A DNA stretch of 64,000 nt from the human T2T-CHM13v2.0 reference genome, Homo sapiens. The DNA is taken from assembly GCF_009914755.1 (NCBI RefSeq), contig NC_060929.1, one strand, 5' to 3'. Shown in pieces: positions 1 through 64,000 of this stretch; the first letter of the stretch is position 1, and each line of letters opens with the position of its first letter. The notes under the pieces are model-generated. The model did not search any database, had not been told where the DNA came from, and saw nothing but the letters and a program-made list of their open reading frames with translations. The position numbers were made by a program, and so were the translations under genes.

Positions 1-1255
1 AAACAGTTGCATCAAGATCATTGAGCACAGCTGTCTTATCCCCTTTCCAAAACTAACATGAAATTAACTACAGTAATAACTTTTAAAAAATACATTTGCG
101 ATAAAAATGCCATCTACTAACCAGAAATTTGAACAACCCCTAACATGAAGTAAACAGACAGAATTCGATTGACTGAGAAACAAACTGGGAGAAGATCACA
201 GCCCACAAAACGCTGGGGGTTGCAGCAGAGGTAGGAGCTGTCGTGAGGTTTGCTCCAAGCAAAGGGGACAGCAAGGAAAAGAAGAGCCTCAAAGTGAGCA
301 ATCGTCAGCCTAGGACCAGCAGAACTATATGGCCCTTCCCTAAAGCAGCAAGTGTAGATGCTGATAGCGGGATAGCATGCCGGTACCCAAGACAGCTAAT
401 GACCTCAAGAAGGAACAGAGAGTCCCCAGTCTGAGAAGGAAAGACACTGGTTCCCTTCTGGCGTCCGTTCCATTGCTCTCTACAGCTTCTTAATGCTGGC
501 TCCTGACATGCGGATCTGCAGTGAATGACCAACAAACAGCAAGTCTCAAACACTAAGATGAGTCCCAGATCAGAAGATGTCAGACATTTGAAGGAAACTG
601 CCACTGAAGGAAGCATTAGATTCACCAAACAGAACCAAGACCCAAGGAACAAATGAAAATATTAAAATATGTGCAATTGATGATTCATTCAATTTATGTT
701 CAACAAATATTTATTGAGCACTTACATTTATACACAGAAGAACCAAAGATAAAACTCTAAGAAGGAAAATTTGGTATAGATAAAATCAGAAAAACAGTTA
801 ATAAAATTTGTAGATATCTAAATTATTGGTGGATATAATTAAAAAAGCATGAATCTAAAATTCTAAATTATCTCAATATTCCACAGGTGGGAAAGTTAGA
901 GGTGGAAGCATCTAAGGATAATAGATACCAATTAGTTTAGGCTTTGATAGAAAAATGTAAAAGTATATTAAAACTTCAGCAGGATATTAGTATAGGTAAT
1001 ATATATTAAAGATGCAGCACATTAAGTACTTGAAATAAGTATAAAATTTGTTGCTTGAAGACATTTTATGGATGTCTGCTTACATTTTACTGTATAACAT
1101 TTTCTAAATTTCACTTTTTTTATAGTTTTCTTTGTAAATTAGGTATATTTTTGAATTTGTAAAAAGAGGAGGAAAGTGCAAATCAGGTAGTATGAAAGAA
1201 ATTGAAGTGATACAATTATACATTTTTGATTATTTGTTCATCTATTCTCATTTCT

Positions 1256-1563
1256 TTTTTTCTTTTTTTCTTTTTTTTTTTGAGGTGGACTTTCACTCTT
1301 GCTGCCCAGGCTGGAATGCAATGGTGCAAATTCAGCTCACCACAAACCTCCACCTCCTGGGTTCAAGCGATTCTCCTGCCTCAGCCTCCCGAGTAGTTGG
1401 GGTTACAGGCATGTGCCACCATGCCCAGCTAATTTTGTATTTTTAGTAGAGACAGGGTTTCTCCATGTTGGTCAGGCTGGTCTTGAGCTCTCAACCTCAG
1501 GTGATTTGCCTGCCTCGGCCTCCCAAAGTGCTAGGATTACAGTCGTGAGCCACCGCCCCCAGC
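1256..1563 (-). mobile_element. AluS
   Basis: Full dimer; TSD tattctcatttct. Confidence 0.92.
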
Positions 1564-3421
1564 TATGTATTCTCATTTCTTAAATGATGGCTTGATCTCC
1601 ATTCACCCCCCAAATTCTTTTGCAGTTTATCTTGCCTGTTAAATTCTGTTTAATTTTGTCGTTCCCATTACTAGAAAGGAGCAAGTGAAGAGGTTGACAT
1701 TTCATTGTTCCAAGTAATATGAGCACCCTTTTAACTGGAATTTTTTCCCTATGTAATAATGAGTTGAGAATTGGTTCATAAAATATTATGGTTTTGAAAA
1801 TGTCAGCATGGTATCTTAATGATCTAGCTTTAATTATAATGACTTGTTGGCATGAACCTTTGGTAGTAAAGTCTTCAGAGGCTGTGTAAAGTAAACAGTT
1901 TTATATCCATGATAATGTCTAAAGACCTAGAACTTTAACTAAGGAATGTATCCTCTCTTGCTAGTTTGGGATTATGAATACATAATGGCTATTTCACTTT
2001 GAAGAATGTTCAAAGTCTAATATAAAACTTTTTCCTCTGTGGATAAGATATAAATATCACATTGAAATTTAGTATTAAAACTAATGTTACACATATGGTA
2101 AAAAAAAAAAAAATGTTCTTTGTCCTTTGCTATGGTTTTAAAGGAAAAGCAGGAAAATAAGAGGCAAATTCTTCCCCTAAAAATTCTTTAAAATTCGAAC
2201 ATTCATTAATAGGCATTTCGTGGAAGACATATGAATGGCCAATGCATGTATGAAAAAATATTTACCCTCCCAACCACCATAAGGAAATACAAATTTAAAT
2301 AACATCTTGTTGCTATCAGTTGCTAGTCCCTTGAAAGACTTTATTGATAATATCCTGTGGTGATAAGGGGACAAAGAAAATGGCATTCAGATGTATTCGT
2401 GGTCTAGTGGGCCATGCCCATCGGGGTTCTTAGGTTTAGCTAAATATTCAGATTGACCCACCTGTCATAAGCCACATCTGGCACCTGTTGCTCAGAAGAG
2501 AGGTAGCTGGGATAGCCAGCATGCTGGCAGGTGTTGCTCTTCAGTGGGAGCCTGCGTGACACTCCACTTAGTTGTCCATACAACCATCTGGAAGCCACCA
2601 TTCTTGGTACCCCAAGATACAACTTTGCTGCTAAGAAGTGGGTTTGAGCCTTCCTGGCTTGTAAGCCTCGTGCCCCCAGGAGCCAATATCTATAGTAACA
2701 GCTGTACTGCATAGCTTCCCAGTTCTCTGCAAAGAACATACCAGTTATAAAAGTCATTGAACCCAGGAAGGCCCAAAGATATGGTACCTATTAGGTATTT
2801 ATGGTTTTTTCTCTCAAGATACAATTTATCAATTGGGTTATTTTTTCCTAAGCAATGATGCTTATAACACTGTTGACAGTATAGGTTCCTAAGAGAACAG
2901 AGCTAGAAAGTTAACCAAAGGTCAAATTCTCATATAAAAGGAAAAAGGGTGTTTTTTAACCCTTTACTCATAAAGAATAAATGAGCATAATCTCTTTTTA
3001 AGATCACATTTGGACAGTAAACATTGAAAACTTTTATTGTGTGTGTACCCTTTCAAGCTGGCAATTTTGTTTTCATGGCTTTATTGTAACAAATACGAAA
3101 TATGCACAAAGATGTGTCTGTGTCTATATGTAAGTAGGTTTATTAAGCATTATTTGCCATAGTTATTAATTAATAACAATCTAAATGCTCAGCACTTGCT
3201 TAAGAAAATTATAGTACATTCATATTCTAGAATAATATATACGTTTATAAAATAGGTATGTCCAGAAACAACTTTAAAAGAACATATATACCAAAATATT
3301 TAGTGTGTAACTGAGTGGTGATTTTCTGTGTAATTTTTTAAACCATAAGCCACTAATTTTTTACTTTGATCATGTATTACTTTTCTAAATAATTGCTCTT
3401 CATAAAAATTACCAGAAAATT

Positions 3422-3752
<331 letters not shown>

Positions 3753-4656
3753 TTACATTAAATGACTAATCATACATTTTAAGAGTTTGTTTTAATACCA
3801 TTAAAAAAGCTTGATCTTGAACTTTCTTAATGCATTTAATGAAATTCTATGTTCTATAAACTATGGAGCTTCATCTCACATCAACATCTGAAGTGATAAT
3901 TTTGAAGTATTTCAAGCCATAAAAATCATTCAGTTCACTTTCTCATATATACTATTACTTGAAACTATGACTCAGTGATAAAAGTGGGGAAAGCACATAT
4001 ATTTTTTATAGAATTTAGATGCCAGCTCTCAAGTTCTTTTCTCAGGTTATGGGTAGGTTAATGGATGCCATCATTACTACCTTATGGATTTGTTTTTAAA
4101 TACATCCAATTTATTCTCCATCTTCCACTTGGGTAATATACACACATCATAGTTTAACATTACCTCACCCACTGATAGTCTTGCCACTCTATTTATTGGT
4201 TTAGAAAATGTAAAACAAATATTTCCTCAAGGGGTATGTGGTACTTGGAGGAATATTAAAAAGCAAAATATAATTCATGCTGTACCTTCAATAAAATAAG
4301 AATTATGTGAGGAATATTCAAAGAAATGTTTATTGCATTTGTTACCTGCTGTTTTGTATTAGCTGTGTTTCTTGTTCTCCATACAAATGGATGATGCAGA
4401 GTTAGCTGGCTCTGTAGAAGTGCTGTAGAAGTGGATTACAGTAGAAGACCAGTCTTTGGGACACAGATTGGAATTCTGATCCTGGCCTCACCAAGTACTC
4501 TGTTACCCAGAGACTCAGTTTCCTCATTTACAAAATGAATAGACTAGATATCTCTTAGGTCTTTTCAACTGAAAAAACTATTAAGAATTATGTAATTTAT
4601 AACATTAAGACTTATGATGATAAAATTTCTGATAATTTTGTGTTTTTTTCTTTCAG

Positions 4657-4724
4657 TTTGTATCTGTTCAAACTAGGAATAGCACCCCAGATCCAGGATT
4701 TGTTGGGCAAAGTAGACTTCACAG
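4657..4724 (+). CDS. IQGAP2: IQGAP2 coding exon (inferred exon 6), end of calponin-homology domain; 68 nt
   Basis: tttcag| ... ACAG|gtacta; translates [22 protein letters not shown], typical of the IQGAP family; phase joins the next exon. Confidence 0.95.
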
Positions 4725-4782
4725 GTACTACTCTTTATCTTTGTAATTTTTTACAATCTAGTTATAAAAAGTACCAATACCT

Positions 4783-5342
<560 letters not shown>

Positions 5343-5367
5343 TTATGATTATTTTGTTCTTTGTTAG

Positions 5368-5481
5368 AGGAGGAAATCAGTAATATGAGAAAAGAACTTG
5401 AGAAATATGGAATACAGATGCCATCTTTCAGCAAAATAGGTGGTATTCTGGCCAATGAACTGTCCGTGGATGAAGCTGCAT
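5368..5481 (+). CDS. IQGAP2: IQGAP2 coding exon (inferred 7); 114 nt, phase 1-1
   Basis: ttgttag| ... GCAT|gtaagt; EEEISNMRKELEKYGIQMPSFSKIGGILANELSVDEAA. Confidence 0.96.
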
Positions 5482-6160
5482 GTAAGTCCATTCAAAATCC
5501 AAACTTGCCATGGATGTGAGACTTACCTGTACTTTACCTATTGATTTTGATTACTCGAAATAGAATATTTAGAAGATACTTTAAGCACCCTAAAAGTTTT
5601 TATTATTTGTTTTATAGATGATTAATTTGAGGATGTCAGAATATAACCAAGTAATTGATTTTGGTCTTTAGACTTCTACTTGTACAACATGAATTGAGGT
5701 TCTAGAAATACCTTCATTGTCCATAGTTCTCTACTTTCTGTGTCTGTAGATTTTAGTGGTAGAGTTCATTGTTACAGGTCTTTTAGTATTGCAAGCTAAA
5801 TTGCAAGTATTTCTTGGAACCAACATGTTACTTTAAAATTACCCATGTCGCCCTGACCAGAGGGCAAGGATTGACTTACCTTCTAACTCCTGTGGTTGAC
5901 ATAGGGCTTGCTTCATTTTAGCCATTCAGTGATGTATAAATGAGTCAGAATTACTTAACAGATGCTGAGATCAGGACCAAAGACAGCCATGTGGAGAGGT
6001 TGTCAGGTGCTCCATAATATGTCTCAGTTCTCTTTTTGACATATTTACTGGAAGCCAAGAAAGAAAGTAAAACTGCTTGAGTTTACACAGGGTCAATGCA
6101 ACTGTCCATGTTGTCTTTTGCTGATAAAAACCTTTTTCTCTCTCTCTCTTTACTTTTTAG

Positions 6161-6339
6161 TACATGCTGCAGTTATAGCCATTAATGAAGCAGTTGAAAA
6201 AGGAATAGCAGAGCAAACCGTTGTAACACTAAGAAACCCAAATGCGGTTTTAACTTTAGTGGATGACAACCTTGCACCAGAATATCAGAAAGAACTCTGG
6301 GATGCCAAAAAGAAAAAAGAGGAAAATGCAAGACTGAAG
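6161..6339 (+). CDS. IQGAP2: IQGAP2 coding exon (inferred 8); 179 nt
   Basis: tttttag| ... AAG|gtgctt; LHAAVIAINEAVEKGIAEQ...EENARLK (inside ORF 6118..6354). Confidence 0.95.
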
Positions 6340-6523
6340 GTGCTTAGATTCTGAGTAATAAAAACAGTAATGAATGTGCTTATGAGTTACTAGTTTGAAA
6401 AGCCTTAATGTTGAAAGCAATACTTTTAAATCAATTGGCTATTTTCTCTATAGCCGTAGACAATTGATTTGAATGAAATGTAGCATACAAGAGGACCATA
6501 CACTAGGTAAGGCAATTAGATTA

Positions 6524-6854
<331 letters not shown>

Positions 6855-8590
6855 TTAGAAAGGGAATTTTGTGATGGATGTTATATATTGACAGAATTAA
6901 AAGTCATGTTGCAAACTTACTAATGTCCCCAGGAAGTGTAGAAGTAGCAACTCATGATCATCCCTTGTTAGACATCAACAGACCTTACATTAGCCAAGTT
7001 ACTTTTACATTTGGTAGTAGAGGTTAATAATTCAGTGTGGTGAAGTTCAGAGAGGATGTTTTTGAATCTACAGTCTTCATATTTTCCCAATAGTCAATCC
7101 TTTATATTTGAGGATGTCCCTCCTGTACAAGACAGCCTGCTCCTAATCGTAACTCCATTTGTAACCACCTTTCTGTGTAGTCCATTATTGAAAAATTTGT
7201 CTACGCTGAGAGCTTCTACTTCCTCACCAGCTTGTCTCTCATTAAGCTCTTGCCATGTCAGTTTCAGCTCCATGACTGAAAGTAACCACTTTAGGTTTTG
7301 GCATTTTCTCAACTGGTGGCTTCCACCAGCATCTGGCAGGGTTGGCCTCCTACCTTGAGATTCTCTGCTTCACTAGCTTATGTGCGTCCTTGCTGCCACA
7401 GTTCTCCTCTGTGCCTCTTTCTCCTCTTCCTTCTCCCTCTCAGTATGGGGATTCTTCAAGGTCTGACATGGAATCCCTTCTCTGTTCTTCTTCCATTGAG
7501 CTCATCCACTTGTTGAAGAAATCAGCCATCAGCTTTATGCCAGCCCATCCCAAATTGGCCTCTCTCCTCCTTCTCCAGATAACTTTGTCTGTGTCCCTCT
7601 GGCTTTGTACCCCATTATATCAGAAGAGTTCCCCTTGCTGACTTCCCTGGTTCAGAATGATGGCCGGGTTTGTCTCAGAACTCTTTTTATGCCCCCTGTG
7701 TCCCATGCATTGCTAGATTCTGCTGCCTACTCTTGTTGGAGTTGAATCTGTCGCCAACCTTCTAGTCTCACCAGTCTTGCCTCAGTCCTGCCCCTTCTGA
7801 CCTCATTGCATGACTCTTCTATCAAGCACCTTCCTTGTGGGTCTCTCTGCCTCCTGTTACTCTCTAAGCCAATCCCTCTTAAAGCTAGAGGTTACAAAAC
7901 TGATCTTTAACTACAAATCTTGTGTTAACCCACCAGAGACATGCCCCGATTCTCTATTACCTACTGAATTAAATACCAAATCTTAGCTTAGCCTTCAGCT
8001 GACCCCCTCATCTTTTTGGCTCACCATGGACACACTCCAAGCTGTAGCCTAATGTGCTAAGCTTTCCATCTGTGTAACCAAATCCTGCTGTCTGTTTCCT
8101 ATTCTTGACATTATTCTGTTGCTCGAAGCCCTCATTGATTATGATCTCTTTGCAAAATTTTCTTCCCAACTAAGTATGAATACTTTCTTAAAAAATGCTT
8201 ATAGTACTTCTCTTATAGAACCTATTCTGTTCTTCTAGGTATATTTATTACTTGTGTTCTTGATTTTATTAGATCAAATCAAATGAAATTGGCACTATTC
8301 AACTGTTTTTGATCTAAAAAAAGGGCAATACCAAGTGGTCCAAACTAATGTTTTCCACATTTGAAAATTAGCCCTTTTCAAAGAGTCACCGGGTCTGTCA
8401 TTCATCTTTGTAGTCTTTGCCAGCATTCTCCCCTAGTCCCCTGCACAGAGCAGGCACTCCACAAATGCTTGCAATGAATTTAAATAATTAGGGAATGGTT
8501 TTTGTCACTCTTCACATTTTTCCATTTGAATTTCGAGTTTTGGAAATATTTTATTTAACCTCAGAAATCAGTGAAGACTTTGTTTTGCAG

Positions 8591-8678
8591 AATAGCTGTA
8601 TTTCAGAAGAAGAAAGAGATGCTTATGAAGAACTGCTGACACAAGCAGAAATCCAAGGCAATATTAATAAAGTCAACA
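8591..8678 (+). CDS. IQGAP2: IQGAP2 coding exon (inferred 9); 88 nt
   Basis: ttttgcag| ... AACA|gtaagt; NSCISEEERDAYEELLTQAEIQGNINKVN. Confidence 0.96.
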
Positions 8679-10438
8679 GTAAGTAATGGATCGTATGAAG
8701 GAAATTGATATTTCCGTAAGATACAGACTTTCCTTGCCAGAATCCCAACACAACTCTCAATTTGTATACTTGGAAAACTGCCTTATACAATGAAAAATCT
8801 ACTCAGTGTCAGTGTTGCTCTTAATTATGGTGCAGCATTTGGCAGTTTCCCACTGGGCTTTTTTTGGTGATCTCAGTCCACACAAAGTATCCTGAAGCTA
8901 GTTTGATTCTACCTTCCTGTTTCATTACATTCCACATTTTAATTCTGTCACTTTTGGGGCTAATACTGAAGGTCATTTAGTAAAAGATTATAATTTACAG
9001 ATTGTAGTTGCTTGCCCATGATTATGCGATGATGTTCTATTGGAATTGTAAAAGGTACTATTGACACCACTGCTCTCTGTGACTTCCCAGCCATTAGTCT
9101 GTTGTTTGTAAGATTTTTCTTACACTTGTGTAACTTTGGTGCCAGTGAATGGGACTATGGACAGGCCAGATGAAATCTCATGATGGCAGCTTTGAGTCCC
9201 ACACCCCTGAGCCTCTGTGGAGTCAAGCAGATGAGTTCCTCTTAGTACCTGGCTCAAGTGTCTGATTGTAAAGAACAGCAGACTCAGGTAATTAAAATAA
9301 GCGTATGCAGGTTGAGATACATCAATTTTTTTATTAGTCTTTTCTCCCCTCTGGCAAAACCTATTTTTACTTGAGCATCAGAAGAGTCAGTAAGAAATTT
9401 CATTTGATGTTTATTTTTCCCTGGTCAATCTAGATAATCCATATATACCCAAAAAACTAATACATGAAAGGCCATTTAGCCTGCTTAATAAAGCATGTGA
9501 ACTCCCTGCGAAATTAAAATTTGGAGTATCCACTAATTACAACAGTCCTAAACCTTGCCTTCCTTTTAACATCCTCGTTGAGTTTTGAATATTCTTTTTT
9601 GCTTGTAACTCTTGCAAAGAAGTGTACACCCACGGTGTTACTAAGAAGTCTGCTCCTAAATTGCTGGAGAGAAATATCCTAAGGGGCTCAAACAGTAATT
9701 AAGGAAAGCCCCAGAGGGTTAATGTAAATGTCTAGGAGTTAACAACTGAATGTGTTTGAGAATATGCCTCACATACACATAACTGGGCTGAAAACTCTCA
9801 ATTGCCTTTATTTTTTTAAGGTAACACCTTAACATTTTAGGGTGCATGTGCCTGTTGTTTTATTCTTGTGAAATCTTGAACATGTTACTGATGATACATG
9901 AAGTACAATTTAAAGTTTGTCTTTTTGCTCTATGCGAAAGCTGAGAACTTCGTGATGCTTGACAGAAATGAATTACAGGAGGAAATTAATGTTGCCAGTG
10001 AGACATCTGAGGTCCATAAGCCTAGAGAGGAAATGGCTCCATAGCCTTTAACCATCCTTTATTTTTGAAATATTTATAACCATGAAAACAGTTTTCTTTT
10101 TCATGTTAAATAAAATGCTTTATATAAATGTTTTAGTTCTTTACTCAGTGCCATAATTTCCTGACCGCAAATTTAATGCCAAATTGGCTATACTTTTTTT
10201 TTCCATTTTTAAGTAAAAGGCATTGGATGTTTTGCACTAATGGTAAAACCGGCTGAAAATATGAAAGCAAGGTTTGATGGCTTTAAATGTGTAGAACATG
10301 ATTATTCTGAAGTCTTTTTATCTCTCCCCATCTTAAAATTTATAGTCCAGTAGAACTGAAAGTAACCTTAGGAAAAAAACCCTCATTTTGATGACATGAC
10401 AATGAGACAATTGTACACTTTAAAATACGTAAGAATCA

Positions 10439-10747
<309 letters not shown>

Positions 10748-10995
10748 TCATTACTTTGACAAGATTTTCCTCAACCATGTAGGTTATTATATTAAAATGT
10801 TAAGGCATCCACATTCATAGCAACCATAGTAATAGCATCAGTGACAATGTTGGTGGTAATGTCAACAGATCTGTTGTTAGAGGCCTCAGCTTTGTTCACA
10901 TTATAACCCTTTACCTTTCAGGTTCAGCAAATGCATTCCATTCATTGCATGATATTTTCTGTTAAGATCAGAGCTGGACATTTTGCATTTCTTTG

Positions 10996-11141
10996 CTTTT
11001 TTTTTTTTTTTTTTTTTTTTTTTTCCGGACAGGGTCTTATTCTATTGCCCAGTCTGGTGTTAAACTCTTGGGCTCAAGTGATCCTCCTTCCTCAGCCTCC
11101 CAAAATGCTAGGATTACAGACAAAAGCTACCACACCCTGCC
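10996..11141 (-). mobile_element. FLAM / Alu left monomer
   Basis: Monomer with T-tract; TSD ctggacattt. Confidence 0.85.
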
Positions 11142-11230
11142 TGGACATTTCGTTAAATGCAGAGTGTAAAAGAGTGGTTGATCTTACCTTATTTTTTTAG
11201 AAGAAATTGTTTATTTAATAGTGTTTTTCA

Positions 11231-11555
<325 letters not shown>

Positions 11556-12262
11556 CAGTGTTTTAAAGACATGATTTTCTGATGTTTGAAATATAGCTGT
11601 ACAAACCCATATAATAAATTTATCAAAGGTAAAGCAAGATCCTACCTAGAGTAATCCGAGATACAGCTGAAAGGCCTTGGAGTAACTTTAGCAGAACAGC
11701 AAATACCACAAACAACCACTAGCCTTCCTTTCTGAAATTTTTTGGTTTGTCACATTAATTTTAAAGATAGAAATGCTAAGGTTCTCAGGGTCCTTTAGGT
11801 TAAGTGTGAGTTTTCTGGGGGATGACTTGAAGGATTCCATTAATCATAAGTATTTCCTGTTATTGAATTATATCTCTTAGTAAAAATATTGAGGGAAGAT
11901 CCTCGTGAATGTATTTAGAGAAGATAAATTGTCATCTTGTCAAAAAGGGTTAGAAGAATCTTAGCTGCAATCTAGTCACGAATTAGGCAGACAGGCTAAC
12001 CCTTGAAAGGCTCTAAAAATGTATGGGTATGTGTTACTTCTGCTACCCAGATGCCTTCTCTATAAGGCAAAACTCTGCAATCTCTGTCTGATTTGCTCTT
12101 TCCTGGTGGCAGAGTTCATCATTCATTCTCCCATTTACTCAGCAATTTCATTTTTGTTCTCTGAAAACTATGCTGAATCTACTGTTCCAAGCATCTCAGT
12201 TTGGTAACCAAAATTCATTTCTTTATAATCTGCACCTTACAACTGGTTGAGAGATCACAGAG

Positions 12263-12615
12263 TGTATTAGTCCATTCTCACACTGCTATAAAGAACTGCT
12301 TGAGACTGGGTAATTTATGAAGAAAAGAGGCTTAATTGACTCAGAGTTCTGCATGTCTGAAGGAGGCCTCAGGAAACTTACGATCATGGCAGAAGGTGAT
12401 GGGGAAGCCAGGCACATCTTCACATGCCCAAAGCAGGAGGAATAGAGAGAAGGGGGAAGCGTTACACACTTAACCGTATCTCGTGAGAACTCACTATCAT
12501 CCAGGGGGAAATCCGCCCCCATGTTACAATCATCTTCCACCAGATCCCTCCTCCAACATTGGGGATTATAATTCAACATAAGATTTGGGTGGGGACACAG
12601 AGCCAAACCATATCA
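12263..12615 (-). mobile_element. MSTA-like MaLR solo LTR
   Basis: TG...CA ends, GGGGACACAGAGCCAAACCATATCA terminus, 5 bp TSD CAGAG. Confidence 0.9.
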
Positions 12616-13191
12616 CAGAGTTTATGGTTGTCTCAGATGTTGCAGCAATATGTCCGAGTGCTTGCTGTAGGCTTACCGCAGTGCTTATGTGTTAGGAAGA
12701 TATAACAGTAGGGCAAGGCTTGCTTCTGGTCTTCTTGTCACTTGAAGTCTCCTTGGGGAGACAGTACTAATGCACAAGGAGCACAGGGAACATGCCTGCT
12801 GGAACTACATGGCCCAGCTTTAAATAACTATGGTGTTCACATGATGAGAAATCCTTAAGGACTGGAGCAATCTGAAGGCTTCAGGGAAGAAATGAGACCA
12901 GAGCTGGTCCTATAAGGAAGGATTTTGGAAGGAAGTCATGCTACTCAGGAATGATCTCATACCCTAAGCTCCATCAATGCTAAGGTTCTTGTAGGCACTA
13001 ATTCCAAAGATTGGATTAGTTTGAATTACTGAGATAACATTTTCAAAGCCTTACCTACCCTCTGCCTGCAGCTTTTCAGAGTTCATGAAAAGTAACTGCT
13101 TAGGTTCAAATCCTTGGGAAGAAGGGCTGGTTGGGTGAGACTGCAGTGGAAAGAGCAACCATTCTGACAAAACATGAACCCCCATCCTCAG

Positions 13192-13355
13192 GGCAGGCTG
13201 CAGTGGACCATATCAATGCTGTCATTCCGGAAGGTGACCCCGAGAATACGCTGCTTGCACTGAAGAAACCAGAGGCCCAGCTGCCTGCTGTTTATCCCTT
13301 TGCTGCTGCCATGTATCAGAACGAACTTTTCAACCTCCAGAAACAGAACACCATG
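13192..13355 (+). CDS. IQGAP2: IQGAP2 coding exon (inferred 10); 164 nt
   Basis: cctcag| ... ATG|gtaagt; RQAAVDHINAVIPEGDPENTLLALKKPEAQLPAVYPFAAAMYQNELFNLQKQNTM. Confidence 0.94.
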
Positions 13356-13699
13356 GTAAGTCAGAGGAGACCCCAGCTGTGGGGACGGTAACCCTGCGTG
13401 CCATGGCGCACTAGGGAAGCCTAGTTAGGAAAGGGGAATAGGGATCGGGGATCTCTAATTTGTACCAGTCCTGGTCTCACTGGCCCACCTGTACCAATTC
13501 CAAGGCCTTCTTCCTTGTTAATTCTTGCTTTTAGTCTACATAAAGAATCTAAGAGCATAGTTAGGAAATTCCAGCAGTGGTCTATACATATACCTGTGAA
13601 AATAGGTTGTTCTTATTTTCTGTGTGATATTTGAAGACACCTTGGATAAATTTTAGCTATACCGATGTGGTATTTTTTTTACAATATATAATGTTTTTA

Positions 13700-14820
13700 T
13701 GTAGAAAATAAGCTCAATCTGCAATTTTAGAAACTGCAAATAAGACCATTAGCACCATGGCTTTGATTTTTGTGAACTTGTGCACCTTAATATGACAACA
13801 GCATTCAACAATAATTTCATACAAGGTTACAGTAATTAAGAACATGTTTACTAACACTCTTGTAAGCCAAACAATGAAACAAAATGAAAACTACTGAAAG
13901 CAGAACCAAGAATTCAGCATATAACAAGGCTCGTATTTCAAGAAGGTGGGGAAACAACTATTTAATAAATGATATCCTTGCAAGTGTTTAAGCTTTGTTA
14001 AGAAAACATTAACTCACTACACATATATCAAAATAAATTTTCAACATAAAATGTTAAATATAAAAAATAATTTAACAAATTAAAGTTCTAAGGAAAAACA
14101 CAGGACAGTCATTGGATCTTTAAAGTCACAATCAGCACTTATCCACACACAATAAAGAGAGGCCAAAAACATGAGCAGGCAATTCATAAAACAAGAACTA
14201 TACAAATGACAAACAAAAAAAAAGTTTAAACTCAATCAGAAGTAAAAAATATATAAATTAAAACACAGTACACTTATGATTTAAAATTAGATTGGTAAAG
14301 ATTAGAAAGATTTAACCCAGCGTAGGGATAGATATGGGGCCCAAACATCTCCTACACAGCTGCTGGGAGTATGAATTATACAGATTTTCTGCAGGGTGGT
14401 CTTAGTAATACAGATCAAAAGCCCATGATGCTGACAGTTACGTTCTAGAAAATAAGCCTGAAGGATATGAACCAAATAGCTTTGGCCACAGAGATGTTTC
14501 ACAGCATTGTTTAGAATACTGAAAACCAGGAAACAAATGTTTAATTAATAACAGATTGCCTATAAATTAATAACATTTATGGTGCTTGTACATGTGAGAA
14601 ATATGTGCAACCAGTAAAAATGATAATGTAAAGAATGACTGGAAAAGATATCCATACTAATATTAAGTGGGAAAAATAAGATTAAGATATATAGCATTAT
14701 CTTGTTTTTTGCAAAAAGAAAGTGAAGTCAGTTATAAAGACAAAACCTCTGCAAATGTATATATGAATTTAAAATACATAAAAGGATATACACAAAAGAG
14801 CTTGAGTGGTAGCATTTGTT
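13700..14820 (+). mobile_element. Old L1M fragment (ORF2/3' end); boundaries approximate
   Basis: A-rich degenerate L1-like text (gatgtttcacagcattgttt, ggaaaagatatccat). Confidence 0.55.
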
Positions 14821-14852
14821 TTCTTATTCTTGCTTACTAAGACTTCTGTATT

Positions 14853-14990
14853 GGCTGAGTGTGGTAGTTCCTGTCTGTAATCTTAGCACTTTGGGAGGCT
14901 GAGACAGGAGGATCACTTGAGGCCAGGAGTTCAAGACCAACCTGGGCAACATAGGCCTCATCTTTACAAAAATAATAATAATAATTAAAA
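14853..14990 (+). mobile_element. FLAM / Alu monomer
   Basis: Left-arm sequence with (AAT)n tail. Confidence 0.85.
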
Positions 14991-15669
14991 AGACTCCCTA
15001 TGTTTCCTAAATAGAAATATAGTATTTGTAATAAAAGAAAAATAGCTTATTTTCTTAATTTCATTCAGGTTCTCTCATTAATATTTTCTTCCACTTCTCT
15101 GGCTCTGAAGCTCAAGGCTACTTATGCTTGAGGACACTCATTCATCCTCAACTGGCCATAGTTAACCTGTGGCTGTCCAACCTCATTTCTTCTTCCTCTC
15201 TCCTTATCCTTTTTGCTGTAAACCAATTTAGGTATCCACGGACAGGTCACTGAAAGAGATAGAGGAGGTGAATTATAAACGATTCCATTCTGCTCTTATA
15301 ATTTGATACTTTGTATGTTAAACTTGTATTTAATGTAATATATTTAAATAAAATTTACTTACATGCTCTCGATGGTAACCCCTTCTTCCCATTTGCTTTG
15401 AAAGATTAAACTATCCCTTTTTATTCTGAAATCAGTTTGCTGCGAGACTTCTGTGGAGATCCAGAAAGATATAATAATGCATTTTAAGATGAACATTATG
15501 TTATATATTAAATACCTGTAATATCCTAAATGTAAAATATGTATCAGCTTTTCCTTAGTGGTTCTTTTTCATGCTCCTGCTCCTTATGTCCCTTCAATAT
15601 GATGAAAAAAATATTCCTTTTGAAGTTGGGCCAAGATAATATAAAATGGTTAAATGGAAGAAGATATTA

Positions 15670-15960
<291 letters not shown>

Positions 15961-16564
15961 TTACTTGCTTTACCAAAAGATCACCTCAGATTTCTTCAAA
16001 TATCTTGACCTGGTAGTGTATTTTAAAATTTCTATTTTAAAATTTATGAAAATGTCACTTTAACTTTTTTTGAATTAAATCAGTAGTCTTGGTTTGAAGA
16101 CCTTGCTTTGTGCTTCAGATTATAACTTTTCAGTGAAATTCTCCCAACCTTCCCTTAACCCTTAATTCAAACTGGAAATCGTTAGCTGTGCTAAAATGTT
16201 ACCTGGCACTCTCAGTCAGTGACAATGTTATCTAGTCCTTGGCTTAATTATATGGCTGGACTGAGCCTTTAAGCAACCAGTATAGCTAGGAGTAGGGATC
16301 AGCAATGGGAATGCAGATATTTGTGGAATCGTAACTTTTCATTGTAATCAACCCAGTCCCAAAAAATGATCATCTAATGAAAGCCCAGGAGCCATATACC
16401 TGTTCTTAAAGCCAGTGGAAAGCAGGTGGCCACGACTCCTCTTTCTGCTGAGCTATCAAGTTCTTTGACTTTTTGTTGTTTGTTGAAATGTGCATTGTAA
16501 ACCTCCATCATGCACATGAGGTGTGTTGTGTGGGGAGCTTATGTTGCCATATGTTTTCCAACAG

Positions 16565-16725
16565 AACTACTTGGCCCACGAGGAGCTTTTGATTGCTGTG
16601 GAAATGTTGTCTGCTGTTGCTTTACTAAACCAGGCCTTGGAAAGCAACGATCTTGTGTCTGTGCAGAATCAACTCAGAAGCCCCGCAATAGGCTTAAACA
16701 ATCTGGACAAGGCATATGTGGAACG
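16565..16725 (+). CDS. IQGAP2: IQGAP2 coding exon (inferred 11); 161 nt
   Basis: ttccaacag| ... GAACG|gtaagg; NYLAHEELLIAVEMLSAVALLNQALES...AYVER. Confidence 0.95.
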
Positions 16726-19700
16726 GTAAGGAACATTTTCCAAACCTTCTTTCAATGCAGAAATGCATGTTTGGCAGATCTTAAAAGTGAGGAATTTGCC
16801 TGTTGGTGGAGAAATCCATATACCATGCTCATGTTTCTTGAAAACTAGTCTGTTTTAAGAGTCCTTCTAATTAGTATCCTTGTTTACAGTATTCCTTCTG
16901 GGGAACAAGAAGAATCAGAAAGTGATCATCCTGTGGCAATTAATAAATGACTTTGTCGTTGGCAAAGATTATTTGATAGGCTGAAAATAAAGGAACTATT
17001 GGAAACATACCTTTCCTTGGGCGTCTTTTGGAAACCGCAGAATGTAGAAGAGTTGGAAGCAACTTTAATAATCATCCAGTCCAATTCTTTTATGTCACTG
17101 ATGCAGAAACAGAATCCGGGTTATGGACCTAAAATTGGGCAGTTGGGCCCCAAACTCCACTCTTCTGATTATTAAGCCAAAGAAATCCTGAGACCACAGT
17201 GGGTCATGGCAGTGGGTAACAACATCCATTTATCTTTCATTTCATGTTTCTGAAGTGTGCTACCAGATAGTACAACTGATAGCATTGTTATAAAACACTA
17301 TAGCGGATCTTGAGAGAAAATCAAATGGCCAGAATTGGGAGCCAGATGAGAGAGTCGCTGAGATAAAAGCCCCAGTTAAAATGAGTGAATCTTGGATTCT
17401 TGTAACCACCAGGGGGAGATGTCTGCACAGATCTTGACAAAAGCTCTTTTCAGCTACTGATTTTGGAACGGCTCTAATAGGCAGGTTGGCTAATTCTCTT
17501 GGGTCATGTACAGTTGCCAAGGAAAAACCAGAGATTTCTTAGGTTAAACAAATGGTATTTGACCACTTGTCTATGTAGTGAATGGCCAAAAGGTAATGGA
17601 AGGATGGTGGGTTTTCCTTGTTTTTAGTCTTTTTGGAGAAACTAATTCTCTTGTTCTACTTAAATTTGGCCATCTGGTTCATATGACTCCTTAGAGTGTG
17701 TTTCCAAGGTAATTTATATCTACCACCACTGTTTCTGTTACTTGTTAATGGCACCATTCTCTCCTGTAAGCTTAGAAACCTGAAGCCCAATTTGAGTTTC
17801 CCTCTGCCCTCAGCCGGGCACCCTCGTGCTCTAAAGAGCCTGCTGTCAGTAGCCAGTCTATGTGCCTTATACCTCTGCAAGATGTTTCCATTTCCCTGCA
17901 ACCACCCTCACTTAGACTTCTCACTTTTGCTTCTGTAGTAACCCCTAAATTGGTCATCCTACTTCTTTTCTCTCCCCATTCATTAATCATTCCTACCTAA
18001 CCAGGCTTTGCCATACTTTCTCAGTGCTAGAGTAGAAGACAGACCCGGTCAATCCCTTATGAAGCTTACAGGCTAATGGGGCATCTTGGTGAGATAACTG
18101 TCAAGACTATTCCACATATTTAGCATCCCTGGCAACTGTCCTCCACATGACATTAGCCCCTGACTCACCCATTCTGATTATCAAAAATGCCTGCTTCTTC
18201 ATTTACAAATACCCTTAAAGAAGTGGTCCCATTCTATTTGAAAACCATATTCATACCTGTAGTTTCCAGCTGGGACCTACAGATGGAGCCTCACAGTTCG
18301 AGTGTTCTGTGTGAAGAACTTTTAAAATGTTTTGATTTTTTTTTTTTAATTTAAATACATTCTGGATCTGGAAGACCCAGTACTGACATGGGATTTAAGG
18401 GCCCACTTGGGTTCTTGTATTGACACTTGTATTGGCCCCAAATGATCTTCTACAGCCTTGGCATTTTACTTCCAAAGTCAGCATCTTAACTTGGGATCTT
18501 GGAATCCCAGTTTTGCAGATTATCAAGTTTGAGAAACACGGCTCTGTCCAGGGCCTCTCCCCATAGAGTGCAGGTTCTTCATAGCACAAGTGTGCTGTGC
18601 ATGGCCACCTTGACAAATTCATGCAAAGTCTCTCCCTGTTCACCGTGGCTTCTACTCTTGGGGCTGTGTTTGCCCAGAGAGATTCTTTTGTCTAATTCTC
18701 ACAAAAGTATTGTATGGGTTAACATTAGCCTTGGGCATACACTGTTCCCAGATTAACTGTTCTAAAATGTAACCCTATTCATAATTCTGTTTGATTGTTC
18801 CTTGTTCACATCCGAATTAAGAACAGACTTCTCATTCTAAGCATGTTGCTCTGACCTTACCTCCAGCTCCATCCCTACTCGTATTTTGTGCTTTAGCCAA
18901 GTCCAAGTGTACTTTCTGGTCTCTGTGTTCCTATGCGTGGTCCTCTCACCATCAGGAACTTGGTGCCTTTACCCAGCTCAGCTAAACACAGTATTGGAGC
19001 TTCTGAGCCCTGCCTACCATACATTATGTTCTGTGAGGTATATCCGTGCTTCTCCCCACCCTAGCATCTGATGTTATCTCTCCTGGGAGGTAGCATGATG
19101 TGGTTAAAGGAGCATATGCCTTGGAACCAAAAATATCTGAGATTGACCCTCCCTAACTAAGCCTTTTTCCTTCATCTATAAAGCACAAAAACAAAAGAAA
19201 CAAAAGCCCCACTCTGCATTTGCAGAACTGTTTTGAGGATTTAGTGTTTGGTTCAGTGCCTGTCCCAGGGAGGGTGCTCCACCAATAAGGGTTTCCTTCC
19301 ACTTCTTGCTTTGAACCCCATTATATCTACTCTTATGGACTCTTTAATGGTCCTTCCTGTGCTCTGCTTTTATACCTTTTTGGAATTTTTGTCGTCTTAC
19401 CCACTGGTCTGAAAGCATAAAGGCTGCACCTTTTTCCTCCTAATATTCCTGTAGTGCCTGCCATGTTTTACATGTAGTAAGTGCTCACAAACATCTGCTG
19501 AACTAAATTGGATTACTGATCTTCTCAGAGCTTCCCAGGGCTCTTAGATTAGTAGACTCCTTACTAGTCTGTCCATAGATGAGGTGAAGAGAACTGAGAG
19601 GAGTGAGAGGAGAGGACATTGACCTGTTTGGGGAAACTACGGAATATTTCCCAAAGTTGGTAACTTCAGTACTGGAGAGAAATACTCAATTGGAAAAGCC

Positions 19701-19732
19701 TGTGGAGTTCTCTTGTGTTACTTTAAAAAAAA

Positions 19733-20258
19733 TTTTTTTTTATTATTATACTTTAAGTTCTGGGATACATGTGCAGAACATGCAGGTTTGTTACATAGGT
19801 ATACAAGTGCCATGGTGGTTTGCTGCACCCATCAACCCACCATCTAGATTAGGTATTTCTCCTAATGCTATTCCTCCCCTAGTTCCCCACCCCCTGACAT
19901 GCCTCGGTGTATGTTGTTGTTCCCCTCCCTGTGACCACATGTTCTCATTGTTCAACTCCTACTTATGAGTGGGAACATGTGTTGTTTGGTTTCTGTTCCT
20001 GTTAGTTTGCTGAGAATGATGGTTTCCAGCTTCATCCATGTCCCTGCAAAGGACATGAACTCATCCTTTTTTTTTATGGCTGCATAGTATTCCATGGTGT
20101 ATATGTGCCACATTTTCTTTATCCAGTCTATCATTGATGGACATTTGGGTTGGTTCCAAGTCTTTGCTATTGTGAACAGTGCCGCATAAACATACAGGTA
20201 CATGTGCCTTTATAGTAGAATGATTTATAATCATATAATGGGATTACTGGGTCAAATG
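19733..20258 (-). mobile_element. 5'-truncated primate L1 (L1PA7/8-like) 3' end
   Basis: ORF2 C-terminus (WNQPKCPSMIDWIKKMWHIYTMEYY) plus 3'UTR; TSD gtgttacttt. Confidence 0.92.
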
Positions 20259-21104
20259 GTGTTACTTTTAAAATCTTTTCCTTTATAGCTTGTTTTTGTT
20301 CATTTCTAAAGAAATGATGGGTAGTTGTATTTCTTTCTGTGTTTATTTTTTACTTTCTCATTTCACTCCTGTTGGGTCAGCATTTAGACGTTAAGTGTAT
20401 GGGATGCCCATAAGGACTTTGCGCTTTTGGAATGGTCTCCATCTGTGAGGGACACTAACCAGTGCAAGTTACCGATAATCCAAATCGTTATTGTGGTCAG
20501 TATTATTTATTATACATTACTAGTGTATTTCACATCTGCACTTGGCGAGGCCTCATTCAGCTACAGAAAATAAATTGTTACCACCATTTCCTATTTTTGA
20601 ATGTTTTTCTCTCAAGCTACTCTCTATGGAAGACACCGCATGTCACCTTGAAGCATGCAGAATTTTGAAAAAGTTTGTCACAACCAAGAAAACAGTTTTA
20701 GACTTCATACAATGTTTCTTCTTTTAACCTCTGCCATTACTAGATCCCTAGAGACTATTCAGAATTCAAACTGCAGAGTGACTCATTATGTACACAGAAG
20801 ATTGTTCTTCATTGCCCTGGTGCAAAGACATAAAAGCACACTAAACTATCTAGTTTTATTAATTTTCGCTGGAATAGTTCATGTTAGCCTATGGTTGTAA
20901 CATTGGTTCTGTGAAAATTGGAAAGTGGGAAAATTGATAATTGAGAAGTAAAAGTTTCTTAATATATCAGTATGAGTAAGTTTTTCCCTGAAATTTCCCC
21001 AGGCAGAAAAAAAGTAATTGGAGTGGTTGACTAAACTGTATCTTCCAGAGGGCTATGCACAGTGAGAAGGGTCATTGGTCATAAACAATGGGTGAGAGGG
21101 CCAT

Positions 21105-21247
21105 TTTTAATTTTAATTTTATTTTTTTATGGAGACAGAGTCTCCCTGTGTTGCCCAAGCTGGTCTTTAACTCCTGGGCTCAAACGATCCTCTCACTCAG
21201 CCTCCCAAATTGCTGGGATTACAGGTGTGAGCCACCACGCCAGGCCT
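21105..21247 (-). mobile_element. FLAM / Alu monomer
   Basis: Alu left-arm sequence with T-rich tail. Confidence 0.85.
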
Positions 21248-21931
21248 AAGAGAGATTTTTGAGTATTGGCTAGGAGCCTTTGGAGAAATGGGCAGGTGAA
21301 AAGGAATTTCAGTATATCCTGGTTTAACTCATGTGCCACCTCTTCAGGACAACATACGGTAAAGATTGTGCTACTCAGCAAGGTTTCTGGAACTGCATTT
21401 GCATGTTATCTGATTCCTCAGTGTCATATTAGGCCTCAAAGTGGCTCTATATTAGGGTTGTAGTAGAAAAGGTCTTTTAAAACTTAGATTTTGGAAGGAA
21501 CAAGAGAAATAATGAAAAGGACACTTGATGATAGAAAGATTGAGACCCATAGTAACTCTGAATTTTGCCCTGTAACAATCATCTGAAGACTGAGAAGAAC
21601 CAAGACATACAAAGGGGAGGAAAATTAGTAACTAGGGAAAAGTAATTTCACAGACTTGAAAGTTTCCAGTTTTGCTTGAGTTAGGTATGAGTTTCGATTT
21701 TGAAGAGCTTTCATTAACAGAATTTGTTCATAAAAATACTTTAAGAAAACACCATTAGTACAAGTAAGCCTGGTATATGTTGACAGAGCTACACAAGACA
21801 ATTTTATTTGCCTTTCTACTCTTTGTCTAACTTCATAACAACTATGTTTGACCATGTGTCATAGTTGAGAAACAACAGGAACGAAGAATGAATGTCTCTA
21901 ATTAACATCAAGATTATTTTCTCTTCCACAG

Positions 21932-22056
21932 TTATGCAAACACACTACTCTCTGTTAAACTAGAAGTTTTATCCCAAGGGCAAGATAACTTAAGCTGGAA
22001 TGAAATTCAGAATTGTATTGATATGGTTAATGCTCAAATTCAAGAAGAAAATGACC
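21932..22056 (+). CDS. IQGAP2: IQGAP2 coding exon (inferred 12); 125 nt
   Basis: ttccacag| ... GACC|gtaagt; YANTLLSVKLEVLSQGQDNLSWNEIQNCIDMVNAQIQEEND; absent from the ORF track, found by reading splice sites and phase. Confidence 0.94.
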
Positions 22057-24744
22057 GTAAGTATAAGACACTTTCCTTCTCTAGCATAGTGGGAGAAGAA
22101 GGTATCTGGACAACTTAGTTTTCTAGATTAGGGCTTTAAGTTTTTGCTCAAGGAACTTTGTGAGAGCAAACTCCGCTAATATGCATACCTTTATTTATAG
22201 GTAGATTTTATGCCTATACCACTGTACCAATATGTTATAAACGTTACAAAGCCTACACAAGAATTCATAATATAATAAAATACACAAGTAAAAGGCCTGA
22301 TTTTTCTGGTTATTTGTACTTCAGAGACAGCTAAATACAGAGACAGCTAAATAACTCATATTTTTAAGCACCCAATTTTATTTTGACCTTTTATTTGGGC
22401 ATCTTTTTTTCTGAAATATGACACGATTTTTCTGCCCCACAAATGGAGGAATTGGAACACGATCTAACTGTTGCTTAATGATCACAAATCATGGTGATTT
22501 GCTGTGTTTCTAGAAATTATGAGCTGCCAGCATGAAAGCATACCAACCTCAGGAAGATATGCCCTGAAACATGCTTTCTTGAATGTCAGCTTGCTGCTTT
22601 ATCATTTGCATCTTGCTTATGAAAATAGAGTGAAGAATGAGGAGCTATGTAGCTTCTGCAGTCCATACATTCACTGCTTTTCTGTAGTATGCATTACCAA
22701 ATTCAAGCTTCGAGCTGTGTTTTCCACCATGAAAACAAAGCAACACCATCTTCTGTGGCTTATGAGCTTTTGACTTGTCAGCAACAGTGGGTGAGTGTTG
22801 CTAAAATCATTGATCTCTCCTCCACCTTCCAGCTTTGACTTTTCTAACTCATTTGCTCCAAGCTCGCGGATAGAGTGGGCAGATACTTCTCTCACAGTTT
22901 ATTATGTTTTATTTTAGTGTGTTTGGGTAAGGTCTTAGGTCTGGTCTTCTAATGCTGTATTTAACTTAGGAATACTAAGATCACTCTTGAAATAAAACAT
23001 ATGACTTTGTTAATTAATTGCATTTGCAAAGTTTTCTTCTTTTTCTTTGCTGTTTCCTGTGAGTGCTGGGCCAAAAGTCAAGGCCAGTTTTGGTTCTTGT
23101 TTTTTAAACATATTCTCACTTTAAGCCCCTACTATAAAACAGGATCCAGGTGTGCTACCCTATATACGGTACCATGGATGTACCACTGTTACACTGATCC
23201 CTGGACACTTTCATTTTGTCCTTTTCAAGTTGTGCACAAATCTAAATTTCTTTCGAGACGGCACAGCTTCCCTGTTGCCTCTGCATTTCCTTTCAGTGAA
23301 GCATTTAAAGTCTCTGCGGTGAGACGGCTTGCTCACACCCCACTTAGCTCTTTTCTGATACTTGGCTTGGGAGTTTATGGTTCTTGCCAGACGTTAGTCA
23401 AGACGCAAGCTCTAATTTGAGCAGATGTTCAACATCATCAGGTGGGGGTTGGGGGACCACCACTGCTCCTAGTGTCCCGCTACAGAGCTCAGTCCCCCAG
23501 GCTTCTGCCCTTCTCCACAACCTCCGTCTTAATGCTCTGAATCTCCTTTAGCAGTGGTTTGGTTGCTACAGCAACTGCCACCCAAGAAGTAGGACTCCTT
23601 TCTTTTGGTAGGCAAAACAAAGACTCACGTCCCATCTTTGCTTTCTAACTTTTTCCCCAATTCTTGGCAATACCCATGCTTCAGTTCTGCTTTGGTTATT
23701 TCTGTATGTGCTGCTTACACAAATGAAGGTATGTTAGTTCTCAGTGCTGAAAGATTGTAGGGTTGACATTGATTAACAGGGGGAAAATGCCAGTTTTGTT
23801 CTTGGCTATCAAGTACAGCCTTTGCTTTAGTTGGTTACTGGGGGGAAAAAAAGCAAGTAACATTTGCATAACTTAGAAAATAGTCTTTTGTAAGTAGATA
23901 TTATTTTTAAGCAAAAATCTCATTTGATTGCTGTGGCTTTTATCTATCAAGGTAACAGCACTACTAAGTTATTCTCCCTAGGACATTTCACACAGCCACT
24001 ATAACACTTCTGTTAAGTATCTTGTCATAAAGGACATATACCATAACCAGAAAAGGTATTTCAGACACTAATATTTCCTTTCTGGAATTTGGGAACTTTA
24101 ATACAGAGTATTTAATTTATCTGTGTCTTGGTTTTATTTTTTTCTTTTGTCAGAATGAGTTCCTGAAGTATTGAGTTTGATATCATGTTTAGGCAATTCT
24201 TCAAAATCTAAAATTTCTAAAATACACCATTGTAACCAGGCAGGAATTGCTCAGTATAGTAATTAAGTCATCTGAGGAGCTGAGAATTTTTCATGGACGT
24301 TTTGAAGGTGCATTACTCTTGCCTCCCCACCTTATTCTTGCCACATGCTCTGAGATCTAATTCCATATCTGAGTTGTGATGTGGGTGAGGTAAGCAGCTA
24401 ATGGAAAATGAGAAATATAGAAGGTGAATTTAATGGAGAAGCTAGCTGCTGAATGCATTTCCTCAGGCTCTGTTGATTTCTTACTGAAAAGTTTACTTTT
24501 CCCAGTAGAACCATAAAGGAGCATTATTTTAACCTTATAGCCTACATCAGGAAGTTTTCTTCTTTGAGTTTTTGCTCTTTAAATTTGGTAGGTACAATTC
24601 TGTGTAGGTTACCTCATCTGCTGCCTCAAATACATGAACTCTAAAAGAACGCCCACTCTCTTGTGGACTAGAATGTTATAGTAACATGTGTTGATGTAAA
24701 GAAGTGGACCGTGGGCTGAGTGAAGCTCAGCAATCTTTCTTCAA

Positions 24745-24916
24745 ATAGGATTTCCCTTTTATTTATAAACAGAGGAAGTGATGCATATGTTCCCAGAGGG
24801 CTTCTGGGTAATCTTTCAGCTCCTATGATGTCATTCACTATGACCTCAGCAGCTTGTATTCTTAGAAACGCAGCAGACAGCAACTTTAGCAGGTGATTTC
24901 AATCAAGTCAGCTGAA
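24745..24916 (+). promoter_or_regulatory. Candidate internal IQGAP2 promoter
   Basis: TTTATAAA 24762-24769, ETS/PU.1 motif AGAGGAAGTG 24771-24780, CRE-like TGATGTCA 24826-24833 and TGACCTCA 24841-24848, all just upstream of the candidate ATG exon. Confidence 0.5.
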
Positions 24917-24932
24917 ATGCACTCACTTCCAG
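24917..24932 (+). CDS. IQGAP2: Candidate alternative first coding exon of a short IQGAP2 isoform (MHSLP-G)
   Basis: gaaATG CAC TCA CTT CCA G|gtgatc; the phase-1 donor fits the phase-1 acceptor at 26764; I recall an annotated short isoform starting MHSLPG (unverified). Confidence 0.7.
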
Positions 24933-25564
24933 GTGATCGGCCTTGGTTCTGTTAAGACCATTTTTGGATGGGGTGTTTTAAAGGTATTTAGAACAGCTTA
25001 CCCAAGGGGGGTGACCAGAGAATGGCACTAAATATTCCATGCACTCCAGTTTATAAATCCTATAGGGTAAAACGACAGTACCTTGTATATAGATAATACT
25101 TAGACTTTCCAGAGTTCTGTCAATGTTTACAGATAATATAACCTGCACATTAGAGAAATACTTCTGCTTTTTCTTCAAACATATTTAAGTATTATAGTCT
25201 GGAATGATTTCTAGGAGTTTTAGATGGTTTCATTCTTCTTACAGGTAAATCTTTTCATTCTTAACGAAGTGGTGGTTATGGGCTCATCTATTCAAGAAAT
25301 ATTTAGCTAAATATTTTATCTTTACTTGAATGTCAAGCTGGAGATACTTTTTTTAAAAATGAGAAGTACTCATTCTATTTCATGGCATATCACAGTTGTG
25401 AAGTGACGGGTGATCATTTTAGATTAAATCTAATGGAAAAAATGAGAAATATGAAGTTTGACCTTAAAAATGCTTATATTCTAAGCTTATTGTTCATTAA
25501 TATCTAGTTTCTTTAACAGTTCTTATCCATCAGTACTAACCTAGGAAGCAAAAGCTCCTTGGCA

Positions 25565-25584
25565 GTGTGTGTATATGTGTGTTT

Positions 25585-25619
<35 letters not shown>

Positions 25620-25628
25620 CTGTGTGTG
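25565..25628. repeat. (GT)n/(AT)n microsatellite
   Basis: Directly visible. Confidence 0.9.
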
Positions 25629-25754
25629 CATGTCTATCTAAATGCATTTTTTTATGAATGGATGATAGTTTATTTTTTAATAATAAGGTATTGAGAAGTA
25701 ACCTCCAGATAGATCCGTTTCATTAGAATTGTAAAAGCAGGTTTCATAGTTTGA

Positions 25755-26015
<261 letters not shown>

Positions 26016-26196
26016 TGAATAGACACTTCATTTCTTTAAAGATGATGTACAAAGGGAAAATAAACACATGAAAAGATGCTCAAAATCATTAGTCACTAGA
26101 AAAATACAAATCCAAACCACAGTATGATACCACTTCACACCCACTAGGATGGCTGTAATGAAAAAGACAATAACAAGTGTTGGTCAGAATGTAGAG

Positions 26197-26333
26197 AGCT
26201 ACTCAGGAGGCTGAGGCACAAGAATCACTTGAACACAGGAGGCGGAGGTGGCAGTGAGCCAAGATCATGCCACAGCACTCCAGCCTGGGGGACAGAGCAA
26301 GAATCTCTCAAAAAAAAAAAATAAAAATAAAAA
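26197..26333 (+). mobile_element. Alu right-arm half
   Basis: Starts abruptly at AGCTACTCAGGAGG; A tail. Confidence 0.88.
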
Positions 26334-26763
26334 CCAGCAGCTGGGACCTTGATAGAAGTTGCATTGAATCTGTAGGTCAATTTAAGAAGTATTTCCATCT
26401 TAACAATACTAAATCTTCCAATTCATGAACATTGGCTCTTTTCATTTATTTGTCTTTAAGTTTTTTCCCATGGTGTTGTATAGTTTTCAGTGTACATGTC
26501 TTATGTTTCTTTCATTAAATTATGTCTAAATATTTATTTATAATTATAATGTATTTGTAGTTGCAGTCTTATGAATTGAATGTGTTCTTAATTTTATTTT
26601 CAGATTGCTTATTATGAGCGTATAGACACATAATTGGTTTTGTGCTTGCATCTTGCATCCTATAGCCTTGCTGTACTAGTTAATTAGCCTTTTGCAATCG
26701 GTGATACTAAAGAAGTTATAATGTACTGTGACTTAAAAGGAAAACTACTTCTTCATTTTCTAG

Positions 26764-26927
26764 GAGTTGCAGCTGTAGGGTACATCAATGAAGCTATTGA
26801 TGAAGGGAATCCTTTGAGGACTTTAGAAACTTTGCTCCTACCTACTGCGAATATTAGTGATGTGGACCCAGCCCATGCCCAGCACTACCAGGATGTTTTA
26901 TACCATGCTAAATCACAGAAACTCGGA
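26764..26927 (+). CDS. IQGAP2: IQGAP2 coding exon (inferred 13); 164 nt
   Basis: ttttctag| ... GGA|gtaagt; RVAAVGYINEAIDEGNPLRTLETLLLPTANISDVDPAHAQHYQDVLYHAKSQKLG. Confidence 0.96.
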
Positions 26928-27944
26928 GTAAGTTTTAGTATATCTGTTTCTTTTAAATTTTACAGGCTGGGTGGCAGAGGGAGAGAAGGAGGAGGATTTG
27001 ACCCATTTACGTTAAATCTCATGAGCTTCTTGTCCCAACAATTACCCATGAATCAGAATGGAAATAATAGAGCTGTTATTTTCCTGGTAACAAACATTGG
27101 GGGGAAACCAGCTCCAGAGCTATTTATTGCTTTAATTCTTTGACTAAAAACTCAGTTGTAGGTGAGTTCTTGTTCAGAGTTCAATTCATTGACTATTTCC
27201 TTAGTAGATACTATGTGCACACTTCAGTCCATAGCTTCTGGTAGAGAAGATGGGGATACAGAGGGACACATAATACCATTTGAATGTTCTCTGACCTTAT
27301 CTTCAAAATGCTTAGAAACTGATTGAGGCAGTGGACATTGTCACATGGAACAGTCAAGTAATAGTAAAGATAAGGGTGTGCAAAGTGTCAAAATGAGAGA
27401 TACACAGATTGATTCACGGATGTTTGAGATTGTCGGGGACTAGAATCCTAAGAGAAGTTGGTGTGGAGGTAGAGCAGAAGCTGTCCTCTCGAAGACTAGT
27501 GGCTTTTTCTGAGTACAGAGCTTGTACCGCTATTATAAGGAGCCCCACAAAGACTGGCCTCTGTGATAAGGCCAATGGGCTGAGTGGTGAGGCTGATATG
27601 ATCTGTCACCTAAGAGTGGGAGTGATGCCACCTGGGACCTAGCTACTTATGGCTGCCATGTCTTCAGGTGCAAACCCAACTGAAAGGGCGGTCATCTCCT
27701 CTGTCTAGGTCTTTAGAACCTAGGAACTGCCTCATTCGAAACAGGAAAAACATCCTTGGTTAATGCAAACATTTATTGAGAACCTACTATTTGTCAGGCA
27801 TGATATTAGATACTCATGTGTATCATCTCATTTAATCATCACAACAATTCATAACAGCCTTCTGAACCATTTTGCCATCATTATTGCCATCTTACACATA
27901 ATGAAACCAAGATTAAGTAACTTGTTGAAAGCTATCTAAAATGT

Positions 27945-28271
27945 GACCGGGCACAGTAGCTCACACCTGTAATCCCAGCATTTCGGGAGGCCAAGGCAGG
28001 TGGATCACTTGAGGCCAGGAGTTCGAGACCAGCCTGGCAAACATGGTGAAACCCCATCTCTGCTAAAAGATAAAAATAAAAAATAAAAAATTAGCCAGGT
28101 GTGGTGGCTCACACCTATAATCCCAGCTACTTGGGAGGTTGAGGGACAAGAATCTCTTGAACCGAGAGGTAGAGGTTGCAGCGAGCTGAGATCGCACCAT
28201 TGCACCCCCACCTGGGTGACAGAGCAAGGCTCTGTCTCGAAAATAAATACATAAAATAAAATAAAACAAAA
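27945..28271 (+). mobile_element. AluS inserted in a MIR
   Basis: Dimer; TSD aagctatctaaaa. Confidence 0.9.
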
Positions 28272-28750
28272 TCAAGCTATCTAAAAGATAATTAGTCCTG
28301 AGACTACATGCAGCTCAGGTCTGTCTGATTCGGAAACATTATAATTATGTATTAAGGCAGATGGGAAAAGATGTTTATTGCAGCTTTGTTTGCAATCACA
28401 AAACATGAAAAACAACCTAAATGTTGTTAAGCAAAAAAAAAAATCATGCTGTGATGTGCACATAGATGGAATATAGATAGGCTTGTGTATGTGTTGGGGG
28501 AGGGGCGCACACACTCTTACATGTGTCTAAAATATTTCTGGAGGGAGGATACCTTCTGGAAGGTGAACTAGAAGGCTAGTATGGATGGGAGATTTATTCT
28601 TCACTCCGTTTTTGTACTGCTTGGATTTTTAAATTTTTTAAGGAGTGTGTGTATTAAATAATTACTGTTTCTAAACTTTTAAAAACCAATGTAAATCCTA
28701 TCCTCACTACTCCACTGCCTCATTGAAGGTGGAGAAATGTATCCCCCATG

Positions 28751-28768
28751 GTGGCGCCCTCTGCACTG
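28751..28768 (-). promoter_or_regulatory. CTCF-like motif
   Basis: Reverse complement CAGTGCAGAGGGCGCCAC matches the CTCF core. Confidence 0.5.
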
Positions 28769-29449
28769 CCAGCCTTCCAACAGGAACGGCAGTGGCATTG
28801 CCTGACCCTCCTCACTTTGCCAAGCGCCCCCACTCACATCAGTCTTTCTCATTTAAGCCTCATACCACCTGTGGAATGGGTGCTGTCTCATCTGATGTGA
28901 ATGAGCCTGAGGCTCAGGGCGAATGCCTGGCCAAGGTACAGCCAGTGAGTGGGAGAGTGAGGGCTCATACACAAGCCTGGAGTCCATACATCCCAGGGGC
29001 AGGAGAGTGGGCCTTCACCTTGATGTTTCCACTGAGGTGGCTGTGGCCATGGCACATGGTAAACTTACAAGCATTGGAAGACAAAGTTATTTGCTTTGAA
29101 GGTAGACATCATTTAAATCCTGGCTTTGCCACAAATTAGTTATGTGATCTTGGTCAAATCATCAAATCTCTATATGCTTATTTTTGCATGTATAAAATTG
29201 GAATAATAGTACCTGTCTTATAGGATTATGGTGAGGGTTCAATGAGAATATACAATAAGTAAATATATATCAATATATAACTATAGGTACTATTAATGAA
29301 GAATATGTGCACGTGTTTGTGTAGCTATAGCATTTAGCATGGAGCCTGGCACCAAAAAAAGGGCTTAAATAATGTAGCTAGTATTATTGTGGGCACCTAT
29401 GGTTGCCTCCCAAGTAAGGGGTGAGTGATGTCAGTATCTTAAGGTTCTT

Positions 29450-29750
<301 letters not shown>

Positions 29751-30350
29751 TAGACGTAGAGTCTGCTGAATTTACACACCAAAGTCAGGATCTTCTGAGG
29801 ACAAATAGAGACAGACCTGGGTCCCTGTCTGCCCACAGCCACATGGGGGTTTGTCTTTGAGGTGAGCCTGACTCCACAAACCCAAGGCCTTTCATAGGCA
29901 GGCAGTATAGGTCCCTTCTAGACTGAGCATTCCAATCTAGATTGAGATGGAACTCCACAGGAGTCCTTTGAAAGAAGCCTCTGAGTGCCCACACCATGCC
30001 AGCTCTGTGTCAGGCATCCTTTCTAGGTGTGGAAACAGTAGCTTTCATGGTGTGATTAGAGCATTAATATGGAGCCTAGGGATCTGGGTTCTAGTTCAGG
30101 CGTTAAACCACTGTTAGACTATAGTTAGAGGTTTGAAATATACTGGCAATTACTAACAGATTTAAACAGATTTAAAATACTGCAGGTCCAAGCGATGAAT
30201 CATATTTGGTTAAATTCCTGTTTTTAAGCAGTTTTCTTTCTCTGTTCATTGACTTTGAAACTTTCTTTTCTCAGCCTGTTCTTTTTTCTTGGAAAAATCC
30301 TAATTCTGTTGTTTGGCAATGTCTTTAATGTCTTTGTTTTTCCCCTCTGC

Positions 30351-30490
30351 TTTTTTTTTTTTTTTTTTTTTTTGGAGACAGGATCTTGCTGTGTTGCCCA
30401 GGCTGGTCTCAAACTCCTGGGCTCAAGTGATCCTCCCACCTCAGCCTCTCAAGTAGCTGGGATTGTAGGCACAAGCCACCACATTCAGCA
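30351..30490 (-). mobile_element. FLAM / Alu monomer
   Basis: T-tract plus monomer. Confidence 0.85.
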
Positions 30491-31239
30491 TCCTCTACTA
30501 TTTTGATTCCTAGAAGTTTCCAGTTGTGTGTTTATGATGGTATTTCTGTGCCTTGTCTTCCCAAGGTCTGGCCTTGGAAAATAATATTAGAAAATTATAT
30601 TGCTGGTATTATCAGTATAAAGTAAAACTGTGCCAAAGGCTACAGCCATTAAAGGTCACAATGGGTAACATCTTCATAGAATGGCTGCCCAGTTTTGTCA
30701 AAGGTGGAGGACAGTAATGGAAGTTGGTGAAGATTCTGGGTCCTCTTTAGCAGTATGTCAAGTATAACCTTGTGTAGCTACAAAATTCCTTTTGCCTCTT
30801 GGAAAGAGACTTGAGTAATGGTCATGTTGACTTTAACACTTTTTCTATGTCTGTTCACTGGGTGGTGTGTGCTATTTTACAATTGAAGGTTTTGCTTGTG
30901 AACATATGAGTTATACTCCACCAAAAAGTTCTGTTTTGCTCCTTGTATATACCATAAAAACTGTGTGCTTTTAACGAATATTGCTGTATTTTTTCCTTAG
31001 GTAAAACTGTGTTGTAATTGATGACTTAGTTTTCAGAAGTCAGCTCCTTCCATTTAAGTTTCTATCTTCTTGAAACTTACTTTAGGTTTGTTTTTCATTC
31101 TCACTTTAGTGTTTACCTGAGTTTTGCTCTTTGCATAACCACACACATATTATAAAGGGTCTTCATGTGGAAGCTTTTTACTTAAGTCTGATGAAATAGA
31201 AAACTGTGTACATTTAAAAATATGCATTTAAAATTGTTT

Positions 31240-31245
31240 TTTATT
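31240..31245 (-). terminator. Probable distal F2RL2 polyadenylation signal (AATAAA), implying a ~2.1 kb 3'UTR
   Basis: tttatt on + strand = AATAAA on -; usage is inferred. Confidence 0.6.
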
Positions 31246-31380
31246 GTTTTGTTGGGCAGTATGAAATATACAGTCAAGGCAGATTCGTACAGACTTGTAA
31301 AGTCATCTCAGGAACCTTTTATGCTTAAAGTTTCCTCAGCCCCATTTATATTCACTACTATCATTCACTCTTTACCACTC

Positions 31381-31457
31381 ATATCTTCCCTGCTGTCTAA
31401 TCACTAATATCTTCCCTCCTGTCTAATCACTAATGTCTTCCTTCCTGTCTAATCACT
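31381..31457. repeat. 26 bp tandem repeat, 3 copies
   Basis: atatcttccctgctgtctaatcacta / atatcttccctcctgtctaatcacta / atgtcttccttcctgtctaatcact. Confidence 0.92.
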
Positions 31458-32309
31458 GAGTTAAGGGAAAAATAGTCATTTACTTACAGGAATATAATGG
31501 GTATTAATAACAAAATTCCATTTCCCCATTAAAAGCTATGTCTAAGAAAAAAAATAGTGGAGGCATTATTTAAAACTTCTAAATGGCCTGGTGAGTATAG
31601 TCTTAGTTTAGCTTCCTTACTTTTTTGTATTCCCAACCTGAAATGATGTCATCCCGTATCATCACAGTATGTTGCTTTTTCAGTACGAAGTTAATGGGCT
31701 TTCCTGCTGTTTAACTGCTTTGAGATTTTAAAAATTCATTCAGCCACATAGTATTCAAAGCATGGAGCTGGGTGCCACAAAGACTTGGGCCTGGCATCAC
31801 CCAGAAGCTCAAGGAAGGCAGAGGATGAGCACCTTCTCCATTATACTTGGTACTTGATTGTTCATGGAATTAAAATTTAAATATAAATGAACTATATATA
31901 AACGCCATAATAAAAATATACGAAAGTGCTTTGGAAGTACAGATAAGAAAAGTGACACTTCTAGCCTGAGAATCAGGGAAGAATGGTCCTTCAAGGACTT
32001 GAAAAAATGAACAGAATTAAGGCAAAGACGTTAGGACTAGCTTTTCAGTCTGAGGCAGAGTGGAGATATAGCAGAGCAAGAGGTTTGGTTGGTGCCTATA
32101 TCATAAGCAAGGTTTAATGGGAAGTGTGATTAGCAAGTTAGCCTTGAATGCCAGGCTAAAGATTTATGATTTATTATAGAAACAGTGGAGTTAGTGGAAA
32201 TGTTTTAGTGATGTATCCTAACTGATATCTAAGGAAGATTAATCTGGCAGGACTTGTGAAGTGGTGGAGGGTAGGCTGGCAGTGGAGAGAATGGTTAGAA
32301 GGTAGAGGT

Positions 32310-32612
32310 GGCCTGGGCGTAGTGGCTCATGCCTGTAGTCCCAGCACTTTGGGAGGCTGAGATAGGAAGATCACTCGAGACCAGGAGTTCAAGACCAGCC
32401 TGGGCAACAGTGAGACTCCATCTCTGCAAAAAATAAAAAATAAAATTAGTTGGGTATGGTGGTGCATGCCTGTAGTCTTAGTTACTTGGGAGGCTGAGAC
32501 AGCAGGATTGCTTGAGCCCAGGAGTTGGAGGCTGAAGTGAGCTATGATCAGGCTACTGCACTTCAGCCAGGTGACGAAGCGAGACACTGTCTCTATTAAA
32601 AAAAGGAAAAAA
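32310..32612 (+). mobile_element. AluJ in the probable F2RL2 3'UTR
   Basis: Diverged dimer. Confidence 0.88.
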
Positions 32613-32905
32613 GAAGGCAAAGGTGAAACTAGATAAAAGACCCTGGTGAGGGACCCTACAAAGATAGAATCAGTTGATGAGGCAGCCACCAGCATGAGAG
32701 TCAAAAGAGACCAAAGAATAAAAAATGATGTCAAATGTCAAGGATGGCAATACCACTCGCAGAAATAGGGAAGATGGTGATTTAAAGAGCTTGAAGTAGC
32801 AATAAGGCAAATGGAAATGTCATTTTCCATAGAGTTGTGATATCTTTTCTCCTGCATTAACATTTTTAAAATACTGATAAAGTGTTTTTAAAAATTACTA
32901 ATGCT

Positions 32906-33183
32906 GGCTGGCTCAGTGGCTCACGCCTGTAATCCAGCACTTTGGGAGGCTGAGGCCGGAAGATCACTTGAGGTCAGGAGTTCAAGACCAGCCTGGTCAA
33001 CATGGTGAAACCCCGTCTCTACTAAAAATACAAGTATTTTTAGTAGCTGGGCATGGTGGTGTAATCCCAGCTACTTGGGAGGCTGACCTGGGAGGCAGAG
33101 GTTGCAATGAGCCAAGATAGTGCCACTGCACGCCAGTCTGGGTGATAAAGTGAGACTCAGTCTCAAAAACAAACAAACAAACT
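32906..33183 (+). mobile_element. AluS in the probable F2RL2 3'UTR
   Basis: Dimer with small deletions; TSD actaatgct. Confidence 0.9.
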
Positions 33184-33322
33184 ACTAATGCTTTTGTAAT
33201 GTTTGACCTTTGAAGCATATTTCTTAGGAGCTCGGAAATGGAGCTCCTTGCACTATGCTTATGTTGTTCTTGAAAACAGACGTTCTCTGTGATGGCTGTC
33301 CTTGTTCTCTAAGATCATTTCA

Positions 33323-34383
33323 CTATTTTGTAAGGTAAGCAGTGGAGTGATTTCTGGTTTTTGACATGAGAAAATAAAGGAATGGATCTAAGCAACTATT
33401 AAGACTACCCAGGCACAAAGCTATGAGATATATAAAATATAAGCCATCAGTGTTGTTGTAGTAGTAGTTAGCATGGTGAATAATAAGAATAATATTGCTT
33501 GGAGCAAAGCAAATGGTAAAAATCACAAGGATGAGGAGACTCGCCTTAACATACCACAACCATCTATGATCGTATGCATTAAGTGTCCGGATGATGGCTG
33601 CATAGCAGTAGATGATAAGCACAAATGGAATTAAGAATCCAAAGAATGCCAAGGAGATGAAGTAATAGAGTTGGAAGGGAGATGAGGACTCGCAAGTGTT
33701 GTGAACATCATGGCAGGTGGTGATGTCTGGCTGAACAAGATAATATTCCTGCTTCAGTATGAAAAATGGCAGCATATATAAGAAAACTGTTGCCCACACC
33801 AGTCCACATGTTACCAAGGCATAGGTGTGCTTGGGCAGGCCCCGGTAGGTGAAAGGATGGACGATGGCCAGGTAGCGGTTGATGCTGATGCAGGCAAGGA
33901 GCAGAATGGAGCAGTACATGTTGCCATAGAAGATGACTGTGGTGGCCCGGCACAGGACCTCTCCAAATACCCAGTTGTTCCCATTGAGATGATAAGCTAT
34001 CTTAAAGGGCAATGTAACACAAAAAAGAAAATCTGCAATGGCCAGGTTGGTGTAGAATACAGTGGTACAGATGGATCTGGTCCTGAAGAAAAGCATCCAC
34101 AGGGTCACAGCATTGGCCGGGACACCAACTACAAACACCAGGAGGTAGATGGCAGGTATCAGTTTAGTACTTAAGGAGCTGGTCAGGTACCCCATGGTAG
34201 CATTTTTCACATGGAGATGTGAAGCACTTTCTTCAGGGCACTTAATTTTTACAGTAATCGTGGCTCCTGTCCAGCCTTCCAAGGCAGAAAAGGGGAACTC
34301 TTCAAAAGAATTTGGGGGAGCTCCACGAAAGGTCTTAATGGGTAAGGTTGGCTTTGCCAAGTTGTTTGTATCATTTTCCATGC
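33323..34383 (-). CDS. F2RL2: F2RL2 (proteinase-activated receptor 3) coding exon 2; spliced product 374 aa class A GPCR
   Basis: Acceptor cag|GC ATG; thrombin site [10 protein letters not shown], hirudin-like FEEFP, 7 TM segments, INRY, ECL2 ITTCHDV, DPFLY, short C-tail; 64+1061=1125 nt. Confidence 0.98.
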
Positions 34384-35135
34384 CTGTAATTGAAAGAAAG
34401 TATTAACATAAATGTATAGTTCAAGAGAAAAGAAAGTGTGTTTAATTATTTGTAAATAATTTCTGTGATTGTAGAATTTAAGATCATTTTTATTTTAAAA
34501 AGTTATTGTAGATTAGGCAGTCAACAAGCATATATTTAATACATATCATATGCCCCAGAACAACACTATCTTGTGCGGAAACAAAAACTAAATGATCAGT
34601 CCTTGTATGTAAAGTGTTTATAATACTATTAGAAGAAACAAAAACAGCCCATCAGAACATTATAGGCATGTTGACTACAAACTATACAGGCATTCAGACA
34701 ATACTTAATAGATTCAGATGTTTGAGCAAAATGTCAAGGAAAAGATGAACTTGAGCAAAGACTAGCAAGGTACCTAAAAAGATGGAATTTAATGAGTAAG
34801 ATTCTGCTGGTGATGAATGGACAGAAGCATAGTGTGGGCTATCATGGGATCTGGGAATGCCAGATAAGTTGATTTAGCAAATTTTTATTGTACATTGATG
34901 TGTCAGTGGTGTAAAGTTTTAAATAAAATCCATTTCTATCTGTAAGTAATGCTACTCGTGGAGAAGATGCATAAAAATGCATTGTCTTATGCGAATAAAG
35001 TGCAGCTGAGAAAGGAAATTGAAAGAGTGGGTGACAGCTAAATTCCTGAAGGGCCTCTAAACTGTCCTAAGAAATCATATGTCTATTCACAGATGATGGG
35101 ATTGCACACACAATTTTGAACAGAGGAATGACCAT

Positions 35136-35904
<769 letters not shown>

Positions 35905-37643
35905 GCCGTTATTTTGACTTGTTTTTAAGATGACTTAGGTAATAGTGTAGAGAACAGATTGGAAAGGTAAGAAATTACAGGCAAGGGGACCTGATTTGGA
36001 GGCTACTGTCATCATTCATAGCTCAGTGAGTTACTGAGCTAGAACAGTGGTTATGGAAAGGCAGAGGCGAACACGTGAGACTCTGATGGCGGCTTAAAGG
36101 GACTTGGTGTCTGATTGGCTTTGGGGTGCAGTGAGGGAGAGGCAGGAAGCAATAATGACTCAGGTTTCTACTCTAGATGACTTGGAGGGAGAGGATGCCA
36201 TTAACTGAGTTGGAGGGAGACAAGGAGACAGGATCGGGGAGAAGCTACAATCTGTTTTTAGTCTGACTGAGGATGAGTTGCTGGTGGAATATTAGTGTGT
36301 AAAATGTCCAGCAACTGGTTAGAAGACTGGATGTGGGTCCAAAATTCCAGAAGCCCAAATTAGAGGCATGATTTATTGTAGTCTGCATGGAGGCTCTCGT
36401 TTAATTTAATGGGAGTGGTTGAGATGGCCTAGGGGGAGTTATGAGAAGAAAGAATCCAAAGGTGGACTTTAGGGGTAATGACAGATTTTAAGGGAAGAGG
36501 AAACAAAGGAGGAAAAATCGGAAGATGAAATCGGTATGAGGACCTAAGAAGTTGGAAATGAATTCTTTAAAAGATAGAAACACATCAACTATATGCTATC
36601 AATATTTGGTGTTACTTGGCATGTTGATGTTAATAATCCTAATTCCTGCAATTTCAAAAACAAAATCTTAAAGCTCAAACCTGAACATTTATTATTATAT
36701 AACTTTTTGTAACCCTTTCACATGTATAGAAAATAGATTCTCCCAGATTTCTAATGTTACCTTTAAGATAGACTTCTATGCCAAATATAAACCTCATTCT
36801 TATCGATTTAAAATGCCAGTACTGCGCCATTATGTCTTGTCCCATGGCCTCAAAATTCCTCCATATTGAATACTTGAAGTTAGTGTTTAGTAACCTATGT
36901 TTCATTCAGAGCCAGTTTCTCTTCCTGCTTTAATCTCTAGCAGTTAGCTCCCGGGTGAAATGGAAACCCTCCACGTAAACCTGAGATTGCACAAGCTGAA
37001 TTCACGGTGTAAAATAGAGGAGGTGTGTCCTAGTAACTGAGGGGTATGGAGGTGATCAGGTATCATTTAAGAAAAGGTAGATTAAAGAAAAGGAAAGAAA
37101 AATTTGGGAGGCAGCATTCTTCTATGCCTGTATTTAGAGGTGATCTTAGAAGCTGTGTTGTGTGACACACAAACCCTTCTGCTCACTTTTGCATTTTGGA
37201 AAAGTTCTTGCATCTGACTTCACCCAAAGAGAAGTGCCTTTAAAGATAGGCACAAAGTTAGAGAATGGTGCCTGAAGAGCATGCCGTACAAGTTATTAGC
37301 CTGATTTTAAAAAGCTGTTAAAACCAAGTGTTTGTCCGTTTTCAGAAAGTTTCTGGGATTTAGCAAGACATCATGCCTCCAGACATGCCAAACAGTGCCT
37401 GTGTTTTGTGGAAAAGTTGATTTGATTCCATTTTCCGTGAGAATGCCAGATCTGGGTCCACTTAAATAAGGCTTTTATTCCTCAGAGCCTGGTTTTCCTT
37501 ATGAATTGTACTCATTGTTAAATTTTTTTATTGTATTTTAATTCTTTATGGAGGCTTCCATTGGGCATAATATTTCGGAAATGTTTTTCTATCCGGGAAA
37601 AGGCCTTGAAGAACTAATCCAAAGAGAATGAACTCCAGCCTCT

Positions 37644-37835
37644 CAGGGGTGTCCAAGGGAGAGAATACAGTCATGGATTCATAGTTTCTGTTTCTAGTTG
37701 AGCCAGTAAAGCCCCTTCCTCATCCCTCTTTTCCATTTACCTCTAGAGACAGAAACTAAAAACCATGGCTTCAGGCTGCTAAAAGCCTAAAACAAAACAA
37801 AACCACAACGAAATAAGGCAGGTTGGACAAGCTTG
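37644..37835. mobile_element. hAT-Charlie MITE (MER107/MER30-like)
   Basis: Termini CAGGGGTGTCCAA ... TTGGACAAGCTTG; internal inverted repeat. Confidence 0.65.
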
Positions 37836-38908
37836 CTTCATTCTTCCTTCACATTTCTCCCCCACCCCATGGAAGAAAGCAAATTCACTGCCTCTTTGTT
37901 TCCTTCAGAGGCCCCCGTTTTCACCTCCATCAAACCCTATTAGCGTCTTGAAGGAACCACCCCCGAAAACCTTGCTTCTTTTGCAATTCTGCTTCTCAAC
38001 ATATTGGCCCATCTACTCCCAGAAAGAGCATGCACTTATTATATTCATAAATCCCACATGTGCTTACTGCTAATCACCACAGATTCTCTTAGAGCTCTCT
38101 GCAACCGCTCAGGGATTCCAAATGTGAATTTAAGCAATGTTCCTTTAGAAAGCATTGATTTCTGTTTTTGTTTCCCTTGCTATGTCCAGTCTTTGCCTCT
38201 CCCACTCCTAACAATGTTGACTGGAGTGTGTGACCTAACAAAGAGTAACAGGTACAGACCTATCCCAAATTTGTTATTTTTGGAAAAAGCAGGAGGTTTC
38301 AGGCTAACATTGTGATGGGTAAAGTGGAAAGTACATTCAAAGTTGAATAATAGTATTTGGGAGACCTTATTTTTAAAATTAAAAAATCATATATGAGGGT
38401 AGGGAGAACTCCCCACTTAAAGTCAAAAAAGGTCATTCATTTCGGAAATACTGACTTATTAGCATTGCCAGCTATTGAAAGCAGATGACTTTCTCTTTCT
38501 GGCAGTATTCTTGTTTCTCCCATTTATGTCTCACCAAGAGGTTTAAACACAGGATATATATTTTAATCCCTAGAAAAAGTGCCATCTTTGCTTAACCAGA
38601 AGAGAAATTCTTACAAACACAAAAACGACTTTCAAAATTGCTCCCTGACTTAATTGTAGACATCTAAAATCTTGAATATGCCACACATTTTTAAACATCA
38701 GGAGGGAACACTTAGTCTATGACCAGGTTTGAATAGAGTGAATGAACTATAGATGTTCATTTCCATGATTCTACCTTTTAATAATAAAGATCAAACTGCC
38801 TTTGGGGTTTACAGTTTGTGTGAGATGCAAAGAAACCTAGGTTCAGTTGACTCTTAATTTGTAACAGAAACCCACATCCCCATCCTACCCCCTGAGAAAA
38901 TTGCTTAC

Positions 38909-38972
38909 CACTCTGACAAAAAGTGGGCAACAGAAGCAGGAGGCCAGCAGCTGCAAAGATGAGGGCTTTCAT
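38909..38972 (-). CDS. F2RL2: F2RL2 (PAR3) coding exon 1: signal peptide
   Basis: MKALIFAAAGLLLLLPTFCQS-G then minus-strand donor G|gtaagc; 64 nt, phase 1. Confidence 0.97.
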
Positions 38973-39099
38973 TTTGATGACCTGAGTCCCGTCTCTTAAA
39001 CGTTATGAAATCTGTAAAATCATGGAGCACAATTTCACCTCAGTTCCATGTGTCAGCAGCAAATGGAAGCCTTGGTCTGTCTGTAGAAGTTTGCTCTCC

Positions 39100-39760
39100 T
39101 GTGCCGTGCAGGCAGGAAACTTGCCCTGGTCCTCCGCAGGGAAAGGATGTAATCCACTCGATGCTTCAGTAAGCATGACTCAGGCCAAGCCTCTGAACGT
39201 GTTACGTTATCCCTGGAGAAAGGCATTTAACTCTTACCCACCCCCAACAATCTATTCTGAATAGGTGCTGTAATTCTCCCCTAGTAGATTTGCTTTTAAA
39301 GAATGGCAGAAATTACACAGGCCTTTACAGAACTAAGCCAAAAACAGATGTTGAACAGCAGTAAGTTTTGAATCTGTCCCACATTTCATTTCTTATCCGT
39401 TTTAAAAATGCAGTTCCAGAGTGTAATTTCTACTTAATAAATTATCCTTTCCTTTATCTTCCCAGCTATTTCAAATCTTAATCCTTAAACACTTTACATA
39501 ATTATAAATTAATCATGGAAAACAAACTTTTAAGAAATTCAAATTGAGCAGTGAATCACTTTGAAAATTTTCTATCAGTGTAATATTGATTTCAGTTTGT
39601 CGTCAGTGCCTGGCCAGAACCTGGCTTTTGAGTGGTGGTGGTTTTTCTTCGCCGGGTGAGGATGGCGTTTGTTCAGGCTTTTTTTTTTTTTTTTTGCCTT
39701 ATCTTGATGTGTTTTGAGCCATTCAATAACCCTTAGGGTCAGATAACTGGAGGAACCTCC
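39100..39760 (-). promoter_or_regulatory. F2RL2 promoter region
   Basis: Directly upstream of exon 1; AP-1 TGACTCA 39176-39182; WGATAA sites at 39454-39459, 39699-39704 and 39741-39746; TSS not directly visible. Confidence 0.55.
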
Positions 39761-40534
39761 CAAACAACGCTGTTCAGTTAAACTAAAATCATAGCACATC
39801 ATGAAAATGAGGACTCCCTTTATTCCATGAGTGTTGGTGAATAAGTCTACAATAAGATATTTTTAATAGTGGTAAAATATACGTAACATAAAATTTACTA
39901 TCTTAACCAGTATTAAGTGTACAGTTCAGTAATGTTAAATACATTCACATTGTTGTACAACATATAAGCTTTTATGAATTGTTATATTCTGTAGAGTATG
40001 ACTTAATATACAGTAAAAAAATGCATTATAACACATTTTTCTGTAGTTAATAAAACTTAAACTTGAAGCCTGACCATCCCACAGCCTGCTCTTTACAAAA
40101 TGCAGCAAGAATCAGAAAATACAAATTTCACATGAGACTTAAAGGCTAGGGATATGCTAGGAAGAAATTGATCTGCGGAAACCTTTCACATCTTGATTAA
40201 ATTACATTAGACCAAGATTTTTACAAAGGTCAGTGTTTAATACTTCAACTACATAATATATGGTTATACAAACTGAGATAGAATGTTATTATATTGCAGA
40301 AATATAAAACCTAAAATATTGACAAAGGTTTTTTTTGTTTCATTAGAACTTTTCTGGGAGTTATCTAAATTCAGGAATTTATGACTTGATTTGCACATGG
40401 CCTAGTTTCTGGTCATTTAATTCATTTGTAACTCTTATGTTGAACCTGGCTGTTTAACTGAAGTGGAGGTGTGGCCGTCCCATAAATATACTATTATTTT
40501 CAGTCTTCTGGTGAACAACTGAAAAAGCAGACTT

Positions 40535-40812
40535 GGCTGGGCACAGTGGCTCATGCCTGTAATCCCAGCACTTTGTAAGGCTGAGGTGGGGGGATCACTT
40601 GAGGTCAGGAGTTTGAGACCAGCCTGACCAACATGGTGAAACCCCATCTCTACTAAAAATGCAAAAATTAGCTGAGCGTGGTGGCGGGCGCCTGTTATCC
40701 CAGCTACTTGGGAGGCTGAGGCAGGAGAATAGCTTGACCCTGAGAGGCGGAGGTTGCAGTGAGCAAGCCTGGGTGACAGAGCAACACTCCATCTCAAAAA
40801 TAAAATAAATAA
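40535..40812 (+). mobile_element. AluS
   Basis: Dimer with a short right-arm deletion; TSD aaaaagcagactt. Confidence 0.92.
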
Positions 40813-41989
40813 GAAAAAGCAGACTTTACATTGATAAGATTCAGCTTTTACTTTTGGTTTTACATTTAACTCTAGTAATCGTTAGTTCAATGTTTCATAA
40901 TTTAAACCGTTGACTTAAATTCATCTGATTTGTAATTTCTCTCTTCAGTTTGGCCTATAAGACTAATACTTTAAGCTTTGAAGTAAGATTGTTACTGCCT
41001 TCTCATCTGGGTAGAAATCTGTGTGGTGTATCTTCTACAGTGATAAGTTATGAAGGAAGGCAAATACCCTTCAAAAGAACTGAGACACATAAATGAACTC
41101 ATAGAGCTTAGTTTTTAGGTTATAGCTGGGGAGTGTTGGGTTCTCTTAGATCTTGTAAACAGAGAAAAATTAGCTCCTGCTTCCCTGTCTCTTTTTTTCC
41201 TCCTCTAGTCTTCCCCTTTCCACCCGGCTTCCTGTTTGAGCCTCCCCCATCCATTCTTGAAAGAAATGGAAAATCTTGCTGATGCTTCCCTTGTAGTCTG
41301 CCGCATAGCTAGAGGTGATTGTGGAAGCAGGCACCAACATTTCCCCAGAGGTCTCCTTTAGCCCAGATGTTGCACGATGAAATAACAGATAGTTTATCTC
41401 ATTTTCAGAGCCCTTTCCACATGCATTATCTCACGTTAACCTCTGAGGAAAATAGTGTTAGAAGCCTGCCAGAGGAACCAGTGACTATTTCCTCTCCTTC
41501 CTGCCCCCATCCATCTTAAGTTTTAAATGACGGAGTCGGTGCCAGATCCATTACCTTTCATTCATCACAGTCTTGACTTAGGATTTAGAACACGACACTT
41601 ATTCCTACACATAGGTAAAATGTTCCCATTTGTTAAATGTCACATGTTTCCTGAAAATATCTCTGCTGATAATTATTTACTTGCCATCTCAGAAAAGATT
41701 TTATAAAACACAATTGCTACCTGGAAGTTCCACTTAATATCTGTCAGGGCTGCTTTTGTAGCAGGACCATCAGAATCAACCCAAAGTTAAATAGGAATAT
41801 TTACCTATAATAGGAATAATGCAATACATTTTCATTGCTGCTGTTGCTTCCTTTCTAAAGCTATCTTTAACTACTTAGTCTTTGCTCCCCCTGCAACTTG
41901 ACACCTTTACCATAGGTTAACCCTTTCTCACCTATGTCTGGATCATGTGTCTGCAGTATATATTGCCCTGATCACATTGTATTATAATT

Positions 41990-42349
<360 letters not shown>

Positions 42350-43152
42350 TAGGTCCTTGAGGACAATCACCATGTTGTTGTTTGTTTTTAATTTTTGTCT
42401 CTGTGTCTGATAAATATCGACGATCCCTGTGTTTCTCTCAAATTAAAAATATCCCATGGTACCCTGGGACACCTTGACACTTAGTTTGGGAACCACAATA
42501 ATTGATTGAGGGAGAGAGTGTTTGACTAGGGTAGCCCGGGAAGACTTTTTGGAGTAGGTAGCATTTGAGTTGAGACCTGAATGGTGAGAAAAAGCCAACA
42601 GCCACACAGTGAGGGTAGAGTATTGTGGTCTGAAAGAGACTCGTGTGAAGGTCTAGAACAGGAAGGGGGAAGTAAACGGGTGTGAGGTGCAGCCAGAGAG
42701 GCAGTAGGCAGGGCCATGCCGTTGGAGCCCCGCCATCCCTGAGAAGGCACCCTGTGTTTCCTTCTAACTGCCGGGGGGAAGCCTTTGGGGAAGCTTTAAG
42801 TAGAGGAGTGGTGCACTGAGCTATCTATTTTGAAGGGATCCTCTGGGCCCTCTGTAGAGGGCCACTGTGGTGAGGGCAAGCTTAGATGCAGCAGAAGCTG
42901 CTAGGGGGCTGATGCAGCTGTCCAGTTGGGAGATGATGGGGGGCTGGACTAAAGAGTGGTGGGGAAGAAGGAGGAAGTGGTCGGGTTTGGGGTCTGCTTC
43001 ATTAGGAGTGTGTACAGTATATGGCAGAGCTGGATAGTTGCTGATTAAGAATTTGTGGGAATTATGATTAAATGGCTCCTCAAAAGCAGTTATTAATTCT
43101 GTTTCCTCATCATTCACTCTTCTTTCTTTTTATTCTGTGACATTGTCCCCAG

Positions 43153-43243
43153 GACTCTGAGAGTGTTTCCAAAGTGCTTTGGCTGGATGAGATACAGCAA
43201 GCCGTCGATGAGGCCAACGTGGACGAGGACAGAGCAAAACAAT
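43153..43243 (+). CDS. IQGAP2: IQGAP2 coding exon (inferred 14); 91 nt
   Basis: tccccag| ... CAAT|gtaagc; DSESVSKVLWLDEIQQAVDEANVDEDRAKQ. Confidence 0.94.
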
Positions 43244-43582
43244 GTAAGCCCTCACCTCCTTTGCTCTTGAAACTTGCCTTTTTGGATTTGGTTATGTGCC
43301 TGAAGTCATGTGATTTTTAATTTCTGAAAGATTTGGATTCTTACCAAGTTTTAGTTCTTGGACACATAATTATACCGAAATTAGTTGGTTGCCCTATTGT
43401 CAGTGATTTGACTCTATCTCCAACAAAATGTAACAATGTTGCTGAACAAAATCCAGAAGGTAAAAAATAGTTTTTAAGCTCTCAAATTGTATAATTGAAT
43501 AAAATTCTTTTTTTCTCTTGATTTTTAGAGAACTAGACCATTTCTACTTAATAAATGCCTTTTTCTCCTTTCCATGGCCTTT

Positions 43583-44203
43583 ATAGTTACCAGGGTTTTC
43601 CGCAGAAACAGAACCAATAGGAGACCTATGGAGTTGGCTAGCTGATCATGGTGCAACTAGAAGTGAAATAGACTGGCAGTCTACTCAATTCTTACTTAAT
43701 CTGTACAACTGGATGAGTTTTGGGTCAAGCAAACAGAAGTCTACCTTGAATCATAAAAATAGTCATGGACCCTCAATCAAATCCCAGAATGGGGCCAGTT
43801 TACAAACCCAGAACCCCTCAAATGAAGGGAAGGCCAGGCCCCTTGAGGAAAAACTCAGCTACTCTACCAAAAATTTATACTGTTAGTCTTTCTTCCACCC
43901 CTCCCCCAAAGGGACCAATGGCCTTTTACCAGGGTGACTGTACTTAGGAGAAAGTACATAATCAGACTTTTGGGAATTAGTGGACACTTGCTCTGAACTG
44001 ACACTAATTCCAAGAGGCCCAAAACATAACTGTGGTCCACCAGTCAATGTAGGGGTTTGTGGAGGTCAGGTGATGAATAGAATATTAGCTCAGATCCATC
44101 TCACAGTGGGTCCCTAAACTCTTTCTGTGGTTACTTCCCCACTTCTGGAGTGCATAATCGGAATAGGCATAATCAGCAACTGGCAGAATCCCCACATTGG
44201 TTC
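43583..44203 (+). mobile_element. ERV-L internal gag-pro fragment preceded by an inverted MLT2 LTR end
   Basis: Degenerate protease motif LVDTCSELTLIP at ~43977-44012; CAGGGTTTTCCGCAGAAACAGAACCAATAGGA resembles an MLT2 terminus. Confidence 0.7.
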
Positions 44204-45268
44204 AAATGATAAAATTGTTTAACCCTCTGTTTTTAAGGAAGAATAACATGAAAATTCACATGATAGTCTGAAATAGCTTCTAAATTGCTATACTAACATT
44301 CTCCATATATAAATTAAGATTCCTAAAAATATATTTCACTAACCTGCCAACTGATGGCATAATTAGAATCTATTCTGTTGTATCAGTTCAGAGAAGGTTC
44401 TTAAGATGACTTTGTCTTACTCCACAGATGGGCTTTTCAACCTCGGAAGCATCTGTGAGAAACATCTGGGCTTTATCTCCTTAGCTTAGAAAAATGTGTG
44501 TATTTCTCTAACCTGAACTTTTATTCCCTAAGGAACTTTGAAGTCTTTCCTTTCTAGCACGCCTTAAGAAAAAAATAATGAAGTGGAGGTGTGTATATAA
44601 GAAATTTCAACTTAAATATAAAACTGAAGGAAGCCATGGTCTGAAGAGACAGTTTTGAGAAAGTAGATTGTAATTTAGACATTCAAATAGCCTAAGATGG
44701 TTATGATTTGTCTCTTAGAAATCAAACCAATTTAGAAGGTTTTTAAAATGTTCTTATATTCATTGTTCTTACATTTGGCCTGCAAATGTCAAGTTGATTC
44801 TGTTTTTCACATTGAGACTCATGGTTCTATTGACTATAAAAGTAAGAGGATTTCTCAAATGTATAATTTTGTACTCTGTATTGCACATCTATAATCCTAT
44901 CTTTTCACTCTGTCCTGTCCCTTAAAGAGCTGATATACTTTCTTTTACTATATCTTAAACAGCAAAAAAGATTTTCCAAAGTTAATGCTACCTATGAGAA
45001 TTTTCTGACTTTCAACAAGAATTTGATTAAAAACATTCTTCATTATTTGCATGAAGACTTGAAATAGATTCTGGTCACACACTATAAGCATCACACACAC
45101 TCTCAGATAATATGATAAAAGAAAATGTGTTGGCCCAAATATGTTACCACCAGCAAAATTTAAAAGGGCAGAGTAACTCAAGTCCCTTTCATTTTGGCCC
45201 AGTGTTCACATTCACTGGAGTATCTTGCTTGCTTAAAGTAGATTTGCCTCTACTTTTGATTCCTTAGA

Positions 45269-45502
45269 GCAGTCTTTCTCTACCTTTTTCTCATTATGGC
45301 ACCCTAAGGAATCTTTTTAGACAGTTTTTTCTCTAATCACTCCTTACCATGAAATTTTAATGCCACAGATATTTTGTATACCTGTTTATGTGCCATATGT
45401 AGACCTGTACTTTATACATAAAGAGATTTTTTTCACTCCCTCCCTGCAGGAACTAATTTTTGCCCCGTTAGGGGTTCTATCACCTCCACTGTGAATGTGT
45501 GC
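45269..45502. mobile_element. DNA transposon remnant (MER96B-like)
   Basis: Recalled similarity (CCATGAAATTTTAATGCCACAGATAT, TTTATACATAAAGAG). Confidence 0.45.
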
Positions 45503-47599
45503 CTTAAGAGAGCCTGCTGGTATATGGCTTAAGATGTAAAGCAAACATTTTTTGGATCTCTTAGGAGATTTATGGAGGTTTCTTAATTTGTTCCTTGGCA
45601 GAAACATACCTGACTTTCTGGAGTGAAAGTCATCTATCTGATATCTTCAACTATCTGGAACTTAGCTACAACTCACAGATTAAGAAAAAAAGCAATCAAA
45701 ATAGATATCTCAAAGCAAGCGCATTGAAGTTAATCTACTTTATTCACTGAGCACCCCTCAGATAGACACTTTGAGCCTGTTGATTCTTTTCTTAGGCAAA
45801 ACTCTATTATCTTGGTAGTTTCTTTTCCTGGTTGGTTGTGACTTAGAGCACATCAGAAGCCACAAGTCACAAGGCAGTAAAGTGCTTAAGCTGCCATAGG
45901 CAGGCACACCAATGTCAGTAAAAAGTGACAGCTGACAGTGAAGGAAGAAGGAAAAACTAAGAAGCATAGGAGTTATTAAGGCTATTTCGTGCAGGAGCCA
46001 GTAAGCCCAAACACCTCCACAGTCCTTGAAAATAACACTCACCGGATTATAGCACAGCACAATTTTAATGACAAGGACTCTTCTGGCAGCTCTCAGCAGA
46101 CATTAAGCACCTACTTTATACCATAGACTTTGGGTAAAATAAGGAGCAATAGCAGCTGTCCTGTTAGGATTTTCTCTAAGGCATGTTTTAGAGTTTCATC
46201 GAAAATGGTTCTATTAAGATGAGAGTTGATCCATAAAGGAATTAGCTTCAGTTATCTGGAAATTGACCTGTGAACCAGCTCATCGATACTCAATGATGAT
46301 ATATCCAAGAAATGTGTGTCTTTTGTAATATCTTTTAAGGAAAATTGCATTTTATTGGGTTAGATGACACTGTCACATGTAGTTCATGTGATAATTTTTG
46401 TCATTTTCTTGTTCCTATTACTTTTCTTGGACCACAAACTTCTCAATTGCCAGTACTCTATTTTCTCTATCCTACAAAGCTTTCCTGGAGAAGAGGAAAG
46501 GGCTATGTCTACCCATGTTCTATTAACCTCTGTTAGCATAAGAACATGCTGCCATACCTTTTGTTCAACAACCACTGGAGTTTGCCTGAGAAGTTCTCCC
46601 TTCATCTATATGTGCCCCTCCAGATTTGCATGACTTTGACTCCAGGTTGTTGAAAGTCAATCTCTGTTTTTCTTTCTCCTTTAACCCTCATAGTGCTATG
46701 CACATGTGAACATAATTTGATGACAACAAATTGTAATTTAATATTTGTAGAGTTTGATGTACGTGTAAGAAAAAAAGAGAAAGCATCCGTGTCTCCCTTC
46801 TCTTTTCCTCAAGATGTTTTTCATGTAGGAAGTATTTTAACTTGGCCTCTTTCATTTTTCTGGTTCTACTTTTCTAACTCAGTGCATTTACTGGTTGTGA
46901 AAACTCTAGTCCTATCGATTGGACATTCTTACCTGGAATTAAAGTGGGAAATAATTCACTAAGTTAACTTTCCTTAGGCAACCAGGAGTTTAATGTGTTT
47001 TGTTAATGAGGAGGGGTAGAAATTTGCAATGGGATAAAATGCTTGTTAGGTCTAAAATGGTTCCAGAATTAAGTTTTAGGACTCCGTTGCACATATCCAC
47101 CAGCTCTGCCTTTCTAGAACACTTGTTTAGGTTGTTTTTGACAATCTTGCTAAATATATTAGCACTATACAAGAGAATACCAGGATTTCTGTAACTTAAA
47201 AAGGATTTTGCTTATCCTAAAGTAAACAAATGTCTTTGTAAAACTAGTTCTCAAATACATGCTAATGCCCTAGGTTACAGCTACATATCTATGTTCGTGT
47301 GTATTCACCCCATTTCATAGATTACTACAGCAAGCAAAACCTAGTGCCTTCATACCACATATGAGTAACCAGGAAAGACTATTGTTTTTAATAAACCATA
47401 CTCCCATGGTATCTAATTCTTCTTATGGACTAAACTGGTCTGTGAATTTGTGATTGTCTTGGGCATATGTGGTAAATATTCTCAAAGGGTAAAAATGTTT
47501 GATACTAATGCATTCCTAAAATGTTGAATTATATATTTGCATGCCTTGAAGTAAGTGGAAGATAACCATTAACAAGAAACTTTTTTTTCAATTACCCAG

Positions 47600-47767
47600 G
47601 GGTTACTCTGGTGGTTGATGTTAATCAGTGTTTGGAAGGAAAAAAATCAAGTGATATTTTGTCTGTATTGAAGTCTTCCACTTCTAATGCAAATGACATA
47701 ATCCCGGAGTGTGCTGACAAATACTATGATGCCCTTGTGAAGGCAAAAGAGCTCAAATCTGAAAGAG
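47600..47767 (+). CDS. IQGAP2: IQGAP2 coding exon (inferred 15); 168 nt, phase 1-1
   Basis: tacccag| ... AGAG|gtaagt; WVTLVVDVNQCLEGKKSSDILSVLKSS...KELKSER. Confidence 0.95.
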
Positions 47768-48733
47768 GTAAGTTGGTTTGTTACTTTAGCACAAACTAAG
47801 TATTTTAAATATCATTTCTGTGGTATTATATTTTCTTAATTTTAAGACAAGTAATGCTTTCAAATTAACGTTTCTGTAATTTTTTGTCATCTATGGCTAA
47901 GGAAATTAGGAAAAGTTTTAGATGTTTCTTTTTAGTTTTAGAAAGCTATGATGAGCTCAGTGGCAATATATGGATGGCATTAAGAAAATGTCATATTTGA
48001 GGAGTCTGTGCCTTATACAGGTCATGCTTATTGATTCATTTATTCGTGTGAGTAGACCAGTGATATAAACAGATGTTTACACTAATATTTTCTCTCACCT
48101 AATCCTTTGTGATTGCACAGTATTAAGTAGGGGTAAAGAGTAATTCTGAATATATGAAATAAAGTACAATGAGCCAGCCTGCAAGGGATCAGTTGGCAAA
48201 GCTAGGCAACTAGTTATGCCTACTCAATCCAATGGCAGAGCCTACATTGTTAGCTCTGGAAAGAATCTTTGAGACTACACAGTTTGATACTCATTTTTCA
48301 GATTTGGAAGTTCACATTGGTAAGATTTCAGACAGAGGGAAAGAATGGTAGACCCAAGGACAATTAATTTTTATTCCAGAATTCCTTTAGTAGATTTTTA
48401 TTAAGCACCTACTATTTCCTAGTGTCAAGGATCAAGGTGGCTGTCAACTTCTAGGCTAGTATTTATTTGTACCACATTGTAGGTCATCTACACGATACTA
48501 TTCATCTTTAAGAAACTAGTGTGACAGTGTGTGGCCTTAGAAGTAGAGCTTAAGGAAAAAAAAAAACTTTTTTAGTCCAACTTGATGTTTGTCTAGTAGT
48601 ACCCTATGTACTTGTTTTCAAGTTTCATATATTTCCAACTTGGAGATTCCACCTTAAAATTCAGTTAATTTTCTGTTAATGAAATGACCACTCTCTTACT
48701 TGGCATCTGGTCACCCTTGAGTCCCTCTCTGTT

Positions 48734-48913
48734 CCATTCAGATCTCTTCATCAAGAATTACTGTAATGTCCCCTGTCTCATCCTTCATTGGGAAAGAATT
48801 GCATAATTGTATAAATGAGCTATCCTAATTTCAAATTCATCCTGGAAAAAACTTAGTTCATCTTCTGTCTCCTAAACTTGCTATGTCGTTTCCCACATGT
48901 CATATTTGGGTGA
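48734..48913 (+). repeat. Source copy of a 180 bp local direct repeat (L2-like context)
   Basis: About 92% identical by eye to 50810-50990. Confidence 0.92.
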
Positions 48914-48999
48914 CTATAGTCAAATCCCTGTGTATCCAATTCAGAAACCTAGGAAGTGCTTTAGATTCATTCTTCTGGGAAGAAAAAAATGGCAGCAAG

Positions 49000-49850
49000 A
49001 CTTTTGTCAGCTGAGATCATATTGAATCTGTAGGTAAATTTGAGAAGTCTTGCCATCTTAACAATATTCTGATCCATGTACATGGGTATCTTTCCTTTTA
49101 ATCAAGTTTAAAACTCTTTCAACAATTTTTTGTAGTTTTCTGCATATAAGGCTTGCATTTGTTTCATTAAATTTATTCCTAAGTATTTTATCATTTTTAT
49201 TTTATTGTAAATATTGTTTTTTAATTATATTTTGGGATTGTTTATTGCTAGTTTATAGATATACAATTGACTTTTTATTGAGAAATAATTTATATGCCAT
49301 AAAATTGTCCTTTTAAGGTATGTAATTAAGAGGTTTTTAGTATATTCACAAGGTTGTACATCCAACACCTCTAGTTAATTCCAGAACATTTTCATCACAC
49401 CAAAACAAAACCCAATACTTATTAGCAGTAAATCCCCATCACCCACTCCCCAGCTCCAGGCAACTACTAATCTACTTTCTGTCTTTGGCCTATTTTGGAC
49501 ATTTCATGTAAACAGAATTATACAATACATAGCCTTTTGTGCCTGGCTTCTTTTACCTAGCATAATATTTTCAGAGTTCATTCATGTAGCATTAGTCAGT
49601 TCGTCCTTTTTTGTGGCTAATATTCCATTGTATGAATATGCCACATTTTGTTTACCCAGCCATCAACTGATGGAACCTGTATCTGCGCCACCCCCTCCCC
49701 CCAACTTTTGGCTATTCTAAATGAGACTGCTATGAATATTCATGTCCAGGTTTTTTCATGGATATATCTTTTCGTACAACTGATTTTTGTATATTGATCT
49801 TGTATCCTACAACCTTGCTGAACTCATTCTAATCATTTTTAGTAAATTTC
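49000..49850 (-). mobile_element. Nested old L1M fragments (L1MB-like 3' end inside L1M ORF2); boundaries approximate
   Basis: attgaatctgtaggtaaatttgagaag...gccatcttaacaatatt; ccaggcaactactaatctactttctgtct. Confidence 0.65.
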
Positions 49851-49865
49851 TTGTGCTGCCATCCG

Positions 49866-50339
<474 letters not shown>

Positions 50340-50809
50340 TCTAGAAAGAAGAGCATCCCAAGCAATTAAAGACTGATTCTCACCTCCAGATAGAGCTATG
50401 AGCATTGTTTTCAGGCACGCACAGGATGATTTATTCTTATCTCTTTCACCTCTGGTTCTAGGATGTCTTATCTTTTCCCAAACTGAAACATCTACCATTT
50501 GGTGGATGGATTACTCAGCCTTGTAACTCAGTTTAACGCTTCTATATGTTCGCGTATAATTTTGTCTGCAAGGCATCTAAAAAGTATGCCTCCTTGTGGA
50601 ATGTTCATCACCTCTTAACTAACGGTAATCAGTCTTTTTTCTAAGTAACAAACCAACTGTATTTCTTAGGAAAACTATTTGGAGCCCATGCTGGAAAGTA
50701 GCTCTCCTCAGCCTCTGATCTAACTACATTCAAACTAGATGTGAAAAATGTAGGAATTCTACTTTCCTATTACCTACTGACATCCTAACCCAAGTAAAGC
50801 CTTCTAATG

Positions 50810-50990
50810 CCATTCAGATCTCTTCATCAGGAATTACTGTAATGTCCCCTGTCTCATCCTTCATTGGGAAAGAATTACATAATTGTATTAATGAGCTATC
50901 CTAATTTCATATTCATCCTGGAAAAAACTTAGTTTATCTTCTCTCTCCTAAACTTGCCTGCTTCTTTTCCCACGTGTCATATTTGGATGA
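50810..50990 (+). repeat. Derived copy of the 180 bp direct repeat
   Basis: Matches 48734-48913. Confidence 0.92.
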
Positions 50991-52003
50991 GAGCTAAAAA
51001 CAACAGAAAAATATAAGAAGTTCTAACTTAGACTAAGCTAAGTCAGCTGCTATCAAGTGAGCTTTAGACTCATTGCCTTTCCATGTAAATCAAAGTTCAA
51101 GTGAATTGACCATTGGTGATTGTCTTTTAACCAACTAACAAATTTTTTACTTCTCAGTTCAAGTGATGGGAGAAACATTTTCACCAGCTTTGCTTGCTTT
51201 CTTTCCTTCCCACTGAGACAGTTGCCTTAAGAAGGGTGATTATTCTTCTGAAAACATTTATGAATCTGACAACTATTGGTAATTGAAAATATCATAATTG
51301 GCTGGTTGTGGTGGTTCATGCCTATAATCCCAGCACTTTGGGCGGCTGAGGTGAGCGGATTGCTTGACCCCAGGAGTTTGAAAACAGCCTGGACAACATG
51401 GCAAAACCCATCTCTACAAAAAAATACAAAAAATTAGCCAGGTGTTGCATGATCCTGTGGTCCCAGCTACTCTGGAGGCTCATCTGAGCCTGGGGAGGTT
51501 GAGGCTGCAGTGAGCCTTGGTCACACCACTGTTCTCCAGCCTGGGTGACAGAGTGAGACCCTGTCTCAAAAGCAAGAAAGAAAGGAAGGAAGGGAGGGGA
51601 GAGGAGGGTAGGGGGAGGGAAAGGAAGGAAGAAAGAATAATAATTACTTGTAAACATCCTAACTTGACTGTACAATGTATTTTCTAGTAGACCAATGTTT
51701 CTAAACAGATGAACCAGCTGTCTGGCTGCCCATTGAAAAGAGATACATCTCTCTTCCTGGGCATTGACAAACAGAAAGAACAGGTGAGGGGCATTTAAAG
51801 CCAAATGAAGCATCAACACATATTAAAGAGCCTTAAAGTTACCCCTGCTTAGTTATTTACATGCATTTCAATATTCTGTGAAAAAATTCACTTGAACTTT
51901 GATTTACCTGGAAAGGTAATGAGTCTAATGCTCACTTGATACAGTTGACTTAGCTTAGTCTAAGTTAGAACTTCTTATGTTTTTCTGTTGTTTTTAGCTC
52001 TCA
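50988..52003. repeat. 120 bp inverted repeat (arms 50988-51107 and 51885-52003)
   Basis: Arms are reverse complements with 5 substitutions and 1 indel. Confidence 0.95.
51300..51640 (+). mobile_element. AluJ with purine-rich tail
   Basis: Dimer; tail (GAAA/GGAA/GGGA)n. Confidence 0.88.
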
Positions 52004-52772
52004 GGTCTGGGGACCAGAATTGTAACCATTCAACAAAATAAACAGATTTCTAAATATGAAGTTTAGCCCATGGATTCATGAGGAGGAGAGATTCTTGACC
52101 AATCTAAGTCATGACTACCATAGGATTTTCTAACACCCCTTCCCCAAAATTAAGTTTCAAAAAAATTTTTTTCTCATTTCTTGTGGTTGCACAGCACAAA
52201 ATGAGTCAGAGGAACCAGGAATTTTCTTTTTCCCCACTTTAGTTGACCTTTGTGTTGTGCATATGCCATTTTGTACTTTGAGTAACGTTGTCTCCGAAGG
52301 TTCTGCTTTGGTTTAATGCCGAACATTGGCCGTCCTTAAATAAGGGCCACAGTCCTTGTGGGTATCTCCTTATTGGAGAAATTGCAGGTAAACTTTGTAA
52401 GCAAAGAGGATCTTGCCGATTGGTCTCCTTTGTCTACATGTGTTGTTTGCATCTACCTGGGACTTATAATTATTGTTTGCTTTTCCTTCTCTTTGGCTGC
52501 TTTTGGCCAAACATGTTTTTATCATCCTCATGAAAGATTTAAGTTCCAGAGCTAGCCTTAGATATTTGTGTCTCTTCCTTTTCTTTGGGTTAGCAGGCAT
52601 CTGCCATTAAATACATCGAATTCATTCCATGTTAGTGGGTCACTTCTGATGCCTTTGGCTGTCTGAAGGTTTGGTGAAAAACATATTCAATTATTTTACA
52701 TATTAAAGAAACTACACTAATGTTTAAGGGTTCACTGTGTCTGTGTAGAATTTAACAAACTTTTTTCTTTAG

Positions 52773-52915
52773 TGTCTAGTGACGGTTCATGGCTCAAACT
52801 CAACCTGCACAAAAAATATGACTACTATTACAACACTGATTCAAAAGAGAGTTCCTGGGTCACACCTGAATCATGCTTGTATAAAGAATCATGGCTCACA
52901 GGAAAAGAAATCGAG
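52773..52915 (+). CDS. IQGAP2: IQGAP2 coding exon (inferred 16), WW domain; 143 nt
   Basis: ttctttag| ... GAG|gtagga; VSSDGSWLKLNLHKKYDYYYNTDSKESSWVTP has the W...YYYN...W..P WW signature. Confidence 0.96.
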
Positions 52916-53837
52916 GTAGGAGGTTGGTGTTTGATGGATAACTCTACTGTATAAAGTTAAATTTGACTGGTTTTCTATTTCTGAATCATGGAAGTGATGA
53001 GAGGAACTAACTGATTTATCTGAAGTCTGGATATGTAATAAAGTCTTCATGAACTGCAGTTGAATGTGGCTGCATTGTTACTAATGTACAGAATTTTTTC
53101 CATATTGGCTTAACAAAACCAAATAGAGCAGGGGGAAGAAATATTTCACTATTTATTTGGGATGGTAGATTATCCTAAGAAATCAATCTTAAGATTTTCC
53201 TTGACTTAATTAAGCTCAATTAATGATAATTCCTGGGTTGTCAATATTTAAAAGGTATTTCTTTCCCCCCATCTCAGCCTGCAACTTAACATTGTACCTT
53301 TCAAACCAAAATGTCATTTTTTTCTACAAAGTGCTGGAGAGGGCATCTCTGCCACACATGGCCCCAGCCATCTCCAGGACAGCTTCGGAAGCAAAGAACA
53401 GAGTTGGGCAAAGAGCAGGATGGGTAAACATTAAATGTTTGCTTCTTCCGAGATGGTCATCTTAGCATGTTTTCATTGCTTAACATTTCTAGAGCTCTGG
53501 ATGTACCCATGTCCAAATGTAAGTGCAAACATCACAATTGAGTGTATCTTATACTTTGCTTTCAATTAACTGACATAAAAATTAGCCATGTGTCCATGTA
53601 TTGTACTAACCAAGAGTTAAACAAGATACATTGAACTGGAATTTCTATTTAACTACTAAAGGTCCCTTTTAACTAATCTGTGACCCATATTTGAAAGCTT
53701 TCTTCTACCAGATTTTACTTATTGAAAGCAATTTATCCCTCCTCTCATCTCTTTTTAACCAAACTATATAAATAGTACCTGTTTGAGCTTCTTGTTAGGA
53801 GTAAAGAAATAGTGCATTAGTGAACATAGTGTCATTA

Positions 53838-54136
<299 letters not shown>

Positions 54137-56667
54137 AGAAAAGTCTGCGTTAGAATCTCAGGTTCAGATGCTTTTTCTCGTTATAAACAAGACTGGCTGG
54201 AGTCTCAGGGGTCCTCCTGATTCCCCCATGTGCCTTGTCCATTGTAGTCCTAATTCCCTCCCAAATATTCAGCAATTTTTATATATATAGGAGCCCAGGG
54301 CTGAAGTATTTACAAAAAAAGATAACAAGAGCAAAGCTAGGAGAAAAAGTACAGCCAAAAGAGCTATTTTCAGTTTCAGTTCTAGGTCACTGAATTTCAT
54401 TCATTTTTTAGTTGCCCCTCCCTACATAGAGGAATGAGAGGAGCACTTTGACAATAGATTATTTGCATAATCATGGCTTTGTTAGATCTGAATATTTTCT
54501 TGCAACATGGGAATAGGGAACTAAATGCTTGGTGAGGCTTTCCTGAAACAAAAGACTTAGCTATAAACAGGTAGTGAGGTAGATCTTGCCGAATGGCCTT
54601 GTTTGTGAGGTGGTTCTTTGCTTTGTCTGAAGTTGGTGGGCAGCCATGAAGAAACAGGAGGGGGTAAAGTCAGAGGAATGTGAAATTGGAATCAACCCGT
54701 GTAGCAAGATGTCTGAAACAAGTTATGGCCAAAAGTAACCTTTCCAACTGGTGTCTCTACAAATACCCAAAGAATGTGTAGAACTGCGAATGAGGTCTCC
54801 TGAAACCATAAACATAGCCAAGTACCCCTCATTTGTATGGAGTTTCACTTTCCAATGTACTTTCACATCACTTTGATCCCTAAATTATCCTCTAAGTAGA
54901 GATAGAGCAAATATTCTCATCTTCTATTTTTCTAAGTGAGGAAATTGGGGCACAGAGTAGGTGAAGCAGTTTGTACTAATTCTGCAATTTGTGTAGATTT
55001 TGTCAATAAACAGATTTATTTCCAGTGCTTCCAACTTCTAGTCTAGTATGTTTTCCACTTTTTGCATTGTTTTTGACACAGTCACCGGTATCTCTGAGTG
55101 ATTATATCATGTGCCCATTGCTCTGGAATTAATAACATAAGTTGGTGGCTTAAGAAATACATAGGTACTTTAAAAAGTGAGTAATGCTTCCTAGGAGGAA
55201 TACTCTTGAAGGAATATTCACCAACATTGCTTTGGATTTAAAAACAAAAACAAAAGTTGGACCCAAAGGATGTGAAACCTGCTGATAATGGATCCACGCG
55301 TCATAATATGTTTAAAGAGGAAATACTGATGATAATTAAGTTCTATTTTGGGAAAAAACAAGAACACATATCTTATAGAATCGTTAAAAGTCAGCATCAA
55401 AGATATCGCAGTGTGGCAGTATTGCAGACAGAATCACCAATGCAGTATTTACTAAAACTTAGAGGAAAATAACATGATCTGAGTCTGACCAATGCTACCA
55501 AAAATATTTAATGACAAGAAGATAGTGAAGAACACAGTTTATTGACTCATTTCAGTTGTTCAGAGGTCGTACAACTTTTAGGAAAACGACATTGTAGCAA
55601 TGGATTATTAGTGCTAATTTTGAAGAAAAAAATGAAATTATAGACATACTAAAAAATTATATGCCATGGTTGAAAAGATGTATCAAACTATAAAGCAGCA
55701 GCATCGAAGATTTAAAATTTAGAATAAAAATTGATCATGTGGCATCCCAAGATATACCCCAGGTATAACTTTTTGTTATATCAAGCATCAGTCTGTTAAG
55801 ATTATTAACCAGTGGAAGGTCTAACACTGTTATAAAAAATTGTATTTATTCTAAACAACTGGAAGTTACCTGTTTTATTCAATGAATGCATACATATATG
55901 TCTTCTCTTAAAGATATGTATGCATCTTTGGTATGATTTCACTTTTAGCTCTTTAAGTTAACCAACCATTAATTCCAGTTGTACTAGATAAGAGTCATCA
56001 GCTGTAGAAGTGACAGTCCAGTCTTTCTTTGCATCTCTCATCGGGCATAAAAGTAAACCCTGTTCATACCCCACATGAAACTTTCTTATAACCCCCTTCT
56101 TCCTTTTTTCTCATTCTTCTAGATTTCTGCTCTCTATCCTTAATAGCACTTATCTTGCCTCTCCCACCCCTTTTTCTTTTGCCCCAGAGCATCATTCTGA
56201 GTTTGGCCACAGCTCATTACAGGGGTCTGCCTACTCTGGCCTGGGGAAGAAATGGGAAAGAAGTCTGAGGACCTTATGGCCATTGCAGTGTTTTCCTTGG
56301 CAGTCCGAGGGAAGCGGGAGGTGATGCATGTTTTTACAGCAAGCATCCTTGTCCCTTTACATTCTGTGGAGCTCAGGCCTCATGCCTGGTCCTTGCCAGC
56401 ATCATCCATACATCTCTGCCTCCAAATCCTGAGATCATTGAGCTGCATTCTCTTGCCACCTCAGCACCAAGCTCAGAGATTCCAAAATCATATTGCTAGA
56501 AAGAAGTTAAGCCAGTTTCATCCCTCAGCTCTGCTTAAATTTGTTTTTAAACCAAGCCAAAAGGAGACATCCATATTATTTTCTAAAAGATAAAATATCA
56601 GAAGCTATTCTATGTGTGCCTTTCAGCTGATGTGTGAAGTGTAACCATAAGAAATATCTCTTGCCAG

Positions 56668-56838
56668 GACATTATTGAGGAAGTCACAGTAGGTTACATT
56701 CGTGAGAATATATGGTCTGCTTCAGAAGAGTTGCTTCTTCGCTTTCAAGCCACAAGCTCAGGACCCATCCTTAGGGAAGAGTTTGAAGCTAGAAAATCAT
56801 TTTTGCATGAACAAGAAGAGAATGTGGTCAAAATACAG
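56668..56838 (+). CDS. IQGAP2: IQGAP2 coding exon (inferred 17), start of the IQ region; 171 nt, phase 0-0
   Basis: ttgccag| ... CAG|gtatgt; DIIEEVTVGYIRENIWSASEELLLRFQATSSGPILREEFEARKSFLHEQEENVVKIQ. Confidence 0.95.
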
Positions 56839-57438
56839 GTATGTGGATCACCTACCACTGTTTACACAAAACTGTCATATCACCTGAAAATGTTTTATTT
56901 GATAATAGAATAGTCAACTACCAGCATTCCTATAAACAAATCTGACTGCATATTTTTACATTATCAGTGCCCCTAGTCTACTTCACTAAGGCTTTAAAAT
57001 AGGAAGCATTTTGATGATGAATGACTTAACCTATGGTCTTCTAGAGAGCATTTAGGAGCACCGCAGATTTGCACAGATCCACCTGCTGCCAACCTAGTTG
57101 GACCCAAAGGGATATACCTTGGATCAGAGTTGAAATCATACCTGACTTGGGGACTTTACAATTTGGCTTTTTTGTGGTTAGTAGATGTTGAGTGGCGTCT
57201 TAGTTTCTGTGCTGTTCTAGCCTGAAAGAACAGGAGAACTAATGAAATAAACAGATTTAGCCTCTCTAAGAATGTCTTCTACCTTCTGTAATCTGTCACT
57301 CTTCATTTAGGCCTTCAGGAGAAACCTTCATTCCCAATTTTTTTGCTATAAATTGTTCTTAAGTTTGCATGACTTGTCTAAACTTTCTGATTGGCAGGAG
57401 AATTTGCCAGGTTTAGATGTTTCTCTTCTGTATGCCTA

Positions 57439-57454
57439 TAGCGCCCCCTACCAG
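57439..57454 (-). promoter_or_regulatory. CTCF-like motif
   Basis: Reverse complement CTGGTAGGGGGCGCTA is a close match to the CTCF core. Confidence 0.55.
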
Positions 57455-60010
57455 TCACCACACTGGTTTGTGAAAGGCTGTGAGTTTGTTCTTTTTATTG
57501 TGAGTTCAAAGGGGTATTATTAACAACTGGTAAAGTCTGATGCTGATGGGTTTTTACTTTGAAGTTTCCTAAATTGAACATTTTTCTGTTGAAGACCTTC
57601 TTTTTTGTGTGGTCACTGGTGAACTCATCTGCTTTTCCCACCTAACTGTAATGTCCAAGGCAGAAAATGAATTTTACAAACATTTGTCTTCTTGTATCTT
57701 GCACATGATAGGTGCTTACATATTTAAATTTGCTTGGAGCTTAAGATATTATTAGCAAAGCAGAAATAATTAATTTTATAAAAGAAATTTGTACTATAAA
57801 TCTGACACTCAAAGGATTTTTCTAGGTGGGCCAATGAGTTTACAATGTATTCCTTTAAACAAATAGTAGGCAAAACACACAGGAAGTGAACAAAAGCCTA
57901 AAAATAGTCATCTACACTGATGAGACTCTAATTTTGCACAAATTTCACGTGTCAGCCAATATAAAATTGGGACCCCACACTCTCCAGTCTCAGGTCACAC
58001 AGCAGTGTTGCAGTTGGAAGATATACCACAGAGCCCACCAGTACAGAATCCCTCTATATTAGAAACCAGGGCTGAAGGATGAGAGAAATGGGGTAAGGAC
58101 AGGAACGATCATTTGGAGCCTTTTTCCTCCACCTCAGCAGAGGCAAAAGAATTGACGAAGCAGCCATCAAACCATGAAGTCACCTCACCACGCCTTTTTT
58201 TCAGTCTTCTGACAATTTTCCAAAACAGAGGGCATGAGGCCTAAAGGTAAGCCTACTTTACAGATGTGGACCAGAAGTGAATAATACAGTTAATAGGAAC
58301 CTGCTGACCCATAAAACCAAGAGACTGTGAACCAAAAGGTGTCATGCTAATCTCATTTCTCACCAAAGTGGCTGGTTCACCTTCAAGTAGGAAAATGTTC
58401 TGATATCTGAGAAGGTCCCCTACGTAAAACACTGTGAGCTTCCTAGCTGGCTGAACTGCCCCCCAGACACAGTAGTCTTAACACATTTGGAGAGAAATAC
58501 AAAGGCAAAACTCCTAGGCCGAGGCCAGCTATACTCCGGCTACACCACCCTCCCTGCCATCAGTGGTCTGCCAAGGAAATGAGTAGTGGTACAGAGAATG
58601 TGCAGCATGATCAACATCCAGCATTCTGTCTCAAGTGCTTATGGAGTTAACTGGGAGGTGCCCAGGTCAATATAGAGGAAGTCAAGGAGAATCTACATAG
58701 CCATATTATTTTTGAGCAGTTAGAAGTCCCCGATAAAATTGCCTGAGTGAGCCAGAAAAAAAAATCTGTTCATAAACAAAAAAGATTTTATATCAGAAAT
58801 AGAAAAAGGAATGTAACTTGTAAAATATAAATGGAGTAGATATATAGAGTTACTCTTCCAGAAGACAGGAGAAAATTTTATACTGAAGCTGCTTTATACT
58901 GTCAAGGAATTTGATAAGACATGGACTTAATGAAATAAGAAGACAATAGAATAATAAAATGAAAAGACAGCTGACAGCTAAGGAGAGGAAGAGAAATAAT
59001 GATGTTATAGAATGTAAATGAATTTATAACTGCAGAATGCAAAATAGACACTGAACATAATTGGAGCAGACACAAAAAACTTCAGAAAAATCCACAAAAG
59101 GTGAGAGAAAGAATAGATGATTAAAAACACACTTTCTCATCTGAAAAATATAATGCCCATTTTATTGCGGGGTGGTGAAGACTGACTGGAATAATTCACA
59201 TAACAGATGTTTCCTAGTATGTGCTTCTCAAGTGCTTGATAAACTTTAGAAATGGTGAGATGATAGAGATAATGACTCAGAAGGCAGATAATGGGGATCC
59301 AATATTGATATTGTTGATGTGGCACAGGAAAACATCAGAAAAAAATGAAATAGGATTAGAGTAGGTAACTACAGGAGGAAGTTTTTTTCATGAACTGAAG
59401 AAAGCTAGTATACTACTTTTTAGGAAAGGACATAATAGTGGCAAACACCAAAACTTAGCCCTGAAAATTAATGAATTATTGAACTTCAGCTCAGGGAGTG
59501 CCACAAGCATCCTGGTGAAGAAAAACAAGCTACTCTGAAGGAACTTCACTTCGCCAGGAGCAGTGGCAGAGTCTGTGGGCCAAGAGGAAGGGGATGGCCT
59601 GGGAGAGTCGGTCCTCAGTTGTTTTAATGTAACCGACTGCTCTTATAGATGGCTGGATTTTTTTTTACCTTTGAGGAGAGGGAGAAGAGGTAAATGTTTA
59701 GGGCTTTCTTGGCTAACCGAGATCACACAAGTATTCTGTGCATCAGAAGTTGGCATTGGTAATTTGAATATCTCTATACTGAGTGTCCAGTTATCAAGCA
59801 TAGCAGCCAGTGTATCAAGCCAGATTTCCCAGAGAGTAATAGTTAAAGTCTATGAAATAGAGCAATGACCTCTGAGGTCTAAGCGTTTTGACAGACTTCT
59901 TTTATACAGATACTCTGCACAGAAAATATATTTATGGTACTAGAAAACAAAACAAATAAGATGGCTATTATAAATTTTCCCACAAGTTCCCATACCAGGC
60001 AGGAGAATGA

Positions 60011-60364
<354 letters not shown>

Positions 60365-60601
60365 TAATTTTCAAAGTTTCTTTGTATCAACTGTATACCC
60401 ATATTTGCTTATGATAAACAGCCTCTAATTAGAGAAGAGATTACAATGTCATGGCTATGCACAAGAGTTCTGTTGTTAGGACATAATAGGAAAAGCTCAT
60501 CTCAATGGAACTAAAACTTACAGACTAAAAAAAGAAAAACAGAATTTTGGCAAATGAAATATGAGGCATGTAGTATTCTGCTTCTATGGAACAAAAAAAT
60601 T

Positions 60602-61418
60602 CTTTTATTATTATGCTTTAAGTTCGGGATACATGTGCAGAATGTGCAGGTTTGTTACATAGGTATACACGTGCCATGGTGGTTTGCTGCACCCATCAAC
60701 CCACCATCTACATTAGGTATTTCTCCTAATGCTATCCCTCCCCTAGTTCCCCACCCCCTGACAAGCCCCAGTGTGTGATGTTCCCCTCCCTGTGTCCATA
60801 TGTTCTCATTGTTCAACTCCCACTTATGAGTGAGAACGTGCGGTGTTTGGTTTTCTGTTCCTGTGTTAGTTTGCTGAGAATGATGGTTTCCAGCTTCATC
60901 CGTGTCCCTGCAAAGGATGTGAACTCATCCTTTTTTATGGCTGCATAGTATTCCATGGTGTATGTGTGCCACATTTTCTTTATCCAGTCTATCATTGATG
61001 GGCATTTGAGTTGGTTCCAATCCTTTGCTATTGTGAACAGCACTGCAGTAAACATACTTATGCATGTGTCTTTATAGTAGAATGATTTATATCCTTTGGG
61101 TACATACCCAGTAATGGGATTGCTGAGTCAAATGGTATTTCTGGTTCTAGATCCTTGAGGAATTGCCACACTGTCTTCCACAATGGTTGAACTAAGTTAC
61201 ACTCCCACCAGTAGTGTAAAAAGCATTCCTATTTCTCCACATCCTCTCCAGCATCTATTGTTTCCTGACGTTTTAATGATTGCCATTCCAACTGGCGTGA
61301 GATGGTATCTCATTGTGATTTTGATTTGTATTTCTCTGATGACCAGTGATGATGAGCTTTTTTTCATGTTTGTTGACTGCATAAATGTCTTCTTTTGAGA
61401 AGTGTCTCTTCATATCCA
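60602..61418 (-). mobile_element. 5'-truncated primate L1 (L1PA7/8-like)
   Basis: ORF2 end ([17 protein letters not shown]; WIKKMWHTYTMEYY) plus 3'UTR; TSD gga(a/g)caaaaaaatt. Confidence 0.93.
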
Positions 61419-63115
61419 GGAGCAAAAAAATTATATTCCCAGCCAAGCTGCCTTTGTTTGGAAACGTAAAAAAACTCATAAATATAGAAGAATACCAGAA
61501 AAATTTACATAAATAGTTATGAGATGAAACATAATAATGAGCTCTCAAGGTAAATAGTTAATCCTTAGTACATTAAAAAAAAAAAACAGAATGGACGAAT
61601 GGGGTAATTTTGCCAATGCAGGAATGATTCAATATTAAATAATCTGTTACTATGACAGGTCACTTATTCAGAATGTTTGCGGATCTCAGATAATTGAAAT
61701 TAAGTGTTTTTGGAGTTTAGGTAATTCCAGAAGAGCAGAATAGGAACTTGAGCTAATTCCAATTATCTTGTTTAGCCTTTCAGTATGGACTAAGGAAGGA
61801 GTGGAATTTATAATATACATTCAAACAATTGCACTTCTCTGCTTTAAACCAGTGTTAACCACCAAAATATAGGAACTGTTAAGATCCATCACAACACGTG
61901 TTTTACTGGTTGGACTGCCATGGAATCCCAGTGACCCACGATTAGGGTCCACTTCCCCTAGTTTCTATTGTGCTGTTGGGCCACTTTTATGAACAACTGT
62001 TGGTGACATCAGAGAATTTTGCCCATCTCAGAATTGTCACACTGTGACAAATCCCATGGGGTAGCATTTTCTAAATGGATAATTAATTTAAAATTTTTTA
62101 TTTTGGTTATTTACATTTTTATCATTTAATGTGTGAACACATACCCAATGCTCTCTTTGCCTGGAAGATTGGTAAAAGTACAAAATCTCAAGCCTTCCCC
62201 GAGGCCTACTGAATCCTAACCTGCATTCTGACAAGATCCTCGGATGATTTTATATTCACATTAAAGTTTGAGAAGCACCATTAAGATCACTCCAGTTTCA
62301 AAACTCCAGATAATAATTCATCTTCCTGTATAATTCTTTATCACCATAAGAGCTTAAGGGAGAAAAACCCATGTGCTCTTTTCAATAGTTACTGCAAAAG
62401 CATTTGATAGAATTCTATACTCATTCCTGTGTTTTTAAATGATTGCATTGAAGTTTAAGGTTTTTTTTTGAGGGCAATTGGCATCTTTATAATAATAAAC
62501 TTTACAGTTCAGGCATTAATCTTTTTCCATTTATTAATCTGTTCCAAACTGTACCATTATAATTTTATTCCTTTATATTTAAGTTTACTCATGTATATTT
62601 TTCTGCTATTGTGAATAACATCTTTATTCTATTGTGTTGTTTATTCTTGACATGTAGAAAAGTTATCAATTTTATATTCATTTTATAACTAGTCACCAGG
62701 ATGAACTCTTAGTTCTAATAAATTTTTAGTTGATCCTCTTGAGTCATAACTACCATTGACACTTCTGATTTTTTTTTAAATCTTTAATTTTGTCAAGGAA
62801 TAGATTCACATAGCCTTAATAATATAGTAAGCTTTAAGGACTTAAAAATTATTTGAGCTTGCCTCTGCTTCTGGGGAAATGGAATGCATGTTCTTTTCCC
62901 TATTCTTCCGTAAATACAACTAAAAGCCTCCAATATTATATATAAACAAACATAACACTCTTAAAAGTGAAGAGAAAAAAGTCAGACTAAGTAGTGAACC
63001 TTGGGACCCAAGGAATGACATAGTGGTGAGTTCTTTGAGTTTTCTTTTTGTTTATATTTTTCTGACCTGGAGCTGAAGAGGCTGGCCACCCAGAAATGCC
63101 AATGGGTACAGGCTC

Positions 63116-63469
63116 TGATATGGTTTGGCTCTGTGTCCCCACCCGAATCTCATCTTGAATTGAACTTCCATAATTCCTGCATGTTGTGGGAGGGACCCAG
63201 TGGGAGATAATTTGAATCATGGGGGCGGTTTCCCCCATACTGTTCTTGTGGTAGTGAATAAGTCTCATGAGACCTGATGGTTTTATAAGGGGTTTCCACT
63301 TTTGCTTCTTTCTCATTCTCTCTTGCTGCCACCGTGTAAGAAGTGCCTTTTGCCTTCCACCATGATTGTGAGGCCTCCCCAGCCACATGGAACTGTGAGT
63401 CCATTAAACCTGTTTTTCTTCCCAGTCTCAGGTATGTCTGTATCATCAGCGTGAAAACAGATTAATACA
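63116..63469 (+). mobile_element. THE1 (C/D-like) MaLR solo LTR
   Basis: TGATATGGTTTGGCTCTGTGTCCCCACCC ... TAATACA; 5 bp TSD GGCTC. Confidence 0.92.
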
Positions 63470-63573
63470 GGCTCCAATGAAAGCCTGCTCTCTGTAGCCA
63501 AAGGACCAAGAAAGAAACAGGCTAGCAAGACAGAAATAATTTCAGACAGTAACTGCTCTACTCTAGCCAAACA

Positions 63574-63574
<1 letters not shown>

Positions 63575-63608
<34 letters not shown>
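63575..63608. repeat. (CA)n microsatellite
   Basis: Directly visible. Confidence 0.95.
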
Positions 63609-63612
<4 letters not shown>

Positions 63613-64000
63613 AAAAAAACTGTAATGCCTCCACCTAGGCAGCAAAGCCTGAATGGCGAGCCTGGACTTCCACCCTCCTGGACTGTAATAAGGCACCCAG
63701 ACTTATAGAATCTGGATCTTGTGCCCACTGAGCAGTAATGTGGCAGCCCTCCCTCTCCCTGCTAGAGTGGTGTGAGAGGAGCCAAGGCAGAGAGGCAGGA
63801 CCTTCACACCATCCAGTTGTAATGAGGTCTTTCCCCTCAGTTGGTCAATGGAGGCCACATGGGGAGTAATAAGAAGGCACCCCTACTCTCCCAGCCAGAG
63901 TGATATCAAGAGAGGTCCAGTAGGTAGCTGGACCCCCTCCCAGCAATAACGAGGAGGCCTTCCCCACCTTAGTAGTAAGGTTCCTTGGGTCCCAAGATTC

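What the first reader, a model, noticed from the sequence alone, without database searches (positions are those of the whole stretch)
50810..51114. Composite templated insertion: two template switches preserved in the intron before the WW exon
Seen: 50810-50990 is a direct copy (~92% identical by eye) of 48734-48913, about 2 kb upstream. It runs straight into 50988-51107, an inverted copy (~95%) of 51885-52003, about 0.8 kb downstream. The pieces overlap in a TGA microhomology. The entry point CCATT (50810-50814) reappears just after the exit (51110-51114). The upstream copy continues into L2-like sequence while the downstream copy stops, so 48734 looks like the donor. Established: neighbouring fragments in mixed orientation joined at short microhomologies are the signature of FoSTeS/MMBIR or Pol-theta templated insertion, not retrotransposition. 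Inference: one old event within primates added ~300 bp.
Basis: partly seen in the sequence, partly recalled or inferred. Interest (0 to 1): 0.8.

Follow-up and report, generated by a model that had tools for sequence, protein, structure and literature searches.

The report
Old two-piece templated insertion, IQGAP2 intron
A 300-base stretch in an intron of human IQGAP2 is stitched together from copies of two nearby pieces of the same intron, one forward and one flipped, which is the ordinary scar of an old DNA copying slip with no function shown.

Summary
50810-50990 is a direct copy of 48734-48913 (10 substitutions in 179 aligned bases, 2 gaps). 50988-51107 is an inverted copy of 51885-52003 (5 in 119, 1 gap). 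The two copies overlap in TGA, and CCATT flanks the 300-bp block.

Neither piece is a dispersed repeat at the search's sensitivity. In the whole T2T genome each has only its two copies, both in this intron. The same tool found 8142 candidates for a neighbouring true repeat. In the 64-kb window these are the only two low-copy duplicate pairs of 88% identity or more, and they abut.

Best reading (0.75): one microhomology-primed copy-synthesis event with template switching, of the MMBIR/FoSTeS type. It is roughly catarrhine in age, from 5.0% pooled divergence. Segments of 181 and 120 nt copied from 1.9 and 0.78 kb away do not fit typical Pol-theta insertions.

Three things remain inferred, because no primate outgroup sequence was available: which copies are the donors, that it was a single event, and the empty site.

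The mutation class is well documented, so this is a clean new example and not a new kind. One side effect is a predicted 117-bp RNA hairpin within the intron. Interest is modest.

The parts
48734..48913 (+). A1: inferred donor of the direct piece, 1.9 kb upstream of the insertion
   Evidence: Aligns to 50810-50990 at 92.8% over 181 columns. It is the only other copy in the genome. No short repeat flanks it (junction print).
50810..50990 (+). A2: direct copy of A1 and first segment of the 300-bp insertion
   Evidence: 10 substitutions in 179 aligned bases, 2 gap events.
50810..50814 (+). CCATT at the left end of the block. It is shared with the start of A1 (48734-48738) and repeated at 51110-51114
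   Evidence: Junction print. Homology to A1 starts exactly here; the 20 nt before it do not align.
50988..50990 (+). TGA: 3-nt overlap (microhomology) at the switch from template A to template B
   Evidence: A1 ends ...GGGTGA, the reverse complement of B1' starts TGAGAGC..., and the composite reads ...GGATGAGAGC...
50988..51107 (+). B2: inverted copy of 51885-52003 and second segment of the insertion
   Evidence: 95.0% over 120 columns, 5 substitutions in 119 aligned bases, 1 gap.
51108..51109 (+). GA: two bases matching neither template (filler, or too short to assign)
   Evidence: After ...GAATT the B template continues TTTTCACAG, whereas the composite has GA and then CCATT.
51110..51114 (+). 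Second CCATT. It is read as the original target-site copy, so the inferred empty site is ...CTAATG-CCATT-GGTGA...
   Evidence: By my arithmetic, a 5-nt match within about 4 positions of the exit has a chance of about 4/1024.
51885..52003 (-). B1': inferred donor of the inverted piece, 0.78 kb downstream of the insertion
   Evidence: It is the only other copy in the genome. It aligns in reverse complement to 50988-51107.

Best explanation
A single old germline event inserted 300 bp (50810-51109) into the IQGAP2 intron that precedes the exon at 52773-52915. A free 3' end at this site was extended on nearby templates instead of its own. In + strand terms it copied 181 nt of 48734-48913 in direct orientation. 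It then switched at a TGA microhomology to the opposite strand of 51885-52003 and copied 120 nt in inverted orientation. It rejoined the original site with 2 unassigned bases.

The CCATT shared by the site and the start of the upstream template is the microhomology of one outer junction. If synthesis ran leftward, it is the return junction, and that explains why CCATT is present on both sides.

This is microhomology-primed copy synthesis with iterative template switching. It is the MMBIR/FoSTeS class, and from sequence alone it cannot be told apart from break-repair synthesis with template switches.

Shown: the copies, their uniqueness in the genome, the junction sequences, and the equal divergence of the two pieces. 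Inferred: the polarity (composite = recipient), the single event, the enzyme pathway, and the age (roughly catarrhine, from 5.0% pairwise divergence). No function is implied; the insertion is most likely neutral.
For: (1) Both copy pairs are confirmed at the stated coordinates.

(2) Genome-wide, the query 50700-51250 gave 3 of 3 candidates: itself, A1 and B1'. The A1 context 48300-49000 gave 2 of 2. The B1' context 51650-52350 gave 2 of 2. The same tool found 8142 candidates for the neighbouring repeat at 49256-49775. It scored 40 of them, and the 39 non-self hits were 70-76% identical. A family of that divergence would therefore have been seen.

(3) In the window self-comparison there were 250 non-self pairs at E<1e-10. 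Only 4 were at least 88% identical and at least 60 nt long. Two of those are members of a 19-fold family (Alu-type). The other two are these pieces, and they abut with a 3-nt overlap. Two independent events would not be expected to share an endpoint.

(4) The junctions show 3-nt and 5-nt microhomology at 2 of 3 junctions and a 2-nt filler at the third. Neither inferred donor has a flanking repeat.

(5) The divergences of the two pieces are compatible with one age: 10/179 vs 5/119, Fisher p = 0.79; pooled 15/298 = 5.0%, 95% CI 2.8-8.2%.

(6) The class is documented in normal human germlines. Complex insertions copied from several templates in mixed orientation numbered 33 and 26 in two people, most with junction microhomology (PMC8421209, section 10 part 1). 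Insertions of up to 959 bp occur at replicative breakpoint junctions (PMC6902434, passages).
Against: No outgroup genome could be examined. The empty site, the direction of copying and the single-event claim are therefore untested.

One outer junction has no microhomology, only 2 unassigned bases.

The segments (181 and 120 nt) and the template distances (1.9 kb, 0.78 kb) lie outside the ranges of the published germline catalogues that I read. Great-ape template switches have median 12 nt and maximum 128 nt (PMC7954356, passages). MMB-TI templates were searched only within 100 bp of the insertion (PMC8421209). Membership of the class is therefore by analogy of pattern.

Very old repeat families below about 70% identity could escape the genome search, which scores only the best candidates and skips very common words (tool text).

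Gene conversion between the copies would make the age an underestimate.
Confidence: 0.75

Rival explanations
1. Inversion with duplication. The 777 bp between the two B copies (51108-51884) was inverted by staggered breaks. That left B duplicated in inverted orientation at both ends, and the A copy was captured as filler at the left breakpoint. It would still be one complex event, but a rearrangement rather than a simple insertion.
For: B2 and B1' are inverted repeats that exactly bracket 51108-51884. That is the geometry expected of staggered-break inversions; the model itself is recalled, not from a call.
Against: The second CCATT at 51110-51114 would then be a coincidence, about 4/1024 by my arithmetic on the junctions. 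Under simple insertion it is the target site. The model also needs an extra templated piece at the same junction.
Confidence: 0.08
2. Two separate events. One piece was inserted first, and the other was later inserted exactly at its edge.
For: The point estimates of divergence differ slightly: 5.6% for A and 4.2% for B.
Against: The difference is not significant (Fisher p = 0.79). These are the only two low-copy local duplicates in 64 kb, yet they share an endpoint with a 3-nt overlap. An independent hit within a few bases is improbable. Multi-template single events are documented (PMC8421209).
Confidence: 0.07
3. Reverse polarity. 50810-51107 is the ancestral contiguous sequence, and 48734-48913 and 51885-52003 are later copies of its two halves.
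For: Sequence alone gives no direction. Both members of each pair are equally diverged by construction.
Against: It needs two insertions at two sites whose source intervals end at the same 3 bases. Neither 48734-48913 nor 51885-52003 has a flanking short repeat, whereas the composite has one.
Confidence: 0.05
4. Same event, different enzyme pathway. A double-strand break was repaired by polymerase-theta end joining (TMEJ) with iterated templated extension.
For: Priming at minimal microhomology, patchwork inserts of mixed origin and interspersed unassignable bases are described for TMEJ (PMC12426944, passages). The TGA, the CCATT and the GA filler fit that description.
Against: [quoted passage not shown] Here the segments are 181 and 120 nt, copied from 1.9 and 0.78 kb away.
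Confidence: 0.1
5. Both pieces are fragments of dispersed repeat families, or of a retrotransposed chimeric copy, that merely lie next to each other.
For: The region is repeat-rich. Two Alu-like elements lie at 50022-50297 and 51301-51559, and a dispersed repeat lies at 49256-49775.
Against: Each piece has exactly two copies in 3.1 Gb, and the positive control worked. None of the 7 Rfam matches at E up to 1 falls in the pieces. There is no poly(A) or poly(T) at either end, and the flanking repeat is only 5 nt.
Confidence: 0.02

Closest known systems
Complex germline MMBIR-type templated insertions (MMB-TI; PMC8421209)
   Same: Insertions are copied from several nearby templates in forward and reverse orientation, with microhomology at most junctions. 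They occur as germline variants in normal people without a larger rearrangement: 33 and 26 complex events in two individuals.
   Different: That catalogue covers insertions from 10 bp up to read length, with templates searched only within 100 bp. Here the segments are 181 and 120 nt from 1.9 and 0.78 kb away. The event is also old: its two copies differ by about 5%.
Short-range template switches fixed in great-ape genomes (PMC7954356)
   Same: These are evolutionary, lineage-fixed template-switch scars, and they are enriched in introns.
   Different: That model describes one excursion to one alternate template. Copied length has median 12 nt and maximum 128 nt among 1503 gold-standard events. 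Here there are two templates and a 181-nt segment, so such a scan would not report it.
FoSTeS/MMBIR breakpoint-junction insertions at disease CNVs (e.g. PLP1; PMC6902434)
   Same: Iterative template switches produce small to large templated insertions at junctions, up to 959 bp, with microhomology or microhomeology.
   Different: Those insertions sit at the junctions of large copy-number gains. Here no larger duplication is attached: only the two short pairs are found in 64 kb.
Cycles of templated insertions and local n-jumps in cancer genomes (PCAWG; PMC7025897)
   Same: Strings of 2-7 copied templates are inserted at one locus. 'Cycles' return to the host chromosome and re-replicate a stretch of it. 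Local n-jumps show a mix of inverted and non-inverted junctions.
   Different: Those events are somatic and often use templates from other chromosomes. Here the event is germline, the templates are local, and only 5 bp is re-replicated.
Polymerase-theta (TMEJ) templated insertions (PMC12426944)
   Same: Microhomology-primed patchwork of templated pieces with occasional unassignable bases.
   Different: They are generally under 25 bp and copied from the break's immediate flanks.

Membership tests
MMBIR/FoSTeS-type templated insertion | The inserted sequence is a copy of nearby genomic template(s) | tested here: met
   93% and 95% copies lie 1.9 kb upstream and 0.78 kb downstream, and they are the only other copies in the genome.
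MMBIR/FoSTeS-type templated insertion | Microhomology at the template-switch junctions | tested here: met
   2 of 3 junctions have it: CCATT (5 nt) and TGA (3 nt). The third has a 2-nt filler and no microhomology.
MMBIR/FoSTeS-type templated insertion | Several templates, in mixed orientation, joined in one event | tested here: inconclusive
   Two templates, one direct and one inverted, abut. A single event is inferred from the shared endpoint and equal divergence (Fisher p = 0.79). It is not shown.
MMBIR/FoSTeS-type templated insertion | The ancestral allele lacks the insertion (empty site) while the templates are present | not testable with these tools
   No primate or other vertebrate genome besides the window's own is held. 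No paralogous empty site exists in the genome.
MMBIR/FoSTeS-type templated insertion | Replicative origin (collapsed fork, low-processivity synthesis) | not testable with these tools
   Pathway cannot be read from an old scar.
Polymerase-theta (TMEJ) templated insertion | Small insert (generally under 25 bp) copied from sequence flanking the break | tested here: not met
   Segments of 181 and 120 nt were copied from templates 1897 and 778 nt away. The criterion comes from PMC12426944.
L1-mediated retrotransposition / processed insertion | Poly(A) tail, target-site duplication of roughly 7-20 bp, and a source that is a transcript or dispersed family (criteria recalled) | tested here: not met
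   There is no A or T run at either end, and the flanking repeat is only 5 nt. One piece is antisense to the host transcript. Each piece has two copies genome-wide.
   There were 3 of 3, 2 of 2 and 2 of 2 candidates, all in this intron. The repeat at 49256-49775 gave 8142 candidates. Families below about 70% identity may escape the search.
   No L2 model is available. blastn (word size 7) and nhmmer found no relatives of 48300-49010 in the window other than A2, and the genome search found none.

The most novel reading that the evidence does not exclude
The event belongs to a mid-scale class of germline template switching: hundreds of bases copied from templates kilobases away, with no attached copy-number change. 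This class falls between the short-range catalogues (maximum 128 nt; templates within 100 bp) and the kilobase-to-megabase rearrangements, so it is systematically missed. This instance would also have functional consequences. It created a 117-bp near-perfect double-stranded RNA stem inside the IQGAP2 pre-mRNA, 770 nt upstream of the WW-domain exon. That stem would be edited by ADAR, or would alter splicing or processing of the intron in the primates that carry it.
Probability: 0.1. Interest if true: 0.45.

Novelty: new member of a known kind. Interest (0 to 1): 0.3.

Why it matters
This is a clean, datable natural example of a two-template insertion with all three junctions still readable. Both segments are longer, and both templates more distant, than in the published germline catalogues I read. 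It shows that scans limited to short range would miss such events.

It has no demonstrated effect on IQGAP2. The only plausible consequence is the long intronic RNA hairpin it created. As a single instance of a well-known mutational class, it is of modest interest.

Tried and rejected

(3) L2 test of the donor context gave no relatives of the flanks. I tried blastn with word size 7, nhmmer at E up to 10 and the own-genome search at E up to 10. No L2 model is on hand, so the claim is neither confirmed nor refuted.

(4) Soft-masking as a proxy for repeat annotation: window.fa is all upper case, so it carries no information.

(5) Rfam scan of 48000-53000 at E up to 1: 7 matches, all inside the two Alu-like elements and all below gathering score. 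None falls in the pieces.

(6) A third templated piece, or extended homology beyond the stated ends: none. nhmmer extends the pairs by only 1-3 nt, and self-BLAST of 50330-51290 shows only the two pairs.

(7) Pfam on three frames of the exon failed because one frame had stops. I translated the frames singly and scanned the open one.

(8) Dispersed-repeat and retrotransposition readings were rejected, as set out under rival explanations.

(9) One literature search for fixed templated insertions in primates (37 papers held at least 4 of the 5 terms, 15 were listed). I saw the listing and abstract starts only, and none of the 15 concerned this locus or a mid-scale fixed class. That is one search, not proof that nothing is in print.

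Full report
**What is there**

- The direct pair is 48734-48913 (A1) and 50810-50990 (A2). An ungapped core of 148 nt is 96% identical. Gapped alignment covers 181 columns at 92.8%, with 10 substitutions in 179 aligned bases and 2 gap events.
- The inverted pair is 50988-51107 (B2) and 51885-52003 (B1'). The repeat finder reports two arms of 62 nt (97%) and 57 nt (95%), split by a 1-nt gap. Together they cover 120 columns at 95.0%, with 5 substitutions in 119 aligned bases and 1 gap.
- BLAST E values are 1.65e-59 and 2.66e-39 in the window, and 2.9e-68 and 8.8e-45 against the 3.1-Gb genome. Chance is excluded.

**The junctions**

- Left end: the composite reads ...ccttctaatg|CCATTCAGATC... and A1 reads ...ctctctgtt|CCATTCAGATC.... 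Homology starts exactly at CCATT.
- Internal junction: A1 ends ...TTTGGGTGA|ctatag, and the reverse complement of B1' begins ccagacc|TGAGAGCT. The composite reads ...TTTGGATGAGAGCT. The two templates therefore overlap in TGA.
- Right end: the composite reads ...AAGTGAATT|GA|CCATTGGTGA, while the B template continues ...AAGTGAATT|TTTTCACAG. Homology ends at AATT. Two bases are unassigned, and then CCATT recurs.
- The block 50810-51109 is exactly 300 bp.

**Are the pieces repeat families?**

- Against the window's own genome (T2T-CHM13; G000 in the tool), the query 50700-51250 found 3 of 3 candidates: itself, A1 and B1'.
- The A1 context 48300-49000 found 2 of 2: itself and A2 (E up to 10).
- The B1' context 51650-52350 found 2 of 2: itself and B2 (E up to 10).
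- As a positive control for sensitivity, the neighbouring stretch 48914-49900 gave 8142 first-look candidates. Of the 40 scored, 39 were non-self matches at 70-76% identity, covering window positions of about 49256-49775. The tool therefore sees dispersed families of that divergence.
- The tool skips very common words and scores only the best candidates. A very old family below about 70% identity cannot be excluded.
- In the window itself, blastn (word size 7, E up to 0.1) found no further copy of the pieces. Its only extra hit was one weak 63% match of 51879-51975 to 40832-40940 (E 0.045). It was run on three stretches that together cover the pieces and their flanks. nhmmer (E up to 10), run on the two donor contexts and the two flanks of the insertion, found no further match at all.
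- Rfam at E up to 1 gave 7 matches. All lie in the two Alu-like elements (50022-50297 minus strand, 51301-51559 plus strand) and all are below gathering score. None lies in the pieces.

**How exceptional is the abutment?**

A self-comparison of all 64 kb gave 250 non-self pairs at E<1e-10. Only 4 were at least 88% identical and at least 60 nt long. Two of these belong to a family with 19-fold multiplicity in the window (Alu-type). The other two are A1/A2 and B2/B1'. So the only two low-copy local duplications in the window end on the same three bases. This is the main argument that they arose together.

**Age**

- A differs at 10/179 sites (K2P 0.058) and B at 5/119 (K2P 0.043). The two are compatible with one age (Fisher p = 0.79).
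- Pooled divergence is 15/298 = 5.0%, with a 95% CI of 2.8-8.2%.
- Two paralogous copies diverge like two lineages that split at the time of the event. Against recalled neutral divergences (human-orangutan about 3%, human-macaque about 6-7%, human-marmoset about 11%; from memory, not from a call), this places the event around the catarrhine ancestor, somewhere between the orangutan split and the platyrrhine split.
- Gene conversion between the copies would make this a minimum age.
- "Within primates" is thus supported by calculation, not by an outgroup.

**Mechanism**

The pattern has three joins. Position 50809 joins to 48734 (duplication type). Position 48913 joins to 52003 inverted. Position 51885 inverted joins to 51108/51110. 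The segments are short copies of local sequence, and 2 of the 3 joins carry 3-5 nt of microhomology. That is the signature of copy synthesis with iterative template switching.

The CCATT on both sides has a simple reading if synthesis ran leftward. Having copied the site's CCATT, the nascent strand left its template and added 2 bases. It re-copied 51885-52003 from behind. It then jumped ahead at TGA to copy 48913 back to 48734. It finally re-annealed through the freshly copied CCATT to the site's own CCATT. That duplicates exactly the microhomology. The equivalent rightward or double-strand-break versions need a 5-nt staggered end or a return 5 nt behind the departure point. These steps are inference.

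On the choice between pathways:
- Polymerase-theta insertions are described as generally under 25 bp and templated from the break's flanks (PMC12426944, passages). Segments of 181 and 120 nt from 1.9 and 0.78 kb do not fit that.
- Replicative breakpoint junctions carry insertions of up to 959 bp (PMC6902434, passages).
- Strings of 2-7 copied templates that return to and re-replicate the host site are known as cycles of templated insertions (PMC7025897, passages).
- I therefore favour the MMBIR/FoSTeS type. Break-repair synthesis with template switches cannot be told apart from it here.

**What is not shown**

Polarity, the single event and the empty site all need orthologous sequence from other primates, and no tool here holds any.

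Polarity rests on parsimony. One event with the composite as recipient is set against two events whose source intervals end at the same 3 bases. In addition, only the composite has a short flanking repeat.

What I can show is a dispersed repeat starting about 340 nt beyond A1's end. By recollection it looks like an L1 3' portion, not L2.

One rival deserves a real test. B2 and B1' bracket 51108-51884 exactly as in a staggered-break inversion. That reading makes the second CCATT a coincidence of about 4/1024 (my arithmetic), so I give it 0.08.

**Comparison with what is known**

- Complex germline insertions copied from up to several nearby templates in both orientations have been catalogued in normal human genomes. 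There were 33 and 26 per person among calls of at least 25 bp, most with junction microhomology. The templates were searched only within 100 bp, and inserts were limited to read length (PMC8421209: abstract, passages and section 10 part 1).
- In great-ape alignments, 4017 significant template switches were found, of which 1503 are gold-standard. They are enriched in introns. Copied length has median 12 nt and maximum 128 nt (PMC7954356: abstract and passages).
- The present case is the same kind of scar at a larger scale, with two templates. It is a new member of a known kind, not a new mechanism.
- One search for fixed templated insertions in primates listed nothing about this locus (listing only).

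**Side observations**

- On the sense strand of the IQGAP2 pre-mRNA, B2 and B1' are predicted to pair. The duplex energy is -189.9 kcal/mol, against -31.3 +/- 4.9 for 100 shuffles of one arm (lowest shuffle -43.6). In the minimum-energy fold of 50980-52010, 117 B2-B1' pairs form. The insertion thus created a long intronic double-stranded stem. Whether it forms or matters in cells is untested.
- An inverted Alu-like pair (50003-50298 and 51300-51583; 77% complementary in two blocks; duplex -379.4 kcal/mol) straddles the insertion. Its helix would cross the B helix.
- The next exon (52773-52915) in its open frame gives a weak partial WW match: PF00397, E 0.01, 16.3 bits against a cutoff of 26.9.

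**Verdict**

The feature is an ordinary, if unusually legible and fairly large, templated-insertion scar. Interest 0.3.

Noticed in passing
window 50988-51107 with 51885-52003: Both arms lie in the same intron on the transcribed strand. The predicted RNA duplex is -189.9 kcal/mol, against -31.3 +/- 4.9 for 100 shuffles. 117 arm-to-arm pairs form in the MFE fold of 50980-52010. This is a possible long double-stranded RNA (editing substrate) 770 nt upstream of exon 52773-52915.
   Followed up: partly
window 50003-50298 (-) and 51300-51583 (+): An inverted pair of Alu-like elements straddles the insertion. They give SRP-RNA-like Rfam matches below gathering score and are 77% complementary. Their predicted duplex is -379.4 kcal/mol. 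Their helix would cross the B2/B1' helix, so the two cannot both form as nested stems.
   Followed up: partly
window 49256-49775: Dispersed repeat between the upstream donor and the insertion. The genome search gave 8142 candidates and scored 40, of which the 39 non-self hits were 70-76% identical. By recollection it resembles an L1 3' portion; no model was available to name it.
   Followed up: partly
window 51570-51647: A purine-rich GGAA/GGGA-type low-complexity tract follows the second Alu-like element, where its A-tail would be (read).
   Followed up: no
window 52773-52915: The exon in its open frame gives only a weak, partial Pfam WW match (E 0.01, 16.3 bits, cutoff 26.9). The two tryptophans and the proline, spaced as in WW domains, are visible in the translation.
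   Followed up: yes
window 51880-51889: The inverted template stops being copied exactly where it enters an A6 run (GAAAAAATTC). AT-rich and poly(dA:dT) tracts are reported to be enriched around template-switch sites (PMC7954356, section heading seen in the outline). This is a single anecdote.
   Followed up: no
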